64,000 nucleotides of DNA. Source: Octopus sinensis. Lineage: Eukaryota. Shown piece by piece: positions 1 through 64,000 of this stretch; positions within the stretch are counted from its first letter, which is position 1; the number at the start of each line of letters is the position of its first letter. Under the pieces are notes generated by a model. That model was given only the letters and a program-made list of their open reading frames with translations. It searched no databases and had not been told where the DNA came from. Location of the stretch: positions 93,186,001-93,250,000 of the forward strand of contig NC_043006.1 of the NCBI RefSeq assembly GCF_006345805.1, written 5' to 3'. A program made the position numbers and the translations under genes.

Positions 1-1459
1 TCTATAAATTCTAATTTCTAAACCAAATGTTTTTCTGGAGGACGATTTAGATTCGAATCTATAATATGTATCTGTCAGGTGCATTAGATTTTATAGCAGT
101 GTATCGACAGAGGAGAAGAGAGCTACTCATTCATGATGTACATTATTAGAAGAACAAGATAATTCTGGTAAGAGAATCTACCTTATAAATACTGAAAGGT
201 TTGCTGCCTCCTTTGCAAAAAGGAGAGTATGAACCATTTAGGACATCATATAATCTTATTCAGAGAGCGAACTCAAAAGGATTTATAAAATGATTTACAA
301 GTGTTTAATTAAATACTTAATATAAAAAAATGTTATATACGGCAAAGGAAACATTCCTTGCAATATAAAATTAAGAAGATTATAACATCTCACGCACGAT
401 ATCTATTCCGTAACTAGTATTTTTCGTCACAAAAATACTGCTACCTGCATATGTACTCACGTACGCTAACGCACGCACGCACGCGCACACACACACAAAC
501 CGAGGTTATGCTTCTCATTTAAGCATCCTGGATTTTTTGAAACTGATATTTGTAATACACTAAAAAGGCTTTAATCACCAAAATCTCTGCCTCCTCTTAT
601 CAATGTCCGACTTTGTGGCAGAAAATGACCGAAGATCTGATAGTAGTAATCATGTTGGATTCAAATTTCTGCACGAGGCCATCAATTCTGGGAGAGAATG
701 TAAGTCAATGACATCGACCCCAAGGCTCTGATGGTACTTATTTGGTCGACCTCGAAAGAATGAAGATTGTCCGCAGCGGAATTTGAACTCAGGATGGAAG
801 GATAGACAAAATGCCGCTAAGCATTTTGCCGGGCGTGCTAGCGATTCTGCCAGTTCAGTGCCTAATTAACAACTATAATATTAAACAGTAATTGTAATTG
901 CGACAAGATATTTATCTGAAAATGCAGCGAAATAGTCAAAGCTATACAGCACCCGACTATATTCTTTACGGGGTTTCGTAAAGGATTTGAAATTTTTCTT
1001 TCCGAATTAAAATATCGCTTGTGTAGATTTCTTTTCATCACTTTAGCTTAATAAATTAATGGACTATAATCAGTTTCCTTGAATCTTCAATACTCGTCCT
1101 ATATCATAAATATGATAATCAACCAATACATCGTCATAATTATTAATGATAATACGAATTGTTTTAGACAGAAACTGTTATTTTGTTTTGCTCGCTGTAT
1201 CATTAGGAATAATATTTATTGAAATGTCTCCGCAACGGTTTCTTTAGCAAACTGTTTTCCCCGTGAGACAATGAAAACAAACCTTATTTTCTTATGGAGT
1301 TCTATGATAGATATGGCTATAGTAAGTTTATCATTTGTCATTGAAAGACCAAAATAGTTTTCAAAACATTAAGTCCGGTACAGCAAAACACGTTTTCACA
1401 AAAAGTAAAAATCAATAAAAATCCTCCGGAATAAACCTACAAGAAATATACAGTATTAT

Positions 1460-1579
1460 ATGATATATATATATATATATTATATATATATATATTATAT
1501 ATATATATATATATACATATATACATATATATATATATACATATATATATGTATATATATATATATATATATACGTATG

Positions 1580-1612
<33 letters not shown>

Positions 1613-1629
1613 TATATATATTTCAGATA

Positions 1630-1666
<37 letters not shown>

Positions 1667-1760
1667 GTATGTATGCATATTTATATATGTATATACATAC
1701 ATCGATACATAAATTTATATATACATACACACACACATATATATATATATATATACAAGC
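1460..1760. repeat. (TA)n/(CA)n compound microsatellite
   Basis: Direct inspection; dozens of similar arrays occur throughout the window. Confidence 0.95.
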
Positions 1761-2515
1761 ATATACTTATATAGGACTGCATATAATTTTTATTGTCTAT
1801 GAAAACAATTTTAAATAAGTGTCCCTTTATTGGCGAAATGATGCTTTATTCATCTCAAATAAATATAAAAACACTATCTTATGAAATATATTCTAATAAA
1901 CCTGATTCAATTAAATGCCAGGAACGAAAAGATATATAAATATATAAATCCCATCTTTTGAAAAATAGCAAGAGAATGGCTCAATAAATAAAGCAGACAT
2001 TAGGAAATTGTTGAGAACAACAGTCCGAAATATTTATTACTCTAATTTCGTAATAAATATGTCTAACAGTGAATCCAGCTGGTTAGCGTTGTCGACATTT
2101 CCAAAGAAACCAGTCATTCGTAGCTTGTGATAAATTTATTTACTGTCGTCGTCGTCATCATCATCATCATCATCATCATCACGAACATCGCCATCATAGT
2201 CATCATGGTCGTTGTCGTCATCATCATCGTCGTTCTCCTCCTCCTCAAATCATCATCGTCATCAGAACAACATCAGCAGCAAAGTACCGTCCCTAACAAC
2301 CTAATAACCTTACCCTCCGTCCTATAGTAACTATTTCTCCTATATTCGTGCTTATGCATCATTTTATGCTCTTCAAGATGTATTTCCTTAGATATACGAA
2401 GTATGTATATATATATATATATATACACACGTGTGAGTGGGCAAACGGAAGAAGGCACACAACAAAATTGTGTATGAGTTAAGTGTTTTATTAATTAAAA
2501 ACGAGCCAAATCAAA

Positions 2516-2830
2516 TTGTCTTACAAAATGATGGTGATAATAGCAGGAGTGATAGCAAAAGGGGCTGATTCCTACCAAGCACAGATACCAGGAAACCCCA
2601 AAACGGCCGAAATTCAGATTGTACTCATGGGAACTACCCATGTCCTACGTAAAATACTATGTAATCTCAAAATTTTAAAACAAACGCATCGTTTCATATG
2701 TTTTCTCAAGCACTCTCTAGAACAATGCTATGTACAAAACCAACTATATGACACTCTAAGCATAACACCAACAGGAACTTCTAACTTGTTTTATCTTGAG
2801 GTCTCTGGGGGAGACCTGGAGACAACTTGT
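2516..2830 (+). mobile_element. 3' fragment of an RLE-type non-LTR retrotransposon (R4/Dong-like)
   Basis: VIIAGVIAKG...IPGNPKTAEIQIVLMGTTHVLRKIL resembles the C-terminus PVIIGALG...IQKxxLLGTAHILRKxL, followed by a putative 3' UTR. Confidence 0.55.
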
Positions 2831-2959
2831 ACCAGCGTCCACACGTTGATGGAATGACATCAGTTTTTAAGTTAGAATTTTGTAACAGGCGAAAAGAAAA
2901 AGTCAGAAAAAACAGAAAAATGAAGACGACAGAAAAAAGGGAAGAAAAAGAGAGAAAGA

Positions 2960-4140
2960 AGAATATTTAATCAAACAGTTTTGAATAAATTCGGTGATAT
3001 TCTCCTGTCATCTTATTCATTCTTCCAGGGCGTGATGTTAATATCCCGCAAGCATATTTCCCTCATACATTCTGGAAAGTGAAATAGATTCAGAATATTT
3101 TCTGGGAATACGCACTTTCAAATCTTCTTCAAAATTGCAGCCGCTTGAAACGAAATGTTCAGCATCTACTGTTATTGTGCCTGGCGTCGAATTTGTGCCC
3201 ATTAAACCCTTTGTTCTGTTTTACAACCAACATAAATTGTGTTTCGTGCTTTGAACAGTGCACAATGAACAGGACTTACTTCTCTTGCGGCTGTTTTTTT
3301 TAAGGTACAGCGTGCAGATACTCCAATGTTCGTTTACTTGGAGTCAGATGTAGAGAGATCAATAATTCTCTTATATTCTTATTCTGTCAAAAGGCTACAA
3401 TAGGCGGCTGTGGAAATATCTGCTTGAAACGAGCATATTTTTTCGCCACCTGCTGGTAACTTTCATGCAACACTTTTGAAATGACAGCTAAATGTCGGTG
3501 CCAGCTAATCACTAAAGGAACTCTGTCATCTATTGTATTGTGTTAGATAAAATTATGCGTGAAAGTTTGACTGTCTTTGCTAACCTTAGCTATGTCATTT
3601 ACTATTTCCTTTAATCGTGATTCACTGTAACCGCGTTTGAGATAATGATATACAAAAGAATTTGCATGTTTCCAGCAATCCTCTATGTTAGTAAAAATCC
3701 GTTTTATCCTCAAAAATTGGGATTTTGCATTTGAGCGGATAACAATGATGTGGATGATCGGAGCGGCTGTGGAGATAAATGTGGGATGACGTGGGCTTGC
3801 AAAATAACTGTGTCACTATTCTGCCTCCAGAAAACTTGACTTTTGCATCCAAAAATTGAACTCTAGTTTTTGTAAAACTAGACGTAAATTTTATGTTGGA
3901 CTTAAATCCATAGCTTTTCGCATAACAGTCACAGAAATGCAAGAAGTCAATTAAGCTATCCTGTGATCCTTCCCAGACAAAAAAGACGTCATCAATGAAC
4001 CGTAACCAGAGTATTGTTTCATGACCATGTAGGGATTTGAATGTCTTCAGTAACTGTCTTGAATTTTGATATGAAGACATTAGTGAAATTAACTACCAGG
4101 GAGGTACCCATGGCGCAACCCTTCATCTGGTGGTAAAATC
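2960..4140 (-). mobile_element. Penelope-like element fragment (RT plus decayed GIY-YIG)
   Basis: YHQMKGCAMGT, WLRFIDDVF and KPTSSHIYLHSRSDHP RT motifs; downstream HCALFKARNTIYVG segment; frameshifted. Confidence 0.85.
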
Positions 4141-4217
4141 TTTGTCTAATAATAACAATAATAATAATAATGATAATGATAATAATAATAATGGTGATGA
4201 TGATGATGATGATGATG

Positions 4218-4427
4218 ATGCGTAGCGGGCTTACATGCGTAGCGGGCTTACATGCGTAGCGAGCTTCCATGCGTAGCGGGCTTACATGCGTAGCGGTCTT
4301 ACTACTGTCGCCTACAGTACCATGCTATTCGTTCTTTTCAGCCATCAAATAAAACTCCGGAAAGTTTAAGCTGAAAAGAACGAATAGAAACGTACCGTAG
4401 GCTGCAGGTAGTAAACCCGCTACGCAT
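4218..4427. repeat. Five 17-bp tandem units merging into a ~143-bp fold-back (MITE-like)
   Basis: atgcgtagcgggcttac x5 at 4218-4302. Segment 4285-4343 is inversely complementary to 4370-4427. Confidence 0.85.
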
Positions 4428-4467
4428 GCAAGACTCCAGGAGCTCCGACAAAACCTGGGATAAAGAG

Positions 4468-4542
<75 letters not shown>

Positions 4543-4589
4543 TTAACGTTTATGTAATAAGATGTACTTTAGTTTTATTTGTATAAATA

Positions 4590-5000
4590 CCTGAAATTTC
4601 ATTTATGCATTATATCTCTTAGTCGATAGCCATTGACAATGAACTCGTATGGATTGCACCCTTCCACTACTCTCCCCACTCCTCATCAGATATATTTAGC
4701 ATTTTGTTATTCTTTGCTACGTTGTTTCTCTTTCTAACACAACTTGGTTGTCATTATTTCTATAACCGTGTAAGGCTATTATAGTAATTACTATTCAAAA
4801 ATACATGAATTCATTGTTTTCAATTCCCATTATCGCTGTGGAAAACTGTAATTACATTCTGTCCTTTAGTACTATCCTTTTGCCCACAACATTCGACTAT
4901 GGCCGTCAACTATTTAAATTGAAACCTCCTAGGGCTTCATCAAATATGTAACAGTAAATTATTACGTTTGATATAGACGGCTATTCTCTACCGACTGATA
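4590..5000 (-). pseudogene. TM1/PLAT-like relic, heavily frameshifted
   Basis: Fragments LWA/KDSTKGQNVITVFHSDN (compare PKD1L WARRKD...VTVLEDN), IALHGY...VVL and YEFIVN/WLST (compare FLVNDWLS) occur in order. Confidence 0.4.
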
Positions 5001-5168
5001 TGAAAGATCTGCGCCAACAGTAGGAAATATTTATCATTACAAACTTGTTAGCACTTCAGATATATTCGAATGCGTAAGGACGTCATCACTGCTTTGTCAT
5101 AGAAAAAATTTTCTCGCTGTGGACGAAGAGTTTTAAATACACCTAAAATCAGCTGGCAGCACCATCTA

Positions 5169-5503
5169 AAAAAAAAAAAAGACTCCGCCGGTTACGACGA
5201 CGAGGGTCCCAGCTGATACGATCAACGGAACAGCTTGCTCGTGAAATTAACGTGCAAATGGCTGAGCATTCCACAGACACGTGTACCCTTAACGTAGTTC
5301 TCGGGGATAATCAGCGTGACACAGAGAGTGACAAGGCTGACCCTTTGAAGTACAAGTACAACTCATTTTTGCCAGCTGAGTGGACTGGAGCAACGTGAAA
5401 TAAAGTGTCTTGCTCAAGGACACAACGCGTCGCCGGGAATCGAACTCACAACCTTACGATCATGAGCCGAATGCCCTAACCACTAAGCCACGCGCCCTCA
5501 CAC
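5169..5503 (-). mobile_element. tRNA-derived SINE (family C), full length, with 14-bp TSD
   Basis: Head with A-box-like tggcttagtggttagg and B-box-like gttcgattccc; direct repeat ggcagcaccatcta at 5155-68 and 5504-17. Confidence 0.9.
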
Positions 5504-6135
5504 GGCAGCACCATCTAGCCAGACTGTGAAATGTAAGACTACCCAGACTGTGAGATTTCCGTGTACTTGTCTCCTCTTCAGTCACAGAACCCGGACAGGG
5601 TAATCTGCGTTGCTAAGAGATTGTCTTTTGTATGATATTCCCGTCACTGCATAATGACTGGTAGCTCTAATCACTGCTCAATGAAATGCTTGCCTCCCAC
5701 AGTCTGAGTAGTTGGTGCTGTGAGCTGATTTTTGGTGTATTTACACCATTTGCTAAGAGCAAGAAATTTTCTTCACGACAAAATACAGTGAATAGCTTTT
5801 TACGGGTTCGAATATACCCTAGGCATATTCGAACTGGTATATCCATGTAGTTATACAGATCACGATTTAACTCTATCATCTCGTGATATATTTGTTATCA
5901 TTATTTTCAATATTAAATTTAAAAATCCTTTTTTTAAAACGATAATAATATTCGTCATGGTATAATCCTCACTACCAAACATTTTCGATTTCTTTAAATA
6001 GATGGCGTTTGTCCTCAGCGAGAAATGGACACACAAGTAACAATTGCATCAACATAGACAGGACCCTTGGAATTCACTCGCGAAATTTCCTTCAGCTAAA
6101 TGGATGAATATTACAATTCTAAACTAAATACTTAC

Positions 6136-6310
6136 TTTCTCCAGAAGTTGTTTCGTGGCTTCGTCATTTCCGTTACATGATCAACAAATTGCACGCTGCA
6201 ACTACCAAAAGCTATGCTCTCTAAAAGGCCTATCAATATACTGATCCATGCCCCTTTAAACGCCTGTCCTTATCCATTAAGGCGTTCGTATAATGCCTGA
6301 CACGTTTGTC
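6136..6310 (-). pseudogene. GPS-motif-like exon relic with one TAA
   Basis: Perfect donor GTAAGT, weak acceptor; GQTCQALYERLNG*...ESIAFGSCSVQFVD compared with PKD1 LCQYFSEEDMVW...HLTAFGASLFV. Confidence 0.5.
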
Positions 6311-7329
6311 CTATTTATATGGCCTATTTTTTAAAGCTGATACTTGTTTTATCGCTCTCTTTCGCCAAACTGCTTGAATGGGGCGCGTAAGGACACCAGC
6401 GCCGGTTGTGAAGCAGAAGTGGGCGACGAATACGGACAGAAACACTCACACACGCACACACACTCACTCACTCACTCAGACACGCACATATACACATATA
6501 TTATATATATATGGGATTCTTTCAGTTTCCGTGTGCCAAATGTATTCATAAAACTTTGGTCGAACCGAGTCTATAGTAGAAGAAACTTTTCCGAGGTGCC
6601 ACACAGTGGGACTTAACTAGGAACCACATGGTTGAGAACCAAAATTCTTGCCAGACTGCCAAGCCAATAGTTCTTCACAGATTACAAGGCTCATAGTTGT
6701 TGCTCTATATCTAAATATACAGATTGAAACCTTAGTATTAATTGAACAATAGCTAGATTAAAATGATCCGCCAATGACAATTTGCTGGAAAATGATGGAT
6801 ATAAATCGTAAGATATGTGTTGCTTTTATTTATTTATTTATTTATCTTTTACTGATTCAATCCATTGTTGAAGCAGGTGCTTTCATTTATCATTCCAGAC
6901 AATATGCCAAAATTCTTTTTGTCTGAAAGGAAATTTTCATGTATGAAATGTTACATAGAATTATATAGAAAATAATAAATATTTATGGCTTATTTCATAA
7001 GCATGAGCTAAACCACGGGGTTCTTTATTATATTTATTAAATTTATATAATGCGGAAGACACATGCACGATTTCATGATTGATCGAAGCCATCATGTTAC
7101 TTATATTTCGGAAAGAATCTTATGAAGCAGTGAATACAGACGTCGAAGTAACAGGAGTGAGTTTCTGAAAAGATATTTTCAACAGAGGCGTTTGAATTAA
7201 ATATTAAATAGATTGGAAACATCGATAGCTTATTAACATATAAAATGATTTATGCTAATTAATACATAGTGAAGAGTCTACACACATCGGTTTTAGTTAC
7301 AGTGCAACACCAATGTTATAAAGTGGATG

Positions 7330-8100
7330 GAATCATGTGTTAGCAATGCATTTCGGTAAGGAATTAGGCTTGCAGTAAGCTTTGAATATAGGTGAAGGTG
7401 GTACTAGCCTGGCGGTGTTACCGAGGAGACTTCCAAGTTCGAGATGAATTTGCAAGCACCCAGGTACCCAAGATGGGAGCAGAACAGAGATACCATTCTG
7501 CACGCAATTGTGCAACGCCCCAAAATTTCTGAAATATGGATTTACATTGAACATCTACTGTTACGGCTGAGAAGAGTACAACTGTTTTCCGAATCGATTG
7601 TAAAGTTTGTCCCTCCTGCCTCTTTTAACAAAGAAGGCAAGGCTTTTTTCCTCGCTGTGGTCACAATAGCGAAAGAAGCGGTATGGAAGACCCGCGTGAA
7701 AGGAATCGTGACAGACACATTCATCTCTTGCCTTGGACTGGTCCCTTACCTTATCTACCACCTTAAAGGGGAAATAAGGATGGAGAGAAAATACCTGTCA
7801 CCTGATGTATATGAAAAAGATGGAAGTCTGTGGCGAGTTTGTTGCTAATGAATGAACACACATAGTGTATCCATAAGGTTATATTAAAGGTTACAGTTGT
7901 GGCACGGGGCTTGTGGGGTCGAGGCAAAACCCGTCCCCCACTTCATTGTGTCTTTGTTTTGCTTATCATTAGTTAAATTCGATCATATTAATTTTTAACC
8001 TTTCACTTCTCTATTAAAACAAAAGCATACGCACCATCGATCCCTCCCACATTTGTACCGCCCTTCTATGTTTAGCCCCCAGTGGGGAATAAACAAAACT
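7330..8100 (+). mobile_element. Tx1/L1-clade LINE 3' end
   Basis: Degenerate CCHC knuckle (YPRWEQNRDTILHAIVQRP), then AKEAVWKTR, a 3' UTR and AATAAA near 8088. Confidence 0.7.
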
Positions 8101-8389
8101 TTTATTTATTGTTATTATTAATGGTTATATATGTGTTTATGTTCGTGTATATGTATGCATAAATGTATGTGTGTATGCATGCTTGTGTATTTATGCGCCT
8201 GTTTGGGTTACACACAAATATAGTGCGAACGATGTCAAATTTGCTGTTTGACCGTAGAGTATTGCGAATCATTAACCTAAATTATTTTTAGCGTGTAGCT
8301 CTGATTAGATGACATTTAATTACCAAACATTCAACACTGTGAAGATGAATGACGAACTTTACTTCGTTTTAGATACATGGACAACCATG

Positions 8390-8820
8390 GAGAATATAAA
8401 ACTGGTGGAAGAGGAAAGAGGAGAAGATGGAGGAGGAGACAGGAGGAAGTGGAGGAGGAGAAAAGAATTAAAAGTGGAATTAAAAGTGAAGGACTAGGTT
8501 GATGAAGGGAGAGGAGTGAAGGAGGAGGAGGAGGTCGTGGTGGTGGGTGGGATGTATGAGGAGGTGGTAGATGAGGAGAGGAGGGACAATGGAGGCGGAG
8601 GAAGAGAAGGAGGAGAAGGAGCAAAGGGAAGGGGATGAAGGAGAATAAGGAGGAAGACGTGGGGGAGAACATAAGGAAGTGGATGAAGAAGCGGAGGAGA
8701 AGAAGAAGGCGGAGGTGGAAGATGATGATGATGAGGAGGAGGAGGAGGAGTAGGAGGAGGACGAGGAGGGGGTAGAAGGAGGGGAGGGGGAGGAGTTGGA
8801 TTATGTAGAGAAGAAGAAGA
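8390..8820. repeat. GGA/GAA purine-rich low-complexity tract
   Basis: Direct inspection. Confidence 0.9.
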
Positions 8821-9054
8821 AGGCCTGAAATTTTGGGGATGCGGGAGTCGATTACAGTATTCAACTGGTACTTATTTTAGTGACACCCACGAAAGGATGA
8901 ATGTTAAAGGCGACTCCGTGGAATTTGAAAACAGAAAGTAAAGATGGATGAAATGCCGTCCTGGGGATCTCTCGCTGCCCTTCACCGGGACAAAAGATAA
9001 TAGAAACAACACGAGCAACAACAACAACCAAACGCAGTAAATATGTTTATTGAA

Positions 9055-9162
9055 TATACTACTACTACTACTGCTGCTGCTGCTGATGATGATGATGATG
9101 CTACTACTACTACCAAATAAAAATGAAACTAATAACAGAGTAGTAATAGTAGTAGTAGTAGT

Positions 9163-9216
<54 letters not shown>

Positions 9217-9308
9217 TTAGTAGTAGTTGTAGTAGTAGTAATCGTAGTAGTTGTAGTAGTTTTAGTAGTAGTTGTAGTAGTAGTTGTAGTAGTAGTTGTA
9301 GTAGTAGT

Positions 9309-9340
<32 letters not shown>

Positions 9341-9510
9341 TATTAGTAGTTGTAGTAGTAGTAGTAATCGTAGTAGTTGTAGTAGTTTTAGTAGTAGTTG
9401 TAGTAGTTTTAGTAGTAGTTGTAGTAGTAGTAGTTGTAGTAGTAGTTGTAGTAGTACTTGTAGTAGTACTTGTAGTAGCAGCAGCAGCAGTAGTAGTAAT
9501 AGTAGTAGTA
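9055..9510. repeat. (TAG)n/(CAG)n compound trinucleotide array
   Basis: Direct inspection; includes a duplicated gtagtaatcgtagtagttgtagtagtttta block. Confidence 0.95.
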
Positions 9511-10044
9511 TGGTGTCATAAACTAGGTTATATAACAAGTCCCACTCTTCATTTCTATTTCTTCAATTAATTAGTAGCAGCTGTCGAGGGACTAATATAT
9601 AACACTTTAAAATTACGTCGCGCTACGAAATACAAAACCTCCGCCTTTTACACGATTGCCTGCGGTGAACCCCATTTGGGGATCTGCTAAAAACAGTCCC
9701 ACTGCTGGTTGTTCGTTGTATTTAAAGTGAATTGCTTATGGACATTGCATTTGCAGAGGTGTGTTTAACAATATTTAATAGTTAAACTTGACCATTATTA
9801 GTTCTGGCTAATTCTAGACGTCATTTTATGTCATAAATCGCAATTTTTGAACGGCAAAATTATTGACTGTTTTTTTTTTCTCTTATTTTGCATTTCCCAT
9901 CTATATCATTCGTTGATATTTCATACACATTCGCATTTGATACTATAGTTTCAAAAAAACTAAAATGTTTATTATTGAAATTTAACAGAAAAAGATACAT
10001 ATGCTTTTCTTCAGCGATCTCTATTTGGGACTTATCGATGAGGA

Positions 10045-11003
10045 GAATACGGAGGATGTGATAAAGTCTCGTTTCTCAAGTCTGTGAGTTTCTGCAGCGT
10101 CAGTTTTGCAACATGTGGTTTTGCATTATCGTGTATCAGAATTGGGCCACGCTGATTCACCAATACAGGTTTCCTATTTTGAAAGTGAACATTCATTTCA
10201 ACGAGTTTATTGCAGTAAACCTCTGCTGTAATGCGCTGATAGGCTTCCAAAAATCTGTAAGGGACAACACCAATTGCAGACCAGCAGACAGTCACCATAA
10301 TCTGTTGCTGATGCAACTTTGGCTTTAGGAAATGTTTGAGGAACTCATCACGATCAAGCCATTGATCCGATCGTTTACGGTTATCATAAAGGATCCACTT
10401 TTCGTCACAAGTGACTATTTAGTCGAGAAAAAGATCATTGGATTTTCGCAAAAAGAGCATCGCACACGCTTCAAAACACCGAGCTCTTTGATTTTCATTG
10501 AGCGCATGCGGTACCGATTTATGGAGATTTTTCACCTTACCAACCTTCTGCAGATTGCGTGAGACCGTTGCAATACTGACACCAAGTGCCTAAGACATTT
10601 TGACGTGGGTTTCAATTGTTCGTTGCCAAGACTGCATGATCGTCCCCTACATTCTTCATCTTCAAGGATCTCATCACCACTACGGAATTTCTGAAACCAC
10701 CTTCGTACTGTGCGATCACCTGTGGACCCCTCTCCCCATGCTCTGCTGATATTGGCAGCAGTTTGGGAGACATTGTGCCCAAGCTTCAACTCATGCATGA
10801 AAAGTAAGCGAAGATCCTTTTTGTCATGTTCATAATTAAGGGCACCTATGCGCCAAGAATATCTTCTGTCTGAAATAAGTAGAAAATTATTAAAGAGCAA
10901 ACATCAATTGAGTATGTCTAAATTCACCTAAAATATAATTAAAATACTATGATGAAATTGCCTTTCAAAACACAGCGCAGCCATTATTTTCGGAACAACC
11001 TAA
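10045..11003 (-). mobile_element. mariner transposon, 3'-truncated and decayed (Hsmar1/cecropia-like)
   Basis: HTH segment RTVRRWFQKFRSGD, SVPHAL (WVPHEL), TCDEKW, HDNAKPH and HPPYSP; one TIR ttaggttgttccgaaaata next to TA. Confidence 0.9.
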
Positions 11004-11038
11004 TAGCTCTGTCTCCTTCATAATAAATAATAATAATG

Positions 11039-11085
<47 letters not shown>

Positions 11086-11120
11086 TAATAATAATAATAA
11101 TAGCTCTGTCTCCTTCATAA
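11004..11120. repeat. (TAA)n run flanked by a 20-bp direct repeat
   Basis: tagctctgtctccttcataa at 11004-23 and 11101-20. Confidence 0.9.
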
Positions 11121-12215
11121 CTATTCATACTGATATTAATTTTCATTTTAAATTCTAATTTTATTTTGAATTTTATTTAACATTGGATGTGGCTATTTTC
11201 ACCATTATAAATCTTATTAAAATGCATAAATTGAACAAAGCCTGTTGCAGCAAGATCTTACCGAAAATATAGATTATATAATGTTGAATGCTTCAGCGTC
11301 GAAATCTGAAGGACAAGTGGAATTTTAAAGTTCCAGAAATTGTGACGAAGTCTGACGTCCAAATCTCATCCTTAAAAGTGTTCACCTTTTATCTTTTATC
11401 TTTTGTTTGTTTCACTCAGTAAACTGCGGCCATGCTGGGGCACTGTCTTGAAGAACTTTAGTAGAATGAATCGACTGGAGTGTTTCTTTACTTTTTAAAG
11501 CCTGGTACTTCTATTGGTCTCTTTTGCCGAACTAGTCGTCAAGAGCTTGTGGGGGACAAACACAGAGGAAGAAACACACACACACAGACTCACAAGCATA
11601 CACACAAGCACACACATATATACACACACAAACGCATACACATATCCTTGATCCTAGTAGCATATTTATTTGGGTTATATATATTTACATATTGGAAAAT
11701 GTGTGAATTACTTGGTACAGTTTGGTATTTTTGAAAAAGGAAAAGAATGGCTTCACTGGTAGTTCTAATGAATTTAATTTTCTAATAATATAATTTTACA
11801 GTTTAGTGGAGAGATTTTAAAAAGTGTCCTTAACTGATCTGGAGAACTTTCACGCATCGTCGGTGGCGATTGTCAAACTGATCTCAGGTTGTGCTGAGTG
11901 TTTCTATAGATAAGAGATTTGGGTGTGTCCATGGTGGGGTTGGGGTATGTTAATAAGTGCAGGAGTTAAGGAGTGTTGATGAACAAGAGCTGAAAGAAAA
12001 GAGTGAATGATAAAAACAAGATAATTGATTGAGGGTGGAGTTTGAAGGTGGTGAGGTGTTTAAGGAGTGTTTTATGAAGGGCTTGTGAAATTGTCCTCCT
12101 GTTGGTTCCATTTGAATAGTTGACCTTTAGTAAAAAATATAAGGGTCAGATGTTTTTCAAATTCTCTTATGGCTGAATCAACTCATAAGAGAAAGTTATT
12201 CTTCACCTCCTTCAA

Positions 12216-12266
<51 letters not shown>

Positions 12267-12275
12267 TATATATAT

Positions 12276-12310
<35 letters not shown>

Positions 12311-12334
12311 CACCCACACACATATGTATATATA

Positions 12335-12741
12335 TTTCTTTACTGCCCAGAAGGGGCTAAACATAGAGGGGACAAACAAGGACAGACGAAGGGATTGCGT
12401 CGATTATATCGCCGCCAGTGCGAAACTGGTACTTTATTTATCGACCCCGAAAGGATGAAAGGCAAAGTTGACCTCGGCGGAATTTGAACTCAGAATGTAA
12501 CGACAGACGAAATACCCATTTCTTTATTACCCACAATAGGCTAAACATAGAGGGGACAAACAAGGATAGACATAGGTATTAAGTCGATTACATCGACCCC
12601 AGTGCGTAACTGATACTTAATTTATCGACCCCGAATTGATGAAAGGCAAAGTCGACCTCGGCGGAATTTGAACTCACAACGTAACGGCAGACGAAATACC
12701 GCTAAGCATTTCGCCCGGCGCGCTAACGTGTCTGCCAGCTC
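12335..12741 (-). mobile_element. tRNA-derived SINE family B, head-to-tail dimer
   Basis: Head gcgagctggcag..gttagc..gagttcaaattccgcc. Other copies lie at about 650-860, 18510-18730, 18920-19120, 22640-23345, 25020-25210, 33600-33800, 41960-42150 and 52160-52400. Confidence 0.85.
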
Positions 12742-13154
12742 GCATATATACACGGCAGTCTTGTCTCTAGTTTTTGTCTACCAAATCCAGTCACAAAGCT
12801 TTGTTCGGCCCGAGTCTATAGTAGAAGCCCTTTGCTCAAGTTGCTACGCAGTGGAACAGAACCCGGAACTGCCACACAGCCTTTTCTGTGCCGTTGTTTA
12901 TCATTTCAACATAATTGAAGCCTACCCCATTGCAGACATATCTCTGGAAAATTCTATGAAAAAGAACAAAGGAATGAATAACCAAACTAGAGTTCTCTCT
13001 CTCTCATATATATATGCGCGCGTGTGTGTGTATGGAAATATATGTATAAATGTATATATAGATAGATAGATATACATGTATGTAGATATATACATATATA
13101 CACATATACACACATATCCATGTACATGTAGGTATATATGTATATATATGTCTT

Positions 13155-13242
<88 letters not shown>

Positions 13243-13711
13243 TGAGAACGTTTGTGAACGTCCATAACACAGCAATTTTGTGTTTCACATAGTTTTTTTT
13301 TACTCTTTGAATATAAACTATGAAATAAAGTGAAAATGTATTTTTCCCAATATTGTGCATAATATATAATTCCATACAATATATGCAAATGTGTATCCGC
13401 CACTTCGATATTTCGACTTTTTAGTCAGTCACACCCTCCCCTACACCCGTCTCTCCTTTCGCACATGCTCTTGCGTATCTATCCGCCATAACTACTCTCT
13501 CAGTCGCTCACCGCTCACTCTATGTAATATAATTTTCTGTTGCAAGCATTCATACGGCACCTGCTATTCTATCGCTCTTTCCGTCTCTCTTTCACTCTTT
13601 CTACCGCTCTCTGTACACGAGGTAAAACATGGCCAGAGAACACAACCAATCAACTAACCTACGTTGGCACATATCAGCAATTATACATACATCCATCCAC
13701 ACACACACACT

Positions 13712-13793
<82 letters not shown>

Positions 13794-14199
13794 TATATAT
13801 ATCTATATATATATATATATATATGCATAATATGCACATATGTAGGTATATGTGTGTGTATGTTTGTATATATGTGTGTGTGTTTGTTGTGTGTGTGAGA
13901 GTGTGTATGTATGTATGTATGTGTGTGTATGTGTGTGTGCGTGCGTATGTTTGTATATATATATATGTGTGCGTGTGTATATATATATGTATGTGAATGT
14001 ATATGTGTGTATGTGTGTGTGTGTGTGTGTGTGTTGTGCGTGTGTAGATATGTATGTAAGTATCTGTAAATATGCGTCTGTTTGTGTGCAAGCACGTGCT
14101 GATGTGTATATGAAATTATTATGGAATTATGCTCAGCTTGATTTCCATTTTGAAATCCTGGCACAGAATCGTGTAATGTGTATTAATTATAGATACTTA

Positions 14200-14508
14200 G
14201 CTTCCACTTTATTTGTTACTGCAGAAATATTATCAGTCAGTAAATGATATTATATTTGATACAATCTTATCAAATGGACTGAAAATATACTATAATGGCC
14301 AACATAATGGCAGTTATATGGTGGTCTTTTCTCATAATCATAACGAATTGATCGCTACCTTGCCTGTTATGTTAAACCAATTATTGTGTTTTTCCGTTGC
14401 CATTGCTTGCATATCTACAGCATTATAATGAAAGAGTATTGTACTAGAAATCTTTTGTTTTGCTGTGTGTTTGAATAGGCTTCGTCAAAACAGTCCTATT
14501 TATATGAC
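14200..14508 (-). pseudogene. Heavily decayed candidate exon, GAIN-like
   Basis: Acceptor ttctgttagcag. Fragments SHINRTVLTKPIQTH and YEKRPPYNCHY (compare PKD1 EPRPNEHNC) are separated by stops and frameshifts. Confidence 0.3.
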
Positions 14509-16503
14509 CTGCTAACAGAACTATAACTTCATAGTTGCAACTCATTGAGTGAGTGTGTGAACGATAGGATCAACTGATTACAGAACTCGAAGACTTTTAG
14601 TAAACCCTGGAATCCGAAGTATATGGAGATGGTTTGTATTATTTTTAATTAGAAGCGTCGACACAAATTTCAATGAAAATTCGTCTCCAGTTTTAAATTG
14701 CACTGCCTAACTGAGTTCATAACTGGGGTCCAGAACTCTAGTGGGAAACAAAATCTCACCTGGACGAGACGCCAGTCTGTCGCAGGATGCTTATACGCAG
14801 CTGAGTGAGCGTAAAATAAACTGTTCTGCGCAGAAACACAACGCACCCATTGACCCAGGAATCGAAACCATGATCTTCCGGTTATGAGGGCAAAACTCTA
14901 ACGACTCAGACAGACGCATGCAGTCACTTAGAATCGGAAAAACTGCCTCGGTATGGCAATTTACTTTTTAAATGTCAATCCGTCAGTGTAAACCATAATC
15001 TTCTTGTGGTTAATAAAAATATATCAGTAAAAAAAAAAAAAAAAACGAAAATAGATTACTCACTCACAGAACTTTGAGACGTTGTTCTTATGAAAGAACT
15101 GATGATTTCAATAAAAAAAAATAGATGAATGAGTTACGATTTTATTTTATGGTCAGTTAAGGTACGTGGTTTGGATCTTGAGATGACGATCGTTTTATGC
15201 ACGTTCGATTCTCAGGCCGGTGGGTGTATTTCATCGTTCAGCAAAGAACTTCATTTCTGGCGCCCGTTCAAATAGAGGGCAACAATTTCAGTCATTTACC
15301 ATAAAACCCGGGTGACTAACCCTATGAACCCGAGGTTCACAGATATGAAAATATGTATTAGAAGCAGTCGGGTAGTGATTAATCCTGCGATGGACTAACA
15401 TTCTGTACAGGAACACTCTTGAAAACGTAAGCGCTGCAACGCCACGAAACATATGGTAAGCTCCGGCTTTGTGGGCCTCTTGATTGGAAATATTATAGTT
15501 AACATTAAGAAGATGAGGAATATCACCTTATGTAGATTTTAAAGTAGAAAGATGTTACAGAATTTTGTAAAAATCTTCTTTCCTGACAATTAACGTAAAA
15601 AGACAAAGTAGTCACCTCGTTTGCTTTCGTTCGAGGGATTTAGAAGGAAACCAAAAAATGAAGATGTGTTTTGATAGATGGTTTGATAAAAACTGTCCTT
15701 GTAGAAACGAAAACATTAAATAATCCTTAGAACAGCTGCGATGTTTCTAGAATATCTCATGACAATGCAAGGATAATCCCATTGACAACAAAAACAAAAA
15801 AAGAAGACTGCAACATCATTAACAAGACTGCAGGCGTTAACAGTGATATCGATAAAGCACTGGCAGCCATGAACAAAGAATTAGTTCTAAAGTTGGTAGA
15901 ATCTCTTGCTAGCATAGTAAAAAAAAGTCGAAGGTGCGTAGTGTGAGGGGGAGAGCATTACATGCAGGTTGTAATAGCGTGGTTTCGATTCTCAAACCTG
16001 GTGGTACGTTGTGTTCTTCAGTAAAATACTTCATCTCACATCGCTACAGTCCACTCAGCTGTAAATAAATAACCCTGTGACAGACTGGCGCTCGGTTCAA
16101 ATAGAGGGCCACAATTTCAGTCACTTACCATGAAACCCGGATAACTAACCCTATGAGCCCGAAGACTTTTCACAGTAAGTCTAGAGTATAATGATGATGA
16201 TGGTGACGTCCACGACGACGTCGTCTATAATAAAACAACGAACACTTGAACGAGAAAGCCTCGAAGAGGATGATGTATCCGAGAAGTAACAAAGTAACAG
16301 TCAAATCACCGTCAAACAGCCCCTTCACATATTAGAAAGAGTGAAAGCTAAATGTGATAACGCAGTCCTGGATATGATAAGCCTGAAAGAAAGTATAAAA
16401 AAAACAAGTGATAGTTACGGCAGGAAAATCTTTCGTCATGTACTTTCTGGAAAATACACAGTTCAATTTTTAAAAATGAACATTATAATTACTGGTATCT
16501 TAC

Positions 16504-17626
16504 TTGTGGAGTATATACTGTTGTCATATATTACTGTAGCGCCGTATGCGGCATTTAGAATTATATACATTTTTATATTCTCTGCGGTTATTTTTTGTCT
16601 TTTCTGAAGGTTATGTTCATTCCTCTTTTCCTTTTGTACGCTCACACCTCCCGGTATGTTAAAACCTGTTGAATTTCCTTCCGGTCTGGTGCATTTTGAT
16701 TTAGTTATATCATTTAACACGTTGACTGCCAACTACGAATTATCTCCTGGTTGGCAATCTATACAATTTTGCCAGGTATGAGCATACGCGTAGAGGCCTA
16801 TTTTATTGTAACACGCTTAAAATGAACTGGTGTCTGGAACTAACATTGTGAGTGTGTGGTGGAAGCATTAAAGACACCTTTTATTTGCCCAATCATACGA
16901 ATTAACTCGTATCATAGCACTTACCAGGAAATATATTTGGTAAACATCTATATATATCAGGTATAAGTATTAGATTTCGATGCAGTTGGTGCCGGAAAAC
17001 TTGGTGCAGTTGGTACAGGAGAACTACATTGTCTCTTACGACCTCGAGCAACTAATTGTTCATCTTCTTCAGTAGAACTGGTGTCACTGGTATTACTTCC
17101 ACTGGTATTTGCTACATAATTTTTATCCAAAGCATCTGAGTATTCACTCTCTGACTCTAAGACATCATCTTCCGCTAGTTTATTTTCCACGGGTTCCTGA
17201 AGCATTCCAGCAATTTTTTTCACTGGAAAGGCTTTTTGGCATCTTATATATTACAAATCAAATTTATAATAATTCTTTATAAATCTGAAAAGATAAAAAA
17301 AAAGCATTATACAATGAAGTGACATAGTCAAATAATGATTAACATACTCTTAAAGCCTTCGTAGCAAACCAATCTGAGCATTTTGCATTACTATGAGATA
17401 ACTTGTATCACGTCATTGTAGTGTAATTACAGGTATTATTTCAGCTTTCTGATTTGGGAAAGTTAAAAAAACCCTTTTGGCAAGGAGAAGCAGATCATAT
17501 CGATATCCTGTGGCAGACGACGTGTTAAATCATATTCTATAACACACTTTGAAATATAAGGTTTCTTCCATTTTTTTTTTGTTTTTATAATGGTTATTGT
17601 GATGTGAAATCTTCCTAAATATGACC
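16504..17626 (-). pseudogene. GAIN-like exon (312 nt when reconstituted) interrupted by a piggyBac
   Basis: Acceptor tttgatcttttactttccag, donor GTAAGA. Removing 16718-17524 and one TTAA gives a continuous 104-codon phase 1-1 exon: GSYLGRFHITI...EYDL|NDITKSKC...GFNIPGG...YDNSIYST. Confidence 0.65.
16718..17524 (-). mobile_element. Internally deleted piggyBac-family DNA transposon
   Basis: TTAA on both sides (16714-17, 17525-28). Imperfect TIRs cacgttgactgcca / cacgtcgtctgcca. An acidic Ser-rich transposase N-terminus (MPKSLSSEK..IAGMLQE...ESESEYSD) is preceded by a strong splice acceptor; the catalytic domain is absent. Confidence 0.8.
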
Positions 17627-20600
17627 CTGGAAAGTAAAAGATCAAATTTTGGATGTAAACACGACTGAGTGGCCAACAGTTTTTCTTTGCAGCTATGTTT
17701 TTCTTGTTTCTATTCTACTACAGTCTTAAGTTTGTTCAAGAGTAATACTAACAAGGCCATGGGTCATCTAAAAGCTTCTGAAAGGAATATAGTAAATAGA
17801 AATTGAAGGAAAGCTCATCAGTGGAACCATTTCTGTTCTGGGGTGGTAGGCATAATCCGGTTACCTATTTCATTAACAAGTTTTGTACGTTAATGCTTTA
17901 ATCCGTGTCCCATCTGATGTAAATATTCGGCCCAGGCCTTAGATCGAAAGCGAACGTATTCTCTTACTTTTACCAATCACTAAGTTCGAAGAAAATGTAA
18001 ATGGTAACACACTTCCTTATTTCGCTAAGAAAACAAGTAAATTTAAATTTGATTGTAAATGAAAATTATGAGAATTAGTTATTCCTTATAAAATTATCAT
18101 CGAAAGTCATCTTATGCCACAAAGTCGAAACTATCCTTTGGCAATTTATAATATATCAGGAAACAAAATATACGTGAGATAAGCCGTTCATTTTAGGTTG
18201 TATATCGGTCTCTTGGTATTTTTTCATTTTAGCTGGCAGAAAAATTAGTGTTCAAATGCTTCCGAGGTTAACGTTGCCTTTCTTCCCTCCAGGATCGTTA
18301 CAATAATGTACTATTGCGGTACTTAGATCGATGATAGTGACTAATCCCCTCAGGTCGAAATTGCTGGCCTTGTACTTAAATCAGAGAACCTGGCAAAGCA
18401 TCAGCGTGTTGGAGGAAATGTATATTGTAGCATTTGTTCCAACCGCTCGCGCTCTGATTTCAAATCCTGCGTGGGGTCAGTTATGACTGTGAACCTTTTT
18501 GGTTCGATAATATATAAGGTGTAAGTCATGCACTGGGGTCAACGATATCGACTAAAGCCCTCAGGTTCGGAAATTTTGGACCACTTGTACTCAAGTGGTA
18601 TTTATTTTATTGACTCCCGAATGCATGAAAGGCAAGGTCTACCTAGCCGGAATTTGAATTCAGAACGTAAAACGGACAAAATACTGCTGAGCATTTTGTC
18701 CGGGGTGCTAACAGTTCAGCCAAATCGCAACCACCTGCCCATCTGTATTACAGACAATTATTCTATTTTAAAGCGCGCGCAATTATTTCGGGGCGTTATA
18801 CACCTATTGGTTTCCAACTCGGATTTTTTAAACACTCGACGTCGGTAAAATAAAGTATAAATAAAGAACTAGATTTCATTTAAAAGAGTCCGTAACCCAA
18901 AGAAATGTGCTTTATTTTTCTATCCAATAGGCGCAAATCTCTGATATTTTGCAGGAAGGGGCGAGTCGATTATATCGACCGATCTGCTCGACTGGAACTT
19001 ATTTCATCCGACCGAAAAGGATCAAGAGCAAAGTCGACCTCGGTGGAATTTGAATTCAGAACATAAAACCGGAAGAAATGCAACTAAGCATTTTCTCGGA
19101 ATGCTAACGAATCTGCCGGCTGGTCATCATCAAACGAAAGGCAATCAGATAGCTTTATTTCAACACAACCTCATCTGTTAGAATTCTACAAGGTTTGATT
19201 TCAATTTTCATTACCTCTTCCACCCCTTTACAGTTATAATTCCCACAAACATGGACTCCGGTAGGATTTTATGAATTAGTATGGAGTAAGGTATGGCTCT
19301 GTTGTTTAAGGGTTCGCTTCTACACAGCGTTCTTTCAGCAACTGGAGCAATTGTCTTCTACCATATACGATTCCTTTCTATAAATAATTCATTCATCTGT
19401 TAGAGACCCGTCTGAAATTAGCAGCTAATCACTTAGCTTATTACAACTTGTGATATCTTTTATGTTCTACTTGTTTCAGTCATTGCACTGCGGTCAAGCT
19501 GGAGCACCAAGTTGAAGTGTTACTTTGAACGAATCGAAACCAGTACATATATTTTGAGTCTGGCACTTAAGGTATCGGATTCTTTTGCTGGACTGCTTGT
19601 AAGCAGTGACGTAAACAAACCAATACGACTGTCAAGTGGTGGTTGGGATAAAAAAGCAAACACAATGACACATGAGCATAGAAACACACACACGCACGTA
19701 CGTGAACGCACACACGTGAACACGCGCACATATATTTGCATAGATCCGACGGGTTTCCACAGTTTCCGTCTACGAAATTCACTTACAAAGCACACGATAG
19801 AACTGAACACGAGACCATGTAGTTAAAAAGCGAGCTTTAAATATGATAAATGATGTAGTATAATTGATTTATCTAAACTATTATAAACCACCTATCACTT
19901 CTGGTTCGCAGTTCAGCAAAGTAAAAGGAACCTACATTTGTCACTTTACGGTGAAGAGAACGTTACGTGGAAACCGGCTTTGTTTCACTCAATATTACCT
20001 ACGCAGTTTACATGTGTTATATAAATCTTGCAGGCAAAACGGCTTAGGCTATGTCATGTTCGCTGGTATCAGTATTATCTTCACTGCAAATATTCCATCA
20101 AAAGCCCTGCATGCCATAAGGATTTCATGCATTATCTTCTATCTTTTTCCCACATTCATCATTGACACCTAATCCTTAACAATCGTATTCAAATAACAGA
20201 ATCATATAATCCTTTCCGATCCCCTGCTTTCGTAACATTTTATATTACACTTCTTGCATTCTATAAACTCATTAAACATATCGTCAAATACGACCAAACA
20301 ACGCTGACTAAGATCCAATCGTCAACATTAAGATTTTCAATGTTGGTAATTCGGAACAAAATCTATATCTAATGAACATTTCCAATTATAATAATCTTAA
20401 TTACTACGCGTGCCATAATTTGGTATCCTCAATGTCAATTATTACACATTATACGTATATTTAATAATTCAGCCGTTTGATTTTGCGCTTCTAAGACGGG
20501 GCTGTCACTGATCTCCGAATTAAGTTAACATTCTGCAGACTTATAAAACTCGACTGTTGTGGTAATATCATATTCGTATGAACTGCTATAATTTGTCTGT

Positions 20601-20668
20601 TTCTTTTAAGCAACATAGTAATTAATATCCATTCTGACGCAGTAGACAAATATGAACGCAGTTATATG

Positions 20669-20745
<77 letters not shown>

Positions 20746-21172
20746 GTGTATGTATATATATATATATTTATTTATTGTTGTATATGAAAACTAAACGACA
20801 CCTGCGTATGTGTGTGTGTCTGTGTGTCTGTGTGTGTGTAAGATTAGTCTTAGTGCACTAGCGGTTTCAGAATTGTACTCACGGTTTTAAGGCGTAGGTT
20901 TAATTCATTCCTGAACCGGCTGGTGCGAAATGTCCTTCAGCAAAGCACTTTACTTTCCATTAATCTTGTCTACTTAGCTGCACGTAATTAGCAGCTTAAT
21001 GCTGATGTAGATTCTTCTGCCTCCAGCCATCACATCCATGATGTTTCGCAGAGGCAACGCGCGGACGACCACAATTGCATAGGCAACTAAAACAACAACA
21101 CATGATACATTCCCAAAAGTCAAACTGGTTTGCGACTGACGCTTCTGTTTGTGTGTGTGTGTGTGTCCGTTC

Positions 21173-21242
<70 letters not shown>

Positions 21243-21252
21243 GTGTATGTAT

Positions 21253-21284
<32 letters not shown>

Positions 21285-21568
21285 GTAGAAATATGTTACG
21301 AAAAGAAAATATAAAATACACGTGGAAATGTAAGGGTAAAATATGAAAAATCAACGAAAATACATAATGCAAATAGAAAAAGGCTATTATGACAGGTAGT
21401 GACAATACATACATTTAGATTGACTGAAGTAGTAATACGAGTCATAAAGGTCATTATTGCTAGATGATTATAAGATGATAATAAAGTGAGAGAACAAAAC
21501 GAACAGTGGTTTACGCGAAGGCTATTCATCGTATATATGTATATATATATATATCTATATATATATAG

Positions 21569-21773
21569 ATATACCAATTAAGGACTGAACACGAAAGTGG
21601 ACAGTCAACATGCTAGATATAGACGTCAAATCGCCATTCACCACAAAAGATTATGTTCTCAGATCAAATCAGTTTGATCTGAGAACATAATCTTTTGTGG
21701 TGAATGGCGATTTGACGTCTATATCTAGCATGTTGACTGTCCACTTTTCGTGTTCAGTCCTTAATTGGTATAT
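21569..21773. repeat. Near-perfect 205-bp palindrome
   Basis: Arms of 100 and 101 bp differ by one indel around a tcag loop (21669-72). Confidence 0.95.
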
Positions 21774-22084
21774 ATAAATATTTTAATCTTCGAATTCTTT
21801 TTCAATATGCTAGACCACTGGTCTAATTGATAAATATCAATTTCTACCCTTAATTAATATTATATATATATATATATATATAATTTATTTTATAGAAGGA
21901 GCTTCTACAGGACTAGAACTGTTTAATTCAGAAGAAATCATCGAGTTACGGACTGGAGTTGATAAGATCCCGGTTACATATGTCTCATAGGAAGCAGAAC
22001 CTCAGAAGTGATAAATATCCAGGCGAGGTGTATACCGCAGGCCCCTTTTCTGGAAACAGATATATATATATAATATATATATAT

Positions 22085-22352
<268 letters not shown>

Positions 22353-22725
22353 CTATAATCTGTGTGCTTATAGTATTAGGAAATGATATACGAATAATGC
22401 CTGATACAATTTAGGTATGAATACATGCAGATACAGATGTTAGATAACCAAATGTACATTCATGTATTGCTTATTTTCTCCGGAGAAAATCGTGTCTGGT
22501 ATTGGAGCTTTGATTTTTAAAAATGGATGCACAAATGAGATTTCATCAGCAGAATAATAACTATTTCATAAAGAAGCTTTACCGTTTATTTATCTATTGA
22601 GAAAAAGAAAACAAAGGATATACAAATATTGTCAAAATATTGACGTCAAATTTTGGTACAGGGCCATCAGTTCCGAGGAGGTAGGCAAGTCGATTACATT
22701 GAATCCAGTGCTCGAATGGTACTTA

Positions 22726-23226
22726 TAGATGTTTTCGATGTAATTTGGATTCTTTGCCATCAAATTTGAATTTTTCAATTGGTGCTTAAGCCTTGAAAAC
22801 AAAAGAGAGTTAAACTACATCAGCCGTAAAGGAATACATGTCTATCTTATCTAACTCGTCCAGTGGTGCCCACCAGTTGATATCTGAAAAGTTCGATTAA
22901 ATAACTCATGAACACTGCGATAGCTTCTACCAAAAGATGTTCCGTTCTAAACCGGTCTGAACAAGGGGAGATAATAGAAAAAGAATAATTCGTTTATTAT
23001 CTCCCCTTGTTCAGATCTGTCAACGTAACGTAGCATCTTTTGGTAGAAGCTATCGCAGTGTTCATGAGTTATTTCATCGAACTTTTCAGATATCAATTGG
23101 TCAGCTCTACGGACGAGTTAGATAAGATAGACATGTATTCCCTTGTGGCTGATGTAGTTTTTCAATTTTGATTGCAAAGAATTCAAATTTGATGGCAAAG
23201 AATCCAAACTAGATCGAAAACATCTA
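22726..23226. mobile_element. 501-bp fold-back MITE with TA duplication, inserted in a SINE
   Basis: Almost wholly self-complementary (ends TAGATGTTTTCGAT...ATCGAAAACATCTA), with TA at 22724-25 and 23227-28; it splits the SINE motif ggtactta|ttttatc. Confidence 0.85.
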
Positions 23227-24056
23227 TATTTTATCAATCGCAAAACGATGAAAGACAAAGTCAACCGCGACAGAATTTGAATTCAGGACATAAAGATGGC
23301 AGCATGTCGCTGAACATCATGCCCGGCGCGCTAATGTTTCCTCCACATCATCGGCTTCATGATGCTGTCAAAATATGGAAGACATACATTTGCTCAATTT
23401 GCCTGTAAAATATCTTATAAGGCCAGTTGTATGCAGCGAACGTAAAAATAGGGTTTCATATTCGTCTTCAACAATGTGCTACGACGATTAGATGCTTTGC
23501 AATTATCATGTTGCATCTTTATTTTTTATTTGTTTCAGTCAGTGGAATCTAGCAATTCTAGGAGAACACTATGAAAGGTTTTCCTTGAACAAAGCGACCC
23601 AGCAACTATAAATCAGGTACTTATTCTATTGCTACCGTTTTTTACGAACCACTCAGTTATCGGGATTGAAACAAACCAACATCGGTTGACAAGTTGTTCG
23701 GGAGACAAACACAAGCACACGCACGCGCGTGCACACGTATACCACACATACAATAGAGTATAGAAAAATGTGTTATGAAAATGTTCCCTCTAGTCTAATG
23801 TAAGCCGCCAGTGAGCGATATTTGCAAGTGAATTAACTTTGATGTGTCATTATAACTTCAAAAGAATGTCAACCAGATCCATTATAGATTAGAAGCTGAA
23901 ATACGATTCTGAAATCATCGTTTTCAAATAATTATATTAGACTTGCGCTTTAGTTTTATATTGGATATGGAGTGGAATACGAGAGAACGGCTTACGCTAT
24001 TGATTTCATTCATATAGTTAATAATGAATGTAAAACAACATAAAAAAGAAATTTAC

Positions 24057-24232
24057 TGGCTTCGGCAGTTATACTAGCGCAGATAGTTAAATCAAATGGA
24101 AGAAACAATGTAGAAAGTTGAACTTCAAGATAAACAACTTTGCTAAATTTATATAAGCCATTGGTTAACACTGGAAGATATGCAAATATCAGTTGAATTT
24201 CACTGGAATATATCAAGAAATAATAACGCAAC
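24057..24232 (-). pseudogene. Exon relic, C-terminal REJ-like, open
   Basis: Acceptor ttatatctttatag, donor GTAAAT; LRYYFLIYSSEIQ...STLFLPFDLTICASITAEA fits the REJ pattern PLxYxF...LP...LT(V/I). It ends in phase 1, matching the exon at 17626. Confidence 0.6.
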
Positions 24233-25533
24233 CTATAAAGATATAATAGCATTATTTCCACTTTGGAGAAAGCTACACAGATGAATTTTAAATCGAGTAT
24301 CACGCCCACGTATATGAGAGTATGTAATCTTATGATTTCACCTAAGTTTCTTTACTGGCATTCTTCATAATCCACATGGAAGAGGATTAAACTGTTTTCC
24401 TCGGCTACATTTCAATAAAATTGTAAAATTGAGGTAATCCTACACAGTCACCTATACATTTGATTTTAACTATTTGTTGTGAAAGAAGCGTTTAAAATTT
24501 TAAAATCGTGTTCAATGATGTTTGGCTACGGAAGTGGATCACAAGATACGTATTTTCACAATTTCTGATAGGAGTATGTAAACATATAACCTTTTAGAAG
24601 CAACTGTTGGTTCAAAGCAGAGTTGCTCAACCGTTTAAATGTGCAGCACACTTGAAATTAAGTTAATATTTGTGGCAACTTCATAGGAGAAGCATGATAG
24701 ATGTGATAGTTTAATAAATTATATTGAACTACTCAGTAATCAGCAAACAATTTTGTTTGGCAGATCTGTTCTATAAAATAAGAATTTCTTCTTTCCAACC
24801 ATACCCCACTCCCGTAAAAATTCAGATTCAAGTCAATATTTCGGATCAATGGCCTTAAAGAGCGAATGATGTACCCTGAACAGAAACTTGTCCTATACAG
24901 TTTACAATTATTACAAGTGCATAGAATATGAAATATACTTGTTAGTTATTCTTTAACTGCCTCTCTGTAATTTATCACCTTGTGTAATGATGAAAAGTGG
25001 CGCTGAAAGGTTTTATCTTAGGAGGTGAGCTGGCAGAGTTGTTACCGGAAAAAACGGCTTAGCTGCATTTACTTTCAATTAACGCCGAGGTAGACATTGA
25101 CATTCATCGTTTCAGGGTTGATAAAATAAGTACCATTTGAAAACTGGGGGTCAGTGTAATCGACTTATCTCATCCCCCGAAATCCCTAGCCTTGTACCAA
25201 TATCTGAAACCAATATTTCCTACTTCAAAAGTCAGTTCACTTTGTTGCTTTGTGTGACATTAAGCTGGGTCACAGTATTTCAAATTCGGAGTTTTTTGTC
25301 ATGTATTATCTCCCACTTTATCGTAAATAGTCTATGTACCATATGAATGATAATTCTGGTTATATGTAGAGAGAAATGAGGACATAGTTAGAAGATTATG
25401 ATTAAATAGTCTCCATTTAATTCTTTATCGTGAATTAGGGAAACAATTTAGGATGTTCAAGTCCTTGACACCCACAATTCTGTGTTACTTTCCATAATTA
25501 ATTTTTGTCGTAATTATACATATTTTAGTGGTC

Positions 25534-25583
<50 letters not shown>

Positions 25584-25749
25584 CGCACACACGCACACAG
25601 AGGCTCACGCACGCACACACACACAAATCATACATACATGTATGCAGACACACACATTTGTATGAAAGATAGATAAACAGACAATTATTAGATGCAAGTA
25701 TATTAAATTTGCGCGTTATAATACACACAGTGGGAATAAAAACCGAAAC

Positions 25750-25880
25750 CCAGTGACTGATATGAACATTTCACCGAAACGTTTCTTTCAACTGAAATTG
25801 CATGCGATGATGGCCCAACTTGTTGAAACTTCGAAGTCACTGTCAATGATATTCTTGCTTAAGAATAATAAATTCGTACT
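25750..25880 (-). pseudogene. Exon relic, REJ-like, with one TGA; 3' boundary uncertain
   Basis: Acceptor ctctcttacttttgtag; STNLLFLSKNIIDSDFEVSTSWAIIACNFS*KKRFGEMFISV. Confidence 0.45.
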
Positions 25881-26429
25881 CTACAAAAGTAAGAGAGTAA
25901 CTTTTCAGATTCAAGTAACATTGTTTTGTAATTGAACATAAAAACAAACATTAACAATAAATGCAGCACACTTACACACACGCACACAAACACACACAAA
26001 CACACATGTATGTATATATACAACTTTTTTTTATACTCTGTCTTCAATTAAAATTTTCCATAGAAACACGTTTCCATTAACTTACTATTGTTCTATTAAA
26101 TACTGCAAAATACTAATACATTTAGAAGACAAAATAACGTTTCCTAACTGAAATAGCTCTGATATTGTTTACACAATTTAAATGTAGAAAACAATGGACA
26201 AATCGACAACGTTTAGAATAAATCCAAAGCAGTAAAACACAATGACTAATCTTTGAATATGTTTCATTTCTGATTCTATCAATAAGCATTTTTTTCTTCT
26301 TTATGTTTTCCTCTTTGCTTTTTGCCTTCATATAACGCACAACTAATTTAAACTTATATTCCAGTTATAAATTCATTCAGAAGCTATATTCAATTTCTAC
26401 ATTACTGATTTATATAGTTATTATTTGAG

Positions 26430-26630
26430 TCAGGTCCACCCATGCGCGTAAGCATCTCTAGAATCATTAATAAGTTTGCTGAAATGAGAGATGCCATTGA
26501 ACAAGAATGCACACAAATACCTAATGAAATGTTCCTTGCTGTTATTAATTCCATTACTTCCCGTTGTCAACAATGTCTGGATCAGAATGGATATCAATTT
26601 GAAAAGAAACGATAGCAAATTCGTTAAAAG
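26430..26630 (+). mobile_element. Tc1/mariner transposase C-terminal remnant
   Basis: One frame reads EMRDAIEQECTQIPNEMFLAVINSITSRCQQCLDQNGYQFEK, typical of Tc1/mariner C-termini (RxxxCxxxxGxxFE). Confidence 0.45.
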
Positions 26631-27484
26631 AACTAAATTTAAAAAGTATTCTGCTCGATATAAATTATTTAACTTGTACAAACATTTTTTGAGTGTTTAA
26701 ATGCGCTTCAGTAATTACCATAGATCATATTACTTTTTTTTTATAATTGCGTATACTAATAACTATTGCTTTTATAGGTATTCAAAGTGTGTATACATTC
26801 TATCGAAACAACCTGTATACGCACACACTACCAAATGATAGGCTAACATGTCCGTACACTGGGTATTCCGTCATCAGAGACAAGGTGAGTATGTATGAAA
26901 GTCCTAGACAGGGATATTCACAGTTTATAAGGAATAAAATATAAGAATAAAAGAAGAGAGAAGAATATAGACAGGAGAATGGCAGTTCACAGTTCGTCTT
27001 TTTCCAGAGGGTATGGAGGTTGGTCCATACTTCCGTGAAGGTATAGATCAACATACACAAATACATAACACCTGCCAATATGCCTTTACTTTAGTTACAA
27101 CGTACGTACGTTTTGTAACTTAGATGATAGCAAACTTTAATCCTTTAATTTTTAATTTTTTGATTTCTTAATTTAAATTCGAGGGCTTAATTTTAATTTT
27201 TAATTCATTAATACGTATTCTTTATCCTATATATGCCCCCTTAAGCTAGGCATCTATTTTTAGCTATCCCTATTTTCCGCTGAACTAAATATTATCTCTG
27301 ACTACACTTAACCTACAATTCAATTTACCAAAACCTTAGCGCCTGACCTCTCAACCCGAACCGACATTCACGTAGAAAAATATTGGTATCTTATCCCTCT
27401 TTATTTTGTATTTTTAAAATTTGAATTTTTGATTTTTTATTCTGATTCCTCATTCAATCTTTCCTACTCTTATCCCCACTCCTT

Positions 27485-27538
<54 letters not shown>

Positions 27539-27977
27539 CTCTCTCTTGCATCTGCTTATTCACAATCCCTTTCTCTCTATCTTCGTGCCCGTCTTTTGGG
27601 GGTTTTTTGGTAAATTCTCACTACATATCGTTCTTTCTTTTTGTTTTTTTCAGTCCTTTGAATGTGGCCATGCTGGAGCACCACTTTTAGTCGAACACAT
27701 CGACACCAGGACATATTAAGCCAAGTACTTATTCTATCGGTCTCTTTTTCAGAAGCGCTAAGCTACGGGAACGCAAACAAACCAGCATCGGTTGTCAAGC
27801 GATCGTGGAAGGACAAACACAGGCACACAAGTGTCTAGTACTGTAGCCCAGGCTACAGTAGAAGACACTTACCCAAGGTGCCACGCAGTGGGACTGAACC
27901 AGGAACAATGTGGTTGGTAAGCAGGCTACTTACAACTAAGCCACTCCTGTATATACATACATACATACACACACACG

Positions 27978-28012
<35 letters not shown>

Positions 28013-28249
28013 ATATATATGTATATATATAATAGAATATTAGGGAATAAATCCAAACTTACAGGGAAAAATCAGATTTAGGATTAAATCCAATTTTATA
28101 GTATAAATATATTATATTATATTATATTAAATTAGAGATAAAACCACTATTAGGCAAATCAAACAATGAAAAACATAAGCCAATACATTAAATTAATTCA
28201 TTTATATTATTTTAAATATATATCAAAAGTATTATATACACGTGTGTGT

Positions 28250-28470
28250 CAGCATCATGATCATAAGATTGTGGTTTCGATTCTTGGACCGGGCGACACG
28301 TTGTGTTCTTGAGCAGAACACTTCATTTCACGTTGTTCCAGTCCACTCAGCTGGCAAAATGAGTAACGCTGCGATGGACTGGCGTCCCGTCCAGCTGGGG
28401 AACACATACGCCATAGAAACCGGTAAACCGGGCCCATGAGCTTGGCCAGGCTTTAAAAGGGCACATTTAT
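28250..28470 (+). mobile_element. tRNA-derived SINE family C variant with V-SINE-like ctgcgatggactggcgtcccgtcc block
   Basis: Shares its head and ccactcagctg block with 5169-5503; decayed relatives lie at about 14700-14900, 15170-15490 and 15950-16090. Confidence 0.65.
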
Positions 28471-28489
28471 TATATATATATGGATCCTG

Positions 28490-28621
28490 AGTATGCCAGG
28501 AGGTTTCCAGACACGAGTTATTCTCACGTGTGAAGTTTCATCAAAATCAACAAAATGATGTAGGAGGAGTTAGCTAATAACTACACAAACACACCCACAG
28601 ACAAAATTTCCCGCATATGTA

Positions 28622-28625
<4 letters not shown>
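28490..28625 (+). mobile_element. Probable Helentron/DINE-1-like non-autonomous fragment
   Basis: aagtttcatcaaaatc...gtaggaggagttagc...cacagacaaaattt resembles HINE 3' portions (recalled pattern only). Confidence 0.35.
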
Positions 28626-28672
<47 letters not shown>

Positions 28673-28779
28673 ATATGGAATAATTACTGTGAAACATTAT
28701 GTAGAATATATTGTATAAAAGGTCGTGGGAAAGGCCAAAACAATGTAAAGTAAATGCAAGGTAAATCACAAGTAAACAA

Positions 28780-29580
28780 ATATGTAAAGTAATGTACACT
28801 TACCATGTATTCAATATTTCGGAGTTATGACCCCTTTTCAAGAAACAGACGAATGTTGCCGATGTGCGTATGTTTAAGCTGCCTGTAACTCTCTTTTATT
28901 ATTGATCTTGGGTTTCTTTTGGTGTATGAATATAGCCTCAGAGATTCTAATGTTGCCCCTGTTCCGCTGCGTTGCCTTGATGTGCACTGTGAACTCCCGG
29001 GTCTGGAATTTCCGTAGATGCTTCTTTACGTAAGTGTCTCCCTGCATGAGTTCCTTAATGCGTACATGCAGGTTTTTTTTTTTGTCGTGCTTCCGATGTA
29101 GGATGCGCTGCATTTGCCACAGACGATCTCAATTACGACATAGATCCTCTGGCACAATTAAGGCTCATTGATGGGGCAGTTCGACAATGTGCACTCCTCA
29201 GTGTAGAGAGAGGTGTTTTTCTTGGACAGTACTTTTCTCAGAGAAGGGTCGGTGTGCACTATATGTATGTCGAGTCCTTCTCTACGGACTGCGTGTTGTA
29301 TCGCTGCAATAGTTCTGTCGTCAAAGGGTAGTGGATTTAGGAAGCACGTGCCAGATTGGAAGTATGCTGGTTCCTCCGGGGTTTATTGACCTTGATGTTC
29401 TTAAGGCGCCGTTGTTTAGCTAAAAATGGTGGGTAGCCATTCATTGTTAGGTCTCTGAGGAACTGTTCGGTGTAGACGGCTTTGTCGGTCACATTGCTGC
29501 AGTTGTTGTTTATACGTGCAATCTCGTTTCCCATGTATGCAGCTTTCGCGACGACAGGAATACTGCAGCGATTCATCTCA
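28780..29580 (-). mobile_element. Penelope-like element 3' fragment (GIY-YIG)
   Basis: MNGYPP, YVVIEIVCGKCSASYIGSTT...LHVRIKE and ISEAIFIHQKKPKINNKRE. Confidence 0.8.
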
Positions 29581-29887
29581 TATACATATATGTGTATATA
29601 TATATATATATATATAATGTAAATAACGAGGGTGATAAATTGAATAGGTGATCTATTTCTAGCATATTGGATGTCCACTTAGTGGTCATCCCTTCTTATA
29701 CGCATGTGTATTACACACACACGCATATATATATAAGCGTAGCCTGTTTACCAACAACATGTTCAGTCCGGTTCCAATCCTACAAGCGCGGTGACTTGGG
29801 CAAGTATCTTCTTTAGCGTCGGGCTGATCCAAATTTTGTCAGTGGATTTAGATGTAAACTGGACGAAGCCCGTCGTATATATGTAGG

Positions 29888-29989
<102 letters not shown>

Positions 29990-31419
29990 TGTGTGTGTTG
30001 TGTATGGGTCTGTATGTATATACAGTTTGCTAATATTACAACTATGATGAAATTCCAAGGTCTCAGAAGAGGTGTCGAATCCCGAATACCATGCGCCTTC
30101 CCCTTATTTTTTCTGCGTCTTTTGCACTCCATCTAAATCTCTTCTGTAAATATATAAACATCTTTGTACTTGTTCATCTTCTGAATATTTTCATTTTTGT
30201 TTTTCTCTGTGTGTCTATTCCCATATATAAATCACAGGCACATATGTATGTATCTTATATATTTCAAGCACACGAATGTTTATTTGTTCCTTTACATCAT
30301 TATCGCCATAACGTATTTATATAGACGTGTACGTATGAGTATAATTTCATTTATATATCTATATATATAAACATTGTTAAACCAACATACATATACATAC
30401 ATGCAAACACACACATACACACATACATTTATAAATGCACATGAATGTTTGTATGTGTGTGTATATATATATATATACATAGCTGTGTTATGCATAAATA
30501 CATATATATGTGCGTGTGCTTGTTTGTATGTGTGTGTTGTGTGTTTGTGTGTTTATTTTGTTTACGAGACTTTATTGAATTGCTAATATGTTAAGAAATA
30601 CCATAATAAAATCTAAATTCAATTAATATTTAAACATATTGGATTTTTACTGAGATAATATAGAATCCGATAATGTTAAACTAATTTGTGTATTTAGAGG
30701 AGAAAAGATGGAAAATAACGTGCATAGTGACTCTAAAAAAACACAAAAACAAATGGAACTTTATAGTAACCCTTTGCAGTAAGCTCTGTTGCTAAAAATA
30801 TAACCTAAACTTTCCCCATATCGCCGAGAATATTTCACTAATAACCATAAACTTTCTTAAATGAATATTTGTAATTTTGAATCTGTTGCTTTAGACACAC
30901 CACAAATTACCTGCCGTTTGGACAAATCAGTATAAATAATTTATCATTAATTCACTTTTACTTTTCATATCTGTAGCATTTCTTACGGACGTGTCTTAGC
31001 AATTAGATTATTTGAGGTGTTAATAAATTTAATAAATTTGTAAATTCATACCCATGCGCTAATTGAACACATAGGTATATTTGTTCTATCCGCTTCATTC
31101 TTTTGTAAAGTGACAGCTCGTATTGTACACGTATTAAATCATTTGTATTATGATCAATGCCTAAGATCATGAGAACGGCGTTACTTCGTAGATACCGTGC
31201 AATCTGTTAATATTGATAGTTGTTACCTTACATAGATTTATAATCGAGAGGTCATAATGGCAACTGAATAGATACGATTGCAAGAGACCTTTACTTAAAA
31301 CTCTTAATAGAAAGAATTCATTTGGAAATAATCTGATTATTAGTCGATGTATGAACTGGAGATGATTTTATTCAAGTTGATATTTATGTTAACAAATCCA
31401 TTAAGAGCTCTGCTCTTAC

Positions 31420-31603
31420 TGAGCATAGATATTTTATGCTCGCTGCGTAGGTGACATACAATTAAATCATCCATAAAATTAGTTATGATTGCTTTGTGAA
31501 GGTATTGATTAGAAGCAAACTTCCTGTCAGGCCATATACGTGATACATGGATATATGTAGCCATTTGAGGCTATTTAAGATCATTTAAGTAAACTAATAC
31601 CTT
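31420..31603 (-). pseudogene. Exon relic, REJ-like, with one premature TAG
   Basis: Acceptor ttttcattttccag, donor GTAAGA; KVLVYLNDLK*PQMATYIHVSRIWPDRKFASNQYL... compared with PKD1 TVWKAGRKEEATNQ. The stop is at 31571-31573. Confidence 0.6.
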
Positions 31604-33805
31604 CTGGAAAATGAAAACTACCAAAGATTCGCATTTACCCCACGCATCATAAAACCCATTTTCGAAATACAATATTTGTGCCATGCGTCTCATTGTAGTT
31701 TCAAATACTTCGCAATTTTATTCTGCTCTCTGTGCTAAAAACATTTGTTTCATATTTATACACTATTATTTATGATTCAGGCTCCTTTATTGCAATGTTT
31801 CGTTATGTATTTTGTTAAATCTCTGAAAAAGATTTAAGTCACGGAAAAAAGGCGGGCATTAAACACGTCTTTCTATTTTTAATTTCGATAAATATGAAAT
31901 ATCATATAAGATCTAACTTGATAGGAAAGTTTTGTGCGCCTCATTGTTTTCGTTTTCTCTTCTTAGTATTGCAAAGCTTATAAAAGAATAAACATGGGTT
32001 ATTTAGCAGTCTTCTGCTGCACATCTAGTCTAATTAACTGCGATATTCCTTCTCAGATAATATCTCTTATAGATGTAGTCTTATAAACTATAGAAATATA
32101 TGCAGTAGCGTTGAGGATATGGGTAAATAAAAATTTCTATCTGATTTATTTAGCCCGGTCTGTTACTTTGCCATATACCACACCTAACCCAGCTATAATG
32201 AACAAAGGGATTTGATGTATTCTAATCGACGCGAATTTAGCCTTTTTACTATACATCGATGTAACATTATTCTAGAGAATTAGTTTGTCGGAATAGTGCG
32301 TTTTGCTACAAGAAAGCATATCTGCTTATTGCATTAACTCTCCATATAGAAATATACTTAAATTTATCTTGGGTCAGTTGTGAATATCAATATTTATCTT
32401 CCATAAAAACGCTGGTCTATTCAGGGAAATTTGTAAATAACAACTATTAGAATCTACCAAAAAGGCGTTCATTCAAGTGTCCTCGCGTGAAAATGATCTA
32501 TAAAATAAGTTACATTAGTGGTGTACCGAACGAAATATATAAGAGATTCATAATTAATTAAAAATATAAGATATTCGTAATTAATATGCAGAGAAAGAAG
32601 ACAAAAAATCTTGTGGCATTTATAAATGTTTCTCGAAGAAAATGATGTGATTTCAAACAATTAAGATTTAATTTCAGGAAATTATTTTTTTGCAGAAGGC
32701 AAAACCTGATATTATTTAGGAAGCAGCGTTGCACATATGCATATAAATTGTCCCCTCACGTAGGTTAATTTTTTCTATAAATAGGTAAATGAAATTTTGT
32801 AAATCAATTCTCAATTTCTCCAAATTATCTTCCTTCTTTATTGAGAATCTTCAACAATTACCACCAGTTCTATTTTTTTTCTTTTCAGCTTAAAAGGAAA
32901 TTTCAATTAATTGAATATTTTATGTGCGTCATCCAGTACATTCCCATTTCGCCCTAACATATTTATTGAAATTCCTGCCCGTGACCTAATTTAGTTATGT
33001 TTTCTTTTTAATTAAAATCTGTCAGGTATATATCACTTCAAATATCGCAGCATTAAAATATATTCTACACATGATATAGTACCTCCCGGTGACAAATTAC
33101 TTTAGAGTATCTTTTATTTCTTTTCACTGATATTTCTATTAATTCATTTACAACTAAGCTGTGTAATAACAGGGAACTATCTTCAGTTATATTTCAGTTT
33201 ATAATTCATTTAATTGTGTTTCTCGGGAATATTGTTTCCGTACAGATAATGTTTTGTTGGGGATAACAAGGACATTTAATGCAGTATCATTATTCCAAAC
33301 CCTCAGCCAGCTCCTATCTGCCACCAACAGTTAAAAGAAGTTTACAATTAGAAATGAGAAGAATCGTTTCCATATTTTATTCTCGACAATTATATCGTAT
33401 CTAAGGGCTGTAGATTGTTAGAATCATTATTGACCCAGAAAAGATGTTTTGCAAAATTTGTTTCGGCATCCCGCTCAAGTTCATTTTGACAATCACCTTT
33501 CAGGAAATAATAAAACAAAATGGTCTTTAAGTACAAGAGTTGATATAATCAACTGTCCCTTCACCGACATTCCTGATGTCATTTCAATAAACAATATAAA
33601 ATAAGGCGGTGAGCTTGCAGAAACGTTAGCACACCGGGTTTAACGGTATTTCGTCTGTCTTCAAGTTCTGAGTCCAAATTCAGCGAAGGTCGACTTTGCC
33701 TTTCATTGTTTCGGGATCGAGAAATTAAGAACCAGTTGCGTACTGGGGTCGATATAATCAACTGAGGCCTTCCCTAAAAATTTCAGGCCTTGTGCCTAGA
33801 TTAGA

Positions 33806-33839
<34 letters not shown>

Positions 33840-33844
33840 ATATA

Positions 33845-34075
33845 TGTATATATATATATATTATATATATATATATAATATATGCATACATACATGCATA
33901 CATACATACATAATACATACATACATACTACATACATACATACATACTACATACATACATACATACATACATACATACATACATACATACATACATACAT
34001 ACATACATACATACATTCATACATACATACATACACACACATATATATGTGTGTGTGTGTGTGTATGTATATACT
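33845..34075. repeat. (TACA)n compound array
   Basis: Direct inspection. Confidence 0.95.
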
Positions 34076-34184
34076 TATGCATGTGTGTGTCTGTGTGTCT
34101 CTGCCTGTTTATTTATTTCGTCCATCTTTACGTCATCAGTTCAAATTGCACCGTGGTCGACTTGACATTTCGGGGCTATATATA

Positions 34185-34225
<41 letters not shown>

Positions 34226-34699
34226 AGAGTTTATAGATTAGAGACGTATTCTCTGTATAGAATACTCTTCGTAGTGCTCAAGAGATTTGAACTTGAGCAG
34301 GTCGAAGAATATATGTAAAGATAAGCAAGTTAGGCCAGTCAATATATACAAAAAATGTTATTAAATATATTTGATTTAAAAAATGTACATGTTTGCATAT
34401 AAAGACTCCATCTTTAAACTCTATCCTGTCAACACCACAAATATAAAATTCTTCCCTGAAAACAGAGGCTGTTGTTATCCGATGATGGAGTCAAGTTTCA
34501 ATCATCATTATTTTCGACCACCAAGCCCACAGAAACAGCGGCTGGACTCGGAAAACCCCTTACTCACCCCCTTCATTCCTGATGTCATTTCTATTCGGTT
34601 TGTCGGACTTTTTTTTTATATGTATACATATGTAATATTCTGCATTAAATGTATTTAATATTGCCTAATTTGCTTGTCCTTACATTTACTCCTCTACTC

Positions 34700-34904
34700 T
34701 TTACTCTTTTACTCTTTTACTTGTTTCAGTCATTTAACTGCGGCCATGCTGGAGCACCACCTTTAGTTGAGCAAATCGACCCCGGGACTTATTCTTTGTA
34801 AGCCCAGTACTTATTCTATCGGTCTCTTTTGCCGAACCGCTAAGTGAAGGGGACGTAAACACACCAGCATCGGTTGTCAAGCAATGCTAGGGGGGACAAA
34901 CACA

Positions 34905-34956
<52 letters not shown>

Positions 34957-35125
34957 CATATATACGACAGGCTTCTTTCAGTTTCCGTCTACCGAATCCA
35001 CTCACAAGGCATTGGTCGGCCCGGGGCTATAGCAGAAGACACTTGCCCAAGATGCCACGCAGTGGGACTGAACCCGGAACCATGTGGTTGGTTAGCAAGC
35101 TACTTACCACACAGCCACTCCTGCG
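34700..35125 (-). mobile_element. tRNA-derived SINE family A, full-length exemplar
   Basis: Head aggcgcaggagtggctgtgtggtaag...ggttcagtccc, central microsatellite, and tail ...actgaaacaagtaaaagagtaaaagag. Other copies lie at about 6335-6660, 11405-11600, 12760-12885, 19470-19830, 27640-27950, 29730-29880, 42840-43180, 55042-55300 and 60470-60855. Confidence 0.85.
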
Positions 35126-35210
35126 CCTATATATATATATATATGCATATGTGTGTATGTATATATATATAGAGAGAGAGCGAGAGAGAGTCCATCATAC
35201 ACACACATAT

Positions 35211-35256
<46 letters not shown>

Positions 35257-35538
35257 ATAAAAATGGTAAGACAACAAAAGAAAGAAAGAGACCTCGATAT
35301 TATGTAAAGAGAGGAATTTATCTGTAAATTAATATGTGACAATTATTCGGTAGCCATGATAAAACTCCGAGTTTCGGATGCCGATGGTATTGAACTTTTT
35401 TCCCGAGTGTTATACTAATACATCTATTTGTTGTCTACATAACGTGTCTTTTTTTTTGTGAATTCTCCGTATATATATATACATATATATATATATGTGT
35501 GTGTGTGTGTGGTGTGTGTGTGTATGCATATATATATA

Positions 35539-35584
<46 letters not shown>

Positions 35585-36534
35585 TATATAATATATATTC
35601 ACTTTATTTAAAACAGATTTTGTTATATTTCTGCCTTTAAATAAGGCATATTACCCCACCTCTGGTATTTGAGTACTATTTTTTCCACCTTGTTTCACAT
35701 TTATGTGCTTACTCCTGTATATATACATACATATATATATATATCTGTGTGTGTGTGTGCGTGCATATATATACACTGTATCTACTGTGGATTGACGTGT
35801 GCGATTTGCACTTAATAACTGTATTTGCATGTTTCAGTGTTTATACACACTTACATCCTTGTAAAGAAACGACTGACAGAGAGATCCGTCATAGGAAGAC
35901 GACTGTTATAATACACATCAATAAAAGCGGAAGGTGATAATCGAAAAGTATGATAACAGCCGAAATAACAAGAATGTAATATAAGTTTTATGCTTGCATA
36001 TATTTCACATTAAATTACTCTGCTTTCACAGATCAATAATAAAGATAAGTATTAAAATTAAAACACAGAAAGAAGTTGTAACTTTGATTAGAAATTTCTA
36101 TACTTCGCAAATATATCTAACATATTTCTCGCGCATATTTATTGCTACGTATTTTTAATTTAATAATATATATTACTTAATTGTATTTTTTTTATATCCT
36201 GCCTTGGTAATACTTCATAATGTAATTAATTTTTGAACTATAATAAGATATAATGTAATTACTAGTGCGAAGAATATGGTATATAATTTTTCTATTTTTG
36301 TTTAACGTCTTTATTGAAAACGCTACAATATTTTTTCGATATATCCATATTAAGTTTATAGTTACTATTTCCTATGTATATAGCAGCTTCCACTCTACCA
36401 AATGCAATATGTGCCATCTAACCTGATCATAATGGTAAATAACAAGATTCCTGAAATGTCTGGTAAATTTCCAAATCTGTCTATCTATCTATCTATCTAT
36501 CTATATATCTATCTATATATATATATATATATAT

Positions 36535-37465
36535 CTTGGAAACTAAATGCTTCTTTCCCATCCAGACAGGTTTTCAGAAGCCGAATTAGCACGTTACTAA
36601 AGAGGGCTTTGACGGGAGCCATCGTCAACAACAAATGGTGGTTCGCCCTCACGAGATCAGTAAAAGCGGAAGCAATTAGATATAGCAAGACACTAGCCGT
36701 GGATAGCAACAGAGAAGAGGGTGAGTTAGTTAAAAAGTTGGAAGAGGCAATAAGAAGCGGAATCGCATCCAACGTTTTAGCGGCGAGGTTGGCCCTCGAC
36801 CAATACTTCAACACCAAACCCGAAGGGTGTGCTGTCAGGGCTAGAATGCGTGCTCTAAGGATAGAAGGTTTTGGAGCCGCGTGAGAGGCCCGGGTGTCAG
36901 AGGCGCAGCACGGTAACAAAGCCACCATTCGGTCTCTGGTAGACGAACAAGGGCGCGAATTGCTCGAGCCCAGCAAGATGTGCGAGGCATTTCAGCGGCA
37001 TTTTGCCCGACTGTACGGAACGAGTGGCGATCTTGAACGCAGGGTAGACTTCAGGGCCGACCTGCACAGCCTGCCACGACTCTCGGCAAGAGAGGCAGAG
37101 AGCTGCGAAGGTGCCATCACGACAGCGGAAGTGAGGGACGCGATGACAGGATGCTCGAGGGACAAATCGCCGGATCTTTTGGAGACATCTTGGCAGCGGT
37201 GTACTGCAACTGGCAGCAGAACGGGAGCATACCCGGTTTTGAGAGTCGAGGAGCCGTAACGCTGCTGACGAAAGATCTAAACAAGAGGGGCATTATAGAT
37301 AAATTTAGGCCCATCACTGCTCAATGCAGACTTGAACATTTTGGCCAAGGTGTTAGCCAAGAGGTTGGCGCTTGTCATCGAGAAACTGGTCGACACGGCG
37401 CAAACGTGCGCCGTGCCGAGCCGGAGCATCCATGACAATCTCCACCTGATACGCTACATCGTAGA
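36535..37465 (+). mobile_element. Tx1/L1-clade LINE ORF2 fragment (end of APE to start of RT)
   Basis: WKLNAS, DKSP, FRPIT, ILAKVLAKRL and QTCAVPSRSIHDNLHLIR; one stop and several frameshifts. Confidence 0.9.
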
Positions 37466-39524
37466 TGCTTTAGCTTTTTTACTATGGCAACAGTCTGAAT
37501 ACTTATTAATCAGACCACGTATAAAGGACCAAGAAATATATAGCAAAATGTATAACCTAATTTCACACCAGACCGAATCAGAGTGTGTTAGATTGTAAGT
37601 CATACTTGATTTAAATCAGTGGTGCGGATGTCATATGTTTGTTAATGAAAACACAACTGGCAAAATGGAAAAGAATAAAACCAAGCAAAATGAATAACTG
37701 CACTCATGTTTTCTTTGTTTTTATTTTTGAGTTTTTATATGTTTAATCAGAAAAGAAAAATCAACGCCTAATGCATGTCCTCTGCTCTAAAAGACCTGAC
37801 CGAAAATTTTGCACCGTCTGCTACCCACTATAATCACATTTACTAGGTATTTATTTCAAAATCGTTTTCATATTGCAGATTTTGGTGGCCTTCTACATGC
37901 CAGACACGATGCTGTTATTTGTAGCGGACTAGAGACGCAGAACGGATCTCGGAAATCGGGGTCTTTCTCCGGGTTGAGGCACTGCTTCTCCTCATGAAGC
38001 GGTCATAGCTGCGGTATTACAGAGTGATTAGATTGTTACAAGAAGGTATCGCAAGACGGATTTGTCAGCCGGTTCAGCCGGCAGGAGACCTCGGAGTAGA
38101 CCAAGAACCGGATGGTTGTATAAGATCGATATTCTCAGTTGGCAACTCTTGGAAATCGAGCCGGAAACTTTAATAAGTTTTGCTTCTGATAGAATTGTAT
38201 CGATTAGGTCTTTGATGCTTCAACCACCACGGACATCCCACGAATAGGGAGTGGAAAATAAATGGATGAATGGTCTTAAAACTGATGAATATCTAATACT
38301 TGAAGATGTGAAGTATCCTTGTTGTGTTAACTAATCTTTCTTTACTCTCACCCCTGAACTTTCTGATGAATGTGGTTATATGAGTATTAATAAAACCACG
38401 AAGTAAATAAATCAGTTGTGTCAAAATTTTGAGAATCTCTAATTTTTATTACGAAAGCGAAACATGGATGGATTTTATTTTACAGAATAATGATTTACTG
38501 AAAATGGTAAGTACGTCTGAGAACATTAGAGGATCTTCGTGCCAATTCGGTATTAACGCATATTATATGAAAACACCCACTTGGTGATCGTTATCATAAG
38601 AAATCTTTAATAGTGAAAGAAGCACGAACTCTCAGCTTTATTTAGAATCTCAATTTCCTTTATCATTTATTTTTCGTTGCATTTATTTAATAACGTAATC
38701 TTTTGTGAAAAAAATCATTCAATAAGTTCAGATTGCTTTCGACTGCAATCATAATGAGTTACATAACCGTTTCTTTACTGATATCTCTCAATACTGGTTT
38801 GCTATTGATGATTACGTGATGTTTATACATTGTTAAGGAACGCCTACGTTCAGACTAAATTATTCATAGTATTTTACTTCAATTTCTGATTAATCAATGG
38901 TCAAATCTACCACACCGATGTTGCTTTTCTTATTCCTCCTTTGAACCTAGTACCAGTAATATACTGGTTTCAATCGATAGTACCAAGCCTGCTTGGCTTT
39001 ATCCCGAAACAAGTAATAAACTTATATAGGAAGAGCTAATCATTTGGTTGCTCACAAGAGAAGTCTTATGGCATCGAAAGTTTAGCTCCCAGATAATCCT
39101 GAACATTGAACCGATCGAGTCTTCTTACTAGTTATCCTATGGATTCATTTACGTCTCTCAGGTTTTAGTCAACAAAATACACCATCCCCATCACCGTTAC
39201 CTGTGCAAAAGCAATAAAGTTAACAGTATGGTCCCTGTAAACTGATGCAAATTTTATTATGCATTCCACTTCAGTTGTATGCATTATTAAGATGATTAAG
39301 ATGAGACTATATTTCATAACGTCGAGCCAGCTTTATTCAAAGCGGGGATTTTAATCCAGTCTCATATAAGAAGCGCTCTGAGATATGGTAGCTTTCTGAA
39401 ATAAAAAGAAAACTAAACACAGCGATGTAGTTTAATAAATGATTATCGATAACTATCATCGAGACATTTGCATATAACGCCTTCAATGTATATTTCATGC
39501 GCTATATGTATGATGAAACCTTAC

Positions 39525-39870
39525 TTTATCTGATAAAGTAAGGCACATCGGTATTCTTGAAACGCATAGGATTGTCTTCTGAATGCTCAAATTCGGTTTA
39601 CATAATAATGACCCCACTTGCTGAAAGACATTACCAGAACATAGTTCATATGGCGGAATTATCCAGAAATATTTGATCTGATAAATTGATACAAATCCTT
39701 CAGCAAACCAGGTCCCAACTCCTACTTCAACTCTTGAAACAAATTCTACGATATATATTCTTTGTTCTATATCTGTATTTTCCTCTAACAGCGCAACCCA
39801 AACAAAGTGACTAATATCAATAAAATTGTATCTAAGAAACCTAGAGACAAAGGATATGACCGAAATAAGC
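39525..39870 (-). pseudogene. Exon relic, REJ-like, fully open (115 codons)
   Basis: Strong acceptor ttttgtttctcctttttttgtag, donor GTAAGG. Only one frame is open (LISVISFVSRFLRYN...LTLSDK). Phase 2 to phase 0; the end phase is compatible with the exon at 31603. Confidence 0.65.
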
Positions 39871-41031
39871 CTACAAAAAAAGGAGAAACAAAATAACAAT
39901 AAGTACGGCGGACTAGTTCAAAGTCCTACTCAATAACGAAACAGACGTAGAGAAATATGCATCTAAGGCTTCTTTTGTTGTTTATGCATCACAACCAGAG
40001 AGCAAACCTATGTATGAATTTGTAAGACTCATCAATGACTATGTGTATATGCTATGGGAATCAGTTATATAAGGACAACAAAAGGTATCTAGATAAGGCC
40101 TGAAGGTAAAGCCTGCAAGTCTAAAACACTTTCTTGGATGGTTTTGAAGTTGCTTTTCCGATAGACATGCTTAATTGAAAGATATTCCAAAAACATACAT
40201 CCTGAAAAATGGGTCAAACATTAAATTAAATCTAAAGGCGTTTGCTTTATTCTGTGAATGGCCAGCATCATATTTCCAGCAACAGAAAAAAAATTCATAG
40301 AGTTATCATATGAAAAATATAAATGTTGCCTGAATTTCGAATGAAAACGAGCATACACAACAGGTTTAGAAAAAAAAGTATAACTCTGCAATACAAGAAA
40401 AAAAGGCCAAAAACTTACGTTCAGAGTTTGCCTAATCGTATTGCTGAAAATTCATAGGCAGATTAGTATTGTAGAAACATTATAATGCTTTTTTTATGTT
40501 TGGCTGTTTAAGCTTAAATACCGTAGAATGGGTTCACCACACCTTTTCTTTCCCAGAGTTAAATGATCCAGTGGCTTGCAAAAGTAAGTGCATGTATTGG
40601 TCGCTTATTAACTGTCCAGCCATGTTTGCAACAGTTTGTTTTCAACGCGGGAAAGACCGCTTTCTCTGGAGCCTACCCAGGTTTATAAAAACACTTGTAT
40701 TCTGCCTCGCCTGGTCTTTGGCAGCATTCATTGACCACACACACCACGTCTCTTGGCACCAGCATCGATGAACCAGGAATCCAGCCAGTCTCATAGCTCT
40801 CTTCAACCAGCCTTCTCCAGCTTTCATCGTTTCCGCATCAGACAGCAGACCACAGCCACATCAACAGACCCAGCAAAACTGAAGACATGTAAATCCTTAT
40901 TCCAGATTGTAATATAATCATCATTCTCTTTTGGTAATCTTATTTTTATAACGAGAATAATAAATCGTCGCTTATTCAACTTATCCAAATCTTATTGTTT
41001 GCTACTTCTTTCTCCGTTAAAACATCCTTAC

Positions 41032-41120
41032 AAACATTAAGCTGTGTAATATTGATATACCGGGTGTTCGGGGTAGATTTGGCAGTTTGTATAAAAGAAA
41101 AAGAAAACACGACACACCAC
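41032..41120 (-). pseudogene. Exon relic, REJ-like
   Basis: Acceptor ttactttcatattctag, donor GTAAGG; 89 nt open, WCVVFSFSFIQTAKSTPNTRYINITQLNV, compared with PKD1 YCFVFVVSFGDTPLTQSIQANVTV. Confidence 0.5.
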
Positions 41121-41579
41121 CTAGAATATGAAAGTAATTTCAAAAAGCAAAAATTATCAGATAATGGATGGGATGAGATAAGAATATACTCAAAGTAGCT
41201 GCCGTCAACTTCCACCACGGATTAAAGACGGCTCCAGATCCTGACATATGAGTTCTCCACTGTCTCTGAGAAGATCCCTGGACATCTCCCTTATCTTGAC
41301 CACCAGCTAGGTCCTGGTGTTGCAGGCAGAACAGTTGGTGTCTTTCTCAAAAGCTCTCTACAGAAAGTAATTCATGCGATTCGAAGGAACTATGAGGCCA
41401 AGAATTGGGGCTGGTGAAGACATACGCATGTTCAGTTACTTCTGCCTCTTTCCGGAGATATGACAAGGGGTCGAATCCTGTAGCCATAACTATGGTCTTC
41501 TAGCAGCAACCCTCTCCAGCTAGGGATTGATCAGAATTTCCATCAGATTCACACAGCCATCTGAATTGATCCTAGGGCC

Positions 41580-41780
41580 TTGTTCAGACATACAGGGACG
41601 AATCACACCTGCAGTGCACCTTCCTGCTGGCCACGGCTTCGAAGTCTTTGTTGCAGTTGTTCATGTCACGCTTCATAGCTTTATAAGGTTCTCCTAGAAT
41701 GGAATACCAGTCAGGACTGCGGCATTTTGATTCCCGCGAATCATCATGATACGGGCAACACTTTTCCATTGTTCAGATTA
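41580..41780 (-). mobile_element. Possible old RTE LINE C-terminal remnant
   Basis: DDSRESK...YKAMKRDMNNC...EAVASRK loosely matches RTE MDDxRxPK...YKDxxKRDM...WExxA. Confidence 0.35.
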
Positions 41781-43262
41781 GAGTTCCGTAATCTACATCA
41801 GTTCATTTTTTTCTCAACTATAACTTTAAACTTTATGCTCTCCAACGCCGTTGAATGTCCAACCACTACATCAAGCTGAAAATTGGGAGACATCAAACAA
41901 ATCGTCAGATTTCGCCAGAACACTGTGTATGTATCGTTCTAAACAGTTCTATTACAGTTCAAGGCCAGCAATTTTAAGTGAGGGGACATGTCGATTGAAT
42001 CGATTCCAGTACTCAGCTGGTATTTATTTTAAAGGCCACGAAAGCATGAATAACAAAATCAACCTCGTCTGAATTTGAACTCAGAACACAAAGACGGACG
42101 AAATGCCGCTAAGCATGTTGCCCGGCGTGCTAGCAATTCTGCCAGCTCACCCCGCCTTGCAAACCCTTCCAATATTAATTGTTTCCTATTTTATTATAAA
42201 ATGAATTTCATTATATTTCATTTACGTCATGAATAACAATATAATTTCTTCTATTTGTCAATATAAGCTTATTTTTACCACCTCTGTATATTCGAAGTAA
42301 TGTTTAGCATTGTCTTATATCCTGAGTTCAAAATTCCTCAGAGATCACCATTATGAAAATACAAAGAACTATTATTGCTCTAGTCGGAAATGGCATCTAC
42401 TTTAATCGAATTAATTGAGTATACAATCCGTGGCATATAACCGTTATTAGATTATGCATAGTTTCATGATAATGTTGTCTTACTACTTAAACAGCAATTT
42501 TATCACTACAAGGAGGCTGCAACTTCCTGTTTATATAAACAATTCTAAAACTCAACGCGCAATTACTATCGGTAAAAAGTTAAGGAAAAATACTTGGGAG
42601 TTTACTTGTTCAGTTTTTCTGAATACAACGAAGTAGATTTACTATATCAAAGTTATCTTCCCGAATTGCAGCTGACAAAGTTGAGTTTTAAAACTCAGAT
42701 ACATAACGCTCCTGTATGCAATCATGGTATTATATAATTACACATACCACACGCATATACATATGTATGAAAAATTTATGTGTGTGTGTATGTATGCGTG
42801 TATATATATAATTATAAATATATATATATATATACCCTCTTCACTCTCTCTTTTACTCTTTTAATTGTTTCAGTCATTTGACTGCGGCCAGTACAAATTC
42901 TATCTCTGACGGGGACATAAACACACCAGCATCGGTTGTCAAGCAATGCCAGGGGGACAAACACAGACACACAAACATACAGGCACAGACATATATATAT
43001 ATATATATACATATATACGACGGGCTTCTTTCAGTGTCCGTCTACCAAATCCACTCACAAGGCTTTGGTCGGCCCGAGGCTATAGTAGAAGACACTTGCC
43101 CAAGGTGCCACGCAGTGGGACTGAACCCTGAACCATGTGGTTGGTAAGCAAACTACTTACCACACAGCCACTCCTGTGCCTATATTTATATATATATATA
43201 TATACATCTGCATGCATATACATATATACACACACATCTATATATACATACATATATATATG

Positions 43263-43323
<61 letters not shown>

Positions 43324-43347
43324 ATGTATGTGTGTGTATGCGTGTGT

Positions 43348-43846
43348 GCATGGAGAAGGATTGTGCATGAGGGGACAGCCACTTTTGAGAAATCTCGAGT
43401 TGCACATGAGAAAATAAGAAGGGATGTCAGGAAGGGCATCGCTGTTACACTTCCAGAAGGGAAGGGTCTTCCTTTGATGCTGACATGCAATGTCTGTGCA
43501 AGGCCCTGCCCCAGTAAAGCTGGACTCAAGAGTCATTTTCGTAGTCATAAAACGGGACAGATGAGTGACAACCTGGTCACTGGAGGTGGTATAACACACC
43601 ATACTAATCATATCTATCGAGCATGTGGAAGAGAGTGTAATTCGACAGGAGGTCTTAAACGACATGCAAAGGTACATGAAGCCCAGTTACAACTACAACC
43701 GGCTATTACCAGTAAAGGTTTTAGTTGCCAATTTTGTGCAAGACATTGTAGATCTTTAGCTGGGCTAAAATGTCACATTCGATCACAGCACCAGTAACAG
43801 TTAAGCTTTGTGCAATGGCCATACTCGATAACGAGGGGGCAGCCAT
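43348..43846 (+). mobile_element. RTE (BovB-like) LINE 3' end encoding three C2H2-type fingers
   Basis: [17 protein letters not shown], then CNVC..HFRSH, YRAC..HAKVH and CQFC..HIRSQH; short 3' UTR ending gcagccat. Confidence 0.8.
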
Positions 43847-43847
43847 A

Positions 43848-43898
<51 letters not shown>

Positions 43899-43987
43899 CA
43901 CACACAAGCGTAGATAGATATGACTATACAGTTAAATACATACACAGACAGACAGAGATACAGAGAGACAGAGAGATAGATAGATAT

Positions 43988-44107
<120 letters not shown>

Positions 44108-44108
44108 G

Positions 44109-44202
<94 letters not shown>

Positions 44203-44771
44203 CAGGTAGGTAGATAGACAGAAATGAATAATAATTTCACGGTTTCTTTGAAATATTCACTGGGAATTAGCCGACTCAAAAGTAGGTTTAAATGCAGAGC
44301 TAAGTGATGGAGAAACAATCCTGTTTCCGCGCAATTTACTGCAATAATAGATGAAAAAAGCCTTACATTTTCTTTTTGTTATTCTTTTTCTTTTTTTAAG
44401 GATGTTACCACCTGTTACATGCTTCTGTCACGAAGGCAATATGAGAGAAAATTAAGGTAGTCAGAGAATGCCAGCAATTTATCTCTTCAATTTTTTGGGT
44501 GTTTATAACAAAACCCACCCGTTTTTTTAATAACTGAAAATATCTGTTTTATATTATTAACGTTTACTACTTTCCTTGGAGTATGTCCCAAAGCGTTTCT
44601 TGTTTTCTAAATTTATATAAAAGCTTCTTGGAAGCTGTTTATAAACTGATTGGATCTGTTTATATAGACATGGGAAATTGTATATACATATACATCAACA
44701 ATGTCATTTTCAAACAAACAACTATTTCTCCTCTTTCACTGCTGTTTATATATATATATATATATAGGTAT

Positions 44772-44857
<86 letters not shown>

Positions 44858-45345
44858 AAAATTTAATTTCAAGAAATATCATTTATTTGTTAGTTGCTAT
44901 ACTAAGTAGACAGAAAATATCAGTAACACAGTAATTACATTTCCCCGATACAGATTCCCATAAGGAACGATGTCAAGACTGAAAGATAATTGGCAAATAA
45001 TTTATAATGTCAGCTACATATGAAAATATATATTTGTTATTATATGTTCACGAACACTCAAAAGATACAACTTATTTCCATGTTAATTTTTAAACCATAT
45101 TTCGTAATGCAATTAGGATTCACTTTGTGTAAAACAAACTCACTTCATAATAGACTCCAACTGAAGTGTGTTACTCCCTTTCGACGGAATTTATTTGCTA
45201 TAATACTAAATCTAATAAATTGCAGTAATTACGCTTTTAAACAAGAGACTATGATAGTAAAACTGTATATTTTTATTCATTTACGTAGTTCCATAATGCT
45301 GAATTCAATAACCTATTACTGACTTTCTCCTGAACAAACTCTTAC

Positions 45346-45581
45346 AGTTTAACACAAAAATCGGCTACCATGGTTTATCTGTTGCAAGACTTTTGAACTT
45401 TTATGTTTCACCAGTATGAATCTTCAAACTTGTTCTGTTATATGTGTCTCCGCAGAAAACTGGTTTTCCTTACTTCTCTATAAACTAAATAGCGGACAGC
45501 GAAACAGCTGCTGGGTAAAGACAACTACCTTCTTCCATATTTTCAAATCGTTTTATGCGGGAAATTTGGAAAAGAAAATAT
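45346..45581 (-). pseudogene. Pseudo-exon, start of REJ-like region
   Basis: Acceptor tttttcag and donor GTAAGA. One frame gives [31 protein letters not shown], compared with PKD1 ...RRSQRNYLEAHV; 4 stops. Confidence 0.4.
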
Positions 45582-45605
45582 CTGAAAAATCTCGATGCAC
45601 ATACC

Positions 45606-45686
<81 letters not shown>

Positions 45687-45709
45687 TATATATATATACA
45701 TATTCATAC

Positions 45710-45764
<55 letters not shown>

Positions 45765-46779
45765 CGCGATGCGTGTGCGTGTGGTGTGTTCAGAACATTA
45801 ACAGTATTTGGAAAGTTACTATTTATAAATCTCACAGCGAGAGATATTCAGCGACAGTACTTTGGAGTAAAGATTATTTGCCAACATAAAAGAACGCAGA
45901 TGGTGTCGTATAGCCAGCTCGAGACGATGTCTCCTGGGGCTAAATTACAGCAACATTTGTCCTAAACCAGTACTGCCATGATATGTTGGCAAACAATCTT
46001 TACATTAACAGGATTTGCTTGATGGAAGCACAGCCAAATTTATAAGAGTAATTCGGAAGGAATGTGATACCCTTTAAGTATTACTTAATAAATAAATATA
46101 CAAATCCTCTGCTCCGTGTACAGAATACTATATTTTCGTTTACTTCTTGTTCGAACAGAATCACCAACTGAAATCTGTGTATATGAATGTGAACGTGTGC
46201 AGGTAAGAAAGAGAGAGAGAGATGGAGAGAGAGAGAGAGAGAGAGAGAAGGATAAACAGAGAGAGAGAGCATTACTCATTGGTGCATATATTGATGTTTA
46301 TATATCCACGAAACATACATAAAAACAAACTCAGTGAGATCTATCAAGTTACTGGCGAACAACTTTAACTGGCACCATCTTGTACACAGTAAGTCACTGA
46401 TTATATCATTGGATACCTGTAACCATCGATGCTATATCTCACAAATTCCAAAGTATAATGAACAAAACAAAACAAATACAGATATATAAAAGCTATAAAA
46501 GTTTCAATATAAACCTGCTTCAAGTTATTCAAATTAGTGTTACTGATTCTATTTTGGTATTAGAGAAAAAAAAGTAATATTTTCTTGAAATTCTACAGTA
46601 AATGATCTAAGTATACTTGACATTTTGACCGATGTTAATTCATCAAAATACCATCATAATATATGAGGGGAAAAGGGAAGAGAAAAGCAGCGCTTACATA
46701 TATATACGAATTGGTGTTGTGTTAACAAATGATAAATTATCGGTATGTATATATGTGCGTGTCTACACACACACACAAC

Positions 46780-46810
<31 letters not shown>

Positions 46811-47089
46811 CACATACACACACGCATATATATGTATATATAATATGGATGCATGCATGTATGTATTGTAATAAGTATATAATATATATTTATATATGTA
46901 ATATATACACATCTATTGTAAACCTATTTAAATATATATACTATTACATACGGTTATTTTTGTATACTTCAGTATATATCATATACAGTTTCATAGGTAT
47001 GTAGAAGTACATACATATGTATGCGTTTATGTGTGCGTGTGTGTATACAAACAAAGATAAATGTGTATGTATATATCTACATACTTGTA

Positions 47090-47168
<79 letters not shown>

Positions 47169-47834
47169 TCTATATAAATGTGTGTAGCAGATTGTGTGCG
47201 TTTATATTCAGCTTGCAATTTACACGAATTTATTTTACACACACAGAAACAATCGTAAAATGTGACAAAGATATTTACCAAGTACGTGATTTTAAATTGA
47301 AATTTTTCATCTGCAGCTCGATGTTCATTTCCTGCAGCTACCAAATGATTCACATTCATCAATCATTCTTTATAACCCTATGTAATAGCCTCCAATACGT
47401 ATTTTTGCTTCTAGTCATACTCAAACTTCTTAAATATACGTTCTTTCACTTTCGTTATCAAAACATTTCTGATGGTGTACAACATTATGTTCTACATTAA
47501 AGATACAAAAGTAAGCATCCTCTGTTACATATATTATGCATCAGACATAAACACTTATTTTCAGTTCCGAATCAGTAAGTCATATAGAAAAAATGCACAG
47601 GAAAATTCCAAGCATTTTGGCGGAAGATAATGAATGTTGTCGGATGTAGTCTGAAATAATATACACAATTAAAAGTATGACGTCGGAGATTCGTCTGATG
47701 TTTAATGAATAAAGTATTCAAAATAATAAATGACATAATTGATGATAAACAGAGAGCTTGGATCTCGCCTTGTGTATTAGAAATAACGCGAATATCCAAC
47801 CCATTTTATTCTTTATCCTCTATTTGTTTTCTTG

Positions 47835-48413
47835 TTACCCCGCCTTCGCTAAGGCGGGGGTATTGCTTTCAGATGTTTGTTTGTTTGTACGTGGACAACA
47901 TATCTCAGAAATGCTGGATAGATTCGGATGAAACATTCAGGGATGCTTGGCTTCCTGACTCACGAACTGATTAGATTTTGGGATCGATCCGATACCGGAC
48001 AAGAATTCTGGATTATTTGTTATATTTACTTTACTTTGCATGATTACGATCTTACGTTAACTTTCAAGTCTTTCTTAATTATCTCCCTTTAAGCTGTTAC
48101 TATTTTGAATGGTTAATTTGTTAATTATGGCTTGTATTAGATAAGGATAAACTATTTATTACTGTTACTAAATTTTCTACAGCCACCTTCACATTCCATG
48201 ACTACCTTCGGGATCGATCATGTACCGGACATTGATTCTGGACTATTTTTCCGTTTATTTTTATTTAATTTTATGAGATCGGGCGGGTTCATTTTTAGTA
48301 TTCTCATTTGTGAGAGCAGTCGAGTTTATTACAGATATTCTAAAAGTCGTTCCTGATATTTTCGATTTGGTGTTGCTTTGGCGGAGGTTTGCGCTCTCTG
48401 TGTGCTCTTTCTA
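47835..48413 (+). mobile_element. Helentron-associated non-autonomous element (HINE-like)
   Basis: 5' hairpin accccgcctt-cgct-aaggcggggt, gttt microsatellite, two internal gggatcgatc..taccggaca repeats, subterminal ggcggaggt, and a 3' gcgctctctgtgtgc hairpin before tttcta. Confidence 0.7.
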
Positions 48414-49059
48414 CCTCTTTGATCATTCTGGATAGTCTCCGTAAGCTAGTATCATCTTCTCTTGAATAACTACATTTGACACGAGGGAAATGAATTTCAA
48501 TATTTTTCTGGCATTCACCTACATTGGTGTTCCACTATAAAGTTATTCCATAAACCTTACGCTGAATTGATAATACAAAATTCGAAATTAAAATGAAGTT
48601 TCAATCCAGTGTTAGAGAAACGGTGTAGATTTTCATTATTTGCTGTGGATTATCCAGTTGTTTCAGCCCCAATTACTGGGTTACAGAATTCGAACATGAA
48701 CCTTTAGCGCCGTCTCTGTATTACTTGGAATCCGTTTCATGTTTTTATTTATTTTTATTTAGCATCACTAATTCAGCAATCAACCGACTGAGTGTGAGAC
48801 CTTTCTGATCGCAACAATTAATTAGTGAATAATTCTATGTGAAACAAACAAATGTGCTTTTAGCTCAGTCGTGTAAAGGATCTGCCATACTGATCACATA
48901 AAATATTATAGAGTACCAACCCAAATGCAAAATCATTCACACCAATAAAACGGGATGGTCTTATCACTCATTTTTTTTTGTTCTCTCCACTGAACACACG
49001 AAATTATTATTTATACCAGCGAAATGCATATCTTGATATATATATATATTATATATAGT

Positions 49060-52000
49060 TAATCCAAACATGAAAACACAAAGAGAAAACATAACAACGC
49101 GTATAACAAGTATAGTATTATTCGACGATCAGGAAAGAAGGAAAGAAGGAGGGTTTAACGTTTCGAGCGGAGCTCTTCGTCGGAAACATAGGAAAAGGAA
49201 AGCTCCAAAGAAGGGAAGACGGAGGGAAAAAATCGCCAACGGTACACACGCGGTCACATTTTGAATGACCGGAAGCGAATGGGTGAAGAAAAGTTCATTC
49301 AAAGACAGGAGAGTGCAAGAGGATGTATGTGTGTGTAAGTGTGGATATGTGCGTGCGCGCAGGTCTGCGTGTGCGTGTGTATGCATGTGTGCAATAATAA
49401 CACGTGTGTGTATGTGTGTGTGGTTGTGGATGTTAATCTATGTGGGTGGTAGGGCTTAGTATTGTTTAAGGTCAAGGAAGAATGAATTAGGAGTGGCTCT
49501 TGTGTCTATCTACCCATGTGGAAGAATGGTCAATGAAAGGTACTGGTAGTTTGAAGCATGTGTGTGTGTGTGCGTGTGTGTATATGTATGTGTGTGTTCG
49601 TGTGTGTATGCGTAGAGTTTGTGTGTGTGGCGAATAACTGTGCTTTACTTTGTGTATGTGTGCGTGTGTGCTTGTATGTGTGTATACATGTATGTATAAT
49701 TGTGTGCGTGTATGTATGAGTGTGTGCTGGGTGTATGGGATGTATGAGTGGGTTCATTTGTGTGTGTGTGCGTGGGTGTAGTTGTGTGTGCGTGCGTGTA
49801 GTTGTGTGTGCGTGTATGTGTGCATGTATATGTGTGTGTGGATGCGTATGTGGGTGTATATACGTGTGTCCGTGGGCTTGTGAGTGTTAGATGTGTGCGT
49901 TCGTGTGCGTGTGTGCGTGTGTGCGTGCGTATGTGTGCGCATGTTTGTGTGTGCGTGAGTGTGTGTGTTTGTGTCTATATGTGTATACGTATGTATATGT
50001 GTGTGCGCGCGTGTATGCATATATTGCGTGTATGTATATGTATAGGTGTATATGTGAATTTGTGTATGCGTGTGTGTGGGGGATGTAGGCGTAAGGTGCG
50101 TGCGTCTGCTTGTGTGCGTGTGTGTGCTTACGTGCGTGTGTGCGTGTATGTGCGTGTGTGTCTGTGCCCATGTGTGTATAATTGTGTGCGTATCTGTACG
50201 AGTATTGTTTATTGGAGGTATATGTGGGAATCTGTGCTGGTGTGTGTGTGTGTATGTACGTGTGTATATGTGTGTGTGCGTGTATTATTTGCGTATGTAT
50301 GTGGGTGTGTGCATGTGTGTATGTGCGTGCGTGTTTATATGTGTGTGTGAACGTGGAGATGTTTGTCAGGTTGTGTGCATTTTGTTGTATGTACGCGCGT
50401 GTGCTTGAATATGTGTGTGTACGTTTGTACGTGTGTGTGTCTAATGGTATGTGTGTCTGTATATGCGTGGGGTTGGGTGGGATAGGTTTCTGTGCATTCT
50501 TGTGTGTGTATGTGTACGTTTGTGTACGTGTCTGTGTGTACGCGCATATGTGTGTGCGCGCGTGGGTGTATGTGGGTGTATGTATATGTGCATGTATGTA
50601 TGTTGTATGTGTGCGGTGTGTGGTAGGTATCTGTGTGTTCGTGGATACGTGAGTATGTGTGTGTATGTGTTCGTCTATAAAACAATAATTTATAAACACA
50701 ATAAATTATAAACAATAAAAAAACAAAAATTATAAAAACAATAAAATCTAAGGAAGTTGATCCAATATAAAAGACGTAATTGCACGTAAGGAATGAATAA
50801 TGAAAAAACAGAAGAAAGAAGAAGTAAATTTGCTTGTTGCGGGAGGTGCAGAGGCAGTCACTAAGAGGAGGGGGCTGTGTTAAGTCCGTGCGGGATATTA
50901 GTCTGTAAATTGAATATATATCGCTGTTCCAAGTGAAGCCTGGATTATGGCGATCCATTGTGTAGGGCGAGACCAAACACAGAGATGTTACAGGGGGAAT
51001 GGTTGGCCAAGCGGAAGTGACGGGAGACGGGAGAGTTGGAACGTAACCGAATATCCCTTAGATGTTCGGTGAACCGGTCGGCCAGTCGGCGGCCCGTCTG
51101 ACCTACATAAAGCATCCCACAGAGGATGCATTTCATGCAGTAAATGAGGCCAGATGAAGTGCACGTAAAAGAATGTCTAATACGTACAGTTAGTTGGTTG
51201 GAGCCAGTGATCGAAGTGGTGTTGGTGATGAAGGGGCGGGTGTTGCAGCGGGATCTGGAGTACGGGAAGGATTTATGTGGGGCTGAGGGGGAAGAGGAGA
51301 AGGTGTTACGGACCAGGAGATCGCGTAGGTTCCGGGCTCGTTTGAATGAGGACAAGAGTGGGTTGGAGAAAATGGGGCGGGTGGTGGGATCGAGCTGAGG
51401 ACGTAGTATCTTCTGACGAAGGGGTGGAAAAGGAGGAGAAAGGGGGTGCGGTTAGGGGGTTGGTGAGAGGAAGGAGAAAGGGGTGTGGTGCGGTGGATTC
51501 GACGAGCGCGGGCAGGGGCGTTCTGGACCAGGGTTGGGGGTATTCTCGATGCCTGAACAGGTGGACCAGGTACTGTGACTGGGTTTCAAAATCCTGGTCA
51601 AGGCTGCACAAACGTCGGAGGCAGAGGAACTGGGAGTAGGTGATGGCCAGTTTGGTGTGGAAGGGATGGGAGGAGGAGAAGTTGAGGTAGAGGTGGGAAT
51701 CCGTGGGTTTGAAGAAGGCGGTGGTGGGGAGAGAGTGGGAGGGGTGGTCAATACTAAGAGAAATGTCGAGGAAATTAACAGAGGTGTCAGAGATAGTAGA
51801 AGTGAATTGGAGAGAAGGGTGGAAGTTAGAGAGGAAAGAGATGAAGTGGAAGAGTTGTTCGCGGGAGAGGGAAGTGGCACCTATACAGTCGTCTATGTAG
51901 CGACCGTATAGCTCTGGGGTCGGCCCCGAGAATTGGGAGAATGCTTCGGCCTCAGTGTAGCCAACAAAGAGGTTGGCGAAATTGGTGCCCATTCTCGTTC

Positions 52001-52110
52001 CCGTCGCGAGAATATATACGTTCACCGGAGAAACCTACCAACAGATGTGTGGTCGTGACGGGAACGAGAATGGGCCCCTATTTCGCCAACCTCTTTGTTG
52101 GCTACATGTG
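49060..52110 (-). mobile_element. Penelope-like element: RT C-half, GIY-YIG, CA-rich 3' UTR and hammerhead-like terminus; inverted 5' end
   Basis: GTRMGTNFANLFVGY, YGRYIDDC, FKPTDSHLYL and CTSSGLIYCMKCILCGMLYVGQTGRRLADRFTEH; inverted RT copy at 52010-52106. Confidence 0.9.
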
Positions 52111-52889
52111 TCTATGTACTTCTTTGTTGGCTATATATATACATATATATATAATCGAGATCGATATAATCGACTTAATCCGTTTGTCCTTGTTTGTCCT
52201 CTCCGTGTTTAGCCCCTTGTGGGTAGTAAAGAAATAGGTATATCGTCTGTCTTCCGTTCTGAGTTCAAATTCCGCCGAGGTCGACTTTGCATTTCATCCT
52301 TTCGGGGTCGATAAATTAAGTACCAACTGCGTACTAGGGGCGATCTAATCGACTAGCCTCTCCCCTAAAATTTGTGGCCTTGAGCCTAGAGTAGAAAAAA
52401 TATTTTGGGCTATATTTCCCGGTCAGCCTATATTGCACGTATTGAGATATGGCGTTGCAGTTTAAACAAAAGCTCATAGATTTCTTATAAATTCAACTTT
52501 TCGTTTCCTATTTATCTCAAGACCTGAAGGTATAATTAGTATTGCATGCTCTCTAGTTGTAAAGTGTTCGTTGTAATCTCAGTTCAGCTTTTCTCTGGCG
52601 ATATCATTTTAGTAGATATTATTTCATCCTATACACAAATGACTTTACGTCATATTTGTCATGATAATGGGAGAGTGTTATTTTGCTTCAACTGCTCCCG
52701 AGTGATTGGACTGGTGTGTGTGTTTAGTGCAATAATTGTTTTCTAGAGGAATATTGAGTTTCCGGTACTTTCCAAGTAAAATACGAAAAGGTATCAAACC
52801 AAAGCGGGATCTCTGTGTATTTTTTCGATCTCCTTGGAATACCAACCAAATTTCCCTTCTTAATCTTTTAAGGAAAAGGGAGTGTACTC

Positions 52890-53107
52890 CTAGATTTCAT
52901 AATGGGGTTCAACATATATTTTCGCTGGGGAAAGAATTCGGTGACTTATATCTAAATCCCCTTTGAAAATTGATCTGCTGCAACAGGGCGTCTCAGAGAT
53001 ATATAGATAATTGTACATTCTTAATGAGTTACACCGAAATGATATCATGTTCTTCAAAGCAGCAAGTCTACATTCTTTGCAGATTACTTTAAAGGCAAAC
53101 ATGTTGC
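52890..53107 (-). pseudogene. Candidate pseudo-exon, PKD-repeat-like
   Basis: Reads GNMFAFKVICKEC...ISFRCNS...DISHRILSPAKIYV, loosely like the PKD motif VSHxYxxPGxYxV. The acceptor is weak (tgag) and stops follow. Confidence 0.3.
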
Positions 53108-53935
53108 CTCATACAAAATATAAACAAATGCGTTTATATATAAAACAATTAACTTCGTGTGTACGTCCAGTTACGGCAGAATAGAGTAATAATCGACAGA
53201 CAAGGCCTAAATGAAATTAGCTATTTTTTCCAAAAGAATTTTAAATGCCATACAAGAATCATTCTTGCCCCTATCGATTTTTCTGTTAGCAAGAAATTAA
53301 CTGCGCGCGCATCACTGAGCAGGTTCAAACTTGAAATATCTATTTCGATGTTATTACGTCAGCTGGGCCCATGTCTGTTGAGGATGATGTAATATGCAAC
53401 ACCGTGACTAATTTACATGTTGTCACATGTTCAATCGTCAATCATCTGTCCAAACAACCATGTTATGGAATCGCTCAATTTTGACATCAGCAAAAAACGT
53501 GTCCAAGTGTCCATCTTCTTGATGTGGGGGGGGGGGTTGCCTTCAATGTGCAATCTGCCTTGTGAACACACTGAATATTATATTTTCCTATAGCGTAATC
53601 CATTACTTGATCCAGAAGCAGGAAGCGAACTCTGCTCTTGGAGCGAAATAGTCTCAAGAGAGAGAACTGTATCGAAGTAAATTTCCCGCCAGTGCCACAT
53701 ATAAGTACGTAGCCGATAATTAATGCCTTACTCTCGTAACTAAAAAGATTGAAAGAATATATTATATTCTAAAATTTCAGCAAAATATCAACATTTCCCT
53801 CCAGTGATTTGGAGAAATGACTAATGATTGAACAGTGTAAAGTATGAACAACGTCAAAATTAGATAAATATAACTTCCTCTCACATATTTACAATACTCA
53901 AAAATCAATAGAGCTTCTAATACTGATAGTATATC

Positions 53936-54136
53936 TCACGTCAGGCTGACGTCAAGCTTCTTGTTGCTAATGGCCTTAAGCATCGTTACAAACCTATCGC
54001 ACTCCTCAGAATGACACTTTGTTAGTAGATTAGCATCAGGAATATCAAATATTAATGATTCATTCCTTGAGGTGTGAACCCACTTAAAAGATGGATAGTT
54101 AATGTCAAAACATGGCGATAATATCAAAATGAGTTA
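53936..54136 (-). pseudogene. Candidate pseudo-exon, PKD-repeat-like
   Basis: Acceptor cctcttaatttcgcag at 54137-54138. Needs a frameshift to read VTHFDIIA/CFDINYPSFKW...FVTMLKAISNK. Weak resemblance to a PKD beta-sandwich; donor not identified. Confidence 0.3.
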
Positions 54137-55299
54137 CTGCGAAATTAAGAGGGATTTCTAGAATATTAACTTTGTCTTTTTATTTCCGTTTATCTATACA
54201 GCGTTGTCACAAGGTATTTTCTTTGGACATAATAACAAATCTTTTTGGTAGCATTGGAGATTTATTTCCCAACTGGACCTTTCGTTGATCTAAGTTCCAT
54301 ACCAAATTTTGTTGGAATTCTATAATTTAGATATTTTAAATCTTTAATCAGTGGACACGTGATCCACGTGATTGGGTTCTTAAATCTTGTTCTACGTAAA
54401 TGTGTTCTAATAGCCGAAAATATTCGGAAGATCACCAGGAGCTCTCAGGTTCTGTTTGGCAAAGCACGGATGTGTCCGATAAGGAGGCTGGAATGAGGAA
54501 TTAATTTGTTCTGTAGAACAAAATGCATCTTAGCAACCGTATTAATGTCTCGGATGAATAAATTTATTTCTATTAATCGAACGGTTTTCTCTCAGATCCG
54601 TCGTGGACGTATTACTAATTTCATGCATTTTCCTTAAATATGTTCAAGTTAGTTTTAAGCACAGGGTACTAAAAATATCATATTAGGCGATGCTTTTCCC
54701 ATAACAAAAGTATGTAATTAAAGAATACAATTAACTAATAATTAGAATATTACTTAAGTAAATATGATTTCGGGTGCACAATAACACCTTGTACGCACAT
54801 GAATTACATTTATGCACATGTAAAACGGGTGGAAATATTCACTCAGAGATGAGAGAAAGCAGAGCATATCGGAAGTATTGCAGTGTGGGTGTCTGTTGAG
54901 GTTTAGAGCCAGAAACTCTAAGAAACTAAAGTAATTTTAGAGAATTCCACATTTTCGGATGACACTTGCACAACGTTCTAAATATGAGGTTGTTTTGACA
55001 TATAATGTTAATGTGTTTAGCTATATGTGTTTAGTATTTTTAGGCGCAGGAGTGGCTGTGTGGTAACTCTTTTACTCTTTTACTTGTTTCAGTCATTTGA
55101 CTGCGGGTATGCTGGAGCACCGCCTTTAGTCAAGCAAATCGACCCCAGAACTTATTCTTTGTAAGCCCAGTACTTATTCTATCGGTCTCTTTTGCCGAAC
55201 CGCTAAGTTACGGGGACGTAAACACACCAGCATCGGTTGTCAAACAATGCTAGGGGGACAAACACAGACATACAAACATATACACACACATATATATAT

Positions 55300-56261
55300 T
55301 AGAACTAAAAGATACCCTCATCACCAGGAACTACCCACCTTCACTTATTGACATATGCATTCAACGTACCCTTCAACTTAACATCCAGGAACTGAGACAT
55401 CCCAAATCAAAGAAAAATTTACGACCAAAAGCCTTACTATACATCTCCACACACAACCTTCTCAACAATGAAGCCTTCGGCACCATCCTCCAAAACATAC
55501 CCCTCCTAAAAAAAGACCACAGAATGAACACAATCCTCCAAACACACACGATCATAAAAAAGCAAGAGACAGCCTAAATCTATGAAAAGTCTCCTAACAC
55601 AAGCCCGAATACGCTCTTCAACACAGAAGCCGACAGTAAAAAATGTGGAAGACCCAATTGCGGGATATGCGATTATCTAATTGAGGGATCAGAGTTCTCC
55701 TTCAAACAGGGACAACGGTTTACAGTGAAAAGCAACTTCACATGTGCTTTGGAGAACCTGATATACACACTAACCTGCTCTGGCTGTCAAGAGCAGTACA
55801 TAGGCCAAACAAAAAATAGTTTGCGTAAAAGAATGGCCCTGCACAGATCCCAGATAAAAATTCCCCAAAACAGAAAAATAGCTTTCAGCCAACACATAGA
55901 TGCTTGCGCCAACAACAAAACACCAGGCTTCAGGATTTCCCCCCTCTACCAATTCAGGGACGATACAACCTCGAGACAACGAATAAGTAAAGAAACTCTC
56001 TTTATTACAAAATACAGGCCACTTCTTAACGGGTCTACGACAAACGATTTATACACCTCAGCTTTAGAATAACACAAATACACACGCAAATATTACATTC
56101 CAAAGAATCCATTACAAATCAGCCCCAATCACAGCTATAATCCATAACGTGCCAACTTCAAGTCATACAACACCTCACTACTTCCACTCACTCATATTCT
56201 CCCTTCTCTTTCTTCTTCTTCCTCTTCTTCTTCATCATCATCATTATCATCATCATCGTCG

Positions 56262-56292
<31 letters not shown>

Positions 56293-56830
56293 CATCATCT
56301 TCTTCTTCTTCTTCTTCTTCTTCTTCTTCTTCTTCTTCTTCTTCTTCTTCATCATCATCATCATCATCATCATCTTCTTCTTCTTCTTCTTCTTCTTCTT
56401 CTGCTCCACCTTCTACTTCTTAACTTTATCACTAATGCTTTTTAGTATAGCACCTACGCAAATTCTATAAACAAACCTTTCAATAGAAATATTCTCCTGA
56501 ATTGAACTGCAACTGACCATTCAAAATACGACAATCAAGGCACTCCCAAATTTTTCCACCCCTTCTCCTCATCATCCTTCTTCTTCGTCTACCCTACCAA
56601 AAATTCACAACGACCTCCAACACACAAGTGCAAACAAGGAGACAGAGAAAGGCAGAAACAAGGAAAATGCCACTTATATTTGAACAGTATACAAATATTC
56701 CTTTAAAAAAGCTTTTCTTTTAATTTTTCTAAATTTAATTATTTAATCGTTACAGTTGAGAAGGTCTCAAAATGACTGAAACCGGCACTGAAATGTTCTT
56801 TATAAAATTATTTTAGCATATTCTATCTTG
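55300..56830 (+). mobile_element. Penelope-like element 3' part (GIY-YIG plus UTR)
   Basis: CGRPNCGIC, FTCALENLIYTLTCSGCQEQYIGQT and KETLFITKYRPLLN; the 3' boundary is approximate. Confidence 0.85.
56205..56405. repeat. (CTT)n/(CAT)n alternating trinucleotide array inside the Penelope 3' UTR
   Basis: Direct inspection. Confidence 0.95.
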
Positions 56831-56852
56831 ACTTGTTTTTTCCTATATATAT

Positions 56853-56901
<49 letters not shown>

Positions 56902-56904
56902 GAA

Positions 56905-57081
56905 TGTAAGTATACATACATAAAGTTTTTTTCATTCTCTGTTTATTTTCTTATTCCTTTCTGTTGAAGTGTATGGACTCGAAACGTAAAAGACTTTCTG
57001 TTTTCCCGAGTGTCAAACTAATACACTTGCTTGTCGCTTATACTCCTGTCTTCGTCTTTTGTTTTTCTAGAAATTTCAACT
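56905..57081 (+). repeat. Short repeat family H1 with hammerhead-like core
   Basis: Near-identical to 58657-58832; contains cttt-CTGTTGA-a-gtgt/actc-GAAAC-GTA-aaag. Confidence 0.75.
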
Positions 57082-57094
57082 ACATATATATACA

Positions 57095-57177
<83 letters not shown>

Positions 57178-57514
57178 TGTATGTATGTATGTATGTATGT
57201 ATAGATAAAAATCTATCTATCTATCTATATGGGGAAAGCTAAAAAATTACTTGTTGAGAAGATAATTACAATTTTCTTAGTACACCATGAAGTGGATGAA
57301 ATAGTTTCCTCACAACCATATTTAAGATTTCACTAGGGCAATATTACACATAACTACTTAAAGCTATTCTCTGAGGAAACCATTCGAGTTACGTTTAAAT
57401 TATTGGCCTACAATTTACCAATTTACACTGTTTACTTATTAACCTTTGTTTGTTTTGTAGATTTCTAGGGGGATTCATGCTTCACCAATCTATATATATT
57501 CATCATGAAATATG

Positions 57515-57577
<63 letters not shown>

Positions 57578-57587
57578 AGATAGATAT

Positions 57588-57684
<97 letters not shown>

Positions 57685-57757
57685 GGATAAATAGATGGAT
57701 AGATAGATAGATAGGTGGATATATAGATAGAAATGTAGATAGATAGATAGATAGATG

Positions 57758-57833
<76 letters not shown>

Positions 57834-58339
57834 GATAGATAGATAGATAGACAGAACATAGATTTATGAATGTATATACTGTATATATGAGGGAGTGCTG
57901 AAAATTTCCCGACTAACTATTTCGCGAAACGCCTGGTTGTAGCCCAACATTACGAGTCCCTTTACAGGGCTGAGAAAAACTGAAGGATTGCTGCAATGTG
58001 TGTGAATCTGAGAGGGAAATACTTAAAATAAAATTATCATTAACTGATCTTCCGATATATTCTTTTACCCTAAACCAGGGATTTTTCAGCAACCCATCGT
58101 ATATGGTATCATCGCAATGAATTGCATTCATTTTGGATTGATTAATTCCCGAATCTTCTTATATGAGAATGTTCGTGCGCGTCCAAATTTATAGATGTAT
58201 ATGTATGTGTAAATCTGCATCCATACGAAATATGTGCGCACAATCATACACACACACACATTTTTATCTATACATATATACATATACATGCATATATACA
58301 TACATACATACTACATACATACATATATATATATATATA

Positions 58340-58600
58340 TAAAGGGAAAGTTTACGAAAATAAACAAAAGACGAAGGCAGGTGGTGTACAAACAAACAGA
58401 TGTATTAGTATAGCGCTCAGGAATAGAAAAAGTCTTTTACGTTTCGAGCCTACGCTCTTCCACAGAAGGATACACAGAAAAAAACAAGGAGATAAAAAAA
58501 TGCGTGTAGTGGCTAACGATCTATCATGGCGTCTGACTTTGGACAGAATGGTCAGATGCGAGAGGTACAGTAGGGGAGATAACAGGGTCAAGTGACTTCC
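58340..58600 (-). repeat. Short repeat family H1, inverted copy
   Basis: Reverse complement contains CTGTGGA-a-gagc-gtag-gctc-GAAAC-GTA-aaag and the shared aactaatacatctgtttg downstream block. Confidence 0.7.
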
Positions 58601-58630
58601 AATACATATATGTGTGTGCGTGTATGTATG

Positions 58631-58656
<26 letters not shown>

Positions 58657-58661
<5 letters not shown>

Positions 58662-58832
58662 GTATACATACATAAAGTTTTTTCATTCTCTGTTTATTTT
58701 CTCATTCCTTTCTGTTGAAGAGTATGGACTCGAAACGTAAAAGACTTCCTGTTTTCCCGAGAGTCAAACTAATACACTTGCTTGTCGTTTATACTCCTGT
58801 CTTCGTCTTTTGTTTTTCTAGAAATTTGAACT
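58657..58832 (+). repeat. Short repeat family H1 with hammerhead-like core
   Basis: cttt-CTGTTGA-a-gagt-atgg-actc-GAAAC-GTA-aaag at 58708-58743. Confidence 0.75.
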
Positions 58833-58837
58833 CTCTG

Positions 58838-58922
<85 letters not shown>

Positions 58923-59015
58923 AGTTAGATAGATACATATATACATACATACATTCATACATACATACATACATACATACATACATACATACATACATAC
59001 ATACATACATACATA

Positions 59016-59428
59016 CTGCTACTATGGCAATCCCTGAAGGTCGAGGATGATGGTCTTCGCGCAAATTTATTGGTGAGTCCGCAGGTGACTGATAAAACCA
59101 ATTCTTGCTCGAAAAGATCGGTCACAGTGCGGACATCTAGTGCCGGGAGGGAGAGTCGCACGTGGTTGTTGTTGGCGCTCCTTCCGTCTTCGTCTTTTCT
59201 CCTCCAGCTCTGCAGACCTTTTCGACTCGAAATTCGCCGTTCCCTCATGGATGATGGTTTTCCAGAGTGGTCTGTGTTTTGCCGTTTCCTCGCAGTTGGT
59301 CTGCAAAAGCTCAACCCCTCCTCCACGTATGCAGACTGGGCAACATGAACAAGCCAGCTGTGTGAGCGGCAAACGGGGCTCTGACAGTCATCAAGTCCTC
59401 AACGGTGGAACAGGCGGATGAAGTTGCC
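59016..59428 (-). mobile_element. RTE (BovB-like) 3' end with a single C2H2 finger, within a (TACA)n array
   Basis: NCEETAKHRPLWKTIIHEGTANFESKR...CPHCDRSFRARIGFISHLRTH; 3' UTR ends gattgccat. Confidence 0.85.
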
Positions 59429-59769
59429 TTAACATACATACATACATACATACATATATATTTTCATACATATGCACTTATGCATATATACGTATATAGA
59501 TATATACGCATAAACGCTGGCATTATGCGCTTTCTTCGTGCTTGAATATGTACGCGTAACTGTGAAGTTTCACTGATTTCAAATCGCCAGACTTGATCTA
59601 TGGTGTTGTAAATGAATATGTTTGTGTATATTTGTATTTTTTCTGGAGTCATGTGATGTCGTCCAGCGCGCAATTATCGGTGTAATGAGGGAATCAGCAT
59701 TAAATTTATGGGGTCGTCTGTCGTTTATGCTTAATATTCATTGAATGTGCATTATAGTTAAGTTAATTT

Positions 59770-60030
59770 TTTAGCTCAAAAAGCAAAAGCAAGGCCATAT
59801 ACGGGGACATGGAGTTATGTAGAGGGAGAGTGTTTATGCAAAGAGTTCAGGCCATTTCTGGTGAAGAGCGACTTTGAACCGAGCGGTCGTCGGCATCTTC
59901 ACTATCTCGTCCGGCAGCTTATTCCACGGATCCGCAACCCGGACGGAGAAAGCCCCTCTCCTTCGATTGAGATGAAATCGTCGCAGATAGAGCTCTGGAG
60001 CAGGAGTGAAGAACAGCTCTTTCGAGAGGT
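59770..60030 (-). mobile_element. CR1-clade LINE 3' end
   Basis: RFHLNRRRGAFSVRVADPWNKLPDEIVKMPTTARFK matches the CR1 C-terminal FSxRVxxxWNxLP motif. Confidence 0.8.
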
Positions 60031-60608
60031 TAGATAGATCGATATCATTATCAATATCTAGAGAACATATCCAGGTTGGAAGTATGGTGAAGTGGTTGTA
60101 GATTGTGCTTGAAAGTTCGAAGTATGAATTGTTGCTTGCAGGGGTGAAGAGTTTTCCTCGTGAATATTTTAAATGGTCTCTGTTGATGTTATCATATTTA
60201 ACTTTACAGAAATACTATCTTCGCAATTGTTACCTTGTACCTTGTAATTGCCGGTCTTAGCAGTAATGCTCTCATGAATATTGAGCTTTATCACTCCCCT
60301 TTCTTCAAGTATCCTTACCATATTAGATAAAGATGTATATCTTTTACTTTTATCTCTGAACGACGCCAAATGCTGCATCTTTGGCGGTGCTTCTTGTCAT
60401 TCTAATGTAAACTTCTGTCATTCAATTGAAATCCACAAATATATCCATCCATCATCGACCCAAGGGTTTATTCTTTGTAAGTCTAGTACTTATGCTATCG
60501 GACTATTTTGCGGAGCCATTAAGTTATGGGGACATAAACACACCAACATCAATGTTATCGAGCGATGCTGGAGGACAAACACAGACACAAAGACACACAC
60601 GCATATAT

Positions 60609-60697
<89 letters not shown>

Positions 60698-62419
60698 TTA
60701 TACGACAGGCTTCTTTCAGTTTCCGTCTCCCACATCCATTCACAAGGCTTTAGTCGGCCTGCGGCTATTGTACAGGACGTTAGCCCAGGTCGTCACACTG
60801 TGTGACTGAACTTGGAGATTTATGGTTGGGAAGCAAGCTTCTTACCACACAGCCATTATTTCAGTCATCAGACTGCGGCTACGTGAGGTTAGGCGGTGGG
60901 GAGAGAAACAACCAAACACATACACACACATACCCAAACACACACACACACACAGGCACGCACACATACACATGCTCGCATGCACGCACATACACACAAA
61001 ATACACATACATACACAAAACACACACACGAATACACACGCACATATACATACATATATACATAAAGACGTCTGAGTGTTATCTCGTAGGTTCACAAGGA
61101 AACAAAAATACCAAAATTCCACACTTGTTTTTTTGTGGATGACTTGAAACTTTATGCAAAGAATATGCATGAGAGGAAAATGAGCCTTGACCTAGTTACA
61201 ACATTCTCAAGGTATGTAGGGTTGGAATGTGGTCAGGATAACAGTTGTTATATGGTTCTGAAAAGCTGGGAAATATAAACTAAAGAGGCAACATCTCTAT
61301 CAATGATTTGACTGTTTCCCCTGTATTTAAGTAACAAATTTGTACTCTACAAAAGTATATAGAGTAACCCATCAGATCAGCGTAAAATTAGAACCTAAAA
61401 ATAGAAGTAATATATGTGTGGTGCCAGTGGTGGGAAGTATGTGTGTACTACTCTGTTAAAAGAAGCAAGGTGATAGGGACTTCGAAGCTTCCGCTTTTTA
61501 ATTTATAAAGAATGCATGACTCCAGCTTCCTGAAGATAAGCCTAGCTTAAATTTATATTTACTTCAATGAAAATCTCTCCAATTCTAGACTATTAAATTA
61601 TTTATTCTCTAACACCACATACACCATCACACCTCATATGCTTATAAATGTTTGGGCTTAGGTTTTAAACATGGCTGCAGTTAAAATGAAAAACAAATTT
61701 ACTCTAGGCACAAATATTCTACTCTGTGTTAATAGAGTTTAAATACTTGTTTCTCGATTTACAGTACAAACACCATTTTACAGATATTTATTATTTGTGC
61801 ACCGATGTATTATCCGTTATGTCTAGCGAATAAAAATTTAGATATAATTTGTTATTTTTAAATATTTATTGAGAGACATATCAACTATATATATGTATAA
61901 CTATACATATATATAGTACACACTCACACACTCACACACATATATTGTTTTGATGGTAAATTGTTTTTTAAACCCTGTGCAATGAAAACTTAGAATAAGA
62001 TGCTTAATGAAAAAATATTTAAGAATAAAATATAGAATGGGAGCTAAGTTGATGAGTATTCCTTTTTGTTTTCAAGATTAATTGCCAATAGAGAACGAGC
62101 CGGTTTCTAACCTACATCCAAGTCTCTTTCATTGGAATTTCAACAGCCGAAACGCGGAGTAGGTGAAACAGAGGCGGCTGAAGAAGGGGAATGTTCATTG
62201 TGTTGTATGTCTTGTACTCTATTTTTGCGTTGTTTAAGAAAAATGTCCATTTCCTTGGTTTTGGTTTTATGTTTTCGTTTCTCATTGTGTTCGACGTGTT
62301 TTTGGTGTCCTGTATCCATATATGCATGTATATATACATATAGATGTAGGTACGCACATATATGTATATATATATGCATATGTTTTATTTATTATTTTGT
62401 TATATATATATATATATAT

Positions 62420-62614
62420 ATAGTTAATCCAGACATAAAAACACAAAAACGCGAGGATGTGGAACAAGTATAGTGTTATCGGACGCTCAGGAAGGGAAAG
62501 AAAGGAGGATTTAACGTTTTGAGCGGAGCTCTTCGTCAGAAACATAGGAAAAGGAAAGATCCAAGGAAGGGAAGATGAAGGAAAAAAATCGCCAACGGTA
62601 CACACGCGGTCACA

Positions 62615-62615
<1 letters not shown>
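62420..62615 (-). repeat. Solo copy of the Penelope terminal segment (family H2)
   Basis: Homologous to 49060-49260; contains gttt-CTGACGA-a-gagc-tcc-gctc-aAAAC-GTT-aaat. Confidence 0.8.
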
Positions 62616-62690
<75 letters not shown>

Positions 62691-62705
62691 TAGATATATA
62701 TATAT

Positions 62706-62804
<99 letters not shown>

Positions 62805-63141
62805 AAAATCTCTGAGCAATGCATAGACAGTAGCTGCACGATATCGTGAAGTATATTTGCCACTTAAACTTCTTGGAGATTTTAGGTATTATTATACGTA
62901 TGTGTCCATCTGTTCTACTTAAATTAAATTGTGTCTTTGTGCAGCTGAGTATGGCTCTGCATTTTAAACTGATGTAATGATTGCATTGTTCAATTAAATG
63001 GAGTTGCATGAAACGATCGTACTGCATTACCTCTGTATATGTTTGTTGCTTATTTTGCTTTTAATCATTTTTACTTTGAAATTGTATGGATAATACCGTA
63101 CTAAATTCTGGTGCCTAAACTTATATACCATATTCATCTAA

Positions 63142-63270
<129 letters not shown>

Positions 63271-64000
63271 CGAGGGACGTTCAATAAGTAATGCCTCTGA
63301 CCCACTTGCACTTGTTTGATCTAGCTGAAATTTACATGTGCAATTATTTATATCTCTATAGACTAAGTGGCAAATTACAGCTCTGACTAATTGTGGTTTC
63401 TGATTTACAGGTGTTTGAACCAAGTCAAGTGTGAAATGGAGCTGTTGAGTGTCGAGTGATCCGGTTTTTGTATTTGAAAGGACGCACACCACGGGAGACT
63501 TTTGATGAAATGAAAGTAACTTATGGTGATGATGCCCCATCATATGACCTTGTAAAACGCTGGCATCGTAAATTCAAACATGGTTGGAACTCTGTGGAAA
63601 CAGCTCCCAGATCTGGTCGCCCGTTCTGCCATTGATGAGGCATCTGTCCGTCAAGTTGAGGCTGCCATTTTGGAAAATCGACGCATAATTATTCGCCAAA
63701 TAGCCCATGAGGTCAAGATTAGTACCGGGTCTGTGGAAACTATCATTCATGACCATTTGCATATGCAAAAGGTGTCTGCCAGATGGATTCCCAGGTTGCT
63801 CACGCCTTTCCAGAAGGAAGAACGCGTCGAGTGCTCGAGGGTGAATTTGGAGATGTGCCAAGAAGATGAGTCAAAATTTTTCAAAAGACTGATTACACAG
63901 GATGAAACCTGGGTCCATCACGATGATCCAGAGACCAAAGCCCAGTCAATGCAGTGGAAGCACCGTGTCTCACCCCCTCCAAAGAAGGCAAGGGTGCAGC
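63271..64000 (+). mobile_element. mariner transposon, left part, frameshifted; runs off the window
   Basis: TA followed by TIR cgagggacgttcaataagtaatgcc; RVIRFLYLKG...PRSGRP, then SARWIPRLL and ITQDETWVHH in another frame. Confidence 0.92.

What the first reader, a model, noticed from the sequence alone, without database searches (positions are those of the whole stretch)
16504..17626. piggyBac inserted at a TTAA inside a coding exon, in exon-trap orientation
Seen: the 807-bp element with TTAA duplication splits the exon at GAT TTA A|AT GAT, and precise removal restores 104 open codons. Read-through into the element stops at 17463-65. The element is co-oriented with the host gene and carries a strong acceptor (ttttttttatcttttcag, 17285) before its ATG (17242), an internal GTAAGT donor (16924) and AATAAA signals (16880-85, 16802-07). 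Established: piggyBacs excise precisely and can act as exon traps (CSB-PGBD3). Inference: the insertion may have caused or followed the gene's death. The flanking exon halves have no stops, which suggests the insertion came early in the decay.
Basis: partly seen in the sequence, partly recalled or inferred. Interest (0 to 1): 0.7.

Follow-up and report, generated by a model that had tools for sequence, protein, structure and literature searches.

The report
Decayed piggyBac copy in non-coding octopus DNA
The 807-base insert is a real but ordinary broken copy of a piggyBac "jumping gene" in an octopus-type genome, and nothing beyond a chance-sized open reading frame suggests that it landed in a protein-coding exon or works as an exon trap.

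Summary
An 807-bp element (16718-17524) is flanked by TTAA on both sides and ends in 14-nt inverted repeats (12/14 matching). Two longer relatives in the Octopus vulgaris genome (2.0 kb and 4.1 kb) match it from one TTAA to the other, sit in unrelated flanks, and carry decayed piggyBac transposase domains (PF13843). The window copy is therefore an internally deleted, non-autonomous piggyBac-like element. It keeps the ends, the 5' leader, about 80 codons of the transposase N-terminus and the 3' non-coding tail.

The interpretation does not hold. The frame restored by removing the element (146 stop-free codons) has no Pfam match, no homolog among 5.8 billion proteins, and no credible hit in a full HMMER scan of 1.84 billion representatives. 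It shows no significant codon periodicity. It is also no longer than chance allows: a trinucleotide-aware null gives about 17 open stretches of at least 104 codons per window, and 15% of the window's TTAA sites lie in one.

The exon-trap signals are weak. GTAAGT is a private mutation of this copy, ATG 17242 is an out-of-frame 20-codon uORF, and all three frames close within 12 codons after the acceptor-like AG.

Verdict: an ordinary transposon insertion of low interest.

The parts
16714..16717 (.). TTAA target-site duplication. It is the left copy on the + strand and lies at the 3' side of the element in the element's own orientation.
   Evidence: Homology to the O. vulgaris copies L001 and L002 stops exactly here.
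16718..16731 (-). 3' terminal inverted repeat, CACGTTGACTGCCA when read inward. It overlaps a subterminal palindrome at 16724-16759.
   Evidence: (I1, I21). It is conserved in L001 and L002. It fits the published piggyBac TIR start motif C[C/A/T][C/A/T][T/G/A][T/A/G][T/G/A] and the typical length of 14+/-2 bp (PMC5381638).
16732..16964 (-). 3' non-coding tail of the piggyBac-like element. It carries two AATAAA motifs (16880-85, 16802-07) that are conserved in the family, and a GTAAGT (about 16924) that is private to this copy.
   Evidence: Alignment A1: blastn identity to the 3' ends of L001 and L002 is 89-91%. AATAAA is present in all three copies. GTAAGT is found only here; the others have CAGGTG.
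16965..16967 (-). Internal-deletion junction with 3-nt microhomology (CTT on the minus strand). About 1.2 kb is missing relative to L001 and about 3.3 kb relative to L002, including the whole DDE domain.
   Evidence: blastn segment breaks; alignments A1 and A2.
16957..17223 (-). Truncated transposase N-terminal ORF of 88 codons, with its stop at 16957-59. It is an acidic, serine-rich N-terminus whose frame runs out just after the deletion junction.
   Evidence: It is 78% and 74% identical to the O. vulgaris hypothetical proteins P0001 and P0002. P0001 continues into the start of the piggyBac core. The ORF shows strong codon periodicity, p=2e-7.
17224..17510 (-). 5' leader of the element. It holds an acceptor-like polypyrimidine tract with its AG at 17285, an out-of-frame uORF starting at ATG 17242 (20 codons), and a 27-bp private deletion relative to the relatives.
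   Evidence: Alignment A2. After the AG, stops appear in all three frames within 12 codons.
17511..17524 (-). 5' terminal inverted repeat, CACGTCGTCTGCCA.
   Evidence: The same end is seen in L001 (CACGTTGCCTGCCA).
17525..17528 (.). TTAA target-site duplication, the right copy on the + strand.
16466..16717 (-). Downstream half (84 codons) of the stop-free frame that is restored when the element is removed. It is judged to be a chance open frame in A-rich non-coding DNA.
   Evidence: no homologs.
17529..17714 (-). Upstream half (62 codons) of the same stop-free frame.
   Evidence: There are no Pfam hits on the minus strand anywhere in 14600-19560.

Best explanation
An internally deleted, non-autonomous copy of an octopus piggyBac-like family inserted by cut-and-paste at a TTAA in unique, A/T-rich, non-coding DNA (intergenic or intronic). 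It duplicated the TTAA and has since decayed in place.

The copy keeps both 14-nt terminal repeats, so in principle a family transposase supplied in trans could still excise it. That is an inference. It encodes only about 80 residues of the transposase N-terminus and no catalytic domain. The deletion joined the N-terminal coding region to the 3' tail at a 3-nt microhomology, which is typical of abortive gap repair or end joining (inference).

The 104-146 codon frame that reappears when the element is removed is a chance open frame. The splice-like and poly(A)-like motifs are either family leader and tail sequence or private mutations. None of this shows an effect on a host gene.
For: The element is real and belongs to piggyBac.
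- It has the TTAA duplication and 14-nt TIRs.
- Its ORF is 74-78% identical to two O. vulgaris proteins.
- Their loci hold copies whose homology to the window runs from one TTAA to the other, in unrelated flanks.
- Those longer copies carry PF13843 DDE_Tnp_1_7 pieces, E = 7e-19 to 3e-10. The closest database proteins are named PGBD4-like.
- The TIR fits the published motif and length (PMC5381638).
- PiggyBac families are already catalogued in O. vulgaris (PMC13282606).

The copy is old. It has 5.5% private substitutions and differs from the other copies by 9-10% over 745 shared columns. One TIR pair shows 2 mismatches, and the leader has a 27-bp deletion.

The flanks are non-coding.
- There is no Pfam hit for the joined frame or for any minus-strand frame in 14600-19560.
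- No protein scored E<=1 among 5.8e9 proteins, a set that returned annotated O. vulgaris proteins in another search.
- The HMMER scan of 1.84e9 representatives returned only a 36x tandem-repeat bacterial-type protein.
- Codon periodicity is p=0.12, against 2e-7 for the element's own ORF.
- The window has 90 stop-free stretches of at least 104 codons and 30 of at least 146, and 15% and 6.7% of TTAA sites lie inside one.
- An order-3 Markov null gives 16.6 and 1.5 such stretches per window.
- The neighbourhood is full of SINEs, microsatellites, mariner and GIY-YIG (Penelope-type) remnants.
Against: A mononucleotide shuffle of the 438-nt frame never left it stop-free in 20,000 trials, so the frame is unusual under the simplest null model. 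An orphan or fast-evolving exon would also lack homologs. The periodicity test has little power, since several genuine decayed transposon ORFs in the window also fail it. No orthologous empty site or RNA data could be examined. The immediate flanks are unique within the window, so they are not explained as another repeat.
Confidence: 0.87

Rival explanations
1. The piggyBac copy landed in a coding exon (17626..16504, minus strand) of a host gene, killed it or followed its death, and sits in an orientation that lets it act as an exon or gene trap.
For: Removing the element restores a stop-free frame of 104 codons, or 146 codons from stop to stop. An AG preceded by a pyrimidine-rich stretch lies at 17627-28 and a GTAAGA at 16503 bounds the frame. 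The element and the frame share a strand. The family keeps a polypyrimidine-CAG and AATAAA motifs. A mononucleotide shuffle makes the open frame look unlikely.
Against: The joined frame has no homolog, domain or significant periodicity. Open frames of this size are expected by chance here. The + strand has its own 105-codon open stretch over the same DNA, at 16290-16604. No other exon-like domain hit occurs within 2-3 kb on either side on that strand. After the 17285 AG all three frames close within 12 codons, GTAAGT is a private mutation, and ATG 17242 is an out-of-frame uORF. Motifs of this kind are common: GTAAGT occurs once per 4.3 kb and AATAAA once per 0.8 kb.
Confidence: 0.05
2. The flanking open frame is a relic of an older, unrecognised coding sequence (an ancient transposon ORF or a taxon-restricted gene) into which the piggyBac copy nested. 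It has no present function.
For: The frame is the only long one at this spot that is not made of microsatellite. The window is a patchwork of transposon remnants, several of which also lack Pfam hits and periodicity.
Against: The flanks have no second copy in the window or in 24 kb of O. vulgaris sequence. Octopus transposon ORFs are often annotated as hypothetical proteins, yet no protein homolog turned up. Chance alone is sufficient.
Confidence: 0.07
3. There is no transposon here: the inverted repeats and TTAA pair are a chance arrangement in A/T-rich DNA.
For: TTAA is frequent, about once per 152 nt per strand. Short two-copy repeats are often chance.
Against: Two independent O. vulgaris copies share 82-91% identity over the whole interval. 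Their homology stops exactly at the TTAAs, the TIRs are the same, and a piggyBac transposase domain lies between them.
Confidence: 0.01

Closest known systems
piggyBac-like elements (PBLE) and their internally deleted, non-autonomous derivatives, such as human MER85 derived from PGBD3
   Same: It has a TTAA target-site duplication. Its 14-nt TIRs start with C and fit the published motif. Longer relatives with the same ends encode a PF13843 (DDE_Tnp_1_7) transposase. The copy itself is an internal deletion that retains both ends, as MER85 does relative to PGBD3 (PMC2268245, PMC5381638).
   Different: The termini read CAC...GTG rather than the classic CCC...GGG of Trichoplusia ni piggyBac, though this is within the range reported in PMC5381638. 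At 807 bp it still carries about 80 transposase codons, so it is a deletion derivative rather than a miniature element. Whether this particular deletion form was ever amplified is unknown.
PiggyBac families catalogued in Octopus vulgaris (Genome Biol Evol 2026, PMC13282606)
   Same: The superfamily and host lineage are the same. The nearest relatives found are two copies on O. vulgaris chromosomes OX597821.1 and OX597822.1.
   Different: I could not check whether this family (TIR CACGTYGNCTGCCA) is one of the six PiggyBac families listed there. This copy is about 5% diverged and deleted, so it is not one of the 'recently active' insertions.
CSB-PGBD3 exon trap (PGBD3 in intron 5 of ERCC6; PMC2268245)
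   Same: It is a piggyBac element with a pyrimidine-rich AG upstream of the transposase frame and AATAAA downstream.
   Different: PGBD3 sits in an intron of a known gene, has an intact transposase ORF in frame with its 3' splice site, and has documented fusion transcripts. Here no host gene is evident, the ORF is an 88-codon stump, stops follow the AG in all frames, and nothing is known about transcripts.

Membership tests
piggyBac superfamily (non-autonomous deletion derivative) | Insertion at TTAA with duplication of the TTAA | tested here: met
   TTAA lies at 16714-17 and 17525-28, directly abutting the TIRs. The same is seen at both ends of L001 and at the 3' end of L002.
piggyBac superfamily (non-autonomous deletion derivative) | Short TIRs (12-19 bp) starting with C, with the motif C[C/A/T][C/A/T][T/G/A][T/A/G][T/G/A] | tested here: met
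   The 14-nt TIRs are CACGTT... and CACGTC..., matching at 12 of 14 positions. The motif comes from PMC5381638. The sixth base of one end (C) falls outside the motif.
piggyBac superfamily (non-autonomous deletion derivative) | Relatives with the same termini encode a piggyBac transposase (PF13843 / DDE_Tnp_1_7) | tested here: met
   ORF pieces between the ends of L001 and L002 hit PF13843 at E = 7e-19, 3e-10 and 1.5e-10, all above the curated cut-off. The best database relatives are named PGBD4. The window copy itself has no such domain.
piggyBac superfamily (non-autonomous deletion derivative) | Multiple dispersed copies whose similarity ends at the element boundary | tested here: met
   blastn matches to L001 run from query 301 to 1115, that is from TTAA to TTAA, and the flanks are unrelated. 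Only two other copies could be reached.
piggyBac superfamily (non-autonomous deletion derivative) | An intact autonomous partner in the same genome | tested here: inconclusive
   Only fragments were found: P0001 and P0002 (138 and 119 aa), and no hit longer than 225 aa. L001 and L002 are decayed. No whole-genome search was possible.
piggyBac superfamily (non-autonomous deletion derivative) | Precise excision or an empty-site allele | not testable with these tools
   No octopus genome or read collection can be searched by DNA here.
piggyBac exon trap (CSB-PGBD3 type) | Element lies within a transcribed host gene | tested here: not met
   No homolog or domain was found for the flanking frame or the 5-kb neighbourhood. 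Transcription itself could not be tested.
piggyBac exon trap (CSB-PGBD3 type) | 3' splice site immediately upstream of, and in frame with, an intact transposase ORF | tested here: not met
   The polypyrimidine-AG at 17285 is followed by stops in all three frames within 12 codons. The ORF is an 88-codon stump.
piggyBac exon trap (CSB-PGBD3 type) | Polyadenylation signal downstream of the ORF | tested here: met
   Two AATAAA motifs are conserved in all three copies. The motif occurs once per 821 nt in this window, so this is weak evidence.
piggyBac exon trap (CSB-PGBD3 type) | Host-exon-to-element fusion transcripts | not testable with these tools
   No RNA-seq data are available.
Protein-coding exon of a host gene | Homologous proteins or domains | tested here: not met
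   Pfam gave nothing. The 5.8e9-protein search gave nothing at E<=1. The single hit in the 1.84e9-representative HMMER scan is a tandem-repeat artefact.
Protein-coding exon of a host gene | Open frame longer than chance allows | tested here: not met
   The window has 90 stretches of at least 104 codons, and 15% of its TTAA sites lie in one. The order-3 Markov null gives 16.6 (>=104) and 1.5 (>=146) per window.
Protein-coding exon of a host gene | Three-base periodicity of composition | tested here: inconclusive
   chi2 p=0.12, against 2e-7 for the element's ORF. Some decayed transposon ORFs in the window also fail the test.
Protein-coding exon of a host gene | Frame conserved at orthologous sites; spliced transcripts | not testable with these tools
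   No cephalopod genome or transcriptome search is available.

The most novel reading that the evidence does not exclude
The flanking 104-146 codon frame could be an exon of a taxon-restricted, so far unannotated octopus gene. In that case the piggyBac copy split it, and the family's conserved polypyrimidine-AG plus AATAAA motifs would truncate the transcript. That would be a natural gene-trap allele in a cephalopod.
Probability: 0.04. Interest if true: 0.35.

Novelty: new member of a known kind. Interest (0 to 1): 0.1.

Why it matters
It matters little. This is one more decayed, internally deleted piggyBac-like copy in a cephalopod genome in which the piggyBac superfamily is already catalogued.

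There are two small practical points. First, two O. vulgaris 'hypothetical predicted proteins' (P0001 and P0002) are N-terminal fragments of this transposon family and could be re-labelled. Second, the family's ends (TTAA-CACGTYGNCTGCCA) and its 2-4 kb relatives give a handle for masking it or dating it.

Had the exon reading been true, it would have been a natural insertional gene knockout or gene trap in an octopus. The evidence does not support that.

Tried and rejected
1. Other copies in the window: none of either the TIR or the element.
2. Flanks as part of another repeat: the immediate flanks are unique. SINE-like repeats begin about 1 kb away.
3. Extended inverted repeat: it runs 7 nt beyond the TTAA (ATATCAT/ATCATAT), which raised the idea of wider element boundaries. 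I rejected this because L001 and L002 lose all similarity right at the TTAA, so the near-palindrome belongs to this target site.
4. HMMER hit P0003 (E=3e-37): rejected as an artefact. It is a 4106-aa protein made of 36 tandem repeats, and a weak 33-residue match was summed 36 times.
5. i.i.d. shuffle of the frame: it suggested significance, but this was superseded by the empirical counts and the order-3 Markov null. My first simple-repeat mask was far too broad (92% masked), so I discarded the figures that depended on it.
I redid the scan with X at stops, for the minus strand only. The three plus-strand frames of the neighbourhood were not scanned.
7. Search for an intact autonomous partner: only fragments were found.
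8. Not attempted:
- Exact-sequence look-ups of the flanking ORFs. The homology search would have listed them had they been in the collection.
- Structure prediction of the orphan frame. A single-sequence model would not discriminate.
- Scans of the prokaryotic, viral and metagenome DNA collections, which do not hold octopus genomes.

Full report
**What the window is.** The sequence is 30-40% G+C and crowded with microsatellites, SINE-like repeats and transposon remnants. The only close protein relatives of the element's ORF come from Octopus vulgaris. I infer that the window comes from an octopus, either O. vulgaris or a near relative. The exact species was not established.

**The observation.** TTAA lies at 16714-16717 and again at 17525-17528, with exactly 807 bp between them.
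- The interval begins CACGTTGACTGCCA and ends with the reverse complement of CACGTCGTCTGCCA. These are 14-nt inverted repeats matching at 12 of 14 positions.
- A TTAA+TIR pattern allowing three mismatches finds only these two sites in 64 kb, in inverted orientation, where 0.10 are expected by chance.
- Reading from the upstream flank into the element stops at 17463-65.
- The polypyrimidine-CAG (AG at 17285), GTAAGT (16924) and two AATAAA motifs are present.

**What the element is.** Its longest ORF (minus strand, 17223..16957, 88 codons) is 78% and 74% identical to two O. vulgaris 'hypothetical predicted proteins', P0001 and P0002. P0001 continues past the point where the window ORF ends.

I fetched their loci: L001 on OX597821.1 and L002 on OX597822.1.
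- blastn shows that the window element matches L001 in two blocks, running from the first TTAA to an internal point and from there to the second TTAA. L001 has about 1.2 kb extra between the blocks, and L002 has about 3.3 kb extra.
- L001 has TTAA-CACGTTGCCTGCCA...GGCAGAAAACGTG-TTAA in completely different flanks. L002 has the same 3' end but has lost its 5' tip.
- ORF pieces inside both longer copies hit Pfam PF13843 (DDE_Tnp_1_7, the piggyBac transposase domain) at E = 7e-19, 3e-10 and 1.5e-10.
- The closest database proteins to the L002 core piece are 'PiggyBac transposable element-derived protein 4' fragments from assorted animals.
- The TIR length and first bases fit the survey of 157 piggyBac-like elements: 14+/-2 bp, with the motif C[C/A/T][C/A/T][T/G/A][T/A/G][T/G/A] (PMC5381638).

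Membership of the piggyBac superfamily is therefore tested and met. The window copy is an internal-deletion derivative.

**Anatomy, in the element's own (minus-strand) orientation.**
- 5' TIR: 17524-17511.
- 5' leader: 17510-17224. It carries a private 27-bp deletion.
- N-terminal ORF stump: 17223-16957.
- Deletion junction: 16967-16965, at a CTT microhomology.
- 3' non-coding tail: 16964-16732.
- 3' TIR: 16731-16718.

Over 745 columns shared by the three copies, pairwise differences are 8-10% and this copy has 5.5% private substitutions. With the rate implied in PMC13282606 (Jukes-Cantor distance 0.09 is about 25 My), that is roughly 15 My. This is a rough inference, but the insertion is old rather than recent. 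The same paper lists PiggyBac among the catalogued superfamilies of O. vulgaris.

**Is the target a coding exon?** Every test I could run argues against it or is neutral.
- Pfam finds nothing in the 146-residue joined frame.
- The word-indexed search of 5.8 billion proteins returned annotated O. vulgaris proteins. For this frame it found nothing at E<=1.
- The exhaustive HMMER scan of 1.84 billion representatives returned one hit, a 4106-residue protein built of 36 tandem repeats. A weak 33-residue resemblance was summed over the repeats, so this is an artefact.
- None of the three minus-strand frames of 14600-19560 has a Pfam hit.
- The frame shows no significant three-base periodicity (p=0.12). 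The element's own short ORF gives p=2e-7. The test is weak, because some decayed transposon ORFs in the window also fail it.
- The frame length is unremarkable here. With the element removed, the window has 90 stop-free stretches of at least 104 codons and 30 of at least 146. 36% of all positions and 15% of all TTAA sites lie in a stretch of at least 104 codons.
- Sequences simulated from an order-3 Markov model of the non-tandem-repeat part of the window give on average 16.6 (>=104) and 1.5 (>=146) such stretches, with at least one of >=146 codons in 83% of simulations.
- The plus strand has its own 105-codon open stretch over the same DNA.

A mononucleotide shuffle did make the frame look improbable. 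That null ignores the genome's trinucleotide make-up, so I give it little weight.

**Is it an exon trap?** Newman et al. (PMC2268245) describe piggyBac as a natural 3'-terminal exon trap. In their account an intact transposase ORF has a 3' splice site immediately upstream and a poly(A) signal downstream, and PGBD3 sits in intron 5 of CSB.
- In this family, a polypyrimidine-CAG about 60 nt upstream of the ORF and two AATAAA motifs are conserved in all three copies. The general resemblance is therefore real.
- After the AG at 17285, all three frames reach a stop within 12 codons.
- ATG 17242 opens an out-of-frame 20-codon uORF.
- The ORF is an 88-codon stump without a catalytic domain.
- The GTAAGT 'donor' arose by two private substitutions from the family's CAGGTG.
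- Motifs of this kind are frequent in the window: GTAAGT about once per 4.3 kb and AATAAA once per 0.8 kb of single strand.

Without a host gene there is nothing to trap. At most the copy could truncate a transcript that ran through it.

**Verdict.** The element is real and correctly named. The exon and exon-trap story is not supported. The most likely account is an old, internally deleted piggyBac-like copy in non-coding DNA (confidence about 0.87). The remaining probability goes mainly to an orphan or relic coding sequence in the flanks. That can be settled by searching cephalopod genomes for the empty site and RNA-seq for junction reads, neither of which these tools can reach.

Noticed in passing
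L001:5983-6417 and L002:6001-6360 (O. vulgaris OX597821.1, OX597822.1): Two O. vulgaris proteins annotated as 'Hypothetical predicted protein' (P0001, P0002) are N-terminal fragments of decayed piggyBac-like transposases. They lie inside TTAA-bounded elements, so they are transposon remnants rather than host genes.
   Followed up: yes
L002:6787-7014: The 4.1-kb O. vulgaris copy is interrupted by an apparent SINE: its translation contains ...[19 protein letters not shown]..., and similar translations occur in the window. It has also lost its 5' TIR. This shows nested decay of the family.
   Followed up: partly
window:50945-52025 (-) and 55725-56072 (+): ORFs with GIY-YIG nuclease domains (PF01541: E=5e-6, above the cut-off, at 55725-56072; weaker and below the cut-off at 50945-51355). 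The one at 50945-51355 lies next to a 239-codon ORF that gave no Pfam hit. I suspect remnants of Penelope-like retroelements.
   Followed up: partly
window:10532-10900 (-): Mariner/Mos1-type transposase remnant (HTH_48, PF17906, E=7e-14).
   Followed up: partly
window:43135-43797 (+): A 220-codon ORF. Its first part is microsatellite-derived, and its C-terminal part has C2H2 zinc-finger-like matches (several weak Pfam hits, the best being Zn_SUZ12 at 29.4 bits, just above its cut-off of 28). Its origin is unclear; it could be a transposon ORF or a gene fragment.
   Followed up: partly
window:12334-12700; also about 18590-18730, 18960-19120, 42009-42147, 52238-52364, 33646-33798: A 184-bp unit present as a tandem pair, with dispersed 70-80% identical copies through the window and in both O. 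vulgaris loci. It behaves like a SINE family.
   Followed up: partly
window:48000-52000: Strong strand asymmetry (GC skew up to +0.50, G+C 48%). It is caused by a kilobase-scale degenerate (TG/GTGC)n tract at 49559-50350, which produces many long spurious ORFs on both strands.
   Followed up: no
window:15257-15333 and 16085-16162: Two 78-bp segments that are 90% identical and about 830 bp apart, just downstream (on the minus strand) of the insertion site. This is an unclassified short repeat.
   Followed up: no
window:16707-16717 and 17525-17535: The target site itself is nearly palindromic around the TTAA (ATATCAT-TTAA-ATCATAT, 6 of 7 complementary). The flanks of L001 do not share this, so it is a property of this A/T-rich site and not of the element.
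   Followed up: yes
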